A stretch of 64,000 nucleotides of DNA from an uncultured delta proteobacterium (GTDB taxonomy: Bacteria > Myxococcota > Myxococcia > SLRQ01). The stretch covers positions 1,728,001 to 1,792,000 of the forward strand of contig CAVSGM010000002.1 of the NCBI GenBank assembly GCA_963727485.1. Direction: 5' to 3'. The notes under the pieces are model-generated. The model ran no database searches. It had not been told where the DNA came from and saw only the letters and a program-made list of their open reading frames with translations. The translations under genes were made by a program, and so were the position numbers. This document shows positions 1-64,000 of the stretch, piece after piece (positions within the stretch are counted from its first letter, which is position 1; each line of letters opens with the position of its first letter).

Positions 1-2495
1 TCGAGGAAGAGGTCGAGGGTGAAGGTGTTGAACACCCAGGTGTGGTCCACCCGCAGGTCGAGCTGGCGGAAGGTGGGCAGCCTGGCCGAGTTGGTCGGCC
101 CGTAGACCGGGTCCCAGTTGTCGGCGTCGAGGTCGTGCACCGCGAAGAGCACCGGGGTGTAGGGGTTGCCGGTGACCAGGCGGAAGCGCCCGCCGATCTC
201 GAACCCGAGCCCCGGCTTCCAGCTCGCCACCACCGTGAGGATGTGGGTCTGGTCGTAGCGGGTGGGCACGAAGGCGTCGCCGGGGTGGCTCCTCGCCTCG
301 GACTTCATCAGGGTGTAGGCGATCCACCCGAACAGGTGCCGGGTGATCTTGTGGCGCAGGAGCACCTCGAGGCCGTAGGCGCGGCCGAGGCCGTCGTTGT
401 TGTAGAGGGCGCTTGTGGCCTTGCCCCCGCTGACCCCGCCGCCCCCGGTGCTCACCGCCAGGTGGAAGCGCTGGTTGAAGAACGCCTGCACGTCGAGGTC
501 GACCACGTCCGAGAAGCTGTGCTCCACCCCGACCACGTACTGGGTCGCCGCCTCGGGGAGCAGCTTGGGGTTGCCGGTGAGGTCGTTGACCGCAAACAGG
601 CTGGGGTTCTGGTGGTAGAGGCCCACCGCCCCCTTGAGGGTGGTGCCCTTCACCACCGTCCACCGCACCGCGAGCCGGGGGTCGATGAGCGGGCGGACGT
701 GGGTGCCGAAGACGTAGAGCTCCGGGCGCAGCCCGAAGGTCACCTTGAGCCCGTCACCGGGCTCCCAAGTCCCCTCGAGGTAGCTCGCCAGATCCGAGCC
801 CCCGGAGGTGATGTGCAGCGGCTGGGTCGCCGGGATCTCCGGGATCGGCGAGGGGAAGGCGAACAGATCCGAGCCCACCGGCGCCGTCGCCTGGGCGGTG
901 GCCCGGAGGAAGTAGAGGTCGAGGCCGGCGCGCAGGGTCAGGTGCTTGAAGTGGCGCCAGGTGAGGTCCTCGCGCAGTCCGCCCTCGTAGCGGGTGAACG
1001 AGAAGTCGAAGTTCACCCCGCCCGCGCCCTGCTCCCCGCCGCCGGCGGACTGGATGGTGATCCCCGCCCAGGGCATCGAGCGCAGGGTCAGCTCCGGGTT
1101 AATCCGCCAGTCGTCGGAGAGCATCAGCCGGTGGAAGCCGATGTGCAGGTCGAAGGAGAGCGCCCGGTTCCGGTTCTGCTGGGGGAGCAGGAGCGCGAAG
1201 GTGTCGTCGGAGCCGAAGACGAAGGCCGAGAGCTTGTGGTCGCGGGTCGGATCCCAGTCGAGCTTCGCCTGGTAGTCGCCGTAGACCGGCGCCACCGTGA
1301 TCCGGTTGTTCCCCCCGGTGAGCGAGAGCAGCGAGGGCAAGATGGCGTCGATGTAGCTGCGCCGCGCCGCCACCGCGATGGACAGGTGCTTGCCCAGGGG
1401 GTGGCGGTAGAAGACGCTGGCGTCCATCAGGTCGACCTTCGCCGTGCCCCGGGCCGGCTGGTCCTCGAGGCGCCTCGTCTTCACGTCGACGATGCCGGCG
1501 ATGGCCCGGCCGTGGCGCGCCCCGAAGCCCCCGGGCTTGAACTCGATGGAGTCGATGAACTCCGGGTTCACCACGCTGGTGAGCCCGCCGAAGTGGTAGA
1601 GCAGGGGCAGCTGTACCCCGTCGAAGTAGGTCCCGGTGTCCCCGGGGTTGGCCCCGCGGACCAGGAGCTGCCCGCCGATGAACGGCGCCCTATTCATCCC
1701 CGGGAGGTTCTCGAGCACCCGGAGCGGATCGCCGAAGGTCCCCGGCACGTGGGTGAGCTCCTGGCGCGAGAGGTCGATGACCGTGGCGTCGCGCTTCTCC
1801 TTGGTGGCCCGGACCACCGTCTCGAAGGGGCTGTAGTCGCGGCCCAGGAGGTAGTAGGTGACCTTCACCTCCTTGCCCACGGCGATGGTCTCGGTGGCCT
1901 TGTAGTCGAAGTACCCGGGCGCCTTCGCCGTCACCTCGTAGGTCCCGGGCTTCAGGCGCAGCGCGAAGCGACCGTCGGGCCCGGTCTGGACCCCGAGGCC
2001 CCCGGCCTTGACGATGGCCCCCTCGATGGGCGAGCGGCGCCCGCGCACCAGGATGCGCCCTTCGAGGGTCACCGGCAGCGGCGCGGCGGCCTCCTTGGGC
2101 TCGGCCTTCGGCGGCGGCGGCGGGGGCTCGAAGGTGAACTTGTAGGTCAGCTGGATCGGCGCCGGCTTCCCGTCGACCTCCGCGGGGGTGAACACCAGCT
2201 GCTTGCCGGCGGCGACCGCGGCGGCGGCGAGCCTCGGGTCCGGGGCCGAGCGGACCGTCACCTCGCTGACGTGCCCGGTGGCGTCGAGGGTGAGCACCAG
2301 GACCACGTCGCCGCTGACCCGGTCCTCGACCGCCGAGGGCGGGTACACCGGGTTGACCCGCGTCACCAGGGTGGGCGCCCGGGTGAGCACCGGGACGTGC
2401 TTCTCGACCTTGGGCTTCTCGGGCTGGGGGCGCTGGGGCTGGGGCTCGATCTGGGCGACGAGGCCCAGGGAGGCGATGAGGGCGAAAAGCCACAT
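1..2495 (-). CDS. TonB C-terminal domain / carboxypeptidase-regulatory-like / TonB-dependent receptor fusion (3' end runs off the window)
   Basis: Read manually; absent from the ORF track because there is no stop in the window. ATG 2495 gives signal peptide MWLFALIASLGLVAQ, then a TonB-C pattern (PVYPPSA...GDVVLVLTLDATGHVSEV...LVFTPAEVDGKP), a TGPDGRFAL Ig-like module and a plug motif (VPGTFGDPLRVLENLPG...VRGANPGDTGTYFDG...LYHFGG). Confidence 0.88.
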   Translation of the reverse strand, partial: MWLFALIASLGLVAQIEPQPQRPQPEKPKVEKHVPVLTRAPTLVTRVNPVYPPSAVEDRVSGDVVLVLTLDATGHVSEVTVRSAPDPRLAAAAVAAGKQLVFTPAEVDGKPAPIQLTYKFTFEPPPPPPKAEPKEAAAPLPVTLEGRILVRGRRSPIEGAIVKAGGLGVQTGPDGRFALRLKPGTYEVTAKAPGYFDYKATETIAVGKEVKVTYYLLGRDYSPFETVVRATKEKRDATVIDLSRQELTHVPGTFGDPLRVLENLPGMNRAPFIGGQLLVRGANPGDTGTYFDGVQLPLLYHFGGLTSVVNPEFIDSIEFKPGGFGARHGRAIAGIVDVKTRRLEDQPARGTAKVDLMDASVFYRHPLGKHLSIAVAARRSYIDAILPSLLSLTGGNNRITVAPVYGDYQAKLDWDPTRDHKLSAFVFGSDDTFALLLPQQNRNRALSFDLHIGFHRLMLSDDWRINPELTLRSMPWAGITIQSAGGGEQGAGGVNFDFSFTRYEGGLREDLTWRHFKHLTLRAGLDLYFLRATAQATAPVGSDLFAFPSPIPEIPATQPLHITSGGSDLASYLEGTWEPGDGLKVTFGLRPELYVFGTHVRPLIDPRLAVRWTVVKGTTLKGAVGLYHQNPSLFAVNDLTGNPKLLPEAATQYVVGVEHSFSDVVDLDVQAFFNQRFHLAVSTGGGGVSGGKATSALYNNDGLGRAYGLEVLLRHKITRHLFGWIAYTLMKSEARSHPGDAFVPTRYDQTHILTVVASWKPGLGFEIGGRFRLVTGNPYTPVLFAVHDLDADNWDPVYGPTNSARLPTFRQLDLRVDHTWVFNTFTLDLFL

Positions 2496-2543
2496 GGCGC
2501 CCCTGCTTCTATCAGAAAGCCGCCCTTGATACCTTCCGCCGCC

Positions 2544-3920
2544 ATGGCCGACTCCCCCGCCCCCGACGTCCGCGCCCAGCCGCCCGGACCCGCCCGCCCC
2601 TTCGCCCGCCTCGGGGTCACCCTCGGCGTCGTCGCCGTCACCGTCGGCCTCTCCCGGGTGCCGCTCGCCGGCGTCGGCGCCGGCCTCCACGGGATGGGCG
2701 GGGTCACGCCCACGTCCCTGCTGGCCCTGGGCCTCACCCCCATCCTCGCCGCCTTCGTGGTCATCGAGCTCTCGGCCCTGGTGATCCCCGCCTGGCGGCC
2801 GCTGCGGATCTCCGGCTTCGCCGGCCGCCGGCAGCTCACCCGCCTGGCCCTCCTCCTCGCCATCCCCCTCACCGCGGCCCAGACCCTCGGCAGCGTCCGC
2901 GCCCTCATCACCCTCGGCCGGCTCCCGGCGCGCGTCGGCCCGGAGCTGGTGGTGGCGGTGAGCCTCGCCGCCGCGCCGTTCCTCCTCCTGGGCCTCGCCT
3001 CGGTGGTCGGCCGCTTCGGCCTCGGCGACGGGATCTCCGTGGTCCTCGGGAGCCTCATCGCCGCCGAGGGCGTCCCGGTCCTCGCCCACCTCGCCGCCGG
3101 CCACGCCCGGGGCCAGCTCGACACCACCGACCTCCTGCTCATCGCCGGGGTCGAGGGGGTCCTCGCCCTCGACACCGTGTGGACCCTCCGCCGCCGGGGC
3201 CGCGCCGAGGCCCCGGAGGGCCCGGTGACCCTGCCCCTGCCCACCACCGGGGTGGTGCCGCTGCAGGCGCTGGCCTGGGTGGCCGCCCTCATCCCCTCGG
3301 TGGCCCTCTTCGTCCCGGCGCTGATGCCCGTGGCCGCCCACCTGATGCACGGGGGTCGCACCGCCCAGGAGGTGCTCCTCGTCGCGGTGCTGGTCCTGGG
3401 CGCCGCCTTCGCCTGGGCCTTCAGCCGGCCGGCCCTCGTCGGCGACCTGGTGGCCCGGGCCCGGGGGATCCCCGAGCAGGCCGCCACCGTGACCGGCGCC
3501 GCCCGGCGGGCGCTCCTCATCGGCACCGGCCACAGCCTGGTGTTCCTGCTCCTGGTGCAGGTGGCCTTCTTCTTCGTCGCCGGCCTCTCGCCGGCCATGG
3601 GGCTCTTCGGCTCGGTGTGGATCGTGGTCCTCGCCGCGGTGGGCATGGACGGGGTGTACGACTGGCGCTTCCGCGCCCGCCACGGCCGGGTGGTGGCGGT
3701 GCGGCCCCTCCACCGCCTCTACGCCGTGGACCCGGCCCTCGAGGCCCTCGACACCGCCGGCATCCCCGCCCTCGCCCGGGGGGCGGCGCACCGGACCCTC
3801 CTCCAGGTGGTCGGCCCCTACGTCCCCATCACGGTGATGGTCCCCGAGCAGCTGGCCACCGACGCCACCGAGGTCCTCGAGCTGGTCCTCGACGGCGACG
3901 GGAGCACGATCCCCTCATGA
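2544..3920 (+). CDS. SecY-like multi-pass membrane protein with C-terminal DUF2007-like soluble domain
   Basis: ATG 2544 lies within ORF 42..3920. SecY-like motifs occur in order: SLLALGLTPI, GFAGRRQL, FGLGDGISV, TGVVP, FGSVWIVV..MD. About 10 hydrophobic segments plus a C-terminal ALEALDTAGIPA segment. Confidence 0.72.
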   Translation: MADSPAPDVRAQPPGPARPFARLGVTLGVVAVTVGLSRVPLAGVGAGLHGMGGVTPTSLLALGLTPILAAFVVIELSALVIPAWRPLRISGFAGRRQLTRLALLLAIPLTAAQTLGSVRALITLGRLPARVGPELVVAVSLAAAPFLLLGLASVVGRFGLGDGISVVLGSLIAAEGVPVLAHLAAGHARGQLDTTDLLLIAGVEGVLALDTVWTLRRRGRAEAPEGPVTLPLPTTGVVPLQALAWVAALIPSVALFVPALMPVAAHLMHGGRTAQEVLLVAVLVLGAAFAWAFSRPALVGDLVARARGIPEQAATVTGAARRALLIGTGHSLVFLLLVQVAFFFVAGLSPAMGLFGSVWIVVLAAVGMDGVYDWRFRARHGRVVAVRPLHRLYAVDPALEALDTAGIPALARGAAHRTLLQVVGPYVPITVMVPEQLATDATEVLELVLDGDGSTIPS

Positions 3921-4655
3921 ACGGCCCCCTCGTCCTCCTCAAGACCGGCGACGCGGTGCCCCCGGTGCAGCGCGCCCGGGGCGACTTCGAGGTCCTCTTC
4001 CGCGAGGGCCTCGGCGTGGACCTCGAGCTGGTGCAGGTCCACAAGGGCGATCCCCTGCCGCTGGCCCGGGGCCTCGCCGGGGTGGTGGTCACCGGGTCCT
4101 CGGCCTCGGTCTACGATCCCGACGACTGGATCGCCGAGGCCGCGGGCTTCGTCCTCGGGGCCTCGAGCCTCGGGGTGCCCATCCTCGGGGTGTGCTTCGG
4201 CCACCAGCTGGTCGCCGACGCCCTCGGGGGCCAGGTGGTGAGGAGCCCCAAGGGCCGGGAGATGGGCACGGTGACCGTGGCGCTGACCGCCGAGGGCCGC
4301 GCCGACCCCCTCTTCGCGGGCCTCCCCGACCTCCTCCAGGTCCAGGAGAGCCACCAGGACGTGGTGGTGCGCCTGCCCCCCGGGGCGGTGCGCCTCGCCG
4401 GGAACCAGCACACCGAGGTCCAGGCCTTCGCCCTCGCAGACCACGTCCGGGCGGTGCAGTTCCACCCGGAGTTCGACGCCACCGTGAGCCGCGGCTACCT
4501 CGAGGCCCGGGCCGACCGGGTCGCCGCCGAGGCCGAGGCCCGGGGCGAGGATCCCGAGGCGGCGGTGGCGGCGGTGCGGGCGTCCATCCGCGACAGCGAC
4601 CACGGCCGCACCCTCCTCGGCAACTGGCTCGACGCCTTCGTCCGGGCTGGAGTAG
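3917..4655 (+). CDS. Class I glutamine amidotransferase (GMP synthase GATase-like); stop probably displaced by an indel
   Basis: ATGA overlap with the upstream gene; motifs GVCFGHQ, SHQD, QFHPE. The frame reads through into non-coding-looking sequence, and an out-of-frame TAG at 4653-4655 follows WLDAFVR. Confidence 0.85.
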
Positions 4656-4718
4656 CATCCTTTCGGGGGGTCGGCCGTCGATGTGGGCCAACGCTCCCGC
4701 CATCCCCTCGGAGGCCCC

Positions 4719-6389
4719 ATGCGCCCAGTCCTCGTCGCCCTCGTCCTCGCCGCCCTCCCCGGCCTCGCCCACGCCGCCCCGGTGGACGCGCCCTCCAGGG
4801 TGAGCGCGGTCACCGTCTACCAGGGCGCCGCCCGGGTCACCCGCACCGCCCGGGTCCACCTCCCGGCCGGCGAGGTGGAGGTCCGCCTCGGGGGCCTGTC
4901 CACCTACCTCGCCGACGACACGGTGAGGGTCACCGGCAAGGGCACCGCCCGGGCGCGGATCGAGGGGGTCACGGTGGACACCGAGACCCTGGCCAAGGCC
5001 ACCGACGCCGCCTACCAGGCCGCCGAGGACACCCTCCAGGGCCTCCAGGACCAGGACCGGGCGCTCACCGATCGCATCGCCGCCGCCCAGGCGCGTCTCG
5101 CCTTCGTCGACGCCTTCCAGAAGAGCTACGGGGGCAAGAGCGCCGCCGACCTCCCGGTCCGCAGCGTCGACCCCAAGAACCTCGGCCGCCTCGCCGACTT
5201 CGTCTCCACCGAGCACCAGAAGGCCGCGGCCACCATCCGCGCCGCCGAGGTCAAGCGCCGGGATCTCGCCCAGGCCATCCGCGCCGCCGCCGCCGAGGTG
5301 CGAAAGCTCCAGTCCAAGCGCGGGGTGGTGAGCAAGACCGCGGTGGTCACGGTGCGGGTCGACAAGCCCGGGCGCTTCGACCTCGAGCTCTCCTACCTGG
5401 TGGGCGGGGCCACCTGGACCCCGGTGTGGGACGCCCGCCTCGACCCGGTGAAGGACAAGGTGGCCCTCTCGCTCTACGGGAAGGTGACCCAGAACACCGG
5501 CGTCGACTGGCCGAAGGTGACCCTGGCGGTGTCCACCGCCCGGCCCGCCCGGGGGCTCTCGGTCCCCGAGCTCGATCCCCGCTACGTCACGAAGTACCAG
5601 CCGCCGCGACCCCTCTACCGGGAGCACACCCGCTACGCTCCGTCCGCCGCCCGGTCCCTGGCGCCCCTGGCCACCGCCGACGCGGCGTCCGACAAGGACG
5701 AGGGCCTCGCCGAGCAGAAGCGGATGGCCACCCTCCAGGTGGTGCAGGCCAAGGTCACCCAGGGCCTGCTCTCGGCGAGCTTCACCTCTCCCCACGCCAC
5801 CACCGTCGCCGGCAACGGCAAGGCCCAGCGGGCGATGCTGGCGAGCTGGAAGCTCGACGCCAAGGTCGACCGCCGGGCGGCGCCGCGCCAGGACCGGTCG
5901 GCCTACCTGGTGGCCACGGCGACCAACACCACCGGGGTGCCGCTGCTCCCCGGCCAGGCCAGCGTCTTCCTCGCAGGCGAGCTGGTGGGCCACACCCGCC
6001 TGGGCCCGGTGGCCGGGGGCGACGACCTCAAGCTGCCCTTCGGCGCCGACGACCGGGTGAAGATCGAGCGCCGGGTCCTCGAGCGCAAGCACGCCGAGAG
6101 CGGGCTCTTCTCCAAGGACGAGGTGATGCGCTACCACGTGCGGACCACGGTCACCAACCTCTACCCCCACGCGGTGAAGGTGACCCTCCTCGACCAGGTG
6201 CCCGTGTCCCGGGACCAGACCATCAAGGTCGAGGTCCTGGACAAGTCGACCCAGCCCACCAGCGAGGACAAGGATCGGCCCGGGGTGCGCCGCCACGCGC
6301 TGACCCTCCCGGCCCACGGGAAGGCCACGGTGGACCTCTGGTACCGGGTGAGCTGGCCCAAGGGTCAGCGGATCACCGGCCTCGACTAG
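4719..6389 (+). CDS. DUF4140/DUF4139 (mucoidy inhibitor MuiA-like) exported protein
   Basis: GGAGG then ATG 4719; signal peptide (..GLAHA); SRVSAVTVYQGAARVTR; coiled coil; LSYLVGGATWTPVWD; QNTGVDW; LPFGADD. Confidence 0.85.
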   Translation: MRPVLVALVLAALPGLAHAAPVDAPSRVSAVTVYQGAARVTRTARVHLPAGEVEVRLGGLSTYLADDTVRVTGKGTARARIEGVTVDTETLAKATDAAYQAAEDTLQGLQDQDRALTDRIAAAQARLAFVDAFQKSYGGKSAADLPVRSVDPKNLGRLADFVSTEHQKAAATIRAAEVKRRDLAQAIRAAAAEVRKLQSKRGVVSKTAVVTVRVDKPGRFDLELSYLVGGATWTPVWDARLDPVKDKVALSLYGKVTQNTGVDWPKVTLAVSTARPARGLSVPELDPRYVTKYQPPRPLYREHTRYAPSAARSLAPLATADAASDKDEGLAEQKRMATLQVVQAKVTQGLLSASFTSPHATTVAGNGKAQRAMLASWKLDAKVDRRAAPRQDRSAYLVATATNTTGVPLLPGQASVFLAGELVGHTRLGPVAGGDDLKLPFGADDRVKIERRVLERKHAESGLFSKDEVMRYHVRTTVTNLYPHAVKVTLLDQVPVSRDQTIKVEVLDKSTQPTSEDKDRPGVRRHALTLPAHGKATVDLWYRVSWPKGQRITGLD

Positions 6390-6424
6390 GCGGGGGCGCA
6401 GAACGCGCGCCGACCTCGACCCTC

Positions 6425-6433
6425 TGGTACACT
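6425..6433 (+). promoter_or_regulatory. Putative extended -10 element upstream of the pilT-family gene
   Basis: TGGTACACT (TGnTACACT) about 50 nt before GTG 6481; GGAGG RBS at about 6469-6473. Confidence 0.35.
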
Positions 6434-6480
6434 GGCGCCCGTTCCGGCGGCGTGCAGGGGGTCATGAGGGAGGTCCACAG

Positions 6481-7548
6481 GTGACCGAGGATCAGTTCCG
6501 CGGCATCCTCGAGACGGCGGTGCGCAACAACGCCTCCGACGTCCACTTCGAGGTGGGCTACCCCCCGATCTTCCGCATCCAGGGCGATCTGGTGGGCGTG
6601 AAGGGGCCGCCGCTGACCCCCGCCGACACCCAGGCGGCGTCGCTGGTGGTGATGCAGGAGGACCCGGATCTGTTCTCCGGCGACTTCGAGGAGGTCGACC
6701 GCAGCTACTCCATCCCCGGGGTCAGCCGGTTCCGCGCCAACATCTTCAAGCAGCGCGGGGCGCTGGGCATCGTGCTGCGGGTCATCCCCTTCACCATCCG
6801 CGCCTTCGAGGATCTGAACCTCCCCCGGGGCCTCGGGGACATCGCGCTGTCGCCGAGGGGGCTGATCCTGGTCACCGGCGCCACCGGGATGGGCAAGAGC
6901 ACGACCATCGCGGCGATGCTCCAGCACCTCAACACCCACCGCCGGGCCCACGTGGTGACCATCGAGGACCCCATCGAGTTCATCTACCCGCCGGCCAAGA
7001 GCCTGTTCATCCAGCGGGAGGTGGGCTCGGACACCCGGAGCTTCCAGAGCGCCCTGCGCTCGGTGCTCCGCCAGGACCCCGACGCCATCATGGTCGGCGA
7101 GCTCCGGGACCGGGAGTCCATGGACATCTGCCTCAAGGCCGCGGAGACCGGGCACCTGGTGATCACCAGCGTCCACACCGTCGACGCCCGGCGCACCGTC
7201 AGCCGGCTGGTGGGCCTCTTCCCCGCCGAGGAGCAGTCGAGCCTCCGGCTGCGGCTCGCCGAGTCGCTGGTGGCGGCGGTGAGCCTGCGGCTGATGAAGT
7301 CCCAGAACGGGGGGATGGTGCCGGCGGTGGAGATCATGCGCACCACCCGGTCGATCCAGGAGTGCATCAAGGATCCGGAGAAGCTCGACGAGCTCGAGCA
7401 CCACCTCCGCCAGGCCACCGAGATCGGCTGCCAGACCTTCGACCAGCACCTGCTGGAGCTGGTGAAGACCCGGCAGGTCAGCGAGGCCACCGCGCTCCTC
7501 CACGCCTCGAACCCCGCCGATCTCAAGCGCGAGCTCAGCTTCGGCTGA
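6481..7548 (+). CDS. pilT: PilT/PilU-family type IV pilus retraction-type ATPase (paralogue)
   Basis: ASDVH, RFRAN, Walker A GATGMGKST, TIEDPIE, QREVG, LRQDPD..VGE, AAETGHLV..VHT, QTFDQ. Confidence 0.9.
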   Translation: MTEDQFRGILETAVRNNASDVHFEVGYPPIFRIQGDLVGVKGPPLTPADTQAASLVVMQEDPDLFSGDFEEVDRSYSIPGVSRFRANIFKQRGALGIVLRVIPFTIRAFEDLNLPRGLGDIALSPRGLILVTGATGMGKSTTIAAMLQHLNTHRRAHVVTIEDPIEFIYPPAKSLFIQREVGSDTRSFQSALRSVLRQDPDAIMVGELRDRESMDICLKAAETGHLVITSVHTVDARRTVSRLVGLFPAEEQSSLRLRLAESLVAAVSLRLMKSQNGGMVPAVEIMRTTRSIQECIKDPEKLDELEHHLRQATEIGCQTFDQHLLELVKTRQVSEATALLHASNPADLKRELSFG

Positions 7549-7568
7549 GGGCCGGCGCGCCGGGCGCC

Positions 7569-8627
7569 TCAGCGCTTCGCCAGCGCCTCGGCGGTCACCA
7601 CGCCCATCCGGTCCACCGCCTCGGCGGCGGCGCGCAGCACCCCGCCCATGCTCGCGAACCCGTGGATCAGCCCCGGGTGGTGGGCGTGGGTCACCGTCAC
7701 CCCGGCGGCGCCCAAGGCCTCGGCGTAGGCCCGGCCCTCGTCGCGCAGGGGATCGAAGCCGGCGGTGACCACGTGGGCCGGGGGCAGGCCCGAGAGGTCC
7801 TTCGCCAGCAGCGGCGAGGCCCGGGGATCGGTCAGGGCCTCGGGGCCCGGGAGGTAGCTGCCGAGGAACCAGTCCATGTCCGCCCGGGTGAGGAAGTAGC
7901 CCTCGGAGAGGTTCGCGTGGCTGGCGGTCTGCCGGCGCATGTCGGTGGCCGGGTAGATGAGCAGCTGGAAGCGGGGCAGGGGCAGGCCCTCGTCCCGGGC
8001 CACCTGGGAGACCACCGCCGCCAGGTTTCCCCCGGCCGAGTCGCCGCCGACGGCCACCCGGTCGGGATCGGCGCCGAGCTCGGGGGCGTGGACCCGCACC
8101 CACTTGTAGGCGTCCACCGCGTCGTCCACCGCCGCCGGGAACGGGTGCTCGGGGGCGAGGCGGTAGTCCACCGAGATCACCAGGGCGCCGGTGCGGTCGC
8201 AGAGGCCGCGGCACACCGCGTCGTAGGCCTCGAGGTCGCCGAGGACGAAGCCCCCGCCGTGGTAGTAGACCAGCACCGGCCGGGGGCCGTGGGCGGCGGG
8301 GTGGTAGAAGCGGGCGGGGATGTTGCCGCGGCGGCCGGGGAGGGTGCGGGTGGCGACCTCCTTCACCGGTCGGGGCGCTTCGGCCACCGCCCGGCTCTCG
8401 GTGCGCAGGGCCACCCGGGCCCTTGCCGCGCCCAGCTCCGGGAAGCCCGGGGTGTTGCGCAGGGCGTCGAGGCGGAGCATCGCCTGCACCTGGAGGTCGA
8501 GGGGGTCGCCCTCGTCATTGAGCCGCGGCGCGCCGGCGACCCGGCGGAGCAGCGGCGCCGGCAGGCCCAGGGTGGCCTTCAGGGAGGTGGCGAGGAGACG
8601 TCCGCCGAGACGGTCGAGCCCGAGCAT
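7569..8627 (-). CDS. HSL-family alpha/beta hydrolase (lipase/esterase)
   Basis: HGGGF, DYRLAPEH, GDSAGG, DPLRDE, HGF. Confidence 0.93.
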   Translation of the reverse strand: MLGLDRLGGRLLATSLKATLGLPAPLLRRVAGAPRLNDEGDPLDLQVQAMLRLDALRNTPGFPELGAARARVALRTESRAVAEAPRPVKEVATRTLPGRRGNIPARFYHPAAHGPRPVLVYYHGGGFVLGDLEAYDAVCRGLCDRTGALVISVDYRLAPEHPFPAAVDDAVDAYKWVRVHAPELGADPDRVAVGGDSAGGNLAAVVSQVARDEGLPLPRFQLLIYPATDMRRQTASHANLSEGYFLTRADMDWFLGSYLPGPEALTDPRASPLLAKDLSGLPPAHVVTAGFDPLRDEGRAYAEALGAAGVTVTHAHHPGLIHGFASMGGVLRAAAEAVDRMGVVTAEALAKR

Positions 8628-8763
8628 GGCGCCCAGGCTAAATCAACGACCCCCATCCGACCATCCCGAATCTCGACGACGGATCCGTCACCTCCGCTCG
8701 TGACAAGCCCGGGGCTGCTTCCTGGTCGGGGTCGTAGTAGGCTCGGGGGCCGGAGGGGGTACG

Positions 8764-9321
8764 ATGAACGTCAAGGGAACCGCCTATCTCGCCCGGGTCT
8801 CCTACCTCAAGCAGTCCCTCGGTGAGGCCACCTGGGACGGGTTCATCGGCGAGTACGCCAAGCGGGTCCCGCGCTTCGCCGAGAACGTCCTGCCCACCAC
8901 CCGCATCCCCGCCCAGGACTTCCTCGCCCTCAACGACGAGATCGTCCGGCGGTTCTTCAAGGGCGACGAGAAGAGCTACTGGGCCATGGGCCTGGCCTCG
9001 GCGGAGTGGGGCCTGCGCCAGGGGCCCTACAAGAACTTCATCGACTCCAAGAACTACGAGCAGTTCCTCGCCACCGGCGCGGCCCTGTGGAGCGCCTACT
9101 TCGACGCCGGGGTGCTCAAGAGCTGGTGGGACGCGGGCCAGCACATGGGCGAGGCGACCATCGTCGAGGTGCCCATTCCCCACGTGTACTTCGAGTACGC
9201 GGTGATGGCCTACGTCGAGCGGGCCCTGGAGCTCACCGGGGCGACCATCCGCGAGACCCGTCGCCTCAAGGGCTTCTCCAAGGGCGACGACTCGGTGCAC
9301 TACCAGTTCGTGGTGGCCTAG
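8764..9321 (+). CDS. Conserved myxobacterial-type protein, DUF2378/TIGR02265-like
   Basis: GGAGG RBS; strong GC3 bias; N-terminal VKG, LWSAYFDAG and YVERALELTGA resemble this family (recalled, not searched). Confidence 0.55.
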   Translation: MNVKGTAYLARVSYLKQSLGEATWDGFIGEYAKRVPRFAENVLPTTRIPAQDFLALNDEIVRRFFKGDEKSYWAMGLASAEWGLRQGPYKNFIDSKNYEQFLATGAALWSAYFDAGVLKSWWDAGQHMGEATIVEVPIPHVYFEYAVMAYVERALELTGATIRETRRLKGFSKGDDSVHYQFVVA

Positions 9322-9325
9322 GCCG

Positions 9326-9934
9326 TCAGCGCCGCTCCACCTCGGGCCACCACCCCTCGAGGGCGGCGCGGACGAAGGGCAGCCGGTCCTGGCCCCAGAA
9401 CAGGCGTCCGTCGACCTCGAAGGTGGGGGCGCCGCAGACCCCGAGGCGCACCGCCTCGTCGGTGGCGTCCTTGAGGGCGGCCTTGGTCTCGGGGTCCTTG
9501 ATGCGCTCGAGGAGGTGGGCGTCGAGGCCGAGCTCGTCGACGACCGCCTTGAGCACCGCCGGGTCCGCCGGGTCCCGGTCCTCGACCCAGCACACCTCGA
9601 AGAGCCGGTCCACCACCAGGGGGGTGGCGTCGCCGGCGAGGAAGGTGAGGCGCAGGGCGGGGATGGTGTTGAGGGGGAAGCGCCGGGGCCAGTGAAAGGG
9701 CACGCCCAGGCGGTCGGCCCAGCGCCGCAGGTCCGCCGCGTAGTAGCGGCGCTTGGCCTCGGGGTAGGTGGCGAGGGGCACCATCGGGGTGCCGATGGAC
9801 TTGAACAGGCCCCCGAGGAAGAACGGCTGGTACTCGAGGAGGGCCTCGGTCTGGTGGGCGAGGTGCGCCACCTGGGTGGCGGCGAGGTAGGTGAAGGGGC
9901 TCGAGTAGTCGAACCAGAAGCCGAGCCGTCTCAC
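9326..9934 (-). CDS. 2-hydroxychromene-2-carboxylate isomerase / kappa-class GST (DsbA-fold) protein
   Basis: GTG 9934 overlaps the stop of the upstream paralogue; FDYSSPFTY, GVCGAPTF, FWGQDRL. Confidence 0.9.
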   Translation of the reverse strand: MRRLGFWFDYSSPFTYLAATQVAHLAHQTEALLEYQPFFLGGLFKSIGTPMVPLATYPEAKRRYYAADLRRWADRLGVPFHWPRRFPLNTIPALRLTFLAGDATPLVVDRLFEVCWVEDRDPADPAVLKAVVDELGLDAHLLERIKDPETKAALKDATDEAVRLGVCGAPTFEVDGRLFWGQDRLPFVRAALEGWWPEVERR

Positions 9935-10530
9935 GCCGCACCCACCTTCCACCCGTGGAGGGCGCGCTCGACCAGCCCCAGGCGATCGACCCCCCAGTAG
10001 ACCTCGCCGTCGACCACGAAGCTCGGGGCCCCGAAGACCCCGGCGGCGACGGCGGCGTCGGTGCTCCTGCGCAGGGCGTCCTTGATCTCCTGGGTCCCGG
10101 CGCGCGCCACCACCGCCGCGCCGTCGAGGCCCGCGCCGTCGAGGGCCCCGGTCACGGCGGCGGGATCGGCGACGTCCACGCCGTCGACCCAGTAGGCGCG
10201 GAAGAGGGCCTCGGTGGCCGGCACCAGCTGACCGCCGGCGGCGAGGAGGGCGCGCATCGCCAGCACCGTGCGCCGGGGATGGGCCGCCTCGGGGTGGTTC
10301 AAGGGCACGCCGAGCCAGGCGGCCAACCGGGCGAGGTCGAGGCGGTTCATCTTGGCCCGGGCCTCGGCCTGGGGCGGCTGGTCGGGGGCGCCGATGGCCC
10401 GGTACACCCCGCCGAGGAGCATCGGCCGGTAGTGCAGGGTCGCCTCGGCGCGCGCCGCCACCCGGGCCACCTGGGTGCTGGCCAGGTAGGCATAGGGGCA
10501 CACGACGTCGTAGTAGAACGTGAGGTCCAT
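9931..10530 (-). CDS. 2-hydroxychromene-2-carboxylate isomerase / kappa-class GST (DsbA-fold) protein
   Basis: YDVVCPYAY, GVFGAPSF, YWGVDRL. Confidence 0.9.
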   Translation of the reverse strand: MDLTFYYDVVCPYAYLASTQVARVAARAEATLHYRPMLLGGVYRAIGAPDQPPQAEARAKMNRLDLARLAAWLGVPLNHPEAAHPRRTVLAMRALLAAGGQLVPATEALFRAYWVDGVDVADPAAVTGALDGAGLDGAAVVARAGTQEIKDALRRSTDAAVAAGVFGAPSFVVDGEVYWGVDRLGLVERALHGWKVGAA

Positions 10531-10533
10531 GGG

Positions 10534-10971
10534 TCACCGACGGTTGAAGGGACCGGCGGGCAGGTGGGCGTGGCACCACTGGCCCACGCCGTCCAGGGGC
10601 CCGAGGGAGGTCTCCTGGTAGACGGGCTTGCCCGAGGCCAGGGCCACCTCCTGGGCCCGGGTCAAGGGCGCCGGGTCGTCGACGAGGGTCTTGCCGTCGT
10701 TGAGCCACCCGAAGGCGAAGGTGGTGGCGGCGGTGAGGCCCACCAGCAGGGGGAGCTGGAGCTTCAGCAGGCCCTTGGCCCGGCCGAGGCGGCCCTCGGT
10801 CTCGAGGTAGACACCCACGGGCCAGAGGATCGGCATCGCCCACGAGAGGCGCAAGAGCCCGTCGGCGATGCCCTGGGGATCGGCGGCGCGGGAGTGGAGG
10901 TAGAGGACGGGGCCGAGGAGCGCGGAGCCGACGATGCCGAGGCTCGCCAGGAGGTTGCCCACCATCCGCAT
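10534..10971 (-). CDS. Hypothetical membrane protein (3 TM)
   Basis: Three hydrophobic segments; tightly packed between the sirB1-like and HCCA genes. Confidence 0.6.
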   Translation of the reverse strand: MRMVGNLLASLGIVGSALLGPVLYLHSRAADPQGIADGLLRLSWAMPILWPVGVYLETEGRLGRAKGLLKLQLPLLVGLTAATTFAFGWLNDGKTLVDDPAPLTRAQEVALASGKPVYQETSLGPLDGVGQWCHAHLPAGPFNRR

Positions 10972-11840
10972 CAGTTCAGGGGCCTGGGGCGCAGGCGCAG
11001 GCTGCGCAGGAGCTTCTCGGCGCGCTCGGCCTCGGGGCCCCTGGGCTCGAGCTCCAGGGCCCGCTCCAGGTCGTGGGTGGCGGCGGTGCCGGCGCCGAGG
11101 CTGGCGTGGAGCCGGCCGCGCTCCCGGAGCACCGCCGGGTCGTCGGGGTCGAGGAGCACCAGGCGGTCCTGGGCCCGGAGCGCCCGGGGCTCGTCCTCGA
11201 TCAGCAGGTACATCTGCCGGAGGTTCGCCAGGAGCCGGGCGAGGATCGCCCGGGGCCCGGTGGGGCGCAGCAGCGCCGGGTGGAAGGGCATCCGGCCCGA
11301 GGTCATCTCCCCGAGGAGGGTGACGCAGGCGTCCCGGTCGAGGAAGCGGCCCTGGTGGAAGGGATCGAGGATGAGGAAGCCGTCGTCGACCTCGCAGCGC
11401 ACCAGGAAGTGCCCGGGGAAGGCGACCCCCGAGGCCTCGACCTCGCAGCGCCGGGCCACCTCCACGTAGACGATGGCGAGGGTGAGCGGCAGGCCCTGGC
11501 GCCGGTCGAGGACCCGGGGGAGCAGGGCGTTGTCGAGGCGGTAGTAGTCGGCGTCGTCGCCCCGGAACCCGGCCTCGAGGAAGAGGACCTGGTGGAGGGC
11601 GACCAGGCGGTCGGGGACCGGGGTGCCGCTGGCGAGGTGGTCCTGCACCCGGCTGGCGAGGCGGTCGATCTCCTGGAGGTGGGGGGCCGGGTCGAGGGGA
11701 CGCTCCTCGAGGTCCTCGGCGGCGATGAGCAGGGCCCCGGTGACCAGGTCGATGGCCTCGTCGGGACCCGCGGCGAGTCGGGCGAAGGCGGCGCGGGTGG
11801 CGCTCGCCCGGGAGAGGTCGACGATCTGCGGCCCGGCCAT
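10971..11840 (-). CDS. SirB1/YchA-family transglutaminase-like protein with TPR C-terminus
   Basis: GFRGD..DYY, VLDRRQGLPLTLAIVY, GVAFPGHFLV, LDPF, ILARLLANL, RERG...HDLERALELEP. Confidence 0.88.
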   Translation of the reverse strand: MAGPQIVDLSRASATRAAFARLAAGPDEAIDLVTGALLIAAEDLEERPLDPAPHLQEIDRLASRVQDHLASGTPVPDRLVALHQVLFLEAGFRGDDADYYRLDNALLPRVLDRRQGLPLTLAIVYVEVARRCEVEASGVAFPGHFLVRCEVDDGFLILDPFHQGRFLDRDACVTLLGEMTSGRMPFHPALLRPTGPRAILARLLANLRQMYLLIEDEPRALRAQDRLVLLDPDDPAVLRERGRLHASLGAGTAATHDLERALELEPRGPEAERAEKLLRSLRLRPRPLN

Positions 11841-11936
11841 GGACACGATCCTAGACCACCGGCCGCCGGGGTGCACCCGCCGCAGGGCGGGATCCCCCCT
11901 CTTGTGTCGCGGCCGGTGCCGCCTAACGTCGACAAG

Positions 11937-12338
11937 GTGGCTCCTCGGCAGCTATCGGCGGAGATCGCCTTCTTCCTCGACCGCGCCTGCGACGGTCCGC
12001 CGCCCCTCGGCGGTCTCCTCGCCGGGCGGCTGGTGCGCCTCGCCGACGCGGTGGAGGATCAGCAGGCCGAGCTCCGCCAGGCGGGGGCCCTCTCGGAGCT
12101 CGCCTGGCAGGCGCCCCAGCTCATCCACGCCCACAACCGGGTGAAGCGGCGGCACGCCGACGTGGTCCGCCAGCTCCGGTGGCTCGCCGAGACCCTCGAG
12201 GACCGCTGCGCCGGCCACGCGCCGACCCGGGTGCTCGGGCTCCTGCGCCGGGCCCTCGACGACCTCGACGCGGCCAGCGAGGCGGAGACCCGGCTGGTCC
12301 TCGAGGCCTGGTGGCAGGAGACCGGGGCCGTCGATTAG
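11937..12338 (+). CDS. Hypothetical all-helical protein, degenerate hemerythrin-like (alternative start 11916)
   Basis: GC3-biased 3' part of ORF 11073..12338; amphipathic helices; C-terminus E..L..EAW..ETG..D. Confidence 0.55.
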   Translation: MAPRQLSAEIAFFLDRACDGPPPLGGLLAGRLVRLADAVEDQQAELRQAGALSELAWQAPQLIHAHNRVKRRHADVVRQLRWLAETLEDRCAGHAPTRVLGLLRRALDDLDAASEAETRLVLEAWWQETGAVD

Positions 12339-12520
12339 GTACCCACACCCGGTTGATAGGGAAATTCCCGGTGTGTGACACGCAAAGCCTGCGTGAACAC
12401 CCGAGGAACGCGGGGATGGTGAAAAACCCCGTGGCCACGCGGCGCCGAATCGGTCTACCAATGAAGGTGGACCTGGTTCGTTGAGCGGCGGAAGGTCGCC
12501 CCGACCTGGCGGGAGGCTGG

Positions 12521-15077
12521 GTGGAAGAGCGCTTCGGGAAGTACCTCATCGAGAAACGGCTCGGGATCGGCGGCATGGCGGAGGTCTTCCGCGGTCGCCT
12601 CAAGGGCCTCGGCGGCTTCGACAAGCACGTCGTGGTCAAGCGCATCCTCCCCGAGCACCTCGATGACCCGGCGTTCGTCGAGATGTTCCTCGACGAGGCG
12701 CGGATCGCGGCGAACCTCTCGCACCCGAACATCATCCAGGTGTTCGAGATCGACGAGGTCGACGGGATCCCCTACATCGCCATGGAGTACGTGCGGGGGC
12801 CGACCCTCTCGCAGGTGCTCCGGGAGGCGCGGCGCCAGGGCAAGAGCCACCTGGGCCACCCGGCGCGGATCCTCTCGGCGGTCTGCGACGGCCTCCACTA
12901 CGCCCACAACGCCAAGGACCCCTCGGGGCGGCGGCTGGTCATCGTCCACCGGGACGTGACCCCCCAGAACATCCTCATCTCCCTCGAGGGCGTGCCCAAG
13001 ATCGTCGACTTCGGCGTCGCCAAGGCGAGGGGGCGCCTGGCCACCACCCAGGCGGGCATCCTCAAGGGCAAGCTGCGCTACATGCCCCCCGAGCAGCTCC
13101 AGTCGGGCCGGGAGCTCGACCACCGGGCCGACGTCTTCGCCGCCGGGGTGTGCCTCTACCGGGCCACCACCGGCCGCTTCCCCTTCGACGGGGCCAGCGA
13201 GCCCGAGGTGATGCACGCGGTCCTCGAGCGCCCCTGCCCGAGGCCCACCGAGGTGGTCCCCGGCTACCCCGAGGAGCTCGAGCGGGTGGTGCTCTGGGCC
13301 CTGGAGAAGGACCCCGAGGCCCGCTGCCCCACCGCCCGGGACCTCCACGAGGCCATCGAGGGCTTCCTCGCCAGCGGCGGCTACCCCCGGGGCACCCAGG
13401 CCGTCGCCGGGTGGCTCGGCGAGCTCTTCCCCGACTACGTCGAGCGGTCCTACTCGGGGACCTACGGCGTCCCCGGCACCCCGGTCTCGGGCTCCGGGTC
13501 GAGCGGCCTCGGCGGCCGGGGCGCCGGCGCCCAGGACCGACCCGGCACCCAGCTGGCGCCGCCACCGGCCCCCCTCGAGGCGGGCTTCGACATCGACGTC
13601 GAGCCCCCCGGGCTCGGCGCCCAGCGGCGTGGGGCCCTACGGCTCCCAGCCCAGCGGGGTGGGCGCCTTCGGTTCGGGGCCCAGCGGCGTGGGCGCCTTC
13701 GGCTCCGGGCCCAGCCAGGTGACCTCGGCCGGGACCTCCACGGCCTTCAAGGTGGCGGTGTCCCTGGGGGCGGTGGCCCTCCTGGTCGCGGTGGGCGTCA
13801 TCGGCTACCTCCTCGCCCGGCAGCCCGGCGCCCCGGCGCCGGCACCGGTGGTCGCGGCGCCGGCCAGGCCCGCCGGCCCCGACGCCAACGGCAACGCCAC
13901 CGCCTACCTCGACGAGGCGGAGCGCCTGGCCAAGGGCCATCGGTTCAAGAGCGCCCTGGCGCTCCTGGCCCAGGCCCGGCAGGCCAAGGCCACCGACGCC
14001 CAGGTGAACATCCGCCTCGCCCACCTCGAGGATCGGGTGGAGACCGACGCGGCCCTGGCCAGCGCCGAGCGCTACCTCTCCGCCGGGGACACCCAGGCCG
14101 CCATCGCCGCCGCCAAGGACGCCCTGGACCGCGACCCCGACGACGCCCGGGCCCTGGCCCTGCTGAAGAAGGCGAGCGCCGCCCGGGCCGGGGCCGCCGG
14201 GACGCCGGCGCTCCACGCCCGCAAGCCGGGGCGGCTCACCGTGACCTCGTCCCCCGAGGGGGCCATGGTCTACGTCGACGACGTCCCCGTGGGCCACACC
14301 CCCCTCCACGGCCACGGCGTCGATCCCGGGCGGCACGCCCTGGAGATCCGGCTGCGCGGCTACCGGACCGAGACCCGCCACCTCCGGGTGCGGGCCGGGC
14401 GCCGGACCTCGCTGCGGGTCCACCTGGCCGAGGGGGTGAAGCATCATCTCGCCGCCTCCGAGGTGGCCGAGGCCAGCCAGCCCGCGGCGCCCTCGCCCGC
14501 GGCCCCCGCCGACCCGGCGTCGCCGTCCAAGACGCCCTCGAAGGGTGCCGGGGCGGCCCTGGCGGGGGCGTCCCCGGCGTCGGGGTCCACCGCCAAGACC
14601 GTGGCCGCCCACGCGAGCCCCCCGGCCCCCAAGGCCGCGCCCCCGAAGGCCGCGCCCCCGAAGGCCGCGCCCCCGCCGCCCGCCGCGCCGGCGGTGAAGG
14701 TGGCCGCGGCGACGCCGGCCCCGTCCCCCGCGCCCGCCGGGCCGACCCCGGCCCACCCCCTGGCCCCGCGGCTCCCGAGCCTCTTCCACGCCCGGAGCAT
14801 GCAGGACCTCGCCCGGGCGGTGGGCGCGGTGGAGAGCGAGGCGGTGAAGCGCGCCGGGGTCCCCGGCCCGGTGGCCCGGAAGGTCGGGGGCCCCCTGCTC
14901 CATGCCCTGGTCCGCAGCTACTCACCGGGGACCACCACCGTCCTCTATCCCAAGGCCATGTACTACCTCGTCGTCCACGAGCTGGCCCGGGGGACCGACG
15001 TGGCCACCATCGGCGAGGACCTCAAGCGCCACCACTTCAGCGGCGCGTTCCAGGCCCACCCCGACCCGGCGCGGTGA
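12521..15077 (+). CDS. Transmembrane Hanks-type Ser/Thr protein kinase with TPR-like and PEGA domains (frameshift at about 13605-13611)
   Basis: GIGGMAEV, VVVKRI, HRDVTPQN, DFG, YMPPEQ in frame 12521. Continues in frame 13629..15077 with a TM helix and PEGA pattern (LTVTSSPEGAMVYVDDVPVGHTPL...PGRH...GY). The break is in a C6G3 run. Confidence 0.88.
13611..13715 (+). repeat. 30-bp tandem coding repeat (3.5 copies; GS.PSGVG.F/Y)
   Basis: Units start at 13611, 13641, 13671 and 13701 (gg.tc....cccagcgg.gtggg..cct.c). Confidence 0.85.
14631..14675 (+). repeat. 15-bp tandem coding repeat x3 (KAAPP)
   Basis: aaggccgcgcccccg, three exact copies. Confidence 0.9.
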
Positions 15078-15118
15078 CCGGCGCCACCCTTCCCTGAACC
15101 CGCACCTCGGAGGTCCTC

Positions 15119-16499
15119 GTGAAGCGCGTCTCCCGCGTCGTCCCCACCCTCGCGGCCGCGGTGTCCCTGCTCGCCGGCCCGGCGGTCGCCAGCGCCCAGG
15201 GCACCGGGACCGCCGGCCACCGCCGACAGCCAGACCACCGCGGACAAGCAGGCGAAGGGCGACACCGCTTCGGCGACGACGGGCGGCGCCACGACGGGCG
15301 GCGCCAAGGCGGCCCCGGGTGCCTCGAAGACGGCCGCCCCCGCGGCGGCGACGGCGACCGGGACCGCCGCGCCGCCGGCCGCCCCCGCCCCCGAGGAGAA
15401 CGTCCTCAGCGAGACCCCACCCTCGGGCGCCCCGGCCCCGGGCACCGCCAAGACCGCGACCGACACCCACAAGGGCGACGACACCAGCACCTTCGGCGCC
15501 GAGCTCCTGTCCCTGATGGGGGTGTCCGCCTCCTGGCACGGCTATGGCGACGTCCGCTTCCGCCTCAACCCCAGCGGCGACAAGGTCGGCGAGGAGTCGG
15601 TCTCCGACTTCGAGGCCTCGGCCAACCCCATCCTCACCGCCCGGATGGGCCAGTCCTTCAGCGCCGAGACCGAGTTCGAGCTGGCCACCGACACCGGGAT
15701 CGCCGCCGAGTACTACATCGTCGACTACACCGTGGCCCAGGCCTTCACCCTCCGGGCCGGGAAGTTCATCGCCCCCATCGGCCGGTACAACGAGGTGCTC
15801 CACCCGACCTTCCGGTGGGACATGATCAGCAAGCCGCTGATGTTCGAGGAGGTCATCCCCACCACCTGGACCCCGGTGGGGATCCAGGTCCGCGGGACGG
15901 TGACCCCGGCGGTGGGCACGGCCCTCCAGTACGCCGCCTACGTGTGCAACGGCTTCTCGGGCACCCAGGACTTCCGTAAGGCCCCGGCCATCCTCGACGC
16001 CATCCACGACGTCCTCCAGGACTCCAACAACGACAAGGCCGTCGGCGCCCGGGTGGGCTTCGCCTTCCTCCGCGGTCAGGACGTGGGCGACACCGAGATC
16101 GGGCTCTCGGGCTACACCGGGGCGGTGGATCCGGCGGCGGCCCAGCGCCTCACCCTCGTCGACCTCGACGTGCGGGTGAGGCTGGGCAAGGGGCTCATCC
16201 GCGCCGAGGTGGCCCAGAGCTTCCTCGGCCCCGACCGGAGCTTCGCCACCCCCTTCGAGCGCGGGGCCTACCTCGAGGCCGCGATGAACGTGGGCGAGGT
16301 GGACCTGGCGGTGCGCTACGACTACGCCGCCACCCGGCCCATGGACGGGGATCTGGTGACCGAGCAGCGCCTCGCCGCCTCGATCAAGTACGCGCCCTCG
16401 ACCTTCTGGAGCCTGCGCCTCGAGGCGGACGAGCCCATCGCCGACGCCGGGGGGAACACCATCCCCGACCTGCTCGCCTCCATCGCCTTCTCGTTCTAG
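15119..16499 (+). CDS. Outer-membrane beta-barrel, porin-like (frameshift at about 15210)
   Basis: GGAGG then GTG 15119 with signal peptide (..PAVASA). Continues in the frame of ORF 15516..16499 through an Ala/Thr-rich linker; RAGKFIAPIG, DSNNDK.VGAR, C-terminal aromatic ..IAFSF. Confidence 0.75.
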
Positions 16500-16532
16500 C
16501 CCGCGTTCGCCTCGGGCGTGCGGGCGACCCGG

Positions 16533-17267
16533 CTAGCGCCGATCGCCGCCGCCGACGAACTGCAGGATGAAGAGGAAGAGGTTGATGAAGTCGAGGTAGA
16601 GGATGAGCGCGCCGAAGATGGCGAGCTTGCTCTCCGGGAGGGCGCCGGCCGCCGACATCCGCCGGAGCTTCTGCACGTCGTAGGCGGTGAGGAGGGTGAA
16701 GATCAGCACCCCGGCGGCGTCCGCCACGAACGCGAGCATGGCGCTGTGCAGGAAGATGTTGACGACCATGGCAATGATGAGCCCGAACAGGCCCATCATG
16801 GCGAAGTGGCCCATGCTGGTGAGGTCGCGCCTGGTGACCGTGCCCCACACCGCCATGGCCCCGAAGGTGCCGCCGGTGACCAGGAAGGCGGTCCCGATGT
16901 CGGTGGAGGTGTAGCGGAGGAACACCGAGGCCAGGGTGGCGCCGGTGACCGCCGAGTAGAGGATGAACAGGGCGGTGGCGGTGCCGGCGCTTATCTTCTT
17001 GATGCCCCAGCCGATGCCGAGCACCAGGCCGAACTCGGCGACGATCAGCACCAGGAAGAGCGGGGTGCCGAAGATGAGCTGGACCGCCGCCTTGGAGCGG
17101 GCCACCGACATGGCGACGACCCCGGTGATCGCCAGCCCGGCGGTCATCCACCAGTAGATCTCGCGCATGGCGCTGCCGACGTCGATCGCGGCGCGGCGCG
17201 CGGCGCCGGGCTGGCCGACGACGGGCTGGGCGAAGGGGTTGGGGCGGTTCTCGAAGTCGTAAGCCAT
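16533..17267 (-). CDS. Bax inhibitor-1/YccA family membrane protein
   Basis: ATG 17267; IYWWMTAGL, TRRDLT, LTAYDVQKL, GALILYLDFINLF. Confidence 0.93.
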   Translation of the reverse strand: MAYDFENRPNPFAQPVVGQPGAARRAAIDVGSAMREIYWWMTAGLAITGVVAMSVARSKAAVQLIFGTPLFLVLIVAEFGLVLGIGWGIKKISAGTATALFILYSAVTGATLASVFLRYTSTDIGTAFLVTGGTFGAMAVWGTVTRRDLTSMGHFAMMGLFGLIIAMVVNIFLHSAMLAFVADAAGVLIFTLLTAYDVQKLRRMSAAGALPESKLAIFGALILYLDFINLFLFILQFVGGGDRR

Positions 17268-17448
17268 GGTGCGCGTTTCCCTCGTTTCCGGGGCGGGGTC
17301 AAGGTGGCCAACCTCCCGGTGGCCTGGGGGATTCCGCGGGGCGGACGGGCCGGACGCCACGGGGTAGGTCCCTCGGGTACAACGTGTGTCCCATCTTGGC
17401 GCAGCGTGTCGCCCGTGGTAGCCATGGGAGCGGGGAGGAACCTTGCCG

Positions 17449-18063
17449 ATGGAGAACATCACACCGGCCGCCGGGGCGCTCACGCCCTTCTCCGGCCAGC
17501 GCTTCCTGGCCCGCAAGAAGGTCTTCAAGGTCTTCGGCGGCGCCTACTACCTCTTCGACGTCGACGGGGAGACCCTGCGCTTCTACGTCGACCAGAAGGC
17601 CTTCAAGCTCCGGGAGCAAATCACCGTCTACCGCGACGAGTCGATGCAGGCGCCGATGCTCGAGATCCGGGCGCGGAAGATCATCGACTTCTCGTCGGCC
17701 TACGACGTGACCACCCCCGAGGGTGAGCGGGTGGGGACGCTCCGGCGCAAGGGCCTCAAGAGCATGATCCAGGATGAGTGGGACATCCTGGGGCCGGGCG
17801 AGCAGCCCATCGGCCTGGTCAAGGAGGACTCGCTGCTCCTGGCGATGCTCCGGCGCTTCCTCTCCAACCTCATCCCCCAGCGCTACGACGTCACCGTCGG
17901 GGGGCAGGTGGTGGCCAGCTTCTCCCAGCGCTTCAACCCGTTCATCTTCAAGATGGACGTCGACTTCTCCCCCGACGGCGCCGGTCTCCTCGACCGCCGC
18001 CTGGGGATCGCCGCGGTGATCCTGCTGCTGGCCATCGAGGGCCGGCAGGGCGAGTACGATTGA
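17449..18063 (+). CDS. LURP-one/scramblase (Tubby C-like) family protein
   Basis: QKAFKLREQI, IIDFSSAYDV, LDRRLGIA pattern; GAGG RBS. Confidence 0.7.
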   Translation: MENITPAAGALTPFSGQRFLARKKVFKVFGGAYYLFDVDGETLRFYVDQKAFKLREQITVYRDESMQAPMLEIRARKIIDFSSAYDVTTPEGERVGTLRRKGLKSMIQDEWDILGPGEQPIGLVKEDSLLLAMLRRFLSNLIPQRYDVTVGGQVVASFSQRFNPFIFKMDVDFSPDGAGLLDRRLGIAAVILLLAIEGRQGEYD

Positions 18064-18119
18064 TCGCGCCGGGTGGCCGGTGATCGCGCGGGACCGCCGG
18101 CGGGCCTAGGATCGCGGTG

Positions 18120-18866
18120 ATGAAGGGCGAGGACACGCTGGTGGGCCGGGTGGCGCTGGTCACCGGGGCGAGCCGGGGCATCGGCCACTCGGTGGCGGCG
18201 AGGCTGGCGGCGGCGGGGATGCAGGTCGCCGTGGGCTACCACCGCTCCCACGATGCCGCCGAGGCCCTCTGCGCCCGGATCGTCGCCGACGGTGGCGAGG
18301 CGGTGGCCGTCGGCGGCGACGTCGCCGACCCCGAGGCCGCGGTGAGCCTGGTCGACGCCGCCGAGGACCGGCTCGGTCCCGTGGACGTCCTGGTCTCCAA
18401 CGCCGGCCGCGCCGAGCGCCGGACCCTCGAGGACCTCGACGTCGAGACCTGGGACCGGACGATGGCCGAGCACCTGCGCGCCGCCTTCGTCCTGGCGCAG
18501 CGGGTGGTCCCGGGGATGCGCGAGAGGGGCTTCGGCCGCATCGTCCTCATGGGCTCGGTGGCCGCCGACACCGGCGGGATCGTCGGCCCCCACTACACCG
18601 CGGCCAAGGCGGCCCTGGTGGGCCTGATGCACGCGCTGGCCGCCGACACCGCCGCCGACGGGATCACCGTGAACCTGGTGGCCCCGGCCCTGGTGGACAC
18701 CGCGGCCCTGCGCACCCTCGGCGACCGGGCGGCCCTGGCGGCGAGGCTCCCGGTGGGGCGCCTGGGGACCCCCGAGGAGGTCGCCGAGGTGGTGGCGACC
18801 CTCTGCGAGAGCGGCTTCGTGACCGGTCAGACGATCCACGTCGACGGCGGCCTGCGGTTCACGTGA
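18120..18866 (+). CDS. Short-chain dehydrogenase/reductase (FabG-like)
   Basis: TGASRGIG, SNAG, YTAAK, VTGQTIHVDGG (alternative GTG 18117). Confidence 0.93.
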   Translation: MKGEDTLVGRVALVTGASRGIGHSVAARLAAAGMQVAVGYHRSHDAAEALCARIVADGGEAVAVGGDVADPEAAVSLVDAAEDRLGPVDVLVSNAGRAERRTLEDLDVETWDRTMAEHLRAAFVLAQRVVPGMRERGFGRIVLMGSVAADTGGIVGPHYTAAKAALVGLMHALAADTAADGITVNLVAPALVDTAALRTLGDRAALAARLPVGRLGTPEEVAEVVATLCESGFVTGQTIHVDGGLRFT

Positions 18867-19108
18867 GGGTGGGCCTCGGGGCCGGCGCCGCCGTCGCGTT
18901 CCCAATCCTGCAGGCCACCCTTGGCCAGGCCCTCCTGGTCGCCGGCCTGGCCGTGGCCCTCCTCGCGGCCGCGACGTTTCTGGTTGCCGGAATCGTGATC
19001 CGGACCTGGCTCATCCGGGGGACGACCCAGGACCGTCGTCAGCTCACCCGGTTCGTCGAGGACGTGCTCCGGGCCCGCCCCGTCGAGGGGCTCCCCGGAC
19101 CCCTCTGA
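18863..19108 (+). CDS. Small hypothetical membrane protein
   Basis: GTGA overlap with the SDR gene; one long hydrophobic stretch. Confidence 0.45.
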   Translation: MRVGLGAGAAVAFPILQATLGQALLVAGLAVALLAAATFLVAGIVIRTWLIRGTTQDRRQLTRFVEDVLRARPVEGLPGPL

Positions 19109-19198
19109 TTGCATCACGCTGTATCCCACTGGGGCAGAATGTCCCAGCGGGCCCGGTGTGAGTCACAACGTATCCCAGTGTGACTCACAAGAGGGGTC
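19097..19198 (+). repeat. Structured intergenic repeat element, copy A (candidate ncRNA, REP or MITE-like)
   Basis: Terminal 9-bp IR gacccctct/agaggggtc; hairpins ctggggca-gaa-tgtcccag and tgtgagtcaca-N11-tgtgactcaca; homologous to 37165-37247. Confidence 0.75.
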
Positions 19199-19232
19199 GA
19201 CGCCGGGAGCCCGGGGAGGCGGCGACCCTCGC

Positions 19233-20591
19233 TCAGCCCCCCGCCACCTTGGGCAGCCGCTCGAGCGCCGCCTCGATGGCCGCCTCGGGGTAGGCGTAGT
19301 CCTCGAGGTCGCCGGCGAAGTACCGGTCGTAGGCCGCCATGTCGAAGTGCCCGTGGCCCGAGAGGTTGAAGAAGATGGTCTTGGGCTCGCCGGTCTGCTT
19401 GCAGCGCAGGGCCTCGTCGATGGCGGCGCGCACCGCGTGGTCGGCCTCCGGCGCGGGGATGATGCCCTCGGTCCGGGCGAAGGTGACCCCGGCCTCGAAG
19501 GTGGCCAGCTGGGGCAGGGCCACCGCCTCGATGAGGCCCTCGTGGTGGAGCTGGGAGACCAGCGGCGAGTCGCCGTGGTAGCGCAGGCCGCCGGCGTGGA
19601 TGCCCGGGGGCACGAAGTCGTGGCCCAAGGTGTACATCTGCATCATCGGGGTGAGCCCGGCGGTGTCGCCGAAGTCGTAGGCGTAGTGGCCCCGGGTCAG
19701 CGTGGGGCAGCTCGACGGCTCGGCGGCGACGATGCGCACCGCCTTGCCCGCGGCCTTGTCGGCGAAGAAGGGGAAGGTGGCCCCGCCGAAGTTGGAGCCG
19801 CCGCCGCAGCAGGCGATGACCACGTCGGGGTAGTCGCCGACCTTCTCGAACTGCTTCTTGGCCTCGAGGCCGATGACGGTCTGGTGCAGCAGCACATGGT
19901 TCAGGACCGAGCCCAGCGCGTAGTTGGTGTCGTCGCGGCCCGCGGCCTCCTCCACCGCCTCGGAGATGGCGATGCCCAGCGACCCCGGCGAGTCGGGGTC
20001 ACCGGCGAGGATCGCTCGGCCGGCCTCGGTCTGGTCGGTGGGGCTGGCGAAGACCTCGGCGCCAAAGGTCTGCATCATCGAGCGCCGGAAGGGCTTCTGC
20101 TCGTAGCTCACCTTCACCATGTACACGCGCACCGTCAGGCCGAAGAGGCGCGCGGCGAAGGCGAGCGAGCTGCCCCACTGGCCGGCGCCGGTCTCGGTGG
20201 ACAGCCGCTTGATGCCCGCCTCGGCGTTGTAGAAGGCCTGGGGCACCGAGGTGTTGGGCTTGTGGGAGCCCGGGGGCGAGACCCCCTCGTACTTGTAGTA
20301 GATCTTCGCCGGGGTCCCGAGGAAGGCCTCCAGGCGGTGGGCCCGGTACAGCGGCGTCGGGCGCCACAGCCGGTAGGCCTCGCGCACCGCCTCGGGGATG
20401 GCGATCCACCGCTCGGCGCTCACCTCCTGCTCGATGAGCGACATCGGGAAGATGGCCGCGAGGGCCTCGGGACCGATGGGCTTTCCATCGGGTCCCAGCG
20501 GGGGTGCCGGAGGGTTCGGCAGGTCCGCCACCACGTTGTACCAGTGGGTGGGGATCTCGGACTCGTCGAGGACGATCTTGGTCTCGGGCAT
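19233..20591 (-). CDS. trpB2: TrpB-like PLP-dependent enzyme (TrpB2)
   Basis: ATG 20591; [22 protein letters not shown] (PLP Lys), [27 protein letters not shown]. Confidence 0.95.
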
Positions 20592-20775
20592 GGTGCGTCT
20601 CCTGTCGAGCAACGGGCTCGAACCGCCGTGACCATGCGCGCCCCGCCGGGCACGATAGCAGACTCGCGCCCGATTCGCTTGCGGCGCCGGCACCGCCCCT
20701 GTCCTAATGTCCCACCGACGGGTACCGGCCGGGCGGCGGCCGGGGCCCCAGGGCACGACACGCATGGAGGACGAG

Positions 20776-21420
20776 ATGCACATCGGCATCCTCGGATCGG
20801 GAGACGTGGGCCGGACCCTGGGCGCGGGCCTGGCCCGCCACGGCCACGAGGTGATGCTCGGCACCCGGGACCCGTCGGCGAAGCGGATCCGCGAGTGGGT
20901 GAAGGAGACGGGCCACTCGGTGCGCGCCGGGACCTTCGCCGAGGCCGCGCAGTTCGCGCGCCTGGCGATCCTGGCCACCGCCTGGAGCGGCACCGGCCAC
21001 GCCCTGGAGCTCGCCGGCAAGGGGCACCTGAAGGACAACGTGGTCCTCGACGTCACCAACCCCCTGGTCTTCGGCGACGGGGCACCGACCCTGGCGCTCG
21101 GGTGCACCGACTCCGGCGGCGAGCAGGTGCAGCGGTGGCTCCCCGACGCCCACGTGGTCAAGGCCCTGAACATCGTGGGCCACGCCCACATGGTCCACCC
21201 CGACTTCCCCGGCGGGCCCCCGGACATGTTCCTCTGTGGGAACGACCCCGAGGCCAAGGCCCAGGTGGCCGGGCTGTTGGAGACCCTGGGGTGGCCGGTG
21301 GTCGACCTCGGGGGCATCGAGATGAGCCGCTACCTCGAGCCCATGGCCATGGTCTGGATCACCCACGCGATCCGCACCGGCGGCGGGAACCACGCCTTCA
21401 AGCTGCTGCGCAAGTCCTAG
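20776..21420 (+). CDS. NADP oxidoreductase, F420-dependent family (dinucleotide-binding)
   Basis: GGAGG then [34 protein letters not shown]. Confidence 0.88.
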
Positions 21421-22427
21421 TCGCGGAGGCGCAGGACCGCGGCCTGGGCCCCGAGGGTGCCGGCCGAGAGCCTCGCCAGCGCCTCGCCGGCGTCCTCGAA
21501 GGCGTAGGTCTCGACGTCGGTCTCGATGCCGATGCGCGCCGCCAGGTTCAAGAGCGTCCGCCCGTCGGCCCGGGTGTTGGCGGTGACGCTCACCAGCGCC
21601 TTCTCCTGGAAGAGCTCGGCGTCGTAGTCGAGCTTGGGGATGGCGTCGACATAGATGCCGGCGATGGCGAGCGTCCCGCCCCGGTCGAGGTCGCGCATGG
21701 CCTTGGGGAGGAAGCCGCCCACCGGGGCGAAGCTCACCGCGTGGTCCACCTTGCGTGGGGCGAGCTCGTCGAGCTCCCCGGTCCAGGCGGCGCCCAGCGC
21801 CCTGGCGCGCGCGCGCGACTCGGCGCCCCGGGAGAAGACGAAGACCTCGCAGCCGAACGCCACCGCCACCTGGAGGGCGATGTGGGCCGAGCCCCCGAAG
21901 CCGTAGAGGGCGAGGCGCCTTCCCGGCACCAGGCCCGCGCGCATCAGTGCCCGGTAGCCGATGATCCCCGCGCACAACAGCGGCGCCACCTTGGCGTCGT
22001 CGCCGAGGGCGTCGGGGAGCGGGTAGACGTAGGCGGCGTCGGCGAGGACCTGCTCGGCGTAGCCGCCGTTGACGTGGAAGCCGGTGAAGGTGGGGGCGAG
22101 GCAGAGGTTCTCCCGGCCCTCGACGCAGGGGTCGCACTGGCCGCAGAAGCGGTGGACCCAGGCGACGCCCACCCGGTCGCCGACCTTCAGCGCGCGCACC
22201 CCCTCGCCGAGCGCCGCCACCTTGCCCACCACCTCGTGGCCGGGGACGAGGGGATGCGCCGGCACCTCGAGGTCGCCCTCGATCACGTGGAGGTCGGTGC
22301 GGCACACCCCGCAGGCGGTCACCTCGACCAACACCTGGCCGCGGCCGGGCACCGGGTCGGGGACCGTCTCCAGCTTCAGGGGGCGGTCGGCGGCGGGGGC
22401 CGGGGCGTGGAGGACCTGGGCGCGCAT
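21417..22427 (-). CDS. Zinc-dependent alcohol dehydrogenase family protein
   Basis: CGVCRTDLH, GHEVVG, structural Zn C-x2-C-x2-C-x7-C, LCAG, YGFGGSA. Confidence 0.93.
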   Translation of the reverse strand: MRAQVLHAPAPAADRPLKLETVPDPVPGRGQVLVEVTACGVCRTDLHVIEGDLEVPAHPLVPGHEVVGKVAALGEGVRALKVGDRVGVAWVHRFCGQCDPCVEGRENLCLAPTFTGFHVNGGYAEQVLADAAYVYPLPDALGDDAKVAPLLCAGIIGYRALMRAGLVPGRRLALYGFGGSAHIALQVAVAFGCEVFVFSRGAESRARARALGAAWTGELDELAPRKVDHAVSFAPVGGFLPKAMRDLDRGGTLAIAGIYVDAIPKLDYDAELFQEKALVSVTANTRADGRTLLNLAARIGIETDVETYAFEDAGEALARLSAGTLGAQAAVLRLRD

Positions 22428-22518
22428 GCGCTGACCCTAGTCAGCGCCGTAGGCCCCGGCTAGTGTCGACGCTGGGGGCACGTGGCCACGGGGGCCACGC
22501 CGACCGGAGGAGGAAACC

Positions 22519-23079
22519 ATGGCACTCGCCGCCATCCTGCTGATCCTGATGGGGACCATCGGGTCCATCGACCTGCTCTACTACCACCTGTACAAGTTCC
22601 GCCTCTACGATCAGCCCTCGGCCCGGGGCGAGGAGGTGACCCACCTGGTGCGGGCGGCGACCTTCGCCTTCGGCCTCTGGATCCTCCTGCACTACACGCC
22701 CCAGGGCGGCTGGTTCTGGATCATGGCGGCGCTCTTCGGCGTCGAGTTCGTCGACGACGTGTGCGACGTGGCCATCGAGCCGAAGAGCCGCGAGCCCCTC
22801 GGGGGCCTGCCGCCGCTGGAGTACCTCGTCCACATGGTCGCCAGCCTCTGCACCGGCGGGGTGTGGGTGGCGTTCCTCACCGCCGGCTGGGCCGGGCGGA
22901 ACGCGGCCTCGGCCCTGGTCCCCCACGCCGCCGGCTTCCTCCCGACCTGGCTTCACCTCGACGGGCTGGCGATGATCTTCGCCGGCGTCGCCCTGGGGCT
23001 GGTGGAGCTCACGCTCTTCGTCCGGTCCCTCGTCCGCCGGGGCGGCGGGGGCGCGGCGCCGGAGCCGGTGACGACCTGA
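22519..23079 (+). CDS. Hypothetical 5-TM membrane protein with His/acidic motifs
   Basis: GGAGGAGG RBS; DLLYYH, EEVTH, D..IE, LEYLVH. Confidence 0.75.
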   Translation: MALAAILLILMGTIGSIDLLYYHLYKFRLYDQPSARGEEVTHLVRAATFAFGLWILLHYTPQGGWFWIMAALFGVEFVDDVCDVAIEPKSREPLGGLPPLEYLVHMVASLCTGGVWVAFLTAGWAGRNAASALVPHAAGFLPTWLHLDGLAMIFAGVALGLVELTLFVRSLVRRGGGGAAPEPVTT

Positions 23080-23099
23080 AGGCCCACCGGGACGCTGGG

Positions 23100-24095
23100 T
23101 CAGGGGTCGTCGATGACCAGGATGCGCCCGGCCATGGGATCGCAGACGAAGGCGCGGCGCCCGTCGGTGGTCACGCAGTGGGCGTGGGGGGCGGTCCGCA
23201 CCTGGCGCACCGCCTTCAGCGTCCCGTCCTTCGCCACCGCGACCACGGTGAGGTGCCCGGGGCCGGCGCTGGGCACGTAGAGGTGCCGGCGCGCCGGGTC
23301 GTAGGCGACGATGTCCACGCCCGGGGCCACCTTCACCTGGCCCAGGCGCCGGTGGCCGTGGGCGAGGTCGAAGAGGGCGACCCGCCCCTCGCGGCAGGCG
23401 ACGAAGAGCCGGTCGCCGTGGCGCTCGAGGCCCCGGGCCTTCTGGCAGCCGTTGCTCCACCGCGTCACCACCCGGTGGGTCTTCAGGTCGATGGTCACCG
23501 TCTCGGTGGTCCAGGTGTTGGTGTAGGCGACGCCGCGCGATGGGTCGAAGACCAGGGACTCGGGGCCGCCCACGACGTCGATGAACGCCGCGTGGGTGAG
23601 CCGGGGCCTCGGCCCGGGGTGGAAGGTGAGGACCTCGATGCGTCCCTGGCGCGGCTCGGTGATCCACAGCTCATGGACCGACGGCGCGTAGCGCAGGTAG
23701 TCCGAGCCCCCGGCGAGCCCGGTGCGGGCGAGGATGCGGCCGGTCTTGGGGTCGAGGACGATCGCCTGCTGGTGGGTGTGGTCGCCGAGGAGGAGCAGGT
23801 GGCCGGCCAGGGCCACCGAGCTGGTGCCCTCGCGCCGGGCCCCGGTGGCGCCGCCGCTGCCGTCGGGGAGGGCGCGGACCGCGAAGGTCTCCGGGTCGAC
23901 GAGGTCCACGTGCCCGGTGCCCCCGGCGGGGACCACCAGCCTCCCCAGGGCCGGGAGGTAGCGGACGTCGTCGAGGTGGGCGCGGCCGTGGGCGCCGGGC
24001 AGGGCGATGGCCGCCGGTGACGGTGGGGCCTTGGGATGGGCGGGGGCGGCGGGGAGGAGCAGCGCCGCGGCGAGGAGGCCGAGGACGGTGGGCAT
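23100..24095 (-). CDS. YncE/YVTN-like beta-propeller exported protein
   Basis: ATG 24095 after GGAGG; signal peptide; repeated blade motifs (PESLVFDP, LFVAC, VAYDP..RHLYV, AHCVTTD). Confidence 0.8.
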   Translation of the reverse strand: MPTVLGLLAAALLLPAAPAHPKAPPSPAAIALPGAHGRAHLDDVRYLPALGRLVVPAGGTGHVDLVDPETFAVRALPDGSGGATGARREGTSSVALAGHLLLLGDHTHQQAIVLDPKTGRILARTGLAGGSDYLRYAPSVHELWITEPRQGRIEVLTFHPGPRPRLTHAAFIDVVGGPESLVFDPSRGVAYTNTWTTETVTIDLKTHRVVTRWSNGCQKARGLERHGDRLFVACREGRVALFDLAHGHRRLGQVKVAPGVDIVAYDPARRHLYVPSAGPGHLTVVAVAKDGTLKAVRQVRTAPHAHCVTTDGRRAFVCDPMAGRILVIDDP

Positions 24096-24190
24096 GGGCG
24101 AACCCTCCCTCCGTCCCCGGTCCCGGGCCAGCCCCCGTCGGGGCCTACCGCCGCGCCTGCTTCCGGGGGACCGGGCTGCCCGGGAGGTCC

Positions 24191-24240
24191 ACAAAGGTCA
24201 TACCAATTTTGCAACCACCTGGAATCACTTGATTCAAGTG
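24191..24240 (-). promoter_or_regulatory. Putative sigma54 (-24/-12) promoter with IHF-like site and palindrome
   Basis: Minus strand TGGTAT-N5-TTGT (24205-24191); AATCAAgtgaTTC at about -43 to -55; perfect IR cacttga-t-tcaagtg 24226-24240; AT-rich patch. Confidence 0.45.
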
Positions 24241-24374
24241 CCCGGTGCCCCCCGGGGACCCCCACGCACTGCGCAGGGATCGACGCGGATCGCCACCCTG
24301 GCGTGACACCCTGCGTCATGGCCCGGGCCGCCTTTCCCCCGGGCCCCCCGGCGGGGTACAACCACAATGGCCCG

Positions 24375-25673
24375 ATGCCCACGACCACCCGCACCCGCGT
24401 GATCGGCACCACCCGGCTCCTGGAGCCCCTGGGCAAGGGGGGGATGGCCGAGGTGTACTCGGCGATCCAGGAGCCCCTGCAGCGCCAGGTGGCGGTGAAG
24501 ATCATGCTCCCGGAGCTGGGGAAGAACCGCGAGGCGGTCACCCGCTTCCGCCGCGAGGCCCTGGCGCTGGCGAGCCTCTCCCACGAGAACATCGTCGGGA
24601 TCCACGACCTGGTGGAGAAGAACGGCCAGCTGTTCATGGTCATGGAGTACGTGGAGGGCGTCGACGTCGCCGACCTCCTCAAGGGCGGGGGGCCCCTGCC
24701 AGTGGACGTGGCGCTGCTGGTCGGCGCCGGGGTCGCCGGCGCCCTGGAGCACGCCCACTTCCGCAAGGTCATCCACCGGGACGTGAAGCCCGCCAACGTG
24801 ATGATCTCGCGCTTCGGCGAGGTGAAGCTCACCGACTTCGGCATCGCCAAGGACATGACCATCGACGACCTCACCAAGACCGGGCTGGTGGTGGGGACGC
24901 CGGCGTACCTGGCGCCGGAGCAGGTCACCGGCAAGCGCCCCGACTCGCGCACCGACCTCTACGCCCTGGGGATCCTCCTCTTCGAGGCCCTCACCGGCGA
25001 GAAGCCCTTCCAGGCCGAGAACCACGGCCAGCTCTTCGCCATGATCGCCGACGGCAAGCGCCGCAAGCTGCGCAAGCTGCGCCCGGAGGTGCCCCGGGCG
25101 GTGGAGAAGCTGGTGGACCGGTGCCTCCAGGTCAAGCCCGAGAAGCGCTACCAGCGCGCGGTGGACCTGCGCCGGGACCTCGGCCGTCACCTCGACAGGC
25201 TCCTCCTCGGCACCCCCTCGGCGCGCCTCGTGACCTTCATGCGCGACCGCGGCCACGTGCGCGAGGACGAGCTGTCCCAGCTCGCCATCGAGGACCGGTG
25301 GTTCGTGGGCAGCGGCCGGGACCTCGCCACCCCGTCGCCCAGCACCACCGGGGGCGCCTCCGAGGGTCGGCCGGCGCACGGGCGCTCGGTGGCCGGGGCC
25401 CACGGGGCCTCCCTGGAGATCGACCTCGACGACTCGGTGGTCGAGGCCGTAGAGCCGGCCCCGAGGTCCACCGCCTCCGCCCAGGTCCCCGCCCGGCCCA
25501 CGCCGAGGCGGCGAAGCTGGCTCTCCCGGTTGGTGGTCTCGGTGGTGGTCCTCGCCGCCCTCCTCGGCGCCGGCACCGCCGCCGCCTGGCACTACGCCCC
25601 CGACGAGACCAACGCCGTCCTCGACCAGCTCGTCCGCTGGGCGCACCCGGACCCCGGCGCCGCCCGGCGCTGA
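24375..25673 (+). CDS. Hanks-type Ser/Thr protein kinase with C-terminal TM anchor
   Basis: GKGGMAEV, VAVK, HRDVKPAN, DFG, GTPAYLAPEQ; TM near the C-terminus. Confidence 0.93.
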   Translation: MPTTTRTRVIGTTRLLEPLGKGGMAEVYSAIQEPLQRQVAVKIMLPELGKNREAVTRFRREALALASLSHENIVGIHDLVEKNGQLFMVMEYVEGVDVADLLKGGGPLPVDVALLVGAGVAGALEHAHFRKVIHRDVKPANVMISRFGEVKLTDFGIAKDMTIDDLTKTGLVVGTPAYLAPEQVTGKRPDSRTDLYALGILLFEALTGEKPFQAENHGQLFAMIADGKRRKLRKLRPEVPRAVEKLVDRCLQVKPEKRYQRAVDLRRDLGRHLDRLLLGTPSARLVTFMRDRGHVREDELSQLAIEDRWFVGSGRDLATPSPSTTGGASEGRPAHGRSVAGAHGASLEIDLDDSVVEAVEPAPRSTASAQVPARPTPRRRSWLSRLVVSVVVLAALLGAGTAAAWHYAPDETNAVLDQLVRWAHPDPGAARR

Positions 25674-25690
25674 TGCCTACGCTGGCACCC

Positions 25691-26539
25691 ATGCCCTTCC
25701 TCCAGGTCAACGGCGCCCGGCTCCACTACACCAGCCAGGGGACCGGGGCCCAGACCGTCGTCTTCGCCCACGGCCTCCTGTGGAGCGGGCGGATGTTCGA
25801 CGCCCAGGTGGCGGCCCTCTCCTCGCGCTACCGCTGCATCACCTTCGACTTCCGGGGACAGGGTGAGAGCGAGGTGACCGAGGGCGGCTACGACATGGAC
25901 ACCCTCACGGACGACGCCGCGGCCCTCATCGAGGCCCTGGGGGTGGGGCCGGTGCACTTCCTGGGGCTGTCCATGGGCGGGTTCATCGGGATGCGGCTGG
26001 CCGCCCGGCGCCCGGCGCTCCTGCGCTCGCTGATGCTCCTGGAGACCTCCGCCGACCCCGAGCCCGAGGAGAACCGCGGCCGCTACCGGATGCTCTCGCT
26101 GGTGGCCCGGTACCTCAGCCTCCGGCTGGTCCGGGGCCGGGTGATGAAGATCATGTTCGGCGAGAGCTTCCTCACCGACCCGGCCCGCGCCGAGGAGCGC
26201 CGCCTCTGGGGCGGGCGGCTGGTGGCCAACGACCGCATCGGGATCACCCGGGCGGTCGGAGGCGTCATCGACCGGGCGCCGGTCTACGAGGAGCTGGCGC
26301 GGATCACGGTGCCCACGCTGATCCTGGTCGGCGCCGAGGACGTGGCCACCCCGCCGCCCAAGGCCGAGCGGATGCATGGCGCCATCGCCGGGAGCCGGCT
26401 GTACACCGTCCCCGCCGCCGGCCACACCTCCACCGTGGAGAACCCGGCGGCGGTCAACGCCCGCCTCGAGGCCTTCCTCGCCGAGGTGGGCCACGCCGCC
26501 GCCCGGGACGAGGCGCCGTCCCCCGCTTCGGCGTCCTGA
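25691..26539 (+). CDS. Alpha/beta hydrolase (3-oxoadipate enol-lactonase-like; alternative ATG 25673)
   Basis: HGL, DFRGQG.S, GLSMGG, GAED, GH.S..E.P. Confidence 0.9.
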   Translation: MPFLQVNGARLHYTSQGTGAQTVVFAHGLLWSGRMFDAQVAALSSRYRCITFDFRGQGESEVTEGGYDMDTLTDDAAALIEALGVGPVHFLGLSMGGFIGMRLAARRPALLRSLMLLETSADPEPEENRGRYRMLSLVARYLSLRLVRGRVMKIMFGESFLTDPARAEERRLWGGRLVANDRIGITRAVGGVIDRAPVYEELARITVPTLILVGAEDVATPPPKAERMHGAIAGSRLYTVPAAGHTSTVENPAAVNARLEAFLAEVGHAAARDEAPSPASAS

Positions 26540-26599
26540 TCCGGTACCCGAGCGGGGCCGCCCTTCGCCGCGCGGAGCGCGTGGAGTATGGTCCGCCGG

Positions 26600-28135
26600 A
26601 TGGCCGGGGCCCCCACCATCGACGCCGCCCGTGACCGGCGCGCCCGCCGCGGCCAGCGGGCCACCGCCCTGGGCCTGGCCCTGGCCGTCCTGCTTGGCGC
26701 CGGCCTGGTCGCCGGCAGCCTCGACCGGGGCCATGACTGGGGCGGCGACTTCGCCGGCTACCTGCTCCAGTCGCGCGCCCTCCTCGCCGGCCGGGTCGAC
26801 GCCGAGCTCGCCGCCAACCGCTTCGCCCTGGCCCACTCGGTCCAGGTCTTTGGCCCGGTGGCCTACCCCTGGGGGTTCCCGGTGCTCCTGGCGCCCGCCC
26901 TCGCCGCCTCCGGGCTGGAGCCCCTGGCCCTCAAGCTCGTGGGCGCCCTCGCCTGGGTGGGCGTGCTCCTGCTCCTCGCCTGGGGCTTCACCCGCGCCCA
27001 CCCTGGGGCCTGGCGGCTGGCGCTGGTGGCCGGCTTCGCCGTGGACCCGGCGCTCTTCCCCTTCACCAACGAGATCCTCTCGGACCTGCCCTTCCTCCTC
27101 CTGGCCACCGCCGCGGTCCTGTGGATGGACCGGGTGGCGGGAGGTCGCCGGCCGTGGCGCGATGGCGCGATCCTCGGGGGGCTGATGGCCGCGGCGTTCT
27201 TCGTCCGGACCAATGGCCTGCTCCTGCTGCCCACCCTCGCGGTGGCCCAGGTCGTCGTCGCCTGGCGCCGGCGCCCGGGCGACGCGCCGGCGCCCGCAAC
27301 CGGGTGGCGGGCCCGCCTGCTGCCCTACGTGGTCTTCGCGCTCCTGGTGGCCGCCTGGCGGCTGGTCCTCCCCGAGGGCGGCAGCTCCCACCTGGCGTTC
27401 CTGGGCCGGCTCTCCCAGGCGACCCTCCGGGCCAACCTCGACTACTACCGGCGGCTGCCGGCCCAGCTCCTCCCCGGTGTGCCCCACCCCCAGGCGGCGT
27501 GGGAGGCGACGGTGCCGCTGGCGATCCTGGGGGCGGTGCGCCGGGGCCGGGCGGCGCTCCACCAGGTCGCCTGGATCCTGGGGACTCTGGCCCTCTACGT
27601 GGCCTGGCCCGCCGAGCAGGGGCTTCGCTTCCTCTTCCCGGTCCTGCCCTTCTACGCCTCCTTCGTGATCTCCGGCCTGGCGTGGCTCGCCGGCGGGGTG
27701 GGGGCCCGGGCCCGGACCCTGCGCACCGCGGCGTGCGTGGCCCCGGTGCTGGTGGGGGTGGCGCTCCTGGGCCACCGGGCGGTGGACCGGGTCCGGGCCA
27801 ACCTCGCCGCCGACCGGACGGTGTCCACCGGGCCCTTCTCGCCGCCGGCGCGGGCCCTCTTCGACTTCCTCTCCACCCGCACCCCGGCGGACGCCACCGT
27901 GATCTTCTTCAAGCCCCGGGTGCTGCGGCTGATGACCGGGCGCCGGGCCTTCACCGCCAATCGGCTGACCTCGCCCCCGGCGGCCACGATCCTCTGCCTC
28001 GCGGTGGCGGCTTCCCCGAGCGTGGAGCCTCCGCCGGCGCAGGTCCGGGCCTGGGTGGCCTCGGGCCGAGCCCGACGCATCTTCGGGAACGGGCGGTTCA
28101 CCTGCTACCACCTGGTCCCCGCCACCCCGCCGTAA
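26600..28135 (+). CDS. GT-C superfamily membrane glycosyltransferase (ArnT/PMT-like; alternative ATG 26588)
   Basis: HDWGGDFAGY, YPWGFP, ILSDLPF, VRTNG, RFLFP; about 11 TM. Confidence 0.75.
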   Translation: MAGAPTIDAARDRRARRGQRATALGLALAVLLGAGLVAGSLDRGHDWGGDFAGYLLQSRALLAGRVDAELAANRFALAHSVQVFGPVAYPWGFPVLLAPALAASGLEPLALKLVGALAWVGVLLLLAWGFTRAHPGAWRLALVAGFAVDPALFPFTNEILSDLPFLLLATAAVLWMDRVAGGRRPWRDGAILGGLMAAAFFVRTNGLLLLPTLAVAQVVVAWRRRPGDAPAPATGWRARLLPYVVFALLVAAWRLVLPEGGSSHLAFLGRLSQATLRANLDYYRRLPAQLLPGVPHPQAAWEATVPLAILGAVRRGRAALHQVAWILGTLALYVAWPAEQGLRFLFPVLPFYASFVISGLAWLAGGVGARARTLRTAACVAPVLVGVALLGHRAVDRVRANLAADRTVSTGPFSPPARALFDFLSTRTPADATVIFFKPRVLRLMTGRRAFTANRLTSPPAATILCLAVAASPSVEPPPAQVRAWVASGRARRIFGNGRFTCYHLVPATPP

Positions 28136-28219
28136 GGGGATCCGCCGCCCCCCCGGGGAATCCCCCGTTTTCCGGGCCCGGCCCCCTGCCTAGGGTCCAG
28201 ACACGCAAAGGGGGCAGTC

Positions 28220-28774
28220 ATGGAAACCCTCGTCGCCTGGTTCTCCCTCTATGGGAACACCGAGACCCTGGCCCGGGAGGTGGCCGAGGTGCTGTCGGCC
28301 CTGGGGCCGGTGCGCACCATGCACCTGGACGAGGTCCTCGCCGGGGACCTGGTGGTCGAGCTCGCGGTCTTCGCCACGCCCACCCACGGCTTCGGCGTGC
28401 CGCCGCAGGTGCGCCCGATGCTGGCGCGGCTCCCCGACGGGACCCTGGGCGGGGTGAAGGTCGCGGCCTTCGACACCGCCTTCGGCTGGTGGCCCCTCTC
28501 GGCGCTCACCGCGTCGCCGAAGCTCCTCCGGCGGATGCGCCGCCTCGGGGGCACCGCGGTGGCCCGGGCCGAGTCGTTCCACGTGGTGGCCACCGAGGGG
28601 CCGCTGGCCAAGGGCGAGCTGGCCCGGGCCCGGACCTGGGCCGAGGGGATTGTCGCCGCGGTGGCGCCGGCGCCGGAGCCGGGGGCGCGCAAGGCGGCCG
28701 GGCCCACCGCGCCCAGGGCCCGGACGGCCCGGACGGCCCCGGTCGAGCAGCCCGCCCCACGCCCGCCGCGCTGA
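28220..28774 (+). CDS. Flavodoxin family protein
   Basis: SLYGNTE P-loop, TPTH, AAFDT, EGPL..GE..RA..W. Confidence 0.85.
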   Translation: METLVAWFSLYGNTETLAREVAEVLSALGPVRTMHLDEVLAGDLVVELAVFATPTHGFGVPPQVRPMLARLPDGTLGGVKVAAFDTAFGWWPLSALTASPKLLRRMRRLGGTAVARAESFHVVATEGPLAKGELARARTWAEGIVAAVAPAPEPGARKAAGPTAPRARTARTAPVEQPAPRPPR

Positions 28775-28843
28775 TTCCCCCTCCCGGCCGATTCCCCGCT
28801 TCCGGGGGGGTGCGCGGTCGACCCGGGGACCTACTGTCCCGCC

Positions 28844-29458
28844 GTGACTCGGGCCGGGCGATCACGCGCGCGGAGCGCCGCGACGGAACCGTGGACACGG
28901 GTGCTGCCCGTGGCCGGGCTCCTGGCGGTCACCGCCGGGCTCGGGGTGAACTGGCTGGTGCCCACCGTGCGCTTCACCAGCGTGCGCCTCAACTACCTGA
29001 CCATGCTGGTGGCCTTCCTCCTGCCGGCCTTGGCCCTGGTGCTGGCCCTCCGGGGCACCGAGGGGCCGGCGCGGTGGGCGCTGGGGATCCTGCTGGTGCC
29101 CCTGGCGGCGGCGGGGCTGGCCCTGGGGGTGGGGATGGTGGCCACCTGCCCCGAGTGCATCGGCCGCGGCCAGGACCCGACCTTCGTGCCGGTGAAGGGG
29201 GTCACCGCCTACGGCCACCGCCTCGAGGCCTACCGGGTGCACCTGGGCCCGTCGAGGCCGCCGGGGATCGTGGTCCGGGAGGAGCGGCGGATCGTCCCGG
29301 GCCTCGACTGGGTGCGGCGGGTGGGGGGGCTGGCGGACGCCACCCACGTGGACATCGAGCCGCTCTCGGCCGGGGTGGTGCGCTTCAGCTACCCCCCGGT
29401 GCCCGGGCACCGGGACGCGGTGGTCGACGCCGTGGTACGGGTGGCCGGGAGCCCATGA
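28844..29458 (+). CDS. Hypothetical membrane protein (3 TM plus soluble domain, CxxC)
   Basis: Hydrophobic helices; CPEC; ATGA overlap with the next gene. Confidence 0.6.
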   Translation: MTRAGRSRARSAATEPWTRVLPVAGLLAVTAGLGVNWLVPTVRFTSVRLNYLTMLVAFLLPALALVLALRGTEGPARWALGILLVPLAAAGLALGVGMVATCPECIGRGQDPTFVPVKGVTAYGHRLEAYRVHLGPSRPPGIVVREERRIVPGLDWVRRVGGLADATHVDIEPLSAGVVRFSYPPVPGHRDAVVDAVVRVAGSP

Positions 29459-30001
29459 CCCCGACCCACCTGGCGCTGCTCCGCGGCATCAACGTCGGCC
29501 GCGCCAAGCGCGTGGCCATGGCCGACCTGCGGGCGTTGGTGACCTCGCTGGGGCACACCGGCGTCCGCACGGTGCTCAACAGCGGCAACGTCCTGTTCGC
29601 CGCCTCGGGCCGGGCGACGCCCGCGAAGCTGGCCGCGGCGATCCAGGCGGCGGTCGCCGGCGAGCTCGGGGTCGAGAGCCGGGTCACGGTGATCCCCGTC
29701 GCGAAGCTCGCCGAGGCGGTCACCGGCAATCCGCTGGCCGACCTCGCCACCGAGCCGAGGCGCCTCCAGGTGGCGGTGCTCTCCGGGGCCGCCGCACCCA
29801 GGCAGGTCGCCGCCCTCGCCCGCGACGACTGGGGCGAGGAGGCCCTGGCCGCCCGGGGCCGCTTCGCCTGGATGTGGTGCCCGGGCGGGGTGCATCAAGA
29901 GCCCGCTCTACCAGGCGGTGGACCGGGCGGTGGGCGAGGCGGCGACGGTGCGAAACCTCGCCACCCTCACCAGGCTTCACGCTCTCGCCGGCGCGGCTTG
30001 A
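29455..30001 (+). CDS. DUF1697 family protein (frameshift at about 29893)
   Basis: ALLRGINVG, MADLR, SGNVLF; removing one base gives ..KSPLY..ATVRNLATL..TGA 29999-30001. Confidence 0.85.
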
Positions 30002-30365
30002 GCGGGCGCCCGCCCCGGTTGGGGGCGCTGGCGACGCCGAGGAGCGAGAGGGCGATGAAGCCGATGAGCACCACCTTGACCCACAGGGCCCAGTCGCTCT
30101 GGCCGATCCACAGCGCCACCATGTACGGCAGCAGGAAGAGCCACATCGCCCCCTGCATCAGCACCGGCTGCACCCGCACCCAGGCCCAGGCGCCCTCGAG
30201 GCCGCCGGCGGTGCCCAGCGCCAGGTAGGCAAAGGCGATCCACCCGGCGAGGAGCGCCAGCGACCACAGTCCCTTCACCATCCGGCCGAAGAGGGTCCGG
30301 CCGCCGGCGGCGAGGAGGATCCAGAAGCCGATCACCATGAGGATGAGGCCGGTCATCAGGCTCAT
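29967..30365 (-). CDS. Hypothetical membrane protein
   Basis: AAGGGG RBS; 4 hydrophobic segments; WLFLLPY. Confidence 0.6.
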   Translation of the reverse strand: MSLMTGLILMVIGFWILLAAGGRTLFGRMVKGLWSLALLAGWIAFAYLALGTAGGLEGAWAWVRVQPVLMQGAMWLFLLPYMVALWIGQSDWALWVKVVLIGFIALSLLGVASAPNRGGRPLKPRRREREAW

Positions 30366-30602
30366 CGCGTTCCCCCTTGGGCGGCACTGCGCCTCGCACC
30401 CAAGCTAGCCAGCGCCGGGGGCCGGCGCAGTGCCGGGCGGTCCCCACGGGCGGCGTCCCCAGGGCGCGCGCCTCGGCGGCCGTCAGCCGGCGGGTCGGAC
30501 GCGGGGGCGCCGGGCGCTGGCAACGTGGGAGGCGGGTGATAGCTTCGGGCGCATGCCGCCCACCGGCACCGCCGGGCCGGCCTCCCCGGGGTGGGCCGCT
30601 CG

Positions 30603-31283
30603 ATGCCCACCAGCCGCCTCGAGGCCTTCAGCGACGGCGTCCTCGCCATCCTCATCACCATCATGGTGCTGGAGCTGAAGGTGCCCCACGGCGACGGCCT
30701 CGGGGCCCTGTGGCCCCTGTGGCCGGTGTTCGTCAGCTACGTCCTGAGCTTCGTGTACCTGGGCATCTACTGGAACAACCACCACCACATGTTCATGGTC
30801 ACCGGGGAGGTCGGCGGCGGGGTCCTGTGGGCCAACCTGCACCTCTTGTTCTGGCTCTCGCTGGTGCCCTTCGTCACCGGGTGGATGGGCGAGAACCACT
30901 TCGCGCCGGCGCCCACCGCGGTCTACGGCGCGGTGCTGCTCATGGCCGCCATCGCCTACTGGATCCTCCAGCGCGTCATCCTCGCGCGCGAGGGCCCGGG
31001 CTCGCTGCTGGCCCGGGCGGTGGGCCGGGATCTCAAGGGCAAGATCTCGCCGGTGCTCTACCTGGTGGCCCTGCCGGCGGCCTTCTGGGCTCCGTGGGTC
31101 GCCGGGGCGATCTACGTGGGGGTGGCGCTCATCTGGCTGGTGCCCGACCGGCGCATCGAGCGGGTGCTGGCCGAGGGCGCCGCGCCGGGCGCCCGCGGCG
31201 AGCGGGTGACCGGGCGCCCCGCCCCCCCCGGCGAATCTCCTGGCGCCCGCAGCCGTTGTGTGACATGTTGCAGGAAGCAGTGA
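30603..31283 (+). CDS. TMEM175 (DUF1211) family potassium channel
   Basis: Signature RLEAFSDGVLAILITIMVL; YWNNHH; SLVPF.T.W; LVPDRRIE. Confidence 0.93.
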   Translation: MPTSRLEAFSDGVLAILITIMVLELKVPHGDGLGALWPLWPVFVSYVLSFVYLGIYWNNHHHMFMVTGEVGGGVLWANLHLLFWLSLVPFVTGWMGENHFAPAPTAVYGAVLLMAAIAYWILQRVILAREGPGSLLARAVGRDLKGKISPVLYLVALPAAFWAPWVAGAIYVGVALIWLVPDRRIERVLAEGAAPGARGERVTGRPAPPGESPGARSRCVTCCRKQ

Positions 31284-31448
31284 CGGGCGCGACCGGTTCG
31301 CGCCGCGCCCGGACGCTGCGCGAGATGTTCGTCGATACGAAGCGACGGTAGGCGTCTCGCCCTACGCAGTCGCACGTCAGGACGAAATCTCGAGGTCGCG
31401 CCGGCCCTCGCGCAGTGCGAGGCGCGCGAGCCGGCCGCAGAGGAGCAC

Positions 31449-31688
31449 ATGTCGAAGCACGCCAGGCCCAGCGAAGCAGAAGCGATGCGGGAGATGAACC
31501 CGTCGTCCGAGGACGGCGGCATCGGCTCCCGGCACCGCGCCCCCCGCCCGCACGCGTCGCGTTCCGGGACGGTGGAATGTCTGCGCTGTGGTGAGGCGTT
31601 CGACTCTTGGGACAAGCGTCGCAACCGCATCTGCGGGCGCTGCTCGTCCCGAATCAGCCGCGAGGGCGCCGGGCTCGACGCCCGCTAG
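31449..31688 (+). CDS. Small zinc-ribbon protein (CxxC-x14-CxxC)
   Basis: GAGGAG RBS; CLRCGEAFDSWDKRRNRICGRC. Confidence 0.7.
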   Translation: MSKHARPSEAEAMREMNPSSEDGGIGSRHRAPRPHASRSGTVECLRCGEAFDSWDKRRNRICGRCSSRISREGAGLDAR

Positions 31689-31718
31689 GCGCCCCGCCAG
31701 ACCCGAGAGAGGAAGACC

Positions 31719-32261
31719 ATGGCGAAAAAGGGAGGCCAGCACCGGTTCGCCGCGCGCAAGCGTGAGCAGGACCGAAAGGCCCGCGCCGAAAAGAAGCGAC
31801 AGCGGAAGGCCGAGCGCCAGGCCGCCAAGGCCGACGGCGTCAGCGACGGCACCGACCCCGAGCTCGAGGGCATCGTCCCCGGGCCCCAGCCCAAGGCCGT
31901 GATCGACGCCGCCGAGGTCCAGGCCGCGGTGGAGCGGGCCATGAACCCCGGCGCCATCGCCGCCGAGGCGCGGCCCATGTCCCCGGCCAAGGCCGCGGCC
32001 TCGCGGCTCTTCGTGGGCAACCTCGACCGGGACACCAGCGCCAAGGGCCTCCGGGAGCACTTCGCCGGCTCCGGCCACGAGGTGGTCGAGGCCGACGTGG
32101 TCACCGACCGGATGAGCGGCCAGTCCCGGGGCTTCGCCTTCGTCGACATGGAGAGCCCCGAGGCCGCCAGGCAGGCCGTCGACGCCCTCGACGGCGTCAA
32201 CCTCGACGGCCGGCCCCTGCGCGTCCGACTCGCCAGCGATCGGCCGCCCGCGCGGCACTGA
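31719..32261 (+). CDS. RRM (RNP-1) RNA-binding protein with basic N-terminal extension
   Basis: RNP2 LFVGNL, RNP1 [16 protein letters not shown]. Confidence 0.92.
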
Positions 32262-32377
32262 CGCCGCGACCCCACCTATCCGGCCGCCCCCCGCGGCCAC
32301 CTCTACGCCCCGGGCCGCGTCCTGCGCGCCCGGCGCCCCGATCCCGGGCCACCCAAGGTGCGCCCGAAGGAGCCAGT

Positions 32378-33712
32378 TTGACCCACTTCAGCGATCTGAA
32401 CCTCATCGAGCCCCTGCACCGCGCCCTGCGCGACGTGGGCTACGAGACCCCCACCCCCATCCAGGCCCAGTCGATCCCCGCCCTCCTCGAGGGCCGGGAC
32501 CTCCTCGGCTGCGCCCAGACCGGCACCGGCAAGACCGCGGCCTTCGCCCTGCCCACCCTCCAGCGCCTCGCCGCCGAGCCCCGCCGCCCGGCGCCGAAGT
32601 CCATGCGCGCCCTGGTCCTCACCCCCACCCGGGAGCTCGCCCTCCAGGTGGAGGAGAGCGTGCGCACCTACGGCCGCCACCTCAAGCTCACCAGCGCCGT
32701 GATCTTCGGCGGCGTCGGCCAGACCCCCCAGGTCCGGGCGCTGGCCCGGGGCGTCGACATCCTGGTGGCCACCCCCGGCCGCCTCCTCGACCTCTTTGGC
32801 CAGGGCCACCTGCGCTTCGACACCGTGGAGGTCTTCGTCCTCGACGAGGCCGACCGGATGCTCGACATGGGCTTCATCCACGACGTGCGCAAGGTCATCA
32901 AGGCCCTGCCCGCCAAGCGCCAGTCGCTCTTCTTCTCGGCGACCCTCCCGGCGCCCATCGTGTCGCTGGCACGGACCATCGTCCACGACCCGGTCAAGGT
33001 CGAGGTGAGCCCCGGCGAGCCCGCCGTCGACCGCATCGACCAGCGCCTCTACTACCTCGAGCGCGGCGGCAAGCCGGGGCTCCTGCGCGAGCTCCTCGAC
33101 GGCGACGAGGTGGCCCGGGCCATCGTCTTCACCCGGACCAAGCACGGGGCCAACCGCCTGGTGCGCCAGCTCGGCGAGGGTGAGGCCATCCACGGCAACA
33201 AGTCCCAGAACGCCCGGGTCCGGGCCCTGGAGAACTTCCGCACCGGCCGCACCCGGGTGCTGGTGGCCACCGACATCGCCGCCCGGGGCATCGACGTCGA
33301 CGGCATCACCCACGTGGTCAACTACGACCTCCCCAACGAGCCGGAGAGCTACGTCCACCGCATCGGGCGCACCGCCCGGGCGGGGACCCGGGGCACCGCC
33401 ATCAGCTTCTGCCAGCCCGAGGAGCAGCCCCAGCTCGCCGCCATCGAGCGCCTCCTCGCCCGGGCCATCCCGGTCCACGGGGGCCGGCCCGCTTCGGCCG
33501 GGGTCGTGGCCCAGGCCACCGCCCGGGGCAACGAGCGGTCCGGCCGGGGGCGCGGGTCCGGCGGGGGCCGGGGTCCCGGAGGCCAGGGCCGCGGCCCCGG
33601 TGGCCGGTCCCAGGGCCGGGGCGGCAGCGGGGGCGGTCGGCGCCGGGGCGGCCGCGGCGGCCAGGGCGGCGGCCGCGGGCAGGGCGGAAGCCGCGACGCC
33701 CGCGCCGAGTAA
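32378..33712 (+). CDS. rhlE: DEAD-box ATP-dependent RNA helicase (RhlE-like)
   Basis: AAGGAG then TTG; Q motif, [37 protein letters not shown]-rich tail. Confidence 0.93.
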
Positions 33713-33806
33713 CCCACGCCCGGGGCCGTGCGGCGGGTGCCGGGGGAGCCCGGCCCGTCGCCGCGCCCCGCTTCTGCCCGCGCCGGGCGCATGGTAACTG
33801 ACCGCC

Positions 33807-34269
33807 ATGCGACCCGCGCCCCCGACCGTTCCCCTGCCCTTCGAGGGTGGCTGCGCCTGCCAGGCGGTGCGCTACCGGGTGACCGCGAAGCCGGTGGCCA
33901 TGCTCAACTGCCACTGCCGCGACTGCCAGCGCTCGAGCGGCACCGCCTACAGCTCCATCCTGGTGGTCCCGGCCCCGGCCTTCACCCTCCTCCAGGGTGC
34001 GCCGAGGGCCCATGAGACCCTCGCCGAGAGCGGCAACCGGGTGCGCCGCGAGCACTGCCCCACCTGCGGCGCGCCCCTCTTCGCCCGGAACGCCAGCCTC
34101 ACCGGCTTCGTGGGCATCCGGCCGGCGAGCCTCGACGACCCGAGCTGGTTTTCGCCCACGGTGGACATCTGGACGGCCAGTGCCCACCCCTGGGACGTGA
34201 TCGGATCCCGATCGACCGAGGCTTCCCCGGGGCCCCACGGACACCGACCGCCAGGGGAGGACCCCATGA
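33807..34269 (+). CDS. GFA / CENP-V family Zn-dependent protein (probable frameshift at about 34203)
   Basis: GGCAC..VRY, CHCRDCQR.SG, HCPTCG.PLF; removing one base gives a TGA overlapping the next ATG. Confidence 0.85.
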
Positions 34270-34664
34270 CCGGCCCGACCCAGCGATTCCCCATCCGCTT
34301 CGAGCGCTGGTACACGGCGCTCTCGACCCTGACCCTCCTGCCCCCGTCGTCGGCGTGGATCGAGGTCGGCCCCCAGGAGGTCACCTGCCGGATGGGCTGG
34401 GCCTTCCGGGCGCGCGTCCCCCACGCCGCGGTGATCTCCGCCGAACCCTGGCCGGGTTGGACCCCCAGCCGGGGCGTCCACGGCTTCGCCGGCCGGTGGC
34501 TGGTCAACGGCTCGGGCAAGGGCCTGGTCTCGATCGTCTTCGATCCGCCCCCGCGGGCCTACGCCGTGGGCTTCCCGGTGAGGCTCCGGGAGCTCATCGT
34601 CAGCGTCGACGATCCGCCGGCGCTGATGGCGGCGCTGCGGGCGGGGGCGGCCGCCGGGCCCTAG
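34266..34664 (+). CDS. Hypothetical protein (PH-like, GRWLVNGS motif)
   Basis: GGAGG then ATG 34266; RMGWAF, GVHG..GRWLVNGS, L.VSVDDP. Confidence 0.7.
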   Translation: MTGPTQRFPIRFERWYTALSTLTLLPPSSAWIEVGPQEVTCRMGWAFRARVPHAAVISAEPWPGWTPSRGVHGFAGRWLVNGSGKGLVSIVFDPPPRAYAVGFPVRLRELIVSVDDPPALMAALRAGAAAGP

Positions 34665-35783
34665 TTGCCGTCGCGGGCCGCCAGCGCCGCGCCCACCGCC
34701 GCGCGCACCGCCGCCGCCTGGGTCGCCACCTGCCGTCGAGCCTGGACCACCCAGAGCAGCGTCGTCCCCACGTCGGGGACGAAGGCGTCGAGGAGCCGCT
34801 TGCCCACCGGGTTGTAGAGCCACCAGAAGGCGCCCGCCGCCTGGCGCGCCAGGGGCGCCGGCGCCTTTGGGCCCGGGTGCTCGGCGAAGGCCATGAGCCG
34901 CCGGAAGTAGGGATCGACGCGCTGCCGGGTGTCGCCGGGGTCATAGAGGAGCTGGCCCAGGGCCCCGGCCCGGTGGCGCAGCCGCTCGCGCTCCCGGGAC
35001 TCGAGCAGACCGAGGACGAACTGGAAGCGCAGGTACTCGGTGATCACCGTCTGGCGGAGGTCGACGACCTTGGGGTCGAGGTCGGTGAGGCGGTCGGAGA
35101 GGGCCCCGAGGGCGCGACCCACCGCCGGCCCCCGCCAGTCGGCCTCGTTGGGGTCGGCGAGGAGGGTCGCCACCAGGTGCAGGCTCCGGGATAGCTGGGC
35201 GAGGGACTTCAGCTGCCCCAGGCCGGTCCGGGCCGAGGCGGCGTAGCGCTGGTCCAGGGCCAGGAGCGCGCCGGCGCGGTGGAGGGCGTCGGCCATCCGG
35301 TGACCGGTGGCGTCGGCGAGGGCGGCGACCTCGGCGACCCGGTGGAGCTGGGTCAGGGCCATGAGGGGGCAGGGCTGGGTGATGTCGGGGCTGCAGGCCT
35401 CGACGAACGCCGGCCGGGCGGACATGGCCCCGAGCCTGGCCAGCCCCGGTGCCCCGGCCACGGCGATCGCGGCCAGGGCTGTCGGCCTGGGCGACGGCGG
35501 CGTCCCACCGGGCCCTCGGGGCGGTCTTCCGGCCGCCGCAGATGCCGCTCACCGCCTCGGGGAGGTGGGGCAGGGCCACCTGGTGCGCCGCCTTCGCCAG
35601 GAGCGTCCAGCCGTTCTGCGCCGGCGGGGGCAGGGGCGGGAGATTGCGCGTGGTGTAGAGGGGCTTCGGGGGCGATTGGCGCATCAGGACGGTGATCGCC
35701 GTCCAGGCCCCCACCCCGAGCCCCAGGATGATCACGAGGAAGAGCACCCCCGTCCGGAGGCCCGCGAACCGTCGCGTCGCCAT
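34661..35783 (-). CDS. Hypothetical membrane-anchored helical protein (frameshift at about 35480)
   Basis: N-terminal TM in ORF 34941..35783 continues in ORF 34661..35461 (WLYNPVGK). Confidence 0.6.
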
Positions 35784-35880
35784 CGGGGCATCCTACACCG
35801 AGGCGCCTGGGGCGTCGTCCCCGTGCCCGCGGCGCTGGCCCGGGAGCGCCGGCGATCCTAACTGGAACGAAGGGGGAACC

Positions 35881-36432
35881 ATGGAGCCGACCGAGATCCT
35901 GAGGCAGGAGCATCGGGTCATCGAGAAGGTCCTCGCGGCCACGGACGCGGCGGTGGTGCGGATGGGCGTCGGGGGCCACGTGTCCCCGCGCTTCTTCGCC
36001 GACGTCGTGGACTTCGCCCAGGCCTTCGCCGATGGCTGCCACCACGTGAAGGAGGAGGAGGTGCTCTTCCGGCGCCTCGGGGAGCGCGGGCTGTCCAGCG
36101 AGGTGGCCACCCTCGCCGCGGAGCACGCGGAGATCCGGCACCTCACCCGGCGCCTCGCCGAGGCGGTGGCCCAGTGGAGGGCCGGCGATCCCCTGGCGCC
36201 CGAGCGCGCCCGCCGCACCGCGCGCCACTACGTGGACCTCCTCCGCGAGCACCTCCGCGAGGAGGACCAGCTGGTCTTCCCCACCGTGGAGCGGACCTTC
36301 TCGGAGGCCGACCGGGCAGAGATGGCCGGCGCCCTCGAGGCGGTGGAGGCGACGCACGGCGGCGAGGCGCTCCACGAGAAGTACGCCTGGCTCGCCGAGT
36401 CCCTGGAGGTCGAGGCTCGCGCGACGGCGTGA
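35881..36432 (+). CDS. Hemerythrin/HHE cation-binding domain protein
   Basis: EHRVI, HHVKEE.VLF, EHAEI, HLREED..FP. Confidence 0.9.
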   Translation: MEPTEILRQEHRVIEKVLAATDAAVVRMGVGGHVSPRFFADVVDFAQAFADGCHHVKEEEVLFRRLGERGLSSEVATLAAEHAEIRHLTRRLAEAVAQWRAGDPLAPERARRTARHYVDLLREHLREEDQLVFPTVERTFSEADRAEMAGALEAVEATHGGEALHEKYAWLAESLEVEARATA

Positions 36433-36475
36433 CCGGGTGCGCCGGCGCGCGGCCGGTGCCATGATGGCCGGCGCC

Positions 36476-36991
36476 ATGGGCATCCTCGAGACCCGGCGCC
36501 TCGTCCTCCGCCACTTCGAGCTCGACGACCTCGACGCCATGCACGCCCTCTTCGGCGATCCGGAGGTGGTGCGGTGGATGGGCGACGGCCAGGTCCTCAC
36601 CCGCGACCGCTGCGCCGAGTGGATCCGGGTGTGCCGGCGCAACTACGCCACCCGGGGCTACGGCGCCTCGGCGGTGGTGGAGAAGGCCACCGGCGCGCTG
36701 GTGGGCCTCTGCGGCGTCGTCCACCCCCAGGGTCGCGACGCCGCGGAGATCCTCTACGCCTTCGCGCCGGGGCGCTGGGGACGCGGCTACGCCAGCGAGC
36801 TGGTGCCCGCGGTGCTCGAGGCCGCCCTCGGCCCCTGGGGCCTCCCCCGGGTGCTGGCGACCGTGGCCCCGGAGAACCTCGCCTCCGCCCGGATCGCCGA
36901 GAAGGCGGGCATGGTGCGCCGCCCCGACGAGCTCGACGACGACGGCCTGCCGATGCGCGTCTACGCCGCGGAGCGGGCGGCGTCACCGTAG
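36476..36991 (+). CDS. GNAT N-acetyltransferase (RimJ/RimL-like)
   Basis: LETRRLVLR, WGRGYASE, N.AS.RIAEKAG. Confidence 0.9.
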   Translation: MGILETRRLVLRHFELDDLDAMHALFGDPEVVRWMGDGQVLTRDRCAEWIRVCRRNYATRGYGASAVVEKATGALVGLCGVVHPQGRDAAEILYAFAPGRWGRGYASELVPAVLEAALGPWGLPRVLATVAPENLASARIAEKAGMVRRPDELDDDGLPMRVYAAERAASP

Positions 36992-37078
36992 GCCCAGGAG
37001 CCGCCACACCCGCTCCAGCGAGATCGCGTAGTGCACCGCGATCACGCCCCCGAGGACCGTGGCGTCACGGGGGGCCAT
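36983..37078 (-). other. 31-codon small ORF or gene remnant
   Basis: ATG 37078 to TGA 36983: MAPRDATVLGGVIAVHYAISLERVWRLLGLR, with nearly all codons ending in G/C. Confidence 0.35.
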
Positions 37079-37164
37079 GGCGGCAAGCTACGGCCTCGGG
37101 GGAGGCGGCGCCCCCGCCCGTCGATCCGTGACCGGGCGCCAGGGCGCGGTGCGGGGCCCCGCCT

Positions 37165-37247
37165 GGACCCCTCTGAACGCGTCACAACGTATCCCATTGG
37201 GGCGATTCGCCCCAACGTATCCCAACGTGATGCATTCGACGGGGCCC
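37165..37247 (+). repeat. Structured intergenic repeat element, copy B
   Basis: Shares ggacccctctga..gc.tcac...gtatccca.tggggc with copy A; hairpin ttggggcg-att-cgccccaa; two caacgtatccca direct repeats; outer stem gaacgcgtcac/gtgatgcattc. Confidence 0.75.
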
Positions 37248-37304
37248 GATGGAGGGTTGCCGCACCCCCGCCGGGTGCCGATTGTTCGGGAAGGAGGCCA
37301 GCCA

Positions 37305-37670
37305 ATGACCTACAGACCCGGCCAGGTGTGGAACTACCAGGTGCGCCCCGGCGACGAGGGCTCCACCTTCACCATCCTTCGCGTGGAGGTCGACGCCGCC
37401 GCCGAGGAGATCGTCCACATCATGGTGCAGGGCGTCCACCTCGTCCCCGGCGACGCGCCCCAGGTGCTCAGCCACATCCCCATCCTCCGCGAGGCCCTCG
37501 ACGGGAGCGTCACCGAGCGGGTCTCGGAGAGCTCGCGGCTCCCGGACTACAGCGCCGACTACGAGCCCTGGCGCGAGGCCTACGAGAAGGGCGAGGCCGG
37601 GGTGTTCTCGGGGACGGTGGCCGAGGCGGTGGACTACGTGGCCGCGGAGGTCCGGGCGGGGGTAGGCTGA
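37305..37670 (+). CDS. Hypothetical protein (GQVW.Y..R motif)
   Basis: AAGGAGG then ATG; GC3-biased; SHIP, Y..WR.A...G.AGVF. Confidence 0.75.
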   Translation: MTYRPGQVWNYQVRPGDEGSTFTILRVEVDAAAEEIVHIMVQGVHLVPGDAPQVLSHIPILREALDGSVTERVSESSRLPDYSADYEPWREAYEKGEAGVFSGTVAEAVDYVAAEVRAGVG

Positions 37671-37675
37671 CGCCC

Positions 37676-38443
37676 ATGCCGACCCTGCCGCCCGAGACCG
37701 CCGCCACCGTCCTCGTCGACCCGAGGTTCAACGGCCCGCCGGCCTCGGCCAACGGCGGCTACACCTGCGGGCGCCTCGCCGCCTACCTCGAGGGGACGGT
37801 GACGGTGCGCCTCAAGGCCCCGCCGCCCCTGGACGCGCCCCTCATGGTGGCAAGCGACGGGGACCGGGTGCGGCTGGTCGACGGAGACACGGTGGTCGCC
37901 GAGGCGCGGCCCGGCACCCTGGACCTCGAGGTCCCGGCGGCCCCGGCCTTCGAGGCCGCGGCGCAGGCGAGCCGGGGCTACAGCGGGTTTGCGCGTCACT
38001 GGTACCCCACCTGCTTCGTCTGCGGCCCCGAGCGCGCCGCCGGCGACGGGCTGCGGATCTTCGCCGGGCCGGTCGCCGCTCCGGGCGCGGCCACCCCGGG
38101 CACCGGTACCGGCGAGGGGCCCGTGATGGTCGCCGCGCCCTTCGTCCCCGGGGACGACCTCGCCGGCCCCGGGGGCACCGTGGCCCCGGTCTACCTGTGG
38201 TCCGCCCTCGACTGCCCCGGGGCCTTCGCCTTCGACGTCCCGGACGACCGGGCGATCCTCCTCGGGGAGCTCACCGCCCGGATCGACGGGTCGGTGCGCC
38301 CGGGAGACCGGTGTGTGGTCATCGCCTGGGCGCTCGGCGCCGAGGGGCGCAAGCACTTCACCGGCTCGGCGCTCTTCCACGAGGGAGTGCGCGTCGCCGC
38401 CGCCCGGGCCACCTGGATCGAGGTCCCGGCCGGCGCCGCCTGA
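37676..38443 (+). CDS. Double hotdog-fold thioesterase-like protein
   Basis: FNGPPASANGGYTCG, TVRL.APPPL, CFVCG, WSALDCPG, EGRK. Confidence 0.8.
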   Translation: MPTLPPETAATVLVDPRFNGPPASANGGYTCGRLAAYLEGTVTVRLKAPPPLDAPLMVASDGDRVRLVDGDTVVAEARPGTLDLEVPAAPAFEAAAQASRGYSGFARHWYPTCFVCGPERAAGDGLRIFAGPVAAPGAATPGTGTGEGPVMVAAPFVPGDDLAGPGGTVAPVYLWSALDCPGAFAFDVPDDRAILLGELTARIDGSVRPGDRCVVIAWALGAEGRKHFTGSALFHEGVRVAAARATWIEVPAGAA

Positions 38444-38587
38444 CCCGTCGCCTCCGGCGCGCGGTCAGGGGTCGAGGTGGCGCGCGGCCACCGGGGTCTC
38501 CCCGTCGGGGCCGACCGCGTAGGCCCGGGAAAAGCGCCCGCCCCCCCGTTGCGCCCGGGCCGGCGCTTCCACTATCACCGACGGACC

Positions 38588-39427
38588 ATGTACCGCGATC
38601 GCACCGTCGGGGTGGTCCTCCCGGTTCGCCAGGCGGCCGGCTTCGTCGAGTCGCTCCTCGGCGACCTGCCGGCCTTCGTGGACCGGGTGGTGGTCGTCGA
38701 CGACGGGAGCACCGACGGCACCGCCGCCATCGCCCGCCGCGCCGCCGGGGGGCCCGGGTCCCGCTTCGGGGCCCGGGTCCAGGTGCTGGTCCACCCCTCG
38801 CCCCAGGGGCCCGGGGCCGCGGTGGTCACCGGGTACCGGGCGCTGCTGGCCCTGGGCCTCGACCTGGTGGTCGCCCTCGACCACGCCGGGCGCCTCGACG
38901 GCGCCGACCTGGCCCGCCTCCTCGATCCCCTGGTCGACGGGGACATCGACTTCGTGAAGGGCACCCGGCTCCGCCATCCCTTCGTGCGGCACGTGGGCCG
39001 GGGGGAGCGGGTCCGGGCGGCGGCCCTCTCGGCGCTCGGGCGCTGGGTCACCGGTGCCCGCAGCCTCTCCGACGCCGGCTGCCTCCACCACGCCCTCACC
39101 GCCGACGCCCTGCGCTGCCTGCCCCTCAACGAGATGTGGCGCGGCGACGCCTTCTTCCTCGACCTGCTGGCCAAGGTCGCCGCCGCCGGGCTCGCCGCCG
39201 AGGAGGTCCCGGTGCGGCCCACCTCGCGGCGGCTGGTGGGGCGCCGGGTGCCCCACCGCCTGCTCCTGGTCGCCGCCCGCTCGGCCCTGCGCCGGCTGCG
39301 GCCCGCCAGGATCACCGTGCTCCCCCCGAGCGCCCGGATGAGCGCCCGGTCCAGCGCCCGGATGGCCGCGGCCCGCGAGGTGAACCCCCCGCCCCAAGCC
39401 CTGCCCCGGGAGCGCCCCGCCGGCTGA
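38588..39427 (+). CDS. Glycosyltransferase family 2 (DPM-synthase-like), degenerate
   Basis: VVVVDDGSTDGT, G.GAAVVTGY, DFVKG.R; DXD position reads DHA. Confidence 0.75.
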   Translation: MYRDRTVGVVLPVRQAAGFVESLLGDLPAFVDRVVVVDDGSTDGTAAIARRAAGGPGSRFGARVQVLVHPSPQGPGAAVVTGYRALLALGLDLVVALDHAGRLDGADLARLLDPLVDGDIDFVKGTRLRHPFVRHVGRGERVRAAALSALGRWVTGARSLSDAGCLHHALTADALRCLPLNEMWRGDAFFLDLLAKVAAAGLAAEEVPVRPTSRRLVGRRVPHRLLLVAARSALRRLRPARITVLPPSARMSARSSARMAAAREVNPPPQALPRERPAG

Positions 39428-39460
39428 CGCCCGCCGCCGGTGCGCCGCGCAGGCCCCGCC

Positions 39461-40807
39461 TCAGCGTCGCTTGTGGCCGAGGAGGTTGCGGTCGAAGATC
39501 AGGAGGTAGGCGCCGACCGGCCGGTGGCCGATCCGGTGGCCCACCGCCAGCACCACCAGGCGCCCGGGGCCCTTGCCGTCGAGGCGGGCGATCACCGCGT
39601 CGCGGAACTGACCTTCGAAGATCGAGTCGTCCCGGTTGTCGAAGACCCAGGGCTGGCGCCCCGGGCCGTAGGCCCAGAGGCGGTCCCCGTCGAAGCCGAC
39701 AATCACGTCCCCGGGCTTTCGGTCGAGGGGCCCGGCGGCGAGGCCGGCCTCCACCCCGGCCACCGGCTCGATCGCGAGCTCGTCGCCCCCGGGGGCGTAG
39801 GCCGGCCCCCCCGGCGGCCGGCGCGCCCCGGGGTTGCGGTAGAGGTTGAGGAAGGTCACGCCCCGGGCGTTGAGGCGCCCGAAGCGCTGGGTGAGGCAGG
39901 CGAGGTCCGGTCGGGGCGAGGACACCCTCGTCAGGAGCAGGACCCGGCCCCGGATGTCCACGCCGCCGGGCAGGGGGCCCTGGAGCGGAAGCTCGCCCCA
40001 GGGGACCAGGTGGCCGCCGCCGGTGTTGTGGAGGACCACCGCCCGGGACCCGCGGAAGGTGCCGGCGACGGTGGCCAGGTCGACGCGCCCGTCGCCGTCC
40101 ACGTCCCCGGCGGCGAGGCTCCCGTTCACCCGGCCGGCGATCCGGACGGCGAGGACGGTGGTGGCGGTGAAGTGCCCCGACCGGTCCCGGTGCCAAATCC
40201 GGACGCTGCGGCTGCCGGGATCGAAGGAGGCGAGCTCCGCGTGGCCGTCCCCGTCGAGGTCGGCGAGGACCACCGCCGCGTTGGCGAGGGGCGCGTCGTC
40301 GGTGCCCACGAACCCGGCGAAGCGCATCGTCTCGCCCTTTGGGCCCCGGCCCCCGAGGAAGACCGCCGTGGCCTGGGTGTAGGAGACCACCAGGTCGGGG
40401 TGCCCGTCGCCGTCGAGGTCGCCGGCGGCCACCGAGCGCACCTGACTGCCCGGGGCCACCCGCCGCGCCAGGGCCCCGGCGTGGGTCACCGGCAGGGAGA
40501 CCACCGTCCGGGCGTCGCCCCGAAGGAGGAAGAAGGGGCTGCGGAAGCCGCCGCCGGTGCGCGCGAGCCCCGCCACCGCCAGGACGTCCTCGCGTCCGTC
40601 GCCGTCGAAGTCGCCGGTGACCAGCCGGGTGGGGCCCCCGCGCGCCGGGCTCCACCGGGGGTCCTCCATGAGGGTCACGACCCGGAACGGCGGCGGGGCG
40701 TACCACCGCGTCAGGGCGGGGAGGTTGCCGAGGACCACCAGGCCGGCGGTGACCGTGGCGGCGATCCCGACCCCGATCCAGACGAGGGTGCGGAGGAGAT
40801 GCTTCAT
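39461..40807 (-). CDS. FG-GAP/VCBS-repeat membrane-anchored protein
   Basis: N-terminal TM; GDFDGDGRED, GDLDGDGHPD, ADLDGDGHAE, GDVDGDGRVD; ATGA overlap with the upstream gene. Confidence 0.85.
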   Translation of the reverse strand: MKHLLRTLVWIGVGIAATVTAGLVVLGNLPALTRWYAPPPFRVVTLMEDPRWSPARGGPTRLVTGDFDGDGREDVLAVAGLARTGGGFRSPFFLLRGDARTVVSLPVTHAGALARRVAPGSQVRSVAAGDLDGDGHPDLVVSYTQATAVFLGGRGPKGETMRFAGFVGTDDAPLANAAVVLADLDGDGHAELASFDPGSRSVRIWHRDRSGHFTATTVLAVRIAGRVNGSLAAGDVDGDGRVDLATVAGTFRGSRAVVLHNTGGGHLVPWGELPLQGPLPGGVDIRGRVLLLTRVSSPRPDLACLTQRFGRLNARGVTFLNLYRNPGARRPPGGPAYAPGGDELAIEPVAGVEAGLAAGPLDRKPGDVIVGFDGDRLWAYGPGRQPWVFDNRDDSIFEGQFRDAVIARLDGKGPGRLVVLAVGHRIGHRPVGAYLLIFDRNLLGHKRR

Positions 40808-43287
40808 GCGGGCGCCCCCAGGGGGGCGAGGCGGAGGAGGGTGGCGGCGGCGAGGTAGGCCAGGGCGCCGGCGGCGAGGACCGCGGTGAAGCCCAGGGAC
40901 GAGGCGACCACCACGCTGGCCGCCGACGCCACCACCGAGGCGAAGCCGCTCACCCCCCAGGCGAGGGCGGCCGGCACCGGGCCCCGGGCGCCGGCGGCGC
41001 GCAGGCCCAGGGGGAAGGGCTGGCCCATGAGGAGGCCGAGCGGCGCCACCATCCCCGCGGCGACCGTGGCCCGGGCGACGAGGGGCCAGCCGAGGAGGAG
41101 GTGGGTCACCCCCGGCGCCACCGCCGCGAAGATCCCCACGGCCACCGCCGGCCACAGGGCCACCCGGGGACCGAGGCGCCGGCGGTCGGCGAGGCGCGCC
41201 CCGAGGCCCGAGGAGAGGAGCAGCGCCCCCAGGACCACCGCGAAGGTCACCGTGGGCGGGCCGATGAACAGGCCCAGGGCGTGGACCAGGCCGAGCTCCA
41301 CGAAGAGGTAGGCGAGGCCCAGGGCGCCGAAGTAGGCGAGGACCGCCCCGTGCCCGGCGCCGCGCCTCCGTCCGCCCCGGTGCCGGCGCCCCCCGGCCCA
41401 CAGCGGCAGGGCCGTGAGCCCCAGGGCGACGAGGACCGAGAGCACCAGCAGCAAGGCCACCGAGACCTCCGAGACCGGGGCGTCCTCCAGGGCGAGGCGT
41501 CCCCCGGCGCCGGCGGAGAGGACCCTGGCCACGTCGCCGAGGGTGAGGTCGGTGAACCGTCGCCGGGCGTTGAAGAAGGGCCGGTCGTCGGTGGCCGGGG
41601 TGAAGGCGGCGGTGGCGGTGACCGCCGGGGGCAGGCGGCCCTCGACCAGGGCGGCGTGGCGGGGCCGGTGGCCGGGGCGGGGCCGGTGGCCGGGGCGGGG
41701 CCGGTGGCCGGGAGGTAGAGGGGCTCGAGGTGCGCCGCCGCCAGGGCGGCCCGGGCCGCGGCCACCGTGGAGGCATCGAAGGGCGCCCGGGAGACGATGA
41801 GCCCGGCGGAGAAGCTCCGGCGCCGGCCCGGGCGCGGGGGCACCCGCAGGGCCAGGAGGTGGCGCGCCGGGTCCCGGACCCCCCGGGCGGCGAGGACCGC
41901 CCGCGCCGTCTCCACCAGCTTGCCGAGCTGGGCCTCCGGCCGGGTGACGTAGAGGAGGCCCCGGGGGGTGAGGTGGTCGAGGGCGTCGGTCACCCCCTCG
42001 ACGGTGAGCGTGTAGCTCTCGGCGAGGTCGAGGGCCCCGGCGGCGGTGGCGGCGTTGGAGATGGTGTGGGCGGCGACGAGGACGTCGTAGCGGTGCCGGT
42101 CCCGGCGGAGGAACGCCCGGGCCTCGGCGGTGTGGAGGTGGACCCGGGGATCGGCGAAGAGGTGGCCGAGGTAGCCCGCCTCCCGGCCGGTGACCCAGTC
42201 GTCGATCCCGGGGTTGAGCTCCACCGCGGTCACCGAGGGCGACCCCCGGGTGAGCGCCCCGTAGACCTCGAAGCCGCCCCCGGAGCCCAGGACCAGGACG
42301 GTGGGGTGCGGCCGGAGGTCGAAGGCGACGGTGGTGAGGTCGCGCACGGGGGGCCGGGGGAGGCCCGGGCGGGGGACCCGGGGCAGGCGGGTGAGGGCCA
42401 CGCCTCCGTCGATGAGGATGTAGCGGCGGTGGGCGAGCGCCACCAGGTCGAGGCGCGAGAGGGCGTTCCACCGGTGGGCGAGCTCGGCGCGGCTGCGGAC
42501 CAGGCGGCGCACCGGGATCCCCCCGGCGGTGGTCTTGTCGGGGGTGATGCGCACCGGGAGGAACCTGCCGGCGACGGGGGCCGCCCCCAGGATCGCGACC
42601 CCGGCGACGGCGGCGGCGAGGCGCCCGGGCACCCCCTCGGCGAGGAGGGCGGCGGCGCCGAGGGCGAGGGCGGCGGCGAGCCACACGGTGCCCGTGCCCC
42701 CGAAGGGCCCGAAGGCAAGCACCACCGCCACCGCCCCGGTGCCGGCGCCGGCGAGGTCGAAGGCGTAGAGGCGCGGGGCCGCCTCGGCGAAGCGGGTGAA
42801 CACCACGCCCAGCGCCAGGCCCGAGAGGACGAAGGGCAGGAGCAGGGCCACCAGGTACAAAGGCGCCACCGCCCACTGGGTCGGCGAGGTCCCGAGGCGG
42901 AAGGGCTCGAAGGGCAGGGCGTTGGCGACGGCGAAGCAGACGACCACCGCCCCCGCGAAGGCGGCGGCGAGGCGGGCGACCCGGCGCCGGACCGCCCCGG
43001 CGGCGAGGCCGTGGCCAGAGGGCGAGGACCATCCCCGAGATCCCCACCCCGAGGATGGCGGTGGAGACCACCAGGAAGGCGAAGCTGTACCAGAGGGACA
43101 CCGAGAGCACCCGCACCAGGGCCACCTGGAGGGCCAGGGTCGCCGCCGAGAGGAGGAAGACCGCCGGGCCCAGGCGCCGGGGGTCGGCCCCGCCGGCGGC
43201 CGCGTCCGGCGGGGCGGCGGGAGCGGCGTCTGGCGGATCGACGGAGGAGGGCTGGGACACGTCGCGCACGGGGCCCGATGATGCCAC
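40804..43287 (-). CDS. Multi-pass membrane protein with spermidine-synthase-like SAM-binding domain (frameshifts at about 43010 and 41655; alternative start 43260)
   Basis: LSVSLWYSFAF, LYAFDLAGA, WNALSR, VLVLGSGGG, VELNP, ESYTLTVE, ATDDRPFF, YLFVE, FP.G, AWGVSGFASV across three frame segments. Confidence 0.8.
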   Translation of the reverse strand: MASSGPVRDVSQPSSVDPPDAAPAAPPDAAAGGADPRRLGPAVFLLSAATLALQVALVRVLSVSLWYSFAFLVVSTAILGVGISGMVLALWPRPRRRGGPAPGRPPRRRLRGGGGRLLRRRQRPALRALPPRDLADPVGGGAFVPGGPAPALRPLGPGAGRGVHPLRRGGPAPLRLRPRRRRHRGGGGGACLRALRGHGHRVARRRPRPRRRRPPRRGGARAPRRRRRRGRDPGGGPRRRQVPPGAHHPRQDHRRGDPGAPPGPQPRRARPPVERPLAPRPGGARPPPLHPHRRRRGPHPPAPGPPPGPPPAPRARPHHRRLRPPAAPHRPGPGLRGRLRGLRGAHPGVALGDRGGAQPRDRRLGHRPGGGLPRPPLRRSPGPPPHRRGPGVPPPGPAPLRRPRRRPHHLQRRHRRRGPRPRRELHAHRRGGDRRPRPPHPPGPPLRHPAGGPARQAGGDGAGGPRRPGGPGPGAPPPGPAGAPAPGPAPELLRRAHRLPGALRCLHGGRGPGRPGGGAPRAPLPPGHRPRPGHRPRPGHRPRHAALVEGRLPPAVTATAAFTPATDDRPFFNARRRFTDLTLGDVARVLSAGAGGRLALEDAPVSEVSVALLLVLSVLVALGLTALPLWAGGRRHRGGRRRGAGHGAVLAYFGALGLAYLFVELGLVHALGLFIGPPTVTFAVVLGALLLSSGLGARLADRRRLGPRVALWPAVAVGIFAAVAPGVTHLLLGWPLVARATVAAGMVAPLGLLMGQPFPLGLRAAGARGPVPAALAWGVSGFASVVASAASVVVASSLGFTAVLAAGALAYLAAATLLRLAPLGAPA
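41661..41712 (-). repeat. 18-bp tandem repeat, about 3 copies (PATGPA)
   Basis: ggggccggtggccggggc x2.9 on the + strand. Confidence 0.85.
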
Positions 43288-43332
43288 GGGCCGCGTCCGG
43301 GGATCAGCGCCGGCGAGCCGCGCAGGTCGTGC

Positions 43333-44814
43333 CTACCGCCCCTCGGCCCACAGCTGCGCCATCCAGGCCTCGACGTCGCCGGTCTCCCGGGGGATCGCGT
43401 CGGAGAGGATCCGGCAGCCCTTGGCGGTGACCACCACGTCGTCCTCGATGCGCACCCCGATGCCCCGGTAGCGCCTCGGCACGGTGAGGTCGTCGGTCTG
43501 GAAGTAGAGCCCCGGCTCCACGGTGAGCACCATCCCCGGCTTCAGGGCCCCGAGCTTGTAGGCCTCCTGCCTCGCCTGGGCGCAGTCGTGGACGTCGAGG
43601 CCGAGCATGTGGCTGACGTTGTGGAGGGTGTAGCGCTTGTAGAACTGGTGCTCGTCGGCGAGCGCCGCCTCGGCGTCGTCGAGGATCCCCAGGCGCTCGA
43701 GGCCCTGGGCCAGCACCTCCATGGCCGCCCGGTTGGGGGCCATGAAGTCGCGCCCGGGCCGCACCTCGGCGAAGGCGGCGCGCTGGGACTCGAGGACCAG
43801 CTCGTAGATCTCGCGCTGGGCCTTGGAGAAGCGCCCGCCGATGGGCAGGGTGCGGGTGATGTCCGCGGTGTAGAGGCTCCTGGCCTCGACCCCGGCGTCG
43901 AGGAGGAGAAGGTCGCGCTTGCGCAGCTTCCCGTCGTTGCGCATCCAGTGGAGGACGCAGGCGTCGGCGCCGGCGCCGGCGATGGTGCCGTAGCCCACGT
44001 CGTTGCCCTCGACCCTCGCCCGGAGGTTGAACACCCCCTCGACGTGGCGCTCGCTCACCGCCTCGGGGAGCGCCCGGATCACGTCCTCGAAGCCGCGCCT
44101 GGTCGACGCGATGGCGCGCGAGAGCGCCTTCACCTCGAACGCGTCCTTGATCAGGCGCATCTCGGAGAGGAACACGGCGAGCTCGCGGTCCCGGTCGGTG
44201 GCGGCGCCGAGGACCCCGTCGACCTCGGCGTCGACGCTCCGGAGCACCCGGTGGGGCCGGGTCGCCTTGCCCCCGCGCAGGTCCTTCAGGGTGGCCTTCA
44301 GCTCGCCGAGGCCCCGGGCGGCGTGGACCCCGTAGCGCGCCCGGCTCTCGTCGACCCCGAGGCGCGCCCCGACCCACAGCTCGCCCTTGACCCGGTCGGT
44401 GAAGAAGGTGGCGTCGGTCTTCCCGGGGTTGGGCTCCACGAAGAGCACGTCCCGGTGGCCGCCGCCGGCCTTCGGCTCCATCACCAGCACCCCGTCGGGC
44501 TCGGTGCACCCGGTCAGGTAGTAGAACTCCGTATTGGGGCGGAACCGGTAGTAGGTGTCGTTGGCCCGGACCTTCTCGTGGCCGGTGGGGATGATCAGGG
44601 TCTCCCCGCGGAACCGCTTGGAGAGGGCCCGCCTGCGCGCATGGAAGTGTGCCGCCCCGTCGATGGGAGGCGGAAGCTTGCGCGCGCGGGGCTCCCAGCC
44701 CTGGACCATGAAGTCGAGGAGGGCGTCGGGGGGCGCGGTGTCGTGGGAGGCGGCCTTCCCCTCGGGGGGGCGCTGCGGGCGGCGGGCGGGCTTCTCCTGG
44801 GTGGCGCGCTTCAT
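43333..44814 (-). CDS. pepP: Xaa-Pro aminopeptidase (M24B)
   Basis: ATG 44814; FYYLTG, RLIKD..E, LHW, LDAG, ADITRT, HMLGLDVHD, TVEPGLY, RIEDD. Confidence 0.93.
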   Translation of the reverse strand: MKRATQEKPARRPQRPPEGKAASHDTAPPDALLDFMVQGWEPRARKLPPPIDGAAHFHARRRALSKRFRGETLIIPTGHEKVRANDTYYRFRPNTEFYYLTGCTEPDGVLVMEPKAGGGHRDVLFVEPNPGKTDATFFTDRVKGELWVGARLGVDESRARYGVHAARGLGELKATLKDLRGGKATRPHRVLRSVDAEVDGVLGAATDRDRELAVFLSEMRLIKDAFEVKALSRAIASTRRGFEDVIRALPEAVSERHVEGVFNLRARVEGNDVGYGTIAGAGADACVLHWMRNDGKLRKRDLLLLDAGVEARSLYTADITRTLPIGGRFSKAQREIYELVLESQRAAFAEVRPGRDFMAPNRAAMEVLAQGLERLGILDDAEAALADEHQFYKRYTLHNVSHMLGLDVHDCAQARQEAYKLGALKPGMVLTVEPGLYFQTDDLTVPRRYRGIGVRIEDDVVVTAKGCRILSDAIPRETGDVEAWMAQLWAEGR

Positions 44815-44850
44815 GTCGACTCCCTCTATCACACCGGGACCACCGGAGCG

Positions 44851-44866
44851 TGGCACACCGGTTGCT
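44851..44866 (+). promoter_or_regulatory. Consensus sigma54 (-24/-12) promoter
   Basis: TGGCAC-ACCGG-TTGCT in a 64-bp divergent intergenic gap. Confidence 0.6.
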
Positions 44867-44878
44867 ACGCAGGGGAGG

Positions 44879-45769
44879 ATGGTGAGCGTCGCCGAGGAAC
44901 GCAAGCCGGGGGGCCGGGCTGGCCTGCGCATCGGACTGGGGGTCCTCGGGGCGGGGATGGCGGTGGTCGTCGGGCAGGCGCTGGGGGGGCAGCTCCTCGG
45001 GCTGCTGGGCCTGCCCGCACCGCCGCTCCCCGAGGGAACCGATGTCGCAGGCCTCGCCCGGATGTTGCCCCTGGCGGCGGGGGTCCTGGCGCTCGGCCTG
45101 GCGCCGCTCGCCGTGGGGCTCCGGGCGCCGGCGTGGCTGCGCTTCGCGGTGCTCACCGCCCTGGTCTACGGGGTGTGGGGGGTGGCCATGGCCCTGGAGG
45201 CGCGCCTCTTCGTCGCCCGGGGCGCCGGCTCCGCCGGCTACCTCGTCTATGGCCTCGCCAGCCCCGTCCTCCCCAGCCTCGGCGCCGGTGCCGCCCTCGC
45301 CGTCCTGGGCCACGCCGGCCCGCTGCCCGCCCGCCGGCACCTCGCCCCGGCGGCCTGGCTCGGCCGGAGCGCGGCGCTCCTGGTGCTCTTCCCCTTGGCC
45401 TACGTGGGTTTCGGGTGGCTCGCCTACCAGTTCGTGGGCGTGGTGTACCGCGAGGGCGCCTTCGGCCTCACCGAGCCCGGGTGGGCGCAGCTCCTGCCCA
45501 CCCTCGGTGCCCGCAGCGTCCTCCTGGCGTTGGTGGTGGGGCCGGTGGTGCGCCTCTGGGACCAGGACGCGGGCAGGCTCCCGGTGGCCCTGGGCCTCGG
45601 CCTCTTCGTCCTCCTCGGCGGCTACCACGGGGTGCTCGGGTACTGGCTGCCCGCGGGCCTGCGCCTGGTCCACGGCCTGGGAATCCTCGCCGGCGCCCTC
45701 TTCTACGCCTCGGCGGCGGCGGTGCTCCTCTGCGTGCCCCCGTCGCGCCGGACGGCGGTGGCGGCCTGA
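44879..45769 (+). CDS. Hypothetical multi-pass membrane protein (about 8 TM)
   Basis: GGGAGG before ATG/GTG; alternating hydrophobic segments. Confidence 0.7.
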   Translation: MVSVAEERKPGGRAGLRIGLGVLGAGMAVVVGQALGGQLLGLLGLPAPPLPEGTDVAGLARMLPLAAGVLALGLAPLAVGLRAPAWLRFAVLTALVYGVWGVAMALEARLFVARGAGSAGYLVYGLASPVLPSLGAGAALAVLGHAGPLPARRHLAPAAWLGRSAALLVLFPLAYVGFGWLAYQFVGVVYREGAFGLTEPGWAQLLPTLGARSVLLALVVGPVVRLWDQDAGRLPVALGLGLFVLLGGYHGVLGYWLPAGLRLVHGLGILAGALFYASAAAVLLCVPPSRRTAVAA

Positions 45770-45841
45770 ACGGGATCGCCGGCGCGCCCCCCAACCGGCC
45801 CCGGGCTTGTGGTCCGAAGCCCCAGCCCGCATGATGCGCCC

Positions 45842-46669
45842 GTGGCCGAACTGACCCGCGAGCTCGAAGTCGCCCGCCGGCTGGCCCTCGAGGCCGGCCG
45901 CCTGGTCATGGATCTCTACGGCCGGGTGGACCGGGAGGCGAAGCCCGGCGACGAGCCGGTGACCGAGGCCGATCGCGCCGCCAACGCGATCCTGGTCGAC
46001 GGCCTCACCGCCGCCTTCCCGGGCGACGGCATCCTCGCCGAGGAGAGCGCCCCCCACCCCGAGTGGTGGAAGAAACGCCGGGTGTGGTGCGTGGATCCCA
46101 TCGACGGCACCAAGGAGTACCTCGCCCAGAACGGCGAGTTCGCGGTGATGCTCGGGCTCGCCGACGGCAGCCGCGCGGTCCTGGGCGTGGTGCTGCTCCC
46201 GGCCCGGGGCGTCCTCTATGTCGGCGGGCCGGCGCTCGGGACCGTGGCCCTCTCGGTGGAGGACGGCACCGAGACCGCCCTCCACGTCAGCGACCACCGG
46301 GACCTCTCGCAGATGACCATGGCCATCTCCCGGAGCCACCGCTCCCGCCGGGTGGGGGCCATGGCCAGGCGCCTGGGCATCACCAAGGAGGTCCGCAGCG
46401 GCAGCGTGGGGGTGAAGCTGGGCCTGGTGGCCACCGCCGCCTGCGACGTCTACCTGCACCCCGCGGGGGGCACCAAGCTCTGGGATGCCTGCGGCCCCGA
46501 CGCCGTCCTCGCCGGCGCCGGGGGCGTGCTCACCGACTGCCACGGCCGGCCCATCGACTACGACACCGACGTGGTGGAGAACCGCGCCGGCCTGGTGGCC
46601 AGCAACGGCCCCTGCCACGACGAGATCATCGCGCGGATCCGCCCGGTGGTGGAGGACGCCGGGCTCTGA
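45842..46669 (+). CDS. cysQ: 3'(2'),5'-bisphosphate nucleotidase CysQ (inositol monophosphatase family)
   Basis: PVTEAD, ILAEE, WCVDPIDGTKEY, ISRSH, WDAC, AGG. Confidence 0.88.
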   Translation: MAELTRELEVARRLALEAGRLVMDLYGRVDREAKPGDEPVTEADRAANAILVDGLTAAFPGDGILAEESAPHPEWWKKRRVWCVDPIDGTKEYLAQNGEFAVMLGLADGSRAVLGVVLLPARGVLYVGGPALGTVALSVEDGTETALHVSDHRDLSQMTMAISRSHRSRRVGAMARRLGITKEVRSGSVGVKLGLVATAACDVYLHPAGGTKLWDACGPDAVLAGAGGVLTDCHGRPIDYDTDVVENRAGLVASNGPCHDEIIARIRPVVEDAGL

Positions 46670-46699
46670 CGCCCGGGACGGGCCACCTCGCCGAGGCGG

Positions 46700-48470
46700 T
46701 CACTCACCCTGGGGCAGGCGCACGACCAGGCCGGTGTCCCCGGCGGTCACGGTCATCGGGTGGAAGCCGGGGGCGTGGACGGTGAGCCGGTAGCGCCCCG
46801 GCGCCAGGTGGCCCACCACGAAGTGCCCGGTGCCGCCGCTGCCGCCCACCACCGTGAGCTTGGGATCGCCCAGGTGGACCAGGCGCAGATCCACGAAGGG
46901 CACCCGCTTGCCCTTCGGGTCGAGGAGGTCGCCCTCCACGGTGAGGGCCGGGCGCAGGTGGAGGGTCTGGGGGCCGGCGCCGGCGGTGAGGGTGGTGCCC
47001 GGCGGGATGCGCCAGTGGGCGCCGCTCATCAGGAAGGTGGGGATGTAGGCCCCCGGCGGGAGGGGGCCCTGGCTGTGGAGCTGGCCGCCGTCGCCGCTGC
47101 TGGCGTAGGACACGGCCGCGTGGGTGCCCTTCGCCGGGTGGAGGATGAGGCGCAGGCCCGGGATCCCCTGGCCCCCGGGGTCGACGGCGCGGCCGGTGAG
47201 CACCGCGCCGTGCACCGCCTCGAGGTCCACCGTGTCCTGGTCGGGGACCTCCAGCTTCCTTGGCGGCACCACCAGGTCCCCGGCGACGTCTGCGGACAAG
47301 AGGTAGGTGCCCGCCGCCAGGGCGATGTGGACCTCCGTCTTCCCCTGGGGCAGGGGGAGATGGCGGTCGTAGGGCCAGGCGCCCCGGCCGGTCCGCGCCA
47401 CGTCGAGCATCGGGAGATCGCCGTGGCCGGTGAGCGCGTGGCCGTCGGGGTCGAGGACGCGGACGGCAATCTCGCTCCCCTCGTGGAGCACCACCTCAAT
47501 CGGCACCTTCCCACCGCCGTCGTTCGGGTACAGCGCCTGCGCCCGCGGCCGGCCCGGGGCCCGGGCCTCCACCACGTAGTTCCCGTGATGGGGCACCGGC
47601 GTGATCTCCAGGTGCCCGTCCTCGTCGACGGGGTGCCAGGTGAACCAGGGCGAGCCCGCGTCCTTGGGGTCCACCGGCATGCCCTGGCCGGACAGGCGCA
47701 CCGCGGCGTCGGGGACCGGGTCCCCCGCGGGGGTGACCACGTGGACCTCGAGGGCCTCCTGGGCGAGGAGGGTGAGGACCACGCCGTCCACCCTGCCCGG
47801 GCGGGCGTCGATCTGGACGAGCTTGCTCTGGCGCGCGCCCCGGGTCGCCTGGAGCTGGACGATCTTCCGGGGGAGGCAGGCGAGGGTGAAGGTCCCGTCG
47901 GCATCGGTCGTCACCGGCGGGCAGCGCAGGTCGAGGGGCCTGCCCACCGAGACGCCGGCCGCGGGCGCCCCGTCGGCCAGCACCTTGCCGGTGACCACCG
48001 CCGCCTTCTCCAGGCTCACCCGGTGGGGTCCGGCCGGTCCGAAGCGCTGCTCCTTCGGGGAGAAGCCGTCGGCGCCGAGGGGCACCCGGGGCGCCGCGGC
48101 CGGTGCGCACCAGGAAGGTGAACGCGGCCGGCCGCCAGGCCCGGGTGAGGGCCGAGTGGCGGGTGAGGGTGGGGATCGAGGTGGGGGACCGGGACGCCGT
48201 CCCCCTCCACCGGATCGCCCCGGCGATCCCGGACCTGGATCCGCAGGTCGTGCTCGGTGCGCAGGACCAGGGTCACGGTCTCGGGGCCGGGCCGAGCCAG
48301 GTGAGGGTGACGTGCACCGCCTCCCCGCGCTGGGCGAGGCCCGGGGTCACCGTCCCCTGGACCGCGCCGGTGGTCGGCGGGGGCCGGCGACCGTGGAGGG
48401 CCACGGCGATCCCCGCCGCCACCGCCAGGCCGCCCGCCGCCATCGCCAGCCACCCTCTTGCCCGGTGCAC
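46700..48470 (-). CDS. Carboxypeptidase-regulatory-like (Ig-like) repeat exported protein (multiple frameshifts at about 48090-48290)
   Basis: GTG 48470 after GAGGGGG with N-terminal TM; repeats TTDADGTF, G.PV..A.V, L.PGRY.L.V.APGF. Confidence 0.7.
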
Positions 48471-48652
48471 CTGCCCCCTCTCGCGCCCCTCCGGCGCACC
48501 TCGGGAGTCTACCTCAGCCGGCGACCCTCGGACCGGGCCGATCCCCCAGGGCACCCGCCGCCCTTGTGGGCGCGACCCGCCTCGGCCATCATCCGGCCGT
48601 GACGCACACGAGCCAGTCGGGGACTTGCCCCGGCGCCGGGAGCGCGTAGACC

Positions 48653-49381
48653 ATGGGTGTGACCTCGCCGACCCCACCCCAGCCCCAGGGGCGCATCGAG
48701 GGGGCCCGCGTCGCGGACCGGGCCCTGCATCCCCTGCCGCCCCCGGAGCCGGCGCCGCACCTGGTGCCCCGGGGGATCCTCGGCGCCTTCGCCGCCGCCG
48801 CCTGGGGGCTGCTCGGGACCGTCGCCACCCAGCGCCACATGAAGGTCCACGTGACCTCGGCGGTGATGGTGATGATCGTCGGGATGGCCCTGCCCCTCGA
48901 TCTCGCGTCCCGGACGGCGCTGCTCTTCGCGGTGGCCCTGGTGTTCTTCGCGGAGATCCTCAACACCGCCCTCGAGGCCTTCGTCGACCTCCACATCCGC
49001 GACTTCGCCGAGGCGGCGATGGTGGCCAAGGACGCCGCCGCCGCCGGGGTGCTGGTCCTGGCGCTGGCCACGGTGGCGGTCCTCGCCGACATCCTCTGGG
49101 TGCAGTGGGACGTGGTGGTCGCTTCGTCGGCGGCGGTGGAGCGGAGCCTCGCCTTCGGCCTGCCGCTGACCGCGGTGGCCATCGCCCTGCTCTTCGGGCC
49201 GGCGAAGGCGTGGCTGCGCGCCGGCCTCGGCGTCGCCGCGGTGGGCCTGGCCCTGCCGCTTTGGGCCCACAGCAGCGACCCGGTGTTCTCGGTGCTCCTG
49301 GGGGTGCTGCTGGCGCTGGCGGTCCTCGCCCGGGAGCGGCCCTTCAGCCCGCCGCCGTTGTCGTCGACGCCCGGCGGGTGA
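48653..49381 (+). CDS. dgkA: Prokaryotic diacylglycerol/undecaprenol kinase (DgkA) family with extra C-terminal TMs
   Basis: QRHMKVH, AEILNTALEAFVD, AKDAAAAGVL. Confidence 0.82.
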   Translation: MGVTSPTPPQPQGRIEGARVADRALHPLPPPEPAPHLVPRGILGAFAAAAWGLLGTVATQRHMKVHVTSAVMVMIVGMALPLDLASRTALLFAVALVFFAEILNTALEAFVDLHIRDFAEAAMVAKDAAAAGVLVLALATVAVLADILWVQWDVVVASSAAVERSLAFGLPLTAVAIALLFGPAKAWLRAGLGVAAVGLALPLWAHSSDPVFSVLLGVLLALAVLARERPFSPPPLSSTPGG

Positions 49382-51231
49382 AGCGCAGCACCGACACCGG
49401 CGCCTCGAAGCCCTTGGCCTCGACCTCCAGGGGCTCGGCGGACCAGCCCTCGGCCTCCAGGAGCGCCCCGTAGCCGGCGCGCTCGGCGGTCTCCCGGGCC
49501 ACGAGGATGTCCTCGCCGCGGCTGCGCGCCTGGACCCGGGCCGCGAGGTTGACGGTGGTCCCGAAGTAGTCGAGGCGGCCGTCGAGGTTCACGGCGATGC
49601 AGGGCCCGTCGGCGACCCCGATCTTCACCCGGATCCGGTCGTCGACCCCGAGCGCCGCGACGGTCCGGTCCACCGCCGCCTGGAGGCGCGCCGCCGCCTT
49701 CAGCGCCTGGTCGGCCCGGGGGAAGACGGCCATCACCGCGTCGCCGATGGTCTTCACCAGGGCCCCGCCCTCCTCGGCGATGACCTCCCGGAGCCCGTCG
49801 AAGTGGGTCCACACCAGGCGAAAGGCCCGGGCGTCGCCGATGCGCCGGTAGAGGGCGGTGGAGCCCACCACGTCGGTGAACAGGATGGTGGTCCGCTCCA
49901 CCGCCAGCTTCACCCCCGGGGCCAGCGCCTCGGTGGAGAAGAGGTCCCGGAAGTGCTGGGTGGCCACGAGCTCGCCGGCGGAGAGGGTGTCCTGGATCCA
50001 CTCGGTGGTCTCCAGGGTCACCAGCACCGGGGCGTCCCCGACGTTCTCGAGGGTCACGGACACCGGGGCGTCGGCGGCCAGCGCCAGGTCGTCCCCCACC
50101 TCCCCGAGGCGCAGGGACAGGGGATCCGCGGCGCCGTCGTCGGCCACGTCCACCCACCGGAAGCGATCCGAGGCCGAGTCCCGGAGGCGGTAGCGCCCCG
50201 GGGGCAGGCGCCAGGGGGCCTGGTGGTGCTCCCCGGCCTCGAGGCGGTGCTGGAAGAACACGTGGGGGTTGGAGCCGGGGCCCCCGAGGCAGAAGCGCGC
50301 GGTCTCCACCGCGCGGATCCCCGGGTGGGGGGCGAAGACCGCCTCGACGTTCCGGGAGAGGTCCACGTCGAAGTGGAGGTCGCAGGCGCTGCAGTAGGCC
50401 GACTCGCGGACGGCGTCGAGGCGCTCGAGGTTGGCGCGGTCGCCGCGGCAGTGGGGGCAGAGGACGTCCCAGCGCATGGTCACCAGGCCCGCCTCGGTGG
50501 CCGCGAGGAAGAGCTCGAGGACCTCCCGGCGCTCGGCCTCCCAGAGCCGCGCGTAGCGGTAGGGGCGCATGCGGAAGAGCTGCACCGGGTCCTCGGTGGA
50601 GAGCGCCTCGCCGAGGCGGGGCCAGTGGGGCGAGGGGTGGCGCTCGGCGGCCCGGGCGAGGCCCCGGTCGATCCGGGCGCGGGTGGCGGGATCCGCCGCC
50701 CGGGGGCCCCCGGGGGCGCCCGGAGATCGCCGCGGGGAGGCCGAGGATCTCCTCGGGGTCCCGGCCGGCGGCGAGGGCCGCGTCGAAGGCGGCGTAGGTC
50801 CCGGCGAGGCGACCCAGCTCGCCGTGACGGACCATCAGCGAGGCCACGATCCCGCCGAGGCCCCGGGGCTGGTAGGCGAGGCGCAGGGTGGCGGTGCAGC
50901 CGCCGTGGTCCCAGTCGCCCTCGGTGTCGGGCGTCAGGCGGACCTCCACCTCGAGCCAGGCGAGGGGCCCCCGGAGGAAGATCCGGCGCACCCCGTGGCA
51001 GTGGCCGTAGCTCCACTCGAAGGGCAGCTCCTCGTACTCGACCTCCATCGGCCCCAGGAGCTTCTGGGTGCCGAACCGCCGCGCCGGGCCGTGGGCCTGG
51101 GCCTCCTCGCGATAGGTCACCGGCGCCCGGCCGGCGAGGAGGTTGACCTGCTCGGTGTGGGCCACCAGCGGCCACACCCGGCGCACCGGGTGGTCGAAGT
51201 GGTGGCTGAAGCCTTCCTCGCGTGCACGCAT
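49344..51231 (-). CDS. Class III adenylate/guanylate cyclase with SRPBCC-like and DUF5939-like domains (frameshift(s) at about 50700-50745)
   Basis: N-terminal VWPL..YEELPFEW; CPHC..CSAC; catalytic ILFTDVVGST, VKTIGDAVMA, DYFGTTVNLAAR. Confidence 0.85.
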
Positions 51232-51325
51232 CCGCTGGTCCCCTCTTCAATCATACCCCGGCGCGAGTCACGGTGCGCCCGGTCGGTTGGGGTGGAGGTG
51301 TATGATCCCCAGGCCCCGTCCGCCC

Positions 51326-51790
51326 ATGAATCGCTTCGCCCAGCTCTTCGGGCTCGTCTTCGCCCTCATCGGTGCCGCCGCCGGCGTCCAGGGGACCCAC
51401 GCCCTGGTGCAGTCGCGCCGGGCCCGGTCCTGGCCGGCGGTGCGGGGGCACGTCACCTCGGCGCGCTTCCAGGACACCGCCGATTCGCACACCGCCACGC
51501 GCATCTACCACTACGCCTACGAGGTGGGGGGTCGGGCGTACTCCGGCGACCGCGAGCACTTCGGGGCCCGGATCGCCGCCAGCCGTGCGGTGCTGCGCTA
51601 CCGCGCGGGCGACTGGGTGAACGTCTTCTACGATCCCGCCGACCCGGCACACGCGGTCCTCCGACCCCGGTACCTGAAGCCGGCCCACCTCGAGCTCTTC
51701 GCGGCCGTGGCCTTCCTGGCCTTCGGGATCGGCGTCATCTGGGTGACCGGGCGGAAGGCCCGGGCGGCGGCCGAGGTTTCCCCGGGGTGA
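51326..51790 (+). CDS. DUF3592 family membrane protein
   Basis: TM-WPAVRG.V-YAYEVGG..Y-V.YDP.DP..A.L-TM; TGTATGAT -10-like element at about 51299-51306. Confidence 0.82.
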   Translation: MNRFAQLFGLVFALIGAAAGVQGTHALVQSRRARSWPAVRGHVTSARFQDTADSHTATRIYHYAYEVGGRAYSGDREHFGARIAASRAVLRYRAGDWVNVFYDPADPAHAVLRPRYLKPAHLELFAAVAFLAFGIGVIWVTGRKARAAAEVSPG

Positions 51791-52503
51791 GCAAGGGACC
51801 CAAGAAGGCGGCCGTGCCCAACACCCCCTTCGCCCAGGCGTTGGCGCGGCTGAAGGCCGAGGCGAAGGCCCAGGAGGCCGACGACACCCGGAGGGCCGCC
51901 GAGGCCAGGCAGGCGGCGGAGGCGAAGCGGGCGGCGGAGGCGGCGCGGCGGGCCGAGGCCGGGGACGCCGACGACGACGCGGCCCTCTTCCTCGCGGCGG
52001 TGGGCGAGGTGGCGCCGGTGCCCCGGGCGAAGGCCGAGCGCCAGGCCAAGGAGCTCCGGCGCGACGCCCGGATCGTCGAGGACGAGGACGCCGAGGTCCT
52101 GGCGGTGCTCTCGGATCTCGTCGCCGGCGACGGCACCCTCGACGTCGCCGACACCGACGAGTACATCGAGGGCCTCGCCCCCGGGGTCGACCGGCGGATC
52201 CTCGGGCGCCTGCGCCGGGGGGAGTTCTCGGTGCAGGCCCACCTCGACCTCCACGGGATGCTCCAGGACCCGGCGCGCCACGCGGTGCGCCGCTTCCTCG
52301 TCGACGCCCGCGCCCGGGGCCTGCGCTGCGTGCTGGTGATCCACGGCCGGGGCAAGAACTCCCGGGACAAGGAGCCGGTGCTCAAGAAGGCCCTGGTCCG
52401 GTGGCTCTCCCGGGGCGGCCTGGGCAAGCAGATCCTCGCGTTCTGCACCGCCCGGCCCACCGACGGCGGCGCCGGGGCGGTCTACGTGCTGCTGCGGCGA
52501 TGA
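51787..52503 (+). CDS. Smr/MutS2 C-terminal domain endonuclease
   Basis: GTGA overlap; LDLHG, VLVIHGRG.NS, GGAGAVYVLL. Confidence 0.92.
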   Translation: MSKGPKKAAVPNTPFAQALARLKAEAKAQEADDTRRAAEARQAAEAKRAAEAARRAEAGDADDDAALFLAAVGEVAPVPRAKAERQAKELRRDARIVEDEDAEVLAVLSDLVAGDGTLDVADTDEYIEGLAPGVDRRILGRLRRGEFSVQAHLDLHGMLQDPARHAVRRFLVDARARGLRCVLVIHGRGKNSRDKEPVLKKALVRWLSRGGLGKQILAFCTARPTDGGAGAVYVLLRR

Positions 52504-53081
52504 GGCTCGCCGACGCGACACTCCTGGTCCTCGCCGGCGGGGCGGGGCGGCGCCTCGGGCGCGGGGACAAGTGCCTCACGCCGGTGGCCGGGCGGCCGAT
52601 GATCGCCTGGGTCCTGGACCTGGCACCGCGCTTCGCCGCGACGTACCTGGTGGCTCCGCCCACCGCGGCGCGCGAGGCCCTGGGGGTGCCGCTTCTCGCC
52701 GACCGGGGGCCCGGGGGCGGCGCCCCGGCGGCGCTGGCCACGGGCCTGGAGGCGGTGGAGACCGGGTGGGCGGTGGCCCTCTCCTGCGACCTGCCCCTGG
52801 TGGACCTGGCGGTCGTCGAGGCGCTGGCCGCCGCCGCTGGCGACGCGGTGGACGCGGTGGTCCCCGAGGCCGGGGGCTTCGTGCATCCCCTCCACGCGGT
52901 CTACCGGGCGTCGGTGGCGGGCGTGGCGCGGCGGGTCGCCACCGACGGCGGGCGGCTGCGAGACGTCCTGGACCGGGTGCGCACCCGCCGCCTGGCCCTC
53001 GCGGACGCCGCCTCGGTGACCAACGTGAACACCCCCGCCGAGCTCGCCGCCGCCGAGGCCCTGCTGCGCCAGCGGCGCTGA
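52500..53081 (+). CDS. mobA: Molybdenum cofactor guanylyltransferase
   Basis: ATGA overlap; LAGG.GRRLG..DK, SCDLP, HPLHAVY, NVNTP.E. Confidence 0.85.
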   Translation: MRLADATLLVLAGGAGRRLGRGDKCLTPVAGRPMIAWVLDLAPRFAATYLVAPPTAAREALGVPLLADRGPGGGAPAALATGLEAVETGWAVALSCDLPLVDLAVVEALAAAAGDAVDAVVPEAGGFVHPLHAVYRASVAGVARRVATDGGRLRDVLDRVRTRRLALADAASVTNVNTPAELAAAEALLRQRR

Positions 53082-53143
53082 AGGCGCCGGCGCCTTCCGG
53101 GGTATGCTGTGGCGAGCGCCGGCCCCCGCCGGCCGGGGATCCC

Positions 53144-54433
53144 ATGGACTCGAGCCTCCAAGCCGCGCTGCGCGAGCGCGAGATGTCGGTCGAGCACGAG
53201 ATCAACCTGGTGCGCGCGGGCCTCCTCGCCATCGGCTACGCGATCAACATGATCGCCGCCGGGACCCGGGATCTGCTCCACGGCTCCTATCTTGGGTTCC
53301 TCGCGGTGGAGCTGGTGTTCCTGGTGGTCTACCTGATCGCCATCCACCGCCTCACCGCCGGGCCGCGCTACCGCCCCTGGGTCAAGTACGTGACCATCCT
53401 GGTCGACCTCGGCGTGCTGCTCTCGTTCTACCTGGAGATGATCCGCCCGGAGTTCGCCGGGAGGGCGAACCTGCCCTTCTTCCGGGGGACCTCGGTGGCC
53501 ATCGCGTCGATCCTGGTGATCGTCACCGCCGTGCGTCAGAGCCAGGCGGCCATCGCCTACACCACGATCCTGGGCACGGCGCTGGCGACCTACCTCGCCT
53601 GGCAGCCCGGGGAGGCGCGCGAGGCCCACTACTGGTGGCCGGCCCTGGTGGCCCTCTCCGGGGGGATCACCTGGTGGGTGTCGGTGAACCTGCGCTCCCT
53701 GGTGGTGACCCTCTGGCGTCGCCAGCGGCTCACCCGCTTCCTCCCCAAGGAGCTGGTGCAGCTCCTCGAGCATGACGACGTGGGGCTCCAGCTCGGCGGC
53801 CAGGGCGTCGAGGCGACCATCCTCATGGCGGACATCCGCGGCTTCACCCGCCTTTCGGAGCGCAAGCCCGCCGGCGAGATTGTCGAGCTGCTCAACGAGT
53901 ACTTCACCGCGATGTCGACGGTGATCCTCCGGCACGGCGGGATGATCGACAAGTACATCGGCGACGCGATCATGGCGGTGTTCGGGGCGCCGTTCCCCCG
54001 GCCCGACGATCCGCTCCGGGCCATCCGGGCCGCCCAGGAGATGCTCGAGACCCTCGAGGCCTTGAACGCCCGGTGGGCCGCCGAGGACCGCGAGCCCCTG
54101 GAGGTGGGCATCGCCCTGCACACCGGGGAGGTCATCGCCGGGAACATCGGCTCGACCCAGCGCATGGACTACACGGTGATCGGCGACACGGTGAACCTCA
54201 CCTCGCGCCTCGAGGGACTCAACAAGCGCTACGGCACCGCCCTCATCCTCAGCGAGCGGACCTGCGAGGCGGCCAGGCTCGGGGCGGCGGCGACGCTCCT
54301 CGACGAGACGAAGGTGCGGGGGCGCGCGGCGCCGATCCGGGTCTACACCCTGCGGCGGGGGGCGGGCGCGGAGGCGGAGGAGGCGGCGCCGGAGGGCGAC
54401 GCGACGCCCCGGGACGCCGAGGGAGCCGGCTGA
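53144..54433 (+). CDS. Membrane-bound class III adenylate cyclase (about 6 TM)
   Basis: ILMADIRGFT, IDKYIGDAIMAVFG, GNIGS..R.DYTVIGDTVN.TSRLE. Confidence 0.92.
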   Translation: MDSSLQAALREREMSVEHEINLVRAGLLAIGYAINMIAAGTRDLLHGSYLGFLAVELVFLVVYLIAIHRLTAGPRYRPWVKYVTILVDLGVLLSFYLEMIRPEFAGRANLPFFRGTSVAIASILVIVTAVRQSQAAIAYTTILGTALATYLAWQPGEAREAHYWWPALVALSGGITWWVSVNLRSLVVTLWRRQRLTRFLPKELVQLLEHDDVGLQLGGQGVEATILMADIRGFTRLSERKPAGEIVELLNEYFTAMSTVILRHGGMIDKYIGDAIMAVFGAPFPRPDDPLRAIRAAQEMLETLEALNARWAAEDREPLEVGIALHTGEVIAGNIGSTQRMDYTVIGDTVNLTSRLEGLNKRYGTALILSERTCEAARLGAAATLLDETKVRGRAAPIRVYTLRRGAGAEAEEAAPEGDATPRDAEGAG

Positions 54434-54536
54434 GGCGGCGTCCCCCCTGGACGGGAGGGCTCTCGCCGTCGGCCTCGCCCCGGGGGTCGACCCTGGGGTG
54501 ATATGCTCCCCCGCTGGTTCCTCACCGGAGTGCCCC

Positions 54537-56027
54537 ATGGAAGCGCCCACCGCCCGCCGCCCCCGCCCCTGGCGCCTCGCCACCCTCACCGCCCTCGCGG
54601 TCCTGGGCGCGGGCTGCGCGCCGGCGTCGAAGACCCCGCCGCCCGCGTCGCCCACGCCCGGCCTCACCCTGAGCGTCGCCCCGGACGCGCCCGAGCTCGA
54701 CGGGGTCGGATTCGAAGGTGCCCCTGGTGGTGCAGCTGGCCCCGACCCACGGCTTCCAGGGCACCGTCGCCCTGAGCCTCCGCGACGCCGACGGCAAGGC
54801 CTACGCCGGGCTGTCCCTGAGCCCGACGAGCGCCGGGGTGAAGGGGACCGAGCCCAACCTGGTCCAGGCCACCCTCACCCAGACCGGGCCGCTCGCCGTG
54901 GGGCCCAAGCCCGTCCGCCTCCAGGCGCGGGGCCCCACGGCGACCGCGTCGGCGCCGCTGGCCCTGGACGTGGTGGCGCCGCCGCCGCCGCCGGGCGCCG
55001 ACGCCGACTTCGCCTTCTCCGCGCCCACCTACCTCCAAGGGGACGTGGGCGGAACGATCCAGCTGGTCTACTCGGTGACGCCCCTCCGCGGGTTCCAGGG
55101 CAACGTCGCGATCACGGTGAGCGCGCCGAGGTCCTCCTCGGCCAGGGCGACGGCACCTTCGTCCCGGCGCCCCAGGCCTTCACCCTCCCCGAGACCCCGG
55201 CGGCCCTGGCCCTCGCCGACGTCGACGGCGACGGCCACCTCGACCTGGTCGTCGCCCTCGGCGCGGCCCAGGTGGTCCGGGTCTTCGCCGGCACCGGCAG
55301 CGCCGCCTTCGCCCCCACCGCCCACGACACCGCGCTCCACGGGCGCCCCACGGCGCTCTCGCTCGCCGACTTCGACAGCGACGGGCACCTGGATCTGGCC
55401 GTCGCCGAGACCGGGCCGAACCAGCACGAGCTGGGCTTCGGCGCGGGGGGCGCCCTGGGCTTCACCCTGGCGTCGAAGCCGGTGCGAGACTCGGACTACC
55501 CCGAGCTCGCCATCGCCGCCTTCGCCAACGGGACCCGGGGGGGGCATGTCGACGCCCTCCTCCAGCGATCGGCGACGACCTACGCCCTGTCCGAGGACGG
55601 GATCCAGGTGAACCGCGACGTCTCGTATGGCGGTACCGGGCTCCCGGCGCCGGGCGCGCCCGCATCCTGCTCGGTGCTCGAGGTCTCGGGGGGGCCGTTG
55701 CGGCTGGTGGCCCTGCCCGGCGAGGGGCGCCTCGATCGCTGGAACGGCGCAAACTACCCGACGTCCCTGCGCCTGGGCCCGAGCCCGGTGCGCGTGGCGG
55801 GGGCCGACCTCGACGGCGACGGGGTCGTGGACCTGGTGGGGGCCGACGCCGACGGCTCGCTGCAGGTCCGCCTCGGCGCCGGTGGGGCCCAGTGGTTGCC
55901 GGCGGTGGGGAGCCCGGGGACCACGACGCCGGTGGCCGTGGTCACCGGCGACGTCGGGGGCGACCCCCGGCCCGACGTCGTCCTGGTGGACGCCGACGGG
56001 ACGGTGCGGGCCATGATCACCCAGTAG
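54537..56027 (+). CDS. Lipoprotein with Ig-like and FG-GAP/VCBS repeats (frame breaks at about 54715 and 55125)
   Basis: Lipobox LGAGC; middle segment in ORF 54718 frame; ADVDGDGHLD, ADFDSDGHLD, ADLDGDGVVD. Confidence 0.72.
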   Translation: MEAPTARRPRPWRLATLTALAVLGAGCAPASKTPPPASPTPGLTLSVAPDAPELDGVGFEGAPGGAAGPDPRLPGHRRPEPPRRRRQGLRRAVPEPDERRGEGDRAQPGPGHPHPDRAARRGAQARPPPGAGPHGDRVGAAGPGRGGAAAAAGRRRRLRLLRAHLPPRGRGRNDPAGLLGDAPPRVPGQRRDHGERAEVLLGQGDGTFVPAPQAFTLPETPAALALADVDGDGHLDLVVALGAAQVVRVFAGTGSAAFAPTAHDTALHGRPTALSLADFDSDGHLDLAVAETGPNQHELGFGAGGALGFTLASKPVRDSDYPELAIAAFANGTRGGHVDALLQRSATTYALSEDGIQVNRDVSYGGTGLPAPGAPASCSVLEVSGGPLRLVALPGEGRLDRWNGANYPTSLRLGPSPVRVAGADLDGDGVVDLVGADADGSLQVRLGAGGAQWLPAVGSPGTTTPVAVVTGDVGGDPRPDVVLVDADGTVRAMITQ

Positions 56028-56051
56028 CCCGGGTCCGGGCCCGCCCGCCGC

Positions 56052-57362
56052 TCAGGCCACCGCCTCGCTCGCCGCCCGCTCCAGCCGGTACCAGTTGGCC
56101 CGGGCGCCGAGGCGCGCCAGCACGCTCATCAGGCCGAAGCGGATGCGCAGGAGGAAGAGCATCTCCCGGGGCAGGGCGAGGCGCAGCATCTCCTGCTTGC
56201 CCCTCGCCATCTCGCCCAGGGTCTTGGCGGCGCCGAGGTCCACCGCCTGCACCCGGTCCTCGAGCATGGGGCCGAGGAACGCCCGGAACAGGCGCCGCGC
56301 CGTCTGAAGCTCCTGCCGGCGCCGGCGGGGGAGCATGCCCAACCGATCGCAGGCGCGCTCCAGGGCCGCGCGGTCGTCGTCCTGCACCGCCCGGGTCAGC
56401 GCCGCGAGCGCCGGCACGAAGTCGCCCTCGAAGGCCCGGGTGCAGCCGTAGTCGAGCATGGCCAGGCGCGGGCCCGGCTGCACCACGTAGTTGCCCGGGT
56501 GGGGGTCGCAGTTGTAGAGCCCGTGGCGGAAGAGGGTGCCCACGTAGAACTCGAAGAGGGCGACGCCGAGGCGGTCGCGGTCGGCCCGGGGCGGATCCGT
56601 GTCCACGTAGCGCTCGAAGCCCTGGCCCTCGGCGAACGTCGTGGTCAGCACCCGGTGGCCCGAGAAGGCGTCGTGGACCGCGGGGACGGTGATCCTCGCG
56701 TCGCCGGCGAAGAGGGCGACGAAGCGCCGCTGCATCGCCGCCTCGTGGCGGTAGTCGCACTCCTCGAGGAGGCGGTCCCGCGCCTCGGCGATCATCCCCT
56801 CGACGCCGGCGCCGCGGTAGAGGAGCGTCGCCACCTTGGTGCCCACCGCCGCCGGGCGGAAGTCGGTGCGGACGGCCTGCTCGATGCCCGGGTAGCGCAC
56901 CTTCACCGCCACCGGCGTGCCGTCGGGGAGCGTCGCCCGGTGGACCTGGCCGATGGACGCCGCCGCCACCGGCTCGGGCGAGAGGGTGGCGAGGAGCGCG
57001 TCCGCCCGGTCGCCGAGGTCCTCGGTGACGATGCGCCTCACCTCGTCGGTGGGCATCGGCGGCGACCAGGTCTGGAGCAGCGCCAGCGCCTCGCGCACCT
57101 CCTCGGGGAGCGAGACGTCGATGTAGCTCATCAGCTGGCCGGCCTTCATGGCCACGCCCTTGAGCTCACCGACGCCCGTGAGGAGCCTGGCGAGGGCCTT
57201 GGGGTCGAGGTCGTCGCCGCGCAGGGAGAGGGCGCCGCGCAGGGCGGTCCCGGCGGTGCGGCGCAGGCGCGCGAAGGCGCCGGTGGGCACTTCGCCGGTG
57301 CCGGAGAGGAGCCGGGCCAGGAGCTCGGCGCGCCGGTCGTCCGCGTGCCCGTCGTCGGCCAT
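56052..57362 (-). CDS. ABC1/AarF/UbiB family atypical kinase
   Basis: LKGVAMKAGQ, AAASIGQVH, VAVKVRYPG, EECDY, DPHPGN, LDYG. Confidence 0.92.
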   Translation of the reverse strand: MADDGHADDRRAELLARLLSGTGEVPTGAFARLRRTAGTALRGALSLRGDDLDPKALARLLTGVGELKGVAMKAGQLMSYIDVSLPEEVREALALLQTWSPPMPTDEVRRIVTEDLGDRADALLATLSPEPVAAASIGQVHRATLPDGTPVAVKVRYPGIEQAVRTDFRPAAVGTKVATLLYRGAGVEGMIAEARDRLLEECDYRHEAAMQRRFVALFAGDARITVPAVHDAFSGHRVLTTTFAEGQGFERYVDTDPPRADRDRLGVALFEFYVGTLFRHGLYNCDPHPGNYVVQPGPRLAMLDYGCTRAFEGDFVPALAALTRAVQDDDRAALERACDRLGMLPRRRRQELQTARRLFRAFLGPMLEDRVQAVDLGAAKTLGEMARGKQEMLRLALPREMLFLLRIRFGLMSVLARLGARANWYRLERAASEAVA

Positions 57363-57373
57363 GGGCGCCAACG

Positions 57374-58897
57374 CTAGCCCTCGCGTGCCTCCGCCGCCAG
57401 CTCGGCCTCGACCGCGAGGCTCTCCCCGTCGCGGAAGATCGTCGCCACCGCCAGGAGCCTCTCGCCCTGGTAGAAGCGCGCCGCGTAGTCCATCGCCGCC
57501 GGGTCGCCCTGCTCGTCCACCCGGTCCCACCTCGGCGCGTGGCCCACGTAGGCGATCACCGCGTCGTAGTGCTGGCTCCAGAAGAAGGGCGGATCGGTGA
57601 ACGGCTCGGCGGCGCCGAGGAGGTTCCGGGCGGCGAGCTGGCCCTGGCGCTGGGCGACGACGAAGTGCTCGACGCGTACCCGCTCGCCGGTGCGCGGGTC
57701 CGGGTAGCGGCAGACGTCGCCGGCGGCGTAGATCCCCGGGACCTTCGTCTGGAGGTGGGCGTCGACCAGGATCCCGTCGTCGACCTCGAGGCCCGCGGTC
57801 TCGGCGAGGACCGTCCGCGGGGTGACCCCGAGGCCCACCACCACCAGGTCGGCGGCGAGGCGGGTGCCGTCGTCGAGGACCACCGCCTCGGGGTCGATCC
57901 GGTGCACCGTGCGCCCGAGGTGGAAGGTGACCCCGTGGGCCTCGTGGAGCCCGCGCACGAAGGCGCCGAGGCGCTCGCCCATCACCGGCGCCAGGGGGAC
58001 CGACGCCCGGTCGACCACCTCCACCGACAGGCCCCGGCGCCGCAGGGAGGCCGCGACCTCGAGGCCGATGAAGCCGGCGCCCACCACCACCGCGCGCCGG
58101 GCCCCGGCCTCCACCGCCGCCACCAACGCCGCGGCGTCGCCGAGATCCCGGAGGGTGTGGACGTGGGGGTGGTCGGCGCCGGGGACCGCGAGGCGCCTGG
58201 GGGCCGCCCCGGTGGCCAGGAGCAGGCCCCCGTAGCCGAGGGTGCTGCCGTCGGTGAGGCGCAGGCGCGAGGCGCGGGCCTCCACCGCGGCGACCCCGGT
58301 CTCCAGCCGCACGTCGATCCCGTGGTCCCGGTACCAGGTGGCGTCGCGCAGGGGGAGCCACGCCACCGGCACGGTCCCCGCGAGGAAGTCCTTGGAGAGG
58401 TTCGGGCAATCCACCGGCAGGGCCGGGTCCGCCGAGATCATCGTCACCGGCCCGGTGTAGCCCTCCCGGCGCAAGGTCTCCGCCGCCGCCTCCCCGGCGG
58501 GGCCGCCGCCGACGAGGACCACCGACGCCGGCTCCTTCGCCGGCCGGGGCGTCGGGCGGGAGACCGGGCGGCGCTCGGTGACCCGGACCCGGTCGCCCTC
58601 CCGGACCACCGCCCAGCACCCCAGGTCGTCCCGGGCCGGGGCCCCCACGGCGGCCCCGGTGGCCAGCTCGAAGCAGGCGTGGTGCCAGGGGCAGTGCACC
58701 CGCGTCCCGGCGAGGCGGCCCTCGGCGAGCGGCCCGTGGTAGTGGGTGCACAGGGCGTCGACGGCGTAGAAGGTGTCCCCCTGCCGCGCCAGGAGCACCG
58801 GGTCGTCGCCCACGTGCCCGGCGCGCATCGTCCCCTCCGGGATCTGTGCGACGCGTATGCCGCGCGCGAGATCCGGCCCCCGGTCTTCCGTTGCCAT
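57374..58897 (-). CDS. Rieske [2Fe-2S]-FAD/NAD(P) oxidoreductase fusion (AIFM3-like)
   Basis: CTHYHG..CPWHHA; VGGGPAG; LLATG; GAGFIG.E; AAGD; PFFWS. Confidence 0.92.
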   Translation of the reverse strand: MATEDRGPDLARGIRVAQIPEGTMRAGHVGDDPVLLARQGDTFYAVDALCTHYHGPLAEGRLAGTRVHCPWHHACFELATGAAVGAPARDDLGCWAVVREGDRVRVTERRPVSRPTPRPAKEPASVVLVGGGPAGEAAAETLRREGYTGPVTMISADPALPVDCPNLSKDFLAGTVPVAWLPLRDATWYRDHGIDVRLETGVAAVEARASRLRLTDGSTLGYGGLLLATGAAPRRLAVPGADHPHVHTLRDLGDAAALVAAVEAGARRAVVVGAGFIGLEVAASLRRRGLSVEVVDRASVPLAPVMGERLGAFVRGLHEAHGVTFHLGRTVHRIDPEAVVLDDGTRLAADLVVVGLGVTPRTVLAETAGLEVDDGILVDAHLQTKVPGIYAAGDVCRYPDPRTGERVRVEHFVVAQRQGQLAARNLLGAAEPFTDPPFFWSQHYDAVIAYVGHAPRWDRVDEQGDPAAMDYAARFYQGERLLAVATIFRDGESLAVEAELAAEAREG

Positions 58898-59024
58898 CTG
58901 GAGAGCCCCCGTGCCCCCGTGCGATCCACCATAGGCATCCCCGGCCCGCCGAGGCCATCCGGGATCACCCGGGGGCGCTGCTTGACACCCGGCGCCAGCC
59001 GTGGCGTCGTCGACCCCGAAGGGG

Positions 59025-59594
59025 GTGATCGCGACCGTCCTCATCGACTTCCAGAGCGTGCTGCCCATCGGGATCCTGGTGGCGCTGGCCGCCCACCGGC
59101 AGCTCACCACCGAGTCGGTGCCTCCGCTCTCGCGCTACGTGCGCCTGGGCGCGCTCCTCGGCGTGGGCTACGGCCTGATGACCTTCTGGTGGTGCTGGTA
59201 CTACCCGGACTGGATGTGGGGCTACGCCATCGACGCGGCGCGGTTCTCCTTCTGGCTCTGGTACCCGGCGTTCGTGGTGGGCCTGGGAGTCACCGGCGCC
59301 GCCGGGGCGATGCTCGGGCAGGTGCTCATCGGCCGGGGGATGACCTGGGCGGCGCTGGTGCTGGCGGGGCTCTCGCTTGCGGGCCTGGGCATCGGCTTTT
59401 TCATGACCCTGCCCGAGTACCAGCACCTCGCGACCTACGCGGTGTGGCACACAGGCCGCGCCCGGGCGGTGCTCACCCAGGACGACCCCCGGTGGGTGAA
59501 GGGCGTGGCGATCTTCGGCACCGCCTACGCGGTGCTGGCCCTGGGCTCGGTGGCCCGGGTGTTTTTCGAGGGCCGGAGGCTCCCGGCCCTGTGA
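59025..59594 (+). CDS. Hypothetical 5-TM membrane protein (YPDWMWGY; alternative GTG 59001)
   Basis: GAAGGGG before GTG; hydrophobic helices; GTGA overlap with the ALDH gene; TTGACA at 58982. Confidence 0.7.
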   Translation: MIATVLIDFQSVLPIGILVALAAHRQLTTESVPPLSRYVRLGALLGVGYGLMTFWWCWYYPDWMWGYAIDAARFSFWLWYPAFVVGLGVTGAAGAMLGQVLIGRGMTWAALVLAGLSLAGLGIGFFMTLPEYQHLATYAVWHTGRARAVLTQDDPRWVKGVAIFGTAYAVLALGSVARVFFEGRRLPAL

Positions 59595-61111
59595 CCGAGG
59601 CGCTGCTCGAGAGCGTGTCGCCCCGGGACGGGACGCGCCACGGCGAGGTCCCGGCGACGCCGCCCGGCGCGGTGCCCGCGGCGGTGGCGAGGTGCCGGAC
59701 GGCCCAGCAGGCGTGGGCGGCGCGGCCCCTGAAGCAGCGGGTCGAGGTGCTCCGCGCCTGCCGCGAGGCCTTCCTCGCCCAGGCCGAGGCGCTGGTGAAG
59801 GTGCTCACCGAGGAGACCGGCCGCCCCGAGGGCGAGAGCTGGCTCTCGGAGGTGGTCCCCGACGGCGACCTCTTCAGCTTCTGGCTCGCCCGCGGCCCCG
59901 GGTACCTCAAGCGCGAGCGGGTGAAGCTCGGTCCCCTCAACTTCCCCGGCAAGACCGCGTTCATCGAGAAGGTGCCGCGCGGGGTCCTCGGCCTCGTCAC
60001 CCCCTGGAACCTCCCGGTGGCCATCCCCCTGAGGACGATCGTCCCGGCGCTGCTGGCGGGCAACGGGGTGGTGTGGAAGCCCAGCGAGCACACCCCGCGC
60101 ACCGCCCAGGTGCTGGCGAAGATCCTCGCCGAGCACCTCCCCGAGCACCTCCTCACGGTGGTCCAGGGCACAGGCGAGGTCGGCGACGCCGTGGTCCGCT
60201 CTGGGGTCGACCAGGTGGTGTTCACCGGCTCGGTGAAGACCGGGCGGAAGGTCGCCGCCGCCGCCGCCGAGAGGCTCATCCCCGCGAGCCTCGAGCTCGG
60301 GGGCAAGGACGCGGCGCTGGTCCTCGCCGACGCCGACCTCGATCGCGCCGCCGAGGGCGTCGTCTGGGGCGCCATGTTCAACGCCGGGCAGAACTGCGCC
60401 GCCATCGAGCGGGTCTACGTGGAAAAGCCCGTCGCCGAGGTGTTCCGCCAGAAGGTCCGCGAGCGGGCCATGGCCCTGCGCCTCGGCGAGGACGTGGGGC
60501 CGCTGACCACCGGCTTCCAGCTCGACACCGTGGTCCGCCAGGTGGAGGCGGCGAAGGCCGCCGGCGCCCGGGTCGAGTGCGGCGGCGAGCGCGCCGAGGG
60601 GCCCGGTCGCTTCTACGAGCCCACGGTCCTCACCGGCGTGCCGGCCGGCAGCCCGGTGCTCACCGAGGAGACCTTCGGGCCGGTGCTGCCCCTCGTCGAG
60701 GTCGAAGGCGCCGAGGCGGGCCTGGCGGCGATGAACGACTCCGAGTTCGGCCTCACCGCCAGCATCTGGACGCGCGACGTGTGGAAGGGCTTCGCCCTGG
60801 CCCGCCGGGTGGAGGCGGGGGTGGTCACGGTGAACGACCATGGGTTCACCGGCGGCGTGCCGGCGCTCCCCTGGACCGGGACCAAGTCGTCGGGCTTCGG
60901 GGTCACCAACAGCCACTTCGCCCTGGAGTCCATGGTCCGCCCGCGCACGGTGCTCCTCGATCGGAGCCGGGCCCGGCGCGAGCTGTGGTGGTACCCCTAC
61001 AACCCGGTGCTCCTGCGCATCGCCCGGGCCCTGGTGGACCTGGCGCGGGGGAAGCTCGGGGCCCTGGGGCGGCTGGTCTCGAGCCTGCCGAAGCGGTTCA
61101 AGGGGAGCTGA
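59591..61111 (+). CDS. Aldehyde dehydrogenase family protein
   Basis: TPWN.P, KPSE, FTGS, LELGGKD, NAGQNC, EETFGP. Confidence 0.94.
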   Translation: MTEALLESVSPRDGTRHGEVPATPPGAVPAAVARCRTAQQAWAARPLKQRVEVLRACREAFLAQAEALVKVLTEETGRPEGESWLSEVVPDGDLFSFWLARGPGYLKRERVKLGPLNFPGKTAFIEKVPRGVLGLVTPWNLPVAIPLRTIVPALLAGNGVVWKPSEHTPRTAQVLAKILAEHLPEHLLTVVQGTGEVGDAVVRSGVDQVVFTGSVKTGRKVAAAAAERLIPASLELGGKDAALVLADADLDRAAEGVVWGAMFNAGQNCAAIERVYVEKPVAEVFRQKVRERAMALRLGEDVGPLTTGFQLDTVVRQVEAAKAAGARVECGGERAEGPGRFYEPTVLTGVPAGSPVLTEETFGPVLPLVEVEGAEAGLAAMNDSEFGLTASIWTRDVWKGFALARRVEAGVVTVNDHGFTGGVPALPWTGTKSSGFGVTNSHFALESMVRPRTVLLDRSRARRELWWYPYNPVLLRIARALVDLARGKLGALGRLVSSLPKRFKGS

Positions 61112-61115
61112 CGCC

Positions 61116-62489
61116 GTGAGCACTTCGCGCGAACCCGGCCAGGCGGCCGCCCTCGACGCCGCCGCCCACGAGGGCGCGTTCGAGCTCTTCCGCACGCTGC
61201 TGCGCCACGACACCACCAACCCCCCGGGCGCCGAGGCGGCCGCGGCGCGGACCGTCGCCGACTTTCTCGCCGACGGCGGCCTCGACCCCGAGGTGATCGA
61301 GACCGCGCCGGGCCGCGCCTGCACCGTGGCGCGCCTCAAGGGCACGGGAGAGAAGCCGCCGCTCCTCCTCGCCGGCCACCTCGACGTGGTCCCCGCCGAG
61401 GACGGCCCCTGGACCCGCCCGCCCTTCGCCGCCGAGGTCCACGAGGGCTGGCTCTACGGCCGGGGCGCCGTCGACATGAAGAACATGGTGGCCATGAGCG
61501 CCGCCATCCTCCGCCACCTCGCCGAGGGCGGGGTGACCCCCGACCGCGACCTCATCGTCGCCGCCGTCGCCGACGAGGAGGCCGGCTGCGACCACGGGGC
61601 CACCTACCTGGTCGACCACCACCCGGACCTGGTCCGCGCCGAGTACGCCCTGGGCGAGGTCGGCGGCTTCTCCATGTACGTCATGGGCCGGACCTTCTAC
61701 CCGGTGCAGGTCGCGGAGAAGGGGGTCGCCTGGCTGAAGGCCACGACCCGGGGCGAGGCGGGCCACGGGTCCATGCCCCGGTCCGACTCGGCGGTGGTGC
61801 GCCTCGCCGAGGCGGTGGCCGCCATGGGCCGGACGCGCCTGCCCCAGCACACCTCCGAGGTGGTCGAGACCTACTTCAAGAGCGTCGCCCGACACCTCCC
61901 GGCGCCGGCGCGCCAAGTCCTCCCGCGGCTGCTCAACCGGCACCTCTCGGGGCTCATCCTCGACAGGCTGCTCCCCGACCCGGGCCTCGCCCGCACCTTT
62001 TCCACCGCCCTGTCCAACACCGTGAGCCCCACGGTCCTGCGCGCCGGCACCAAGATCAACGTCATCCCCGGCGAGGCCTCGGTTCAGCTCGACGGGCGCA
62101 CGCTGCCGGGGCAGACCGCGGCGCAGCTCGTCGCCGAGCTCACCGACCTCGTCGGCGAGGACGTGGCCTTCGAGGTCCTCAAGGAGGCGCCGCCGGTCCA
62201 GACCAGCCCGGACACCGAGGTCTACCGGATCATCGCCGACGCGCTGGTGCGCGCCGACCCCGAGGGCATCCCGGTGCCCTACCTCCTCCCGGGGTTCACC
62301 GACGCCAAGGCGTTCCACCGCCTGGGCACCAGGTGGTACGGCTGCGCCCCGGTGCGCCTGCCCAAGGACGCCGGCGTCGCCTTCGCCGAGCTCTACCACC
62401 GCCCCGACGAGCGCATCCCGGTGGACGGGTTCCACTGGGGGCTCGACGTGCTGGCCGACATCGTCACCCGGATCGTCGGCGCGCCCTGA
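61116..62489 (+). CDS. M20/M25/M40 family metallo-hydrolase
   Basis: GHLDVVPA, GRGAVDMK, ADEEAG, GHGS, NVIP, H.PDERI. Confidence 0.92.
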   Translation: MSTSREPGQAAALDAAAHEGAFELFRTLLRHDTTNPPGAEAAAARTVADFLADGGLDPEVIETAPGRACTVARLKGTGEKPPLLLAGHLDVVPAEDGPWTRPPFAAEVHEGWLYGRGAVDMKNMVAMSAAILRHLAEGGVTPDRDLIVAAVADEEAGCDHGATYLVDHHPDLVRAEYALGEVGGFSMYVMGRTFYPVQVAEKGVAWLKATTRGEAGHGSMPRSDSAVVRLAEAVAAMGRTRLPQHTSEVVETYFKSVARHLPAPARQVLPRLLNRHLSGLILDRLLPDPGLARTFSTALSNTVSPTVLRAGTKINVIPGEASVQLDGRTLPGQTAAQLVAELTDLVGEDVAFEVLKEAPPVQTSPDTEVYRIIADALVRADPEGIPVPYLLPGFTDAKAFHRLGTRWYGCAPVRLPKDAGVAFAELYHRPDERIPVDGFHWGLDVLADIVTRIVGAP

Positions 62490-62543
62490 CCCCGGGGCTC
62501 GCCCCGGGATGCATCCGGGCGCGGCGTGTGCCAGATTGCGACC

Positions 62544-63263
62544 ATGTGCGGTCGCTACACCCTGGTGGCCCCCGGCGAGGAGGTGGCCCGGCGCTTCGGT
62601 CTGCCCGCCGCGCCGCACCTCGAGCCCCGGTACAACGTGGCGCCGACCCAACAGGTGCCCATCGTCCGCGCGGCGGGCGCGTCCGCAGCGGCGGGCGGGG
62701 AGGGCGGCGAGCCGGCGCAAGGCGACGCGCGGGAGCTGGCCCTGGTCCGCTGGGGCCTGGTGCCGTTTTTCGCCAAGGACCCGGCCATCGGAAACCGCAT
62801 GATCAACGCCCGCGCCGAGACCGTGGCGTCGAAGCCCGCCTTCCGCGCCGCCTTCCAGCGCCGCCGCTGCCTCGCCCCGGCCACCGGCTTCTACGAGTGG
62901 CTAAAGCAGGGCAAGCTCAAGCAGCCGTTCCTCCTGCGCCTGACCGGCGGCGGGCTCTTCGCCATCGCCTCGCTCTTCGAGCGGTGGAAGCCCAAGGACG
63001 CAGGCGACGAGGTCGCGCCCCTCGAGTCCATGACCCTGCTCACCTGCGCCCCCAACGCCCTGGCCGCCACCGTCCACGACCGGATGCCGCTGATCCTCCC
63101 GGAGGCCGCCTGGGAGGCCTGGCTCGATCCGGCGACGCCGCGGGCGGCCCTGGCGGCGCTCCTCGTCCCCTATCCCGCCGAGGCCATGGAGGCGTTCCCG
63201 GTGAGCCGGCTGGTCAACAGCCCGGCGAACGACGATCCCCAGTGCGTGGAGCCGCTTCCGTGA
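62544..63263 (+). CDS. SOS response-associated peptidase (SRAP; YedK/HMCES-type abasic-site protection protein)
   Basis: N-terminal MCGRY, RYNVAPTQ, WGLVP, INARAET, GFYEW, HDRMP, VS..VN. Confidence 0.95.
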   Translation: MCGRYTLVAPGEEVARRFGLPAAPHLEPRYNVAPTQQVPIVRAAGASAAAGGEGGEPAQGDARELALVRWGLVPFFAKDPAIGNRMINARAETVASKPAFRAAFQRRRCLAPATGFYEWLKQGKLKQPFLLRLTGGGLFAIASLFERWKPKDAGDEVAPLESMTLLTCAPNALAATVHDRMPLILPEAAWEAWLDPATPRAALAALLVPYPAEAMEAFPVSRLVNSPANDDPQCVEPLP

Positions 63264-63676
63264 GGCGCCCGCGATCGCTGGCGGCCCTCGCCGCCGCCCT
63301 GGCCCTGACCCCCGGCTGCGCCACCCTGGTCACCGGCACCGACCAGAAGGTCCGCTTCGTCACCGATCCTCCCGGCGCCACCGTGACCCTCGACAACGGC
63401 GCCAAGGTCGAGACCCCAGGCGTCCTCTACGTGGGCCGCCGTCTCCCCCACACCGCCACCGTCACCGCCCCCGGCCGCTGCCCGGCCGAGCTGGTGATCG
63501 TGCGCCACGTGACCCCCTGGGTCCTCGGCGACGTGTTCACCGGGATCCTCCCGGGCCTCGTCGTCGACTTCCTGGTGGGCGGCGCCTTCGGCCTCCCCGA
63601 CGAGGTGAAGGCGCCGGTGGGCGAGGCGAAGACCGCTACCAGTGGTCGATGCGCCAGCGCCCCTTCACCTTCTTGA
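63260..63676 (+). CDS. PEGA-domain-like lipoprotein
   Basis: GTGA overlap; lipobox TPGC-AT; TDPPGA.V, TP; G..VD...G. Confidence 0.7.
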   Translation: MRRPRSLAALAAALALTPGCATLVTGTDQKVRFVTDPPGATVTLDNGAKVETPGVLYVGRRLPHTATVTAPGRCPAELVIVRHVTPWVLGDVFTGILPGLVVDFLVGGAFGLPDEVKAPVGEAKTATSGRCASAPSPS

Positions 63677-64000
63677 GGAAGAGGGTGTCGGTGTTCACCC
63701 AGTCCTTGCGCACGTAGCGGACGCAGAAGCGCAGCAGCCCGCGCCGGTTCAGCTCCACCGCCCGGTCGTCCTGCTGGCCCCCCGAGAAGATGAACAGCGG
63801 GCAGGGGTCGACCCGGTAGCCGTTCTTCAGCCGGCCCTGGATCGACTCGAGGTTGTACTTGGGGCTGGTGCGGTCCTTCTCGGCGTCGTAGAGGGCGGTG
63901 AAGCGCCCGAGGTGGCCGGCCTTGGCCTCGGCGATGGCCTTCGCCACCACCTGCTGCGCCCGGGGCCAGGCGTGGCGCAGACGCTTGACCAGCGCCGGGT
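63636..64000 (-). CDS. Hypothetical protein, C-terminal part (5' end outside the window)
   Basis: GC3-biased frame open to the window edge, ending LKKVKGRWRIDHW (NTF2-like terminal pattern). Confidence 0.55.
   Translation of the reverse strand, partial: PALVKRLRHAWPRAQQVVAKAIAEAKAGHLGRFTALYDAEKDRTSPKYNLESIQGRLKNGYRVDPCPLFIFSGGQQDDRAVELNRRGLLRFCVRYVRKDWVNTDTLFLKKVKGRWRIDHW

Follow-up and report, generated by a model that had tools for sequence, protein, structure and literature searches.

A nested palindromic repeat in an uncultured high-GC bacterium likely belongs to a new orphan REP/MITE-like family

A Palindromic Element Lies between Convergent Genes

The DNA analyzed here is a stretch of 64,000 nucleotides (the window) from an uncultured bacterium whose genome is represented by a 5.55-Mb assembly of 14 contigs, with a G+C content of 73% and a completeness of 93%. 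Because many open reading frames (ORFs) are interrupted in this assembly, coding strands were called by codon-position GC periodicity. The element of interest, termed copy A, had originally been predicted to lie between convergent genes and to comprise a 9-bp terminal inverted repeat, two GTATCCCA motifs, an inner hairpin, and an extra 11-bp stem. All of these structural features can be read directly in the sequence, and the convergent arrangement is confirmed by an 81-codon ORF on the + strand that faces a PALP gene on the − strand. The locus is organized as follows.

18863 to 19108, + strand: 81-codon ORF, located behind an SDR gene; GC by codon position 0.80/0.52/0.89; no Pfam match
19098 to 19198, + strand: copy A, whole element; chimeric and the most diverged member of its family; 68.9 bits against model R1 (see below)
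19098 to 19106, + strand: left terminal inverted repeat GACCCCTCT; contains the start of the ORF stop codon (19106 to 19108)
19121 to 19128, + strand: first GTATCCCA motif, unpaired in the predicted fold
19129 to 19147, + strand: inner hairpin, CTGGGGCA-gaa-TGTCCCAG
19157 to 19189, + strand: second hairpin, with an 11-bp stem TGTGAGTCACA/TGTGACTCACA (19157 to 19167 with 19179 to 19189) and an 11-nt loop ACGTATCCCAG
19170 to 19177, + strand: second GTATCCCA motif, inside the loop of the second hairpin
19190 to 19198, + strand: right terminal inverted repeat AGAGGGGTC, which pairs with GACCCCTCT over 9 bp
19233 to 21317, − strand: gene for a PALP pyridoxal-phosphate-dependent enzyme, convergent and downstream of copy A

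The ORF ends in the left repeat of copy A, which holds its last codons and its stop codon, TGA. The predicted fold of copy A is unusually stable, with z scores of −4.38 for DNA and −4.93 for RNA, and none of 200 shuffled sequences was equally stable. Likewise, the GTATCCCA motif matches four times in the window where 0.24 matches are expected, a number reached by none of 100 shuffled sequences. Two of these matches reside in a second element, copy B, that aligns with copy A without gaps over the first 50 nucleotides, as had been predicted, with 36 of the 50 positions identical. Its features are listed below.

37166 to 37245, + strand: copy B; canonical core, with outer arms and flanks opposite in polarity to those of the other copies
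37189 to 37196 and 37217 to 37224, + strand: GTATCCCA motifs
37197 to 37215, + strand: inner hairpin, TTGGGGCG-att-CGCCCCAA

Copies A and B Belong to a Dispersed Repeat Family

The claim that this is a dispersed repeat is borne out by a genome-wide motif search, which yielded a family of 12 core-bearing copies plus three related units. The core common to the 12 copies reads GT[AC]TCCCA-YTGGGGC...CCCAR. The related units, all on contig C3 (204552 to 204664, 210869 to 210967, and 210955 to 211067), share an arm with the copies and carry a single GTATCCCA motif each. Across the genome this motif occurs 39 times, with 26 of the occurrences inside repeat copies. A covariance model built from the alignment of the 12 copies (model R1) recovered these copies at 68.9 to 133.9 bits and one related unit at 38.6 bits, with no other match in the genome. 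Searches of the genome with loosened motif patterns or with the element termini uncovered no further convincing copy.

The canonical unit spans about 80 to 90 nucleotides and is built as a nested palindrome. Its outer stem is an imperfect pairing of 19 bp, GACCCGTCGAACGCGTCAC with GTGACGCGTTCAGAGGGGT, that is closed by GTCAC/GTGAC, and the two 19-nt arms are separated by a spacer of 50 to 70 nucleotides. Within this stem lies an 11x11 internal loop that presents the decamer ACGTATCCCA in the 5' to 3' direction on both strands, followed by the inner hairpin TTGGGGC-aatcc-GCCCCAA. Behind the canonical inner hairpin comes a second GC hairpin that is less conserved. The fold of a canonical copy has a z score of −5.04. 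Depending on the copy, one, two, or three tandem decamers occupy the 3' loop. In the related units and in the second hairpin of copy A, GTATCCCA is displayed in a plain hairpin loop that is again closed by GTCAC/GTGAC.

Subsets of copies remain similar beyond the canonical unit, over roughly 30 to 90 nucleotides upstream and 40 to 150 nucleotides downstream, and therefore the unit is best described as part of a mosaic repeated block of about 165 to 190 nucleotides. Three copies have a further common extension of about 100 nucleotides. Over the core, nine canonical copies are 86 to 98% identical to each other, and copy B and the copy at C3:578499 are 78 to 86% identical to those nine.

Copy A is more distant, with only 61 to 71% identity to the other copies over the core. 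Its left part resembles the left half of a canonical unit, and positions 19180 to 19198, which include an arm of the second stem and the right terminus, match, in reverse complement, the left end of the related unit at C3:204552 to 204664 (subfamily 2). Copy A is thus a chimera and the most diverged member of the family. Copy B matches model R1 at 89.2 bits on the + strand and also at 47.9 bits on the − strand, compared with no more than 32.3 bits on the reverse strand for the other copies; its core is flipped relative to its own arms and flanks. Separately, an isolated 17-nt look-alike of the copy A stretch 'CATCACGCTGT.TCCC' is present at C1:325282 to 325298 and may be a relic or a chance resemblance.

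The two inverted subfamily-2 units on contig C3 (204552 to 204664 and 210955 to 211067) were considered as possible ends of a transposon. However, the segment between them carries genes for YhbY, an HflX-like GTPase, ProB, and an aldehyde dehydrogenase, and such housekeeping genes indicate that the segment is not a transposon. Another repetitive region of the same contig (486216 to 498621) holds at least four tandem copies of a segment of about 1.45 kb, about 2.9 kb apart and 92 to 95% identical.

The Family Was Found in a Single Genome

BLAST searches detected the family in none of 40 relatives, and a search with model R1 was likewise negative across 150 other genomes of the class, four of them from the same taxonomic family. 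Exact-pattern scans produced one match among genome contigs and seven among metagenome contigs, all of them look-alikes with unrelated flanks. Nothing related was found among plasmids, phages, and viral contigs, where a scan with a 16-nt piece returned five unrelated matches. Among the genomes compared, the family is therefore found only in this uncultured high-GC bacterium.

The element had also been described as unannotated, a status that held when the window was compared with Rfam: no family reached its gathering score. The best match below threshold, RT-5, scored 21.9 bits against a cut-off of 45.7 bits with an E value of 1.8, and this identity was rejected as a chance match. Among the literature matches listed, there was no description of the motif or of a Myxococcus REP family. 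The decamers appeared there only in unrelated eukaryotic and viral texts, and the 15-mer in none of the texts listed.

Loop Decamers Are Better Conserved than the Stems

Across the family, 85.7% of the cells at paired alignment positions can pair, compared with 33 to 47% in slid controls, and double-sided changes are seen in 8 of 31 base pairs. The original prediction had taken compensatory changes as a sign of selection on structure, and this claim proved weaker than stated. The same count of double-sided changes was reached in 16 of 500 shuffles, and non-pairs of the two kinds are balanced (13 G-U versus 17 A-C), such that neither RNA strand is favored. Pairing and double changes of this sort would likewise be expected from a palindrome that is decaying and comprises subfamilies.

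The differences between copies A and B deserve the same caution. The predicted changes in the inner hairpin are all real, namely C-G to T-A at the outer end, A-T to G-C at the pair that closes the loop, and G-T to G-C. However, at the position closing the loop, 8 of the 10 other copies have an A/C mismatch, and only C3:219160 (A-U) and C3:578499 (G-C) have a pair. For the family as a whole, this leaves a single informative double change out of the two.

In contrast to the stems, the unpaired decamers are nearly invariant. Mean pairwise identity is 0.94 to 1.00 for the decamers, 0.78 to 0.92 for the outer stems, and 0.57 to 0.68 for the downstream hairpin, and hence the unpaired GTATCCCA motif, singled out from the beginning as a conserved feature, is indeed the best-conserved part of the element. 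This pattern points either to sequence-specific recognition of the loops or to very recent spread of the family, and the data fit both.

Signs of Copying, Gain, or Loss

An additional ACGTCTCCCA decamer, together with a C in column 94 of the alignment, is common to five copies that lie at unlinked positions in the genome. A derived decamer shared by unlinked copies is the pattern that a variant master copy would be expected to leave behind.

A second sign comes from contig C12 (32 kb), which resembles C3:544117 to 573325 with 90 to 99.7% identity and may represent either a version of that stretch from another strain or a duplicate of it. Between the same two convergent genes, C12 carries about 165 to 175 extra nucleotides that include an element (13601 to 13775), where C3 has only a short spacer (555061 to 555069). 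The difference may reflect a gain of the element in C12 or a deletion in C3. Similar relationships, again at 90 to 99.7% identity, connect the small contigs C12, C6, C10, C14, C8, C13, and C9 with stretches in C3, C1, C2, and C4, for example C6 with C1:622085 to 640836 and C10 with C1:410220 to 424425. Strain variants or alternative haplotypes thus seem to be present in the assembly, and this bears on the copy counts given above.

Relatives offer a further comparison. The stop codons of aroC and an epimerase gene are about 10 nucleotides apart in one relative (G003), compared with 207 nucleotides here, where the gap is filled by the element. For copy A, the PALP gene was recognized in only one relative (G001), and synteny is lost there.

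Four DNA sequencing runs, which yielded only short, low-depth contigs, provided no transposition intermediate or empty-site read. No contig joints from these runs fell at element boundaries, either at copy A or at three or four elements in C3:203500 to 220500. One 201-nt contig from these runs covers positions 18966 to 19166 of the window with a single difference. Direct repeats flanking the 12 copies were no better than those of random windows in any case (best P = 0.05), with element ends that are not sharply defined. The proposed comparison of occupied and empty sites gave a presence/absence difference at the C12/C3 site but no target-site duplication above random. Together, the subfamily pattern and this one polymorphic site suggest that the family is, or has been, mobile.

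The Copies Reside behind Gene 3' Ends

All 12 copies are located directly behind the 3' end of at least one gene, with nine in convergent, three in co-directional, and none in divergent arrangement. About 690 junctions in the genome are convergent, and the placement of 9 of the 12 copies at such sites has a probability of about 1e-6 to 6e-6, assuming 4500 to 5500 junctions in total. At the three co-directional sites, GTATCCCA lies on the strand that is sense with respect to the upstream gene. The convergent sites carry no orientation information, and therefore these three sites alone speak to strand. The flanking genes are mutually unrelated and include those for GGT, chorismate synthase (aroC), an epimerase, KUP, NFACT, GH15, a multicopper oxidase, TetR, SDR, and PALP, among others.

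One possibility is that the repeat is an mRNA 3'-end element selected by the host, which could serve as a terminator without a U tract, possibly a bidirectional one, or as a block to 3' exonucleases, with the loop decamers bound by a protein that tunes mRNA stability. The placement behind 3' ends, the consistent sense orientation at the co-directional sites, the strong fold on both strands, and the high degree of pairing with some double changes would all suit such a role, as would loops that are better conserved than stems. However, the absence of the family from 150 other genomes gives no sign of a conserved host function, the flanking genes have no function in common, and copies A and B lack a T tail. 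In addition, the balance of G-U and A-C non-pairs, the flipped core of copy B, and the polymorphic C12/C3 site are not what this explanation would lead one to expect, and the argument from orientation is reduced to three sites. We therefore regard a host-selected RNA element as unlikely, although worth keeping in mind.

The copies are also unevenly distributed along the genome. Eight gaps between neighboring copies are shorter than 110 kb, compared with 2.9 expected (P = 0.0008). Five of the six copies on contig C2 fall within 1.566 to 1.829 Mb, and five loci on C3 fall within 92 to 219 kb. Such clustering, in combination with nearly invariant decamers, might indicate double-stranded DNA sites, formed either by direct GTATCCCA repeats 28 bp apart or by the GTCAC...GTGAC arms, for a host protein that organizes or marks a chromosomal region. 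We consider this function quite improbable, because the orientation of the copies along the genome is mixed, the number of decamers varies from one to three, the palindromic stems would be superfluous, and the family is absent from relatives. Moreover, the C2 cluster sits on one side of dnaA (C2:1412263), GC skew is too noisy for placing an origin or terminus, and local hopping of a mobile repeat would explain the clustering equally well. A DnaA box for the decamer, matS or CRP-type sites for the arms, and Tn3-family repeats for the ends were also considered and set aside, because key positions or spacings seem not to fit.

Search for a Partner Enzyme, Promoter, or RNA Gene

The gene content of the window, which includes no transposase or recombinase gene, agrees with the earlier statement that no cognate enzyme is encoded there. 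Elsewhere in the genome, there are six paralogous Y1_Tnp genes (PF01797, HUH, 'HVHLLVE') that share a conserved N-terminal stretch, LRTWGGRRRGAGRKP. Their locations are given below.

C3:18521 to 18844: Y1_Tnp gene
C2:718822 to 719061: Y1_Tnp gene
C1:606278 to 606559: Y1_Tnp gene
C1:455989 to 456258: Y1_Tnp gene
C1:746317 to 746544: Y1_Tnp gene
C3:305747 to 305923: Y1_Tnp gene

All six are far from every copy of the repeat, and their flanks contain no element motif, no match to model R1 above 16.6 bits, no shared repeat, and no recognizable REP. The suggestion that a RAYT/TnpA gene might be flanked by copies was thus not borne out at any of the six loci. A parent insertion sequence (IS) was sought as well: the element termini, with up to four mismatches, occur only in the known copies, and repeats of at least 300 bp from a self-comparison of the genome hold no copy. 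With a completeness of 93%, the assembly could lack a partner gene.

Another candidate in the original prediction was a small RNA (sRNA) bound by a CsrA-like protein, because the reverse strand displays GGA triplets in its loops. A multicopy, trans-acting sRNA could for example act as a sponge for such a protein, and the reverse strand does carry two GGGAUAC sequences, with GGAUU in its apical loop. However, no CsrA gene (PF02599) was matched in the 93%-complete genome, and neither copy A nor copy B has a sigma-70-like promoter or a T-tail terminator. A rho-independent terminator was rejected at both copies because no T/U tract follows the GC hairpin. Given also that Rfam offers no family at threshold (RT-5 being the best, as noted above) and that several copies abut or overlap stop codons, we consider an sRNA very improbable and the least likely of the rival explanations.

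Resemblance to Known Repeats

The REPIN report of Bertels & Rainey (2011, PMC3116915) describes hairpin-forming doublets with extragenic placement and compensatory changes, and the repeats described herein are similar in being short, non-coding, and extragenic, in having inverted arms around a spacer that would form a long hairpin in single-stranded DNA or mRNA, in showing some compensatory changes, and in being inherited within one lineage. Random extragenic spread is reported for REPINs (PMC3116915), whereas the copies here are clustered and are all intergenic or at gene ends. Other differences are that the element is not found beside any of the six Y1_Tnp genes, that there are about 15 copies rather than the hundreds found for classic REPINs, and that the conserved part is the loop decamer plus the inner hairpin, not the arms. 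The arms also lack a GTAG-type tag, which is typical of REPs.

Bacterial MITEs, such as Correia/NEMIS elements of Neisseria and ERIC/IRU elements of enterobacteria, are non-coding sequences of 100 to 200 bp with terminal inverted repeats. They lie near gene ends, sometimes supplying stop or C-terminal codons, and they form subfamilies, chimeras, and presence/absence differences. The present family has counterparts to each of these properties, including terminal inverted repeats, small size, the lack of an ORF, gene-end placement with stop and C-terminal codons supplied, subfamilies, chimeras, and a presence/absence difference. It differs from MITEs in that no target-site duplication is detectable and the ends are not sharply defined, in that no parent IS with matching ends is present in the 93%-complete genome, and in the tandem decamer expansions inside the loop. 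A third point of reference is the BIME, a mosaic REP cluster of E. coli in which REPs alternate in arrays. The modular mosaic build is similar, with extra hairpin modules on either side, the extension of about 100 nucleotides in three copies, and arm types recombined in copies A and B. In contrast to BIMEs, there is a single unit per site, and the sequence is unrelated. Given the lack of a RAYT link, of a detected target duplication, and of a parent IS, we liken the family to REPINs and MITEs rather than filing it as either.

Of the three candidates offered by the original prediction, a REP/MITE-like repeat fits best with the restriction to one lineage, the placement at 3' ends, the unrelated flanking genes, the indel that marks a subfamily, and the presence/absence difference. 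The family is likely a new orphan family of REP/MITE-like repeats and probably not an RNA gene. With moderate confidence, we favor the explanation that a nested palindrome without coding capacity, confined to this lineage and located at gene 3' ends, originated and multiplied as a mobile element of the non-autonomous REP/REPIN/MITE-like type, and that copy A is one of its diverged, chimeric members. The element is of an ordinary kind, with a loop motif that is unusually invariant.

We infer that the element is copied to new sites and that the form recognized in this process would be a folded single strand, either a transcript or DNA exposed during replication. In this form, both strands of the loop, being identical, would provide a two-fold symmetric, sequence-specific site for a putative dimeric protein resembling a transposase or nuclease. 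Copies might survive mainly between convergent genes because insertion there would be harmless, and at such sites the GC-rich rod may incidentally block read-through or protect mRNA 3' ends.

A more specific proposal is that the GTATCCCA decamers, which are always unpaired in a loop closed by GTCAC/GTGAC and are arranged with two-fold symmetry in the canonical unit, are the recognition site of a putative lineage-specific enzyme other than a RAYT or of a protein that binds RNA or single-stranded DNA. We hold this proposal to be rather doubtful. If it is true, the family would represent a new system of repeat plus partner, and decamer expansion and core flipping would be by-products of its mechanism.

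The repeat adds a well-delimited orphan family to the bacterial palindromic intergenic repeats, from a poorly sampled lineage of uncultured, high-GC organisms. Three of its features are unusual, namely a conserved unpaired loop motif rather than conserved arms, a variable number of tandem decamers, and one copy with a flipped core. With these features, the family lends itself to the question of which protein reads such folded repeats.

Effects on Gene Ends and Annotation

At least two genes take their stop codon or final codons from the element. One case is the 81-codon ORF described above, and another is aroC, whose last ~8 codons and stop codon lie in the extension common to three copies (C2:1828748 to 1829014). 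Element copies also account for several long spacers between convergent genes and for altered 3' ends of genes. Because the copies fill spacers and alter gene ends in this manner, they should be masked or annotated as repeats, not called as sRNA genes.

Two minor observations concern individual genes. A KUP-domain frame at C3:91093 to 93777 stays open through an element copy and continues for about 640 nucleotides past the motif, which reflects either an assembly frameshift or an extended C terminus. In the window itself, an ORF of 190 residues (31689 to 32258) matches RRM_1, an RNA-recognition motif of eukaryotic type, with E = 3e-17.
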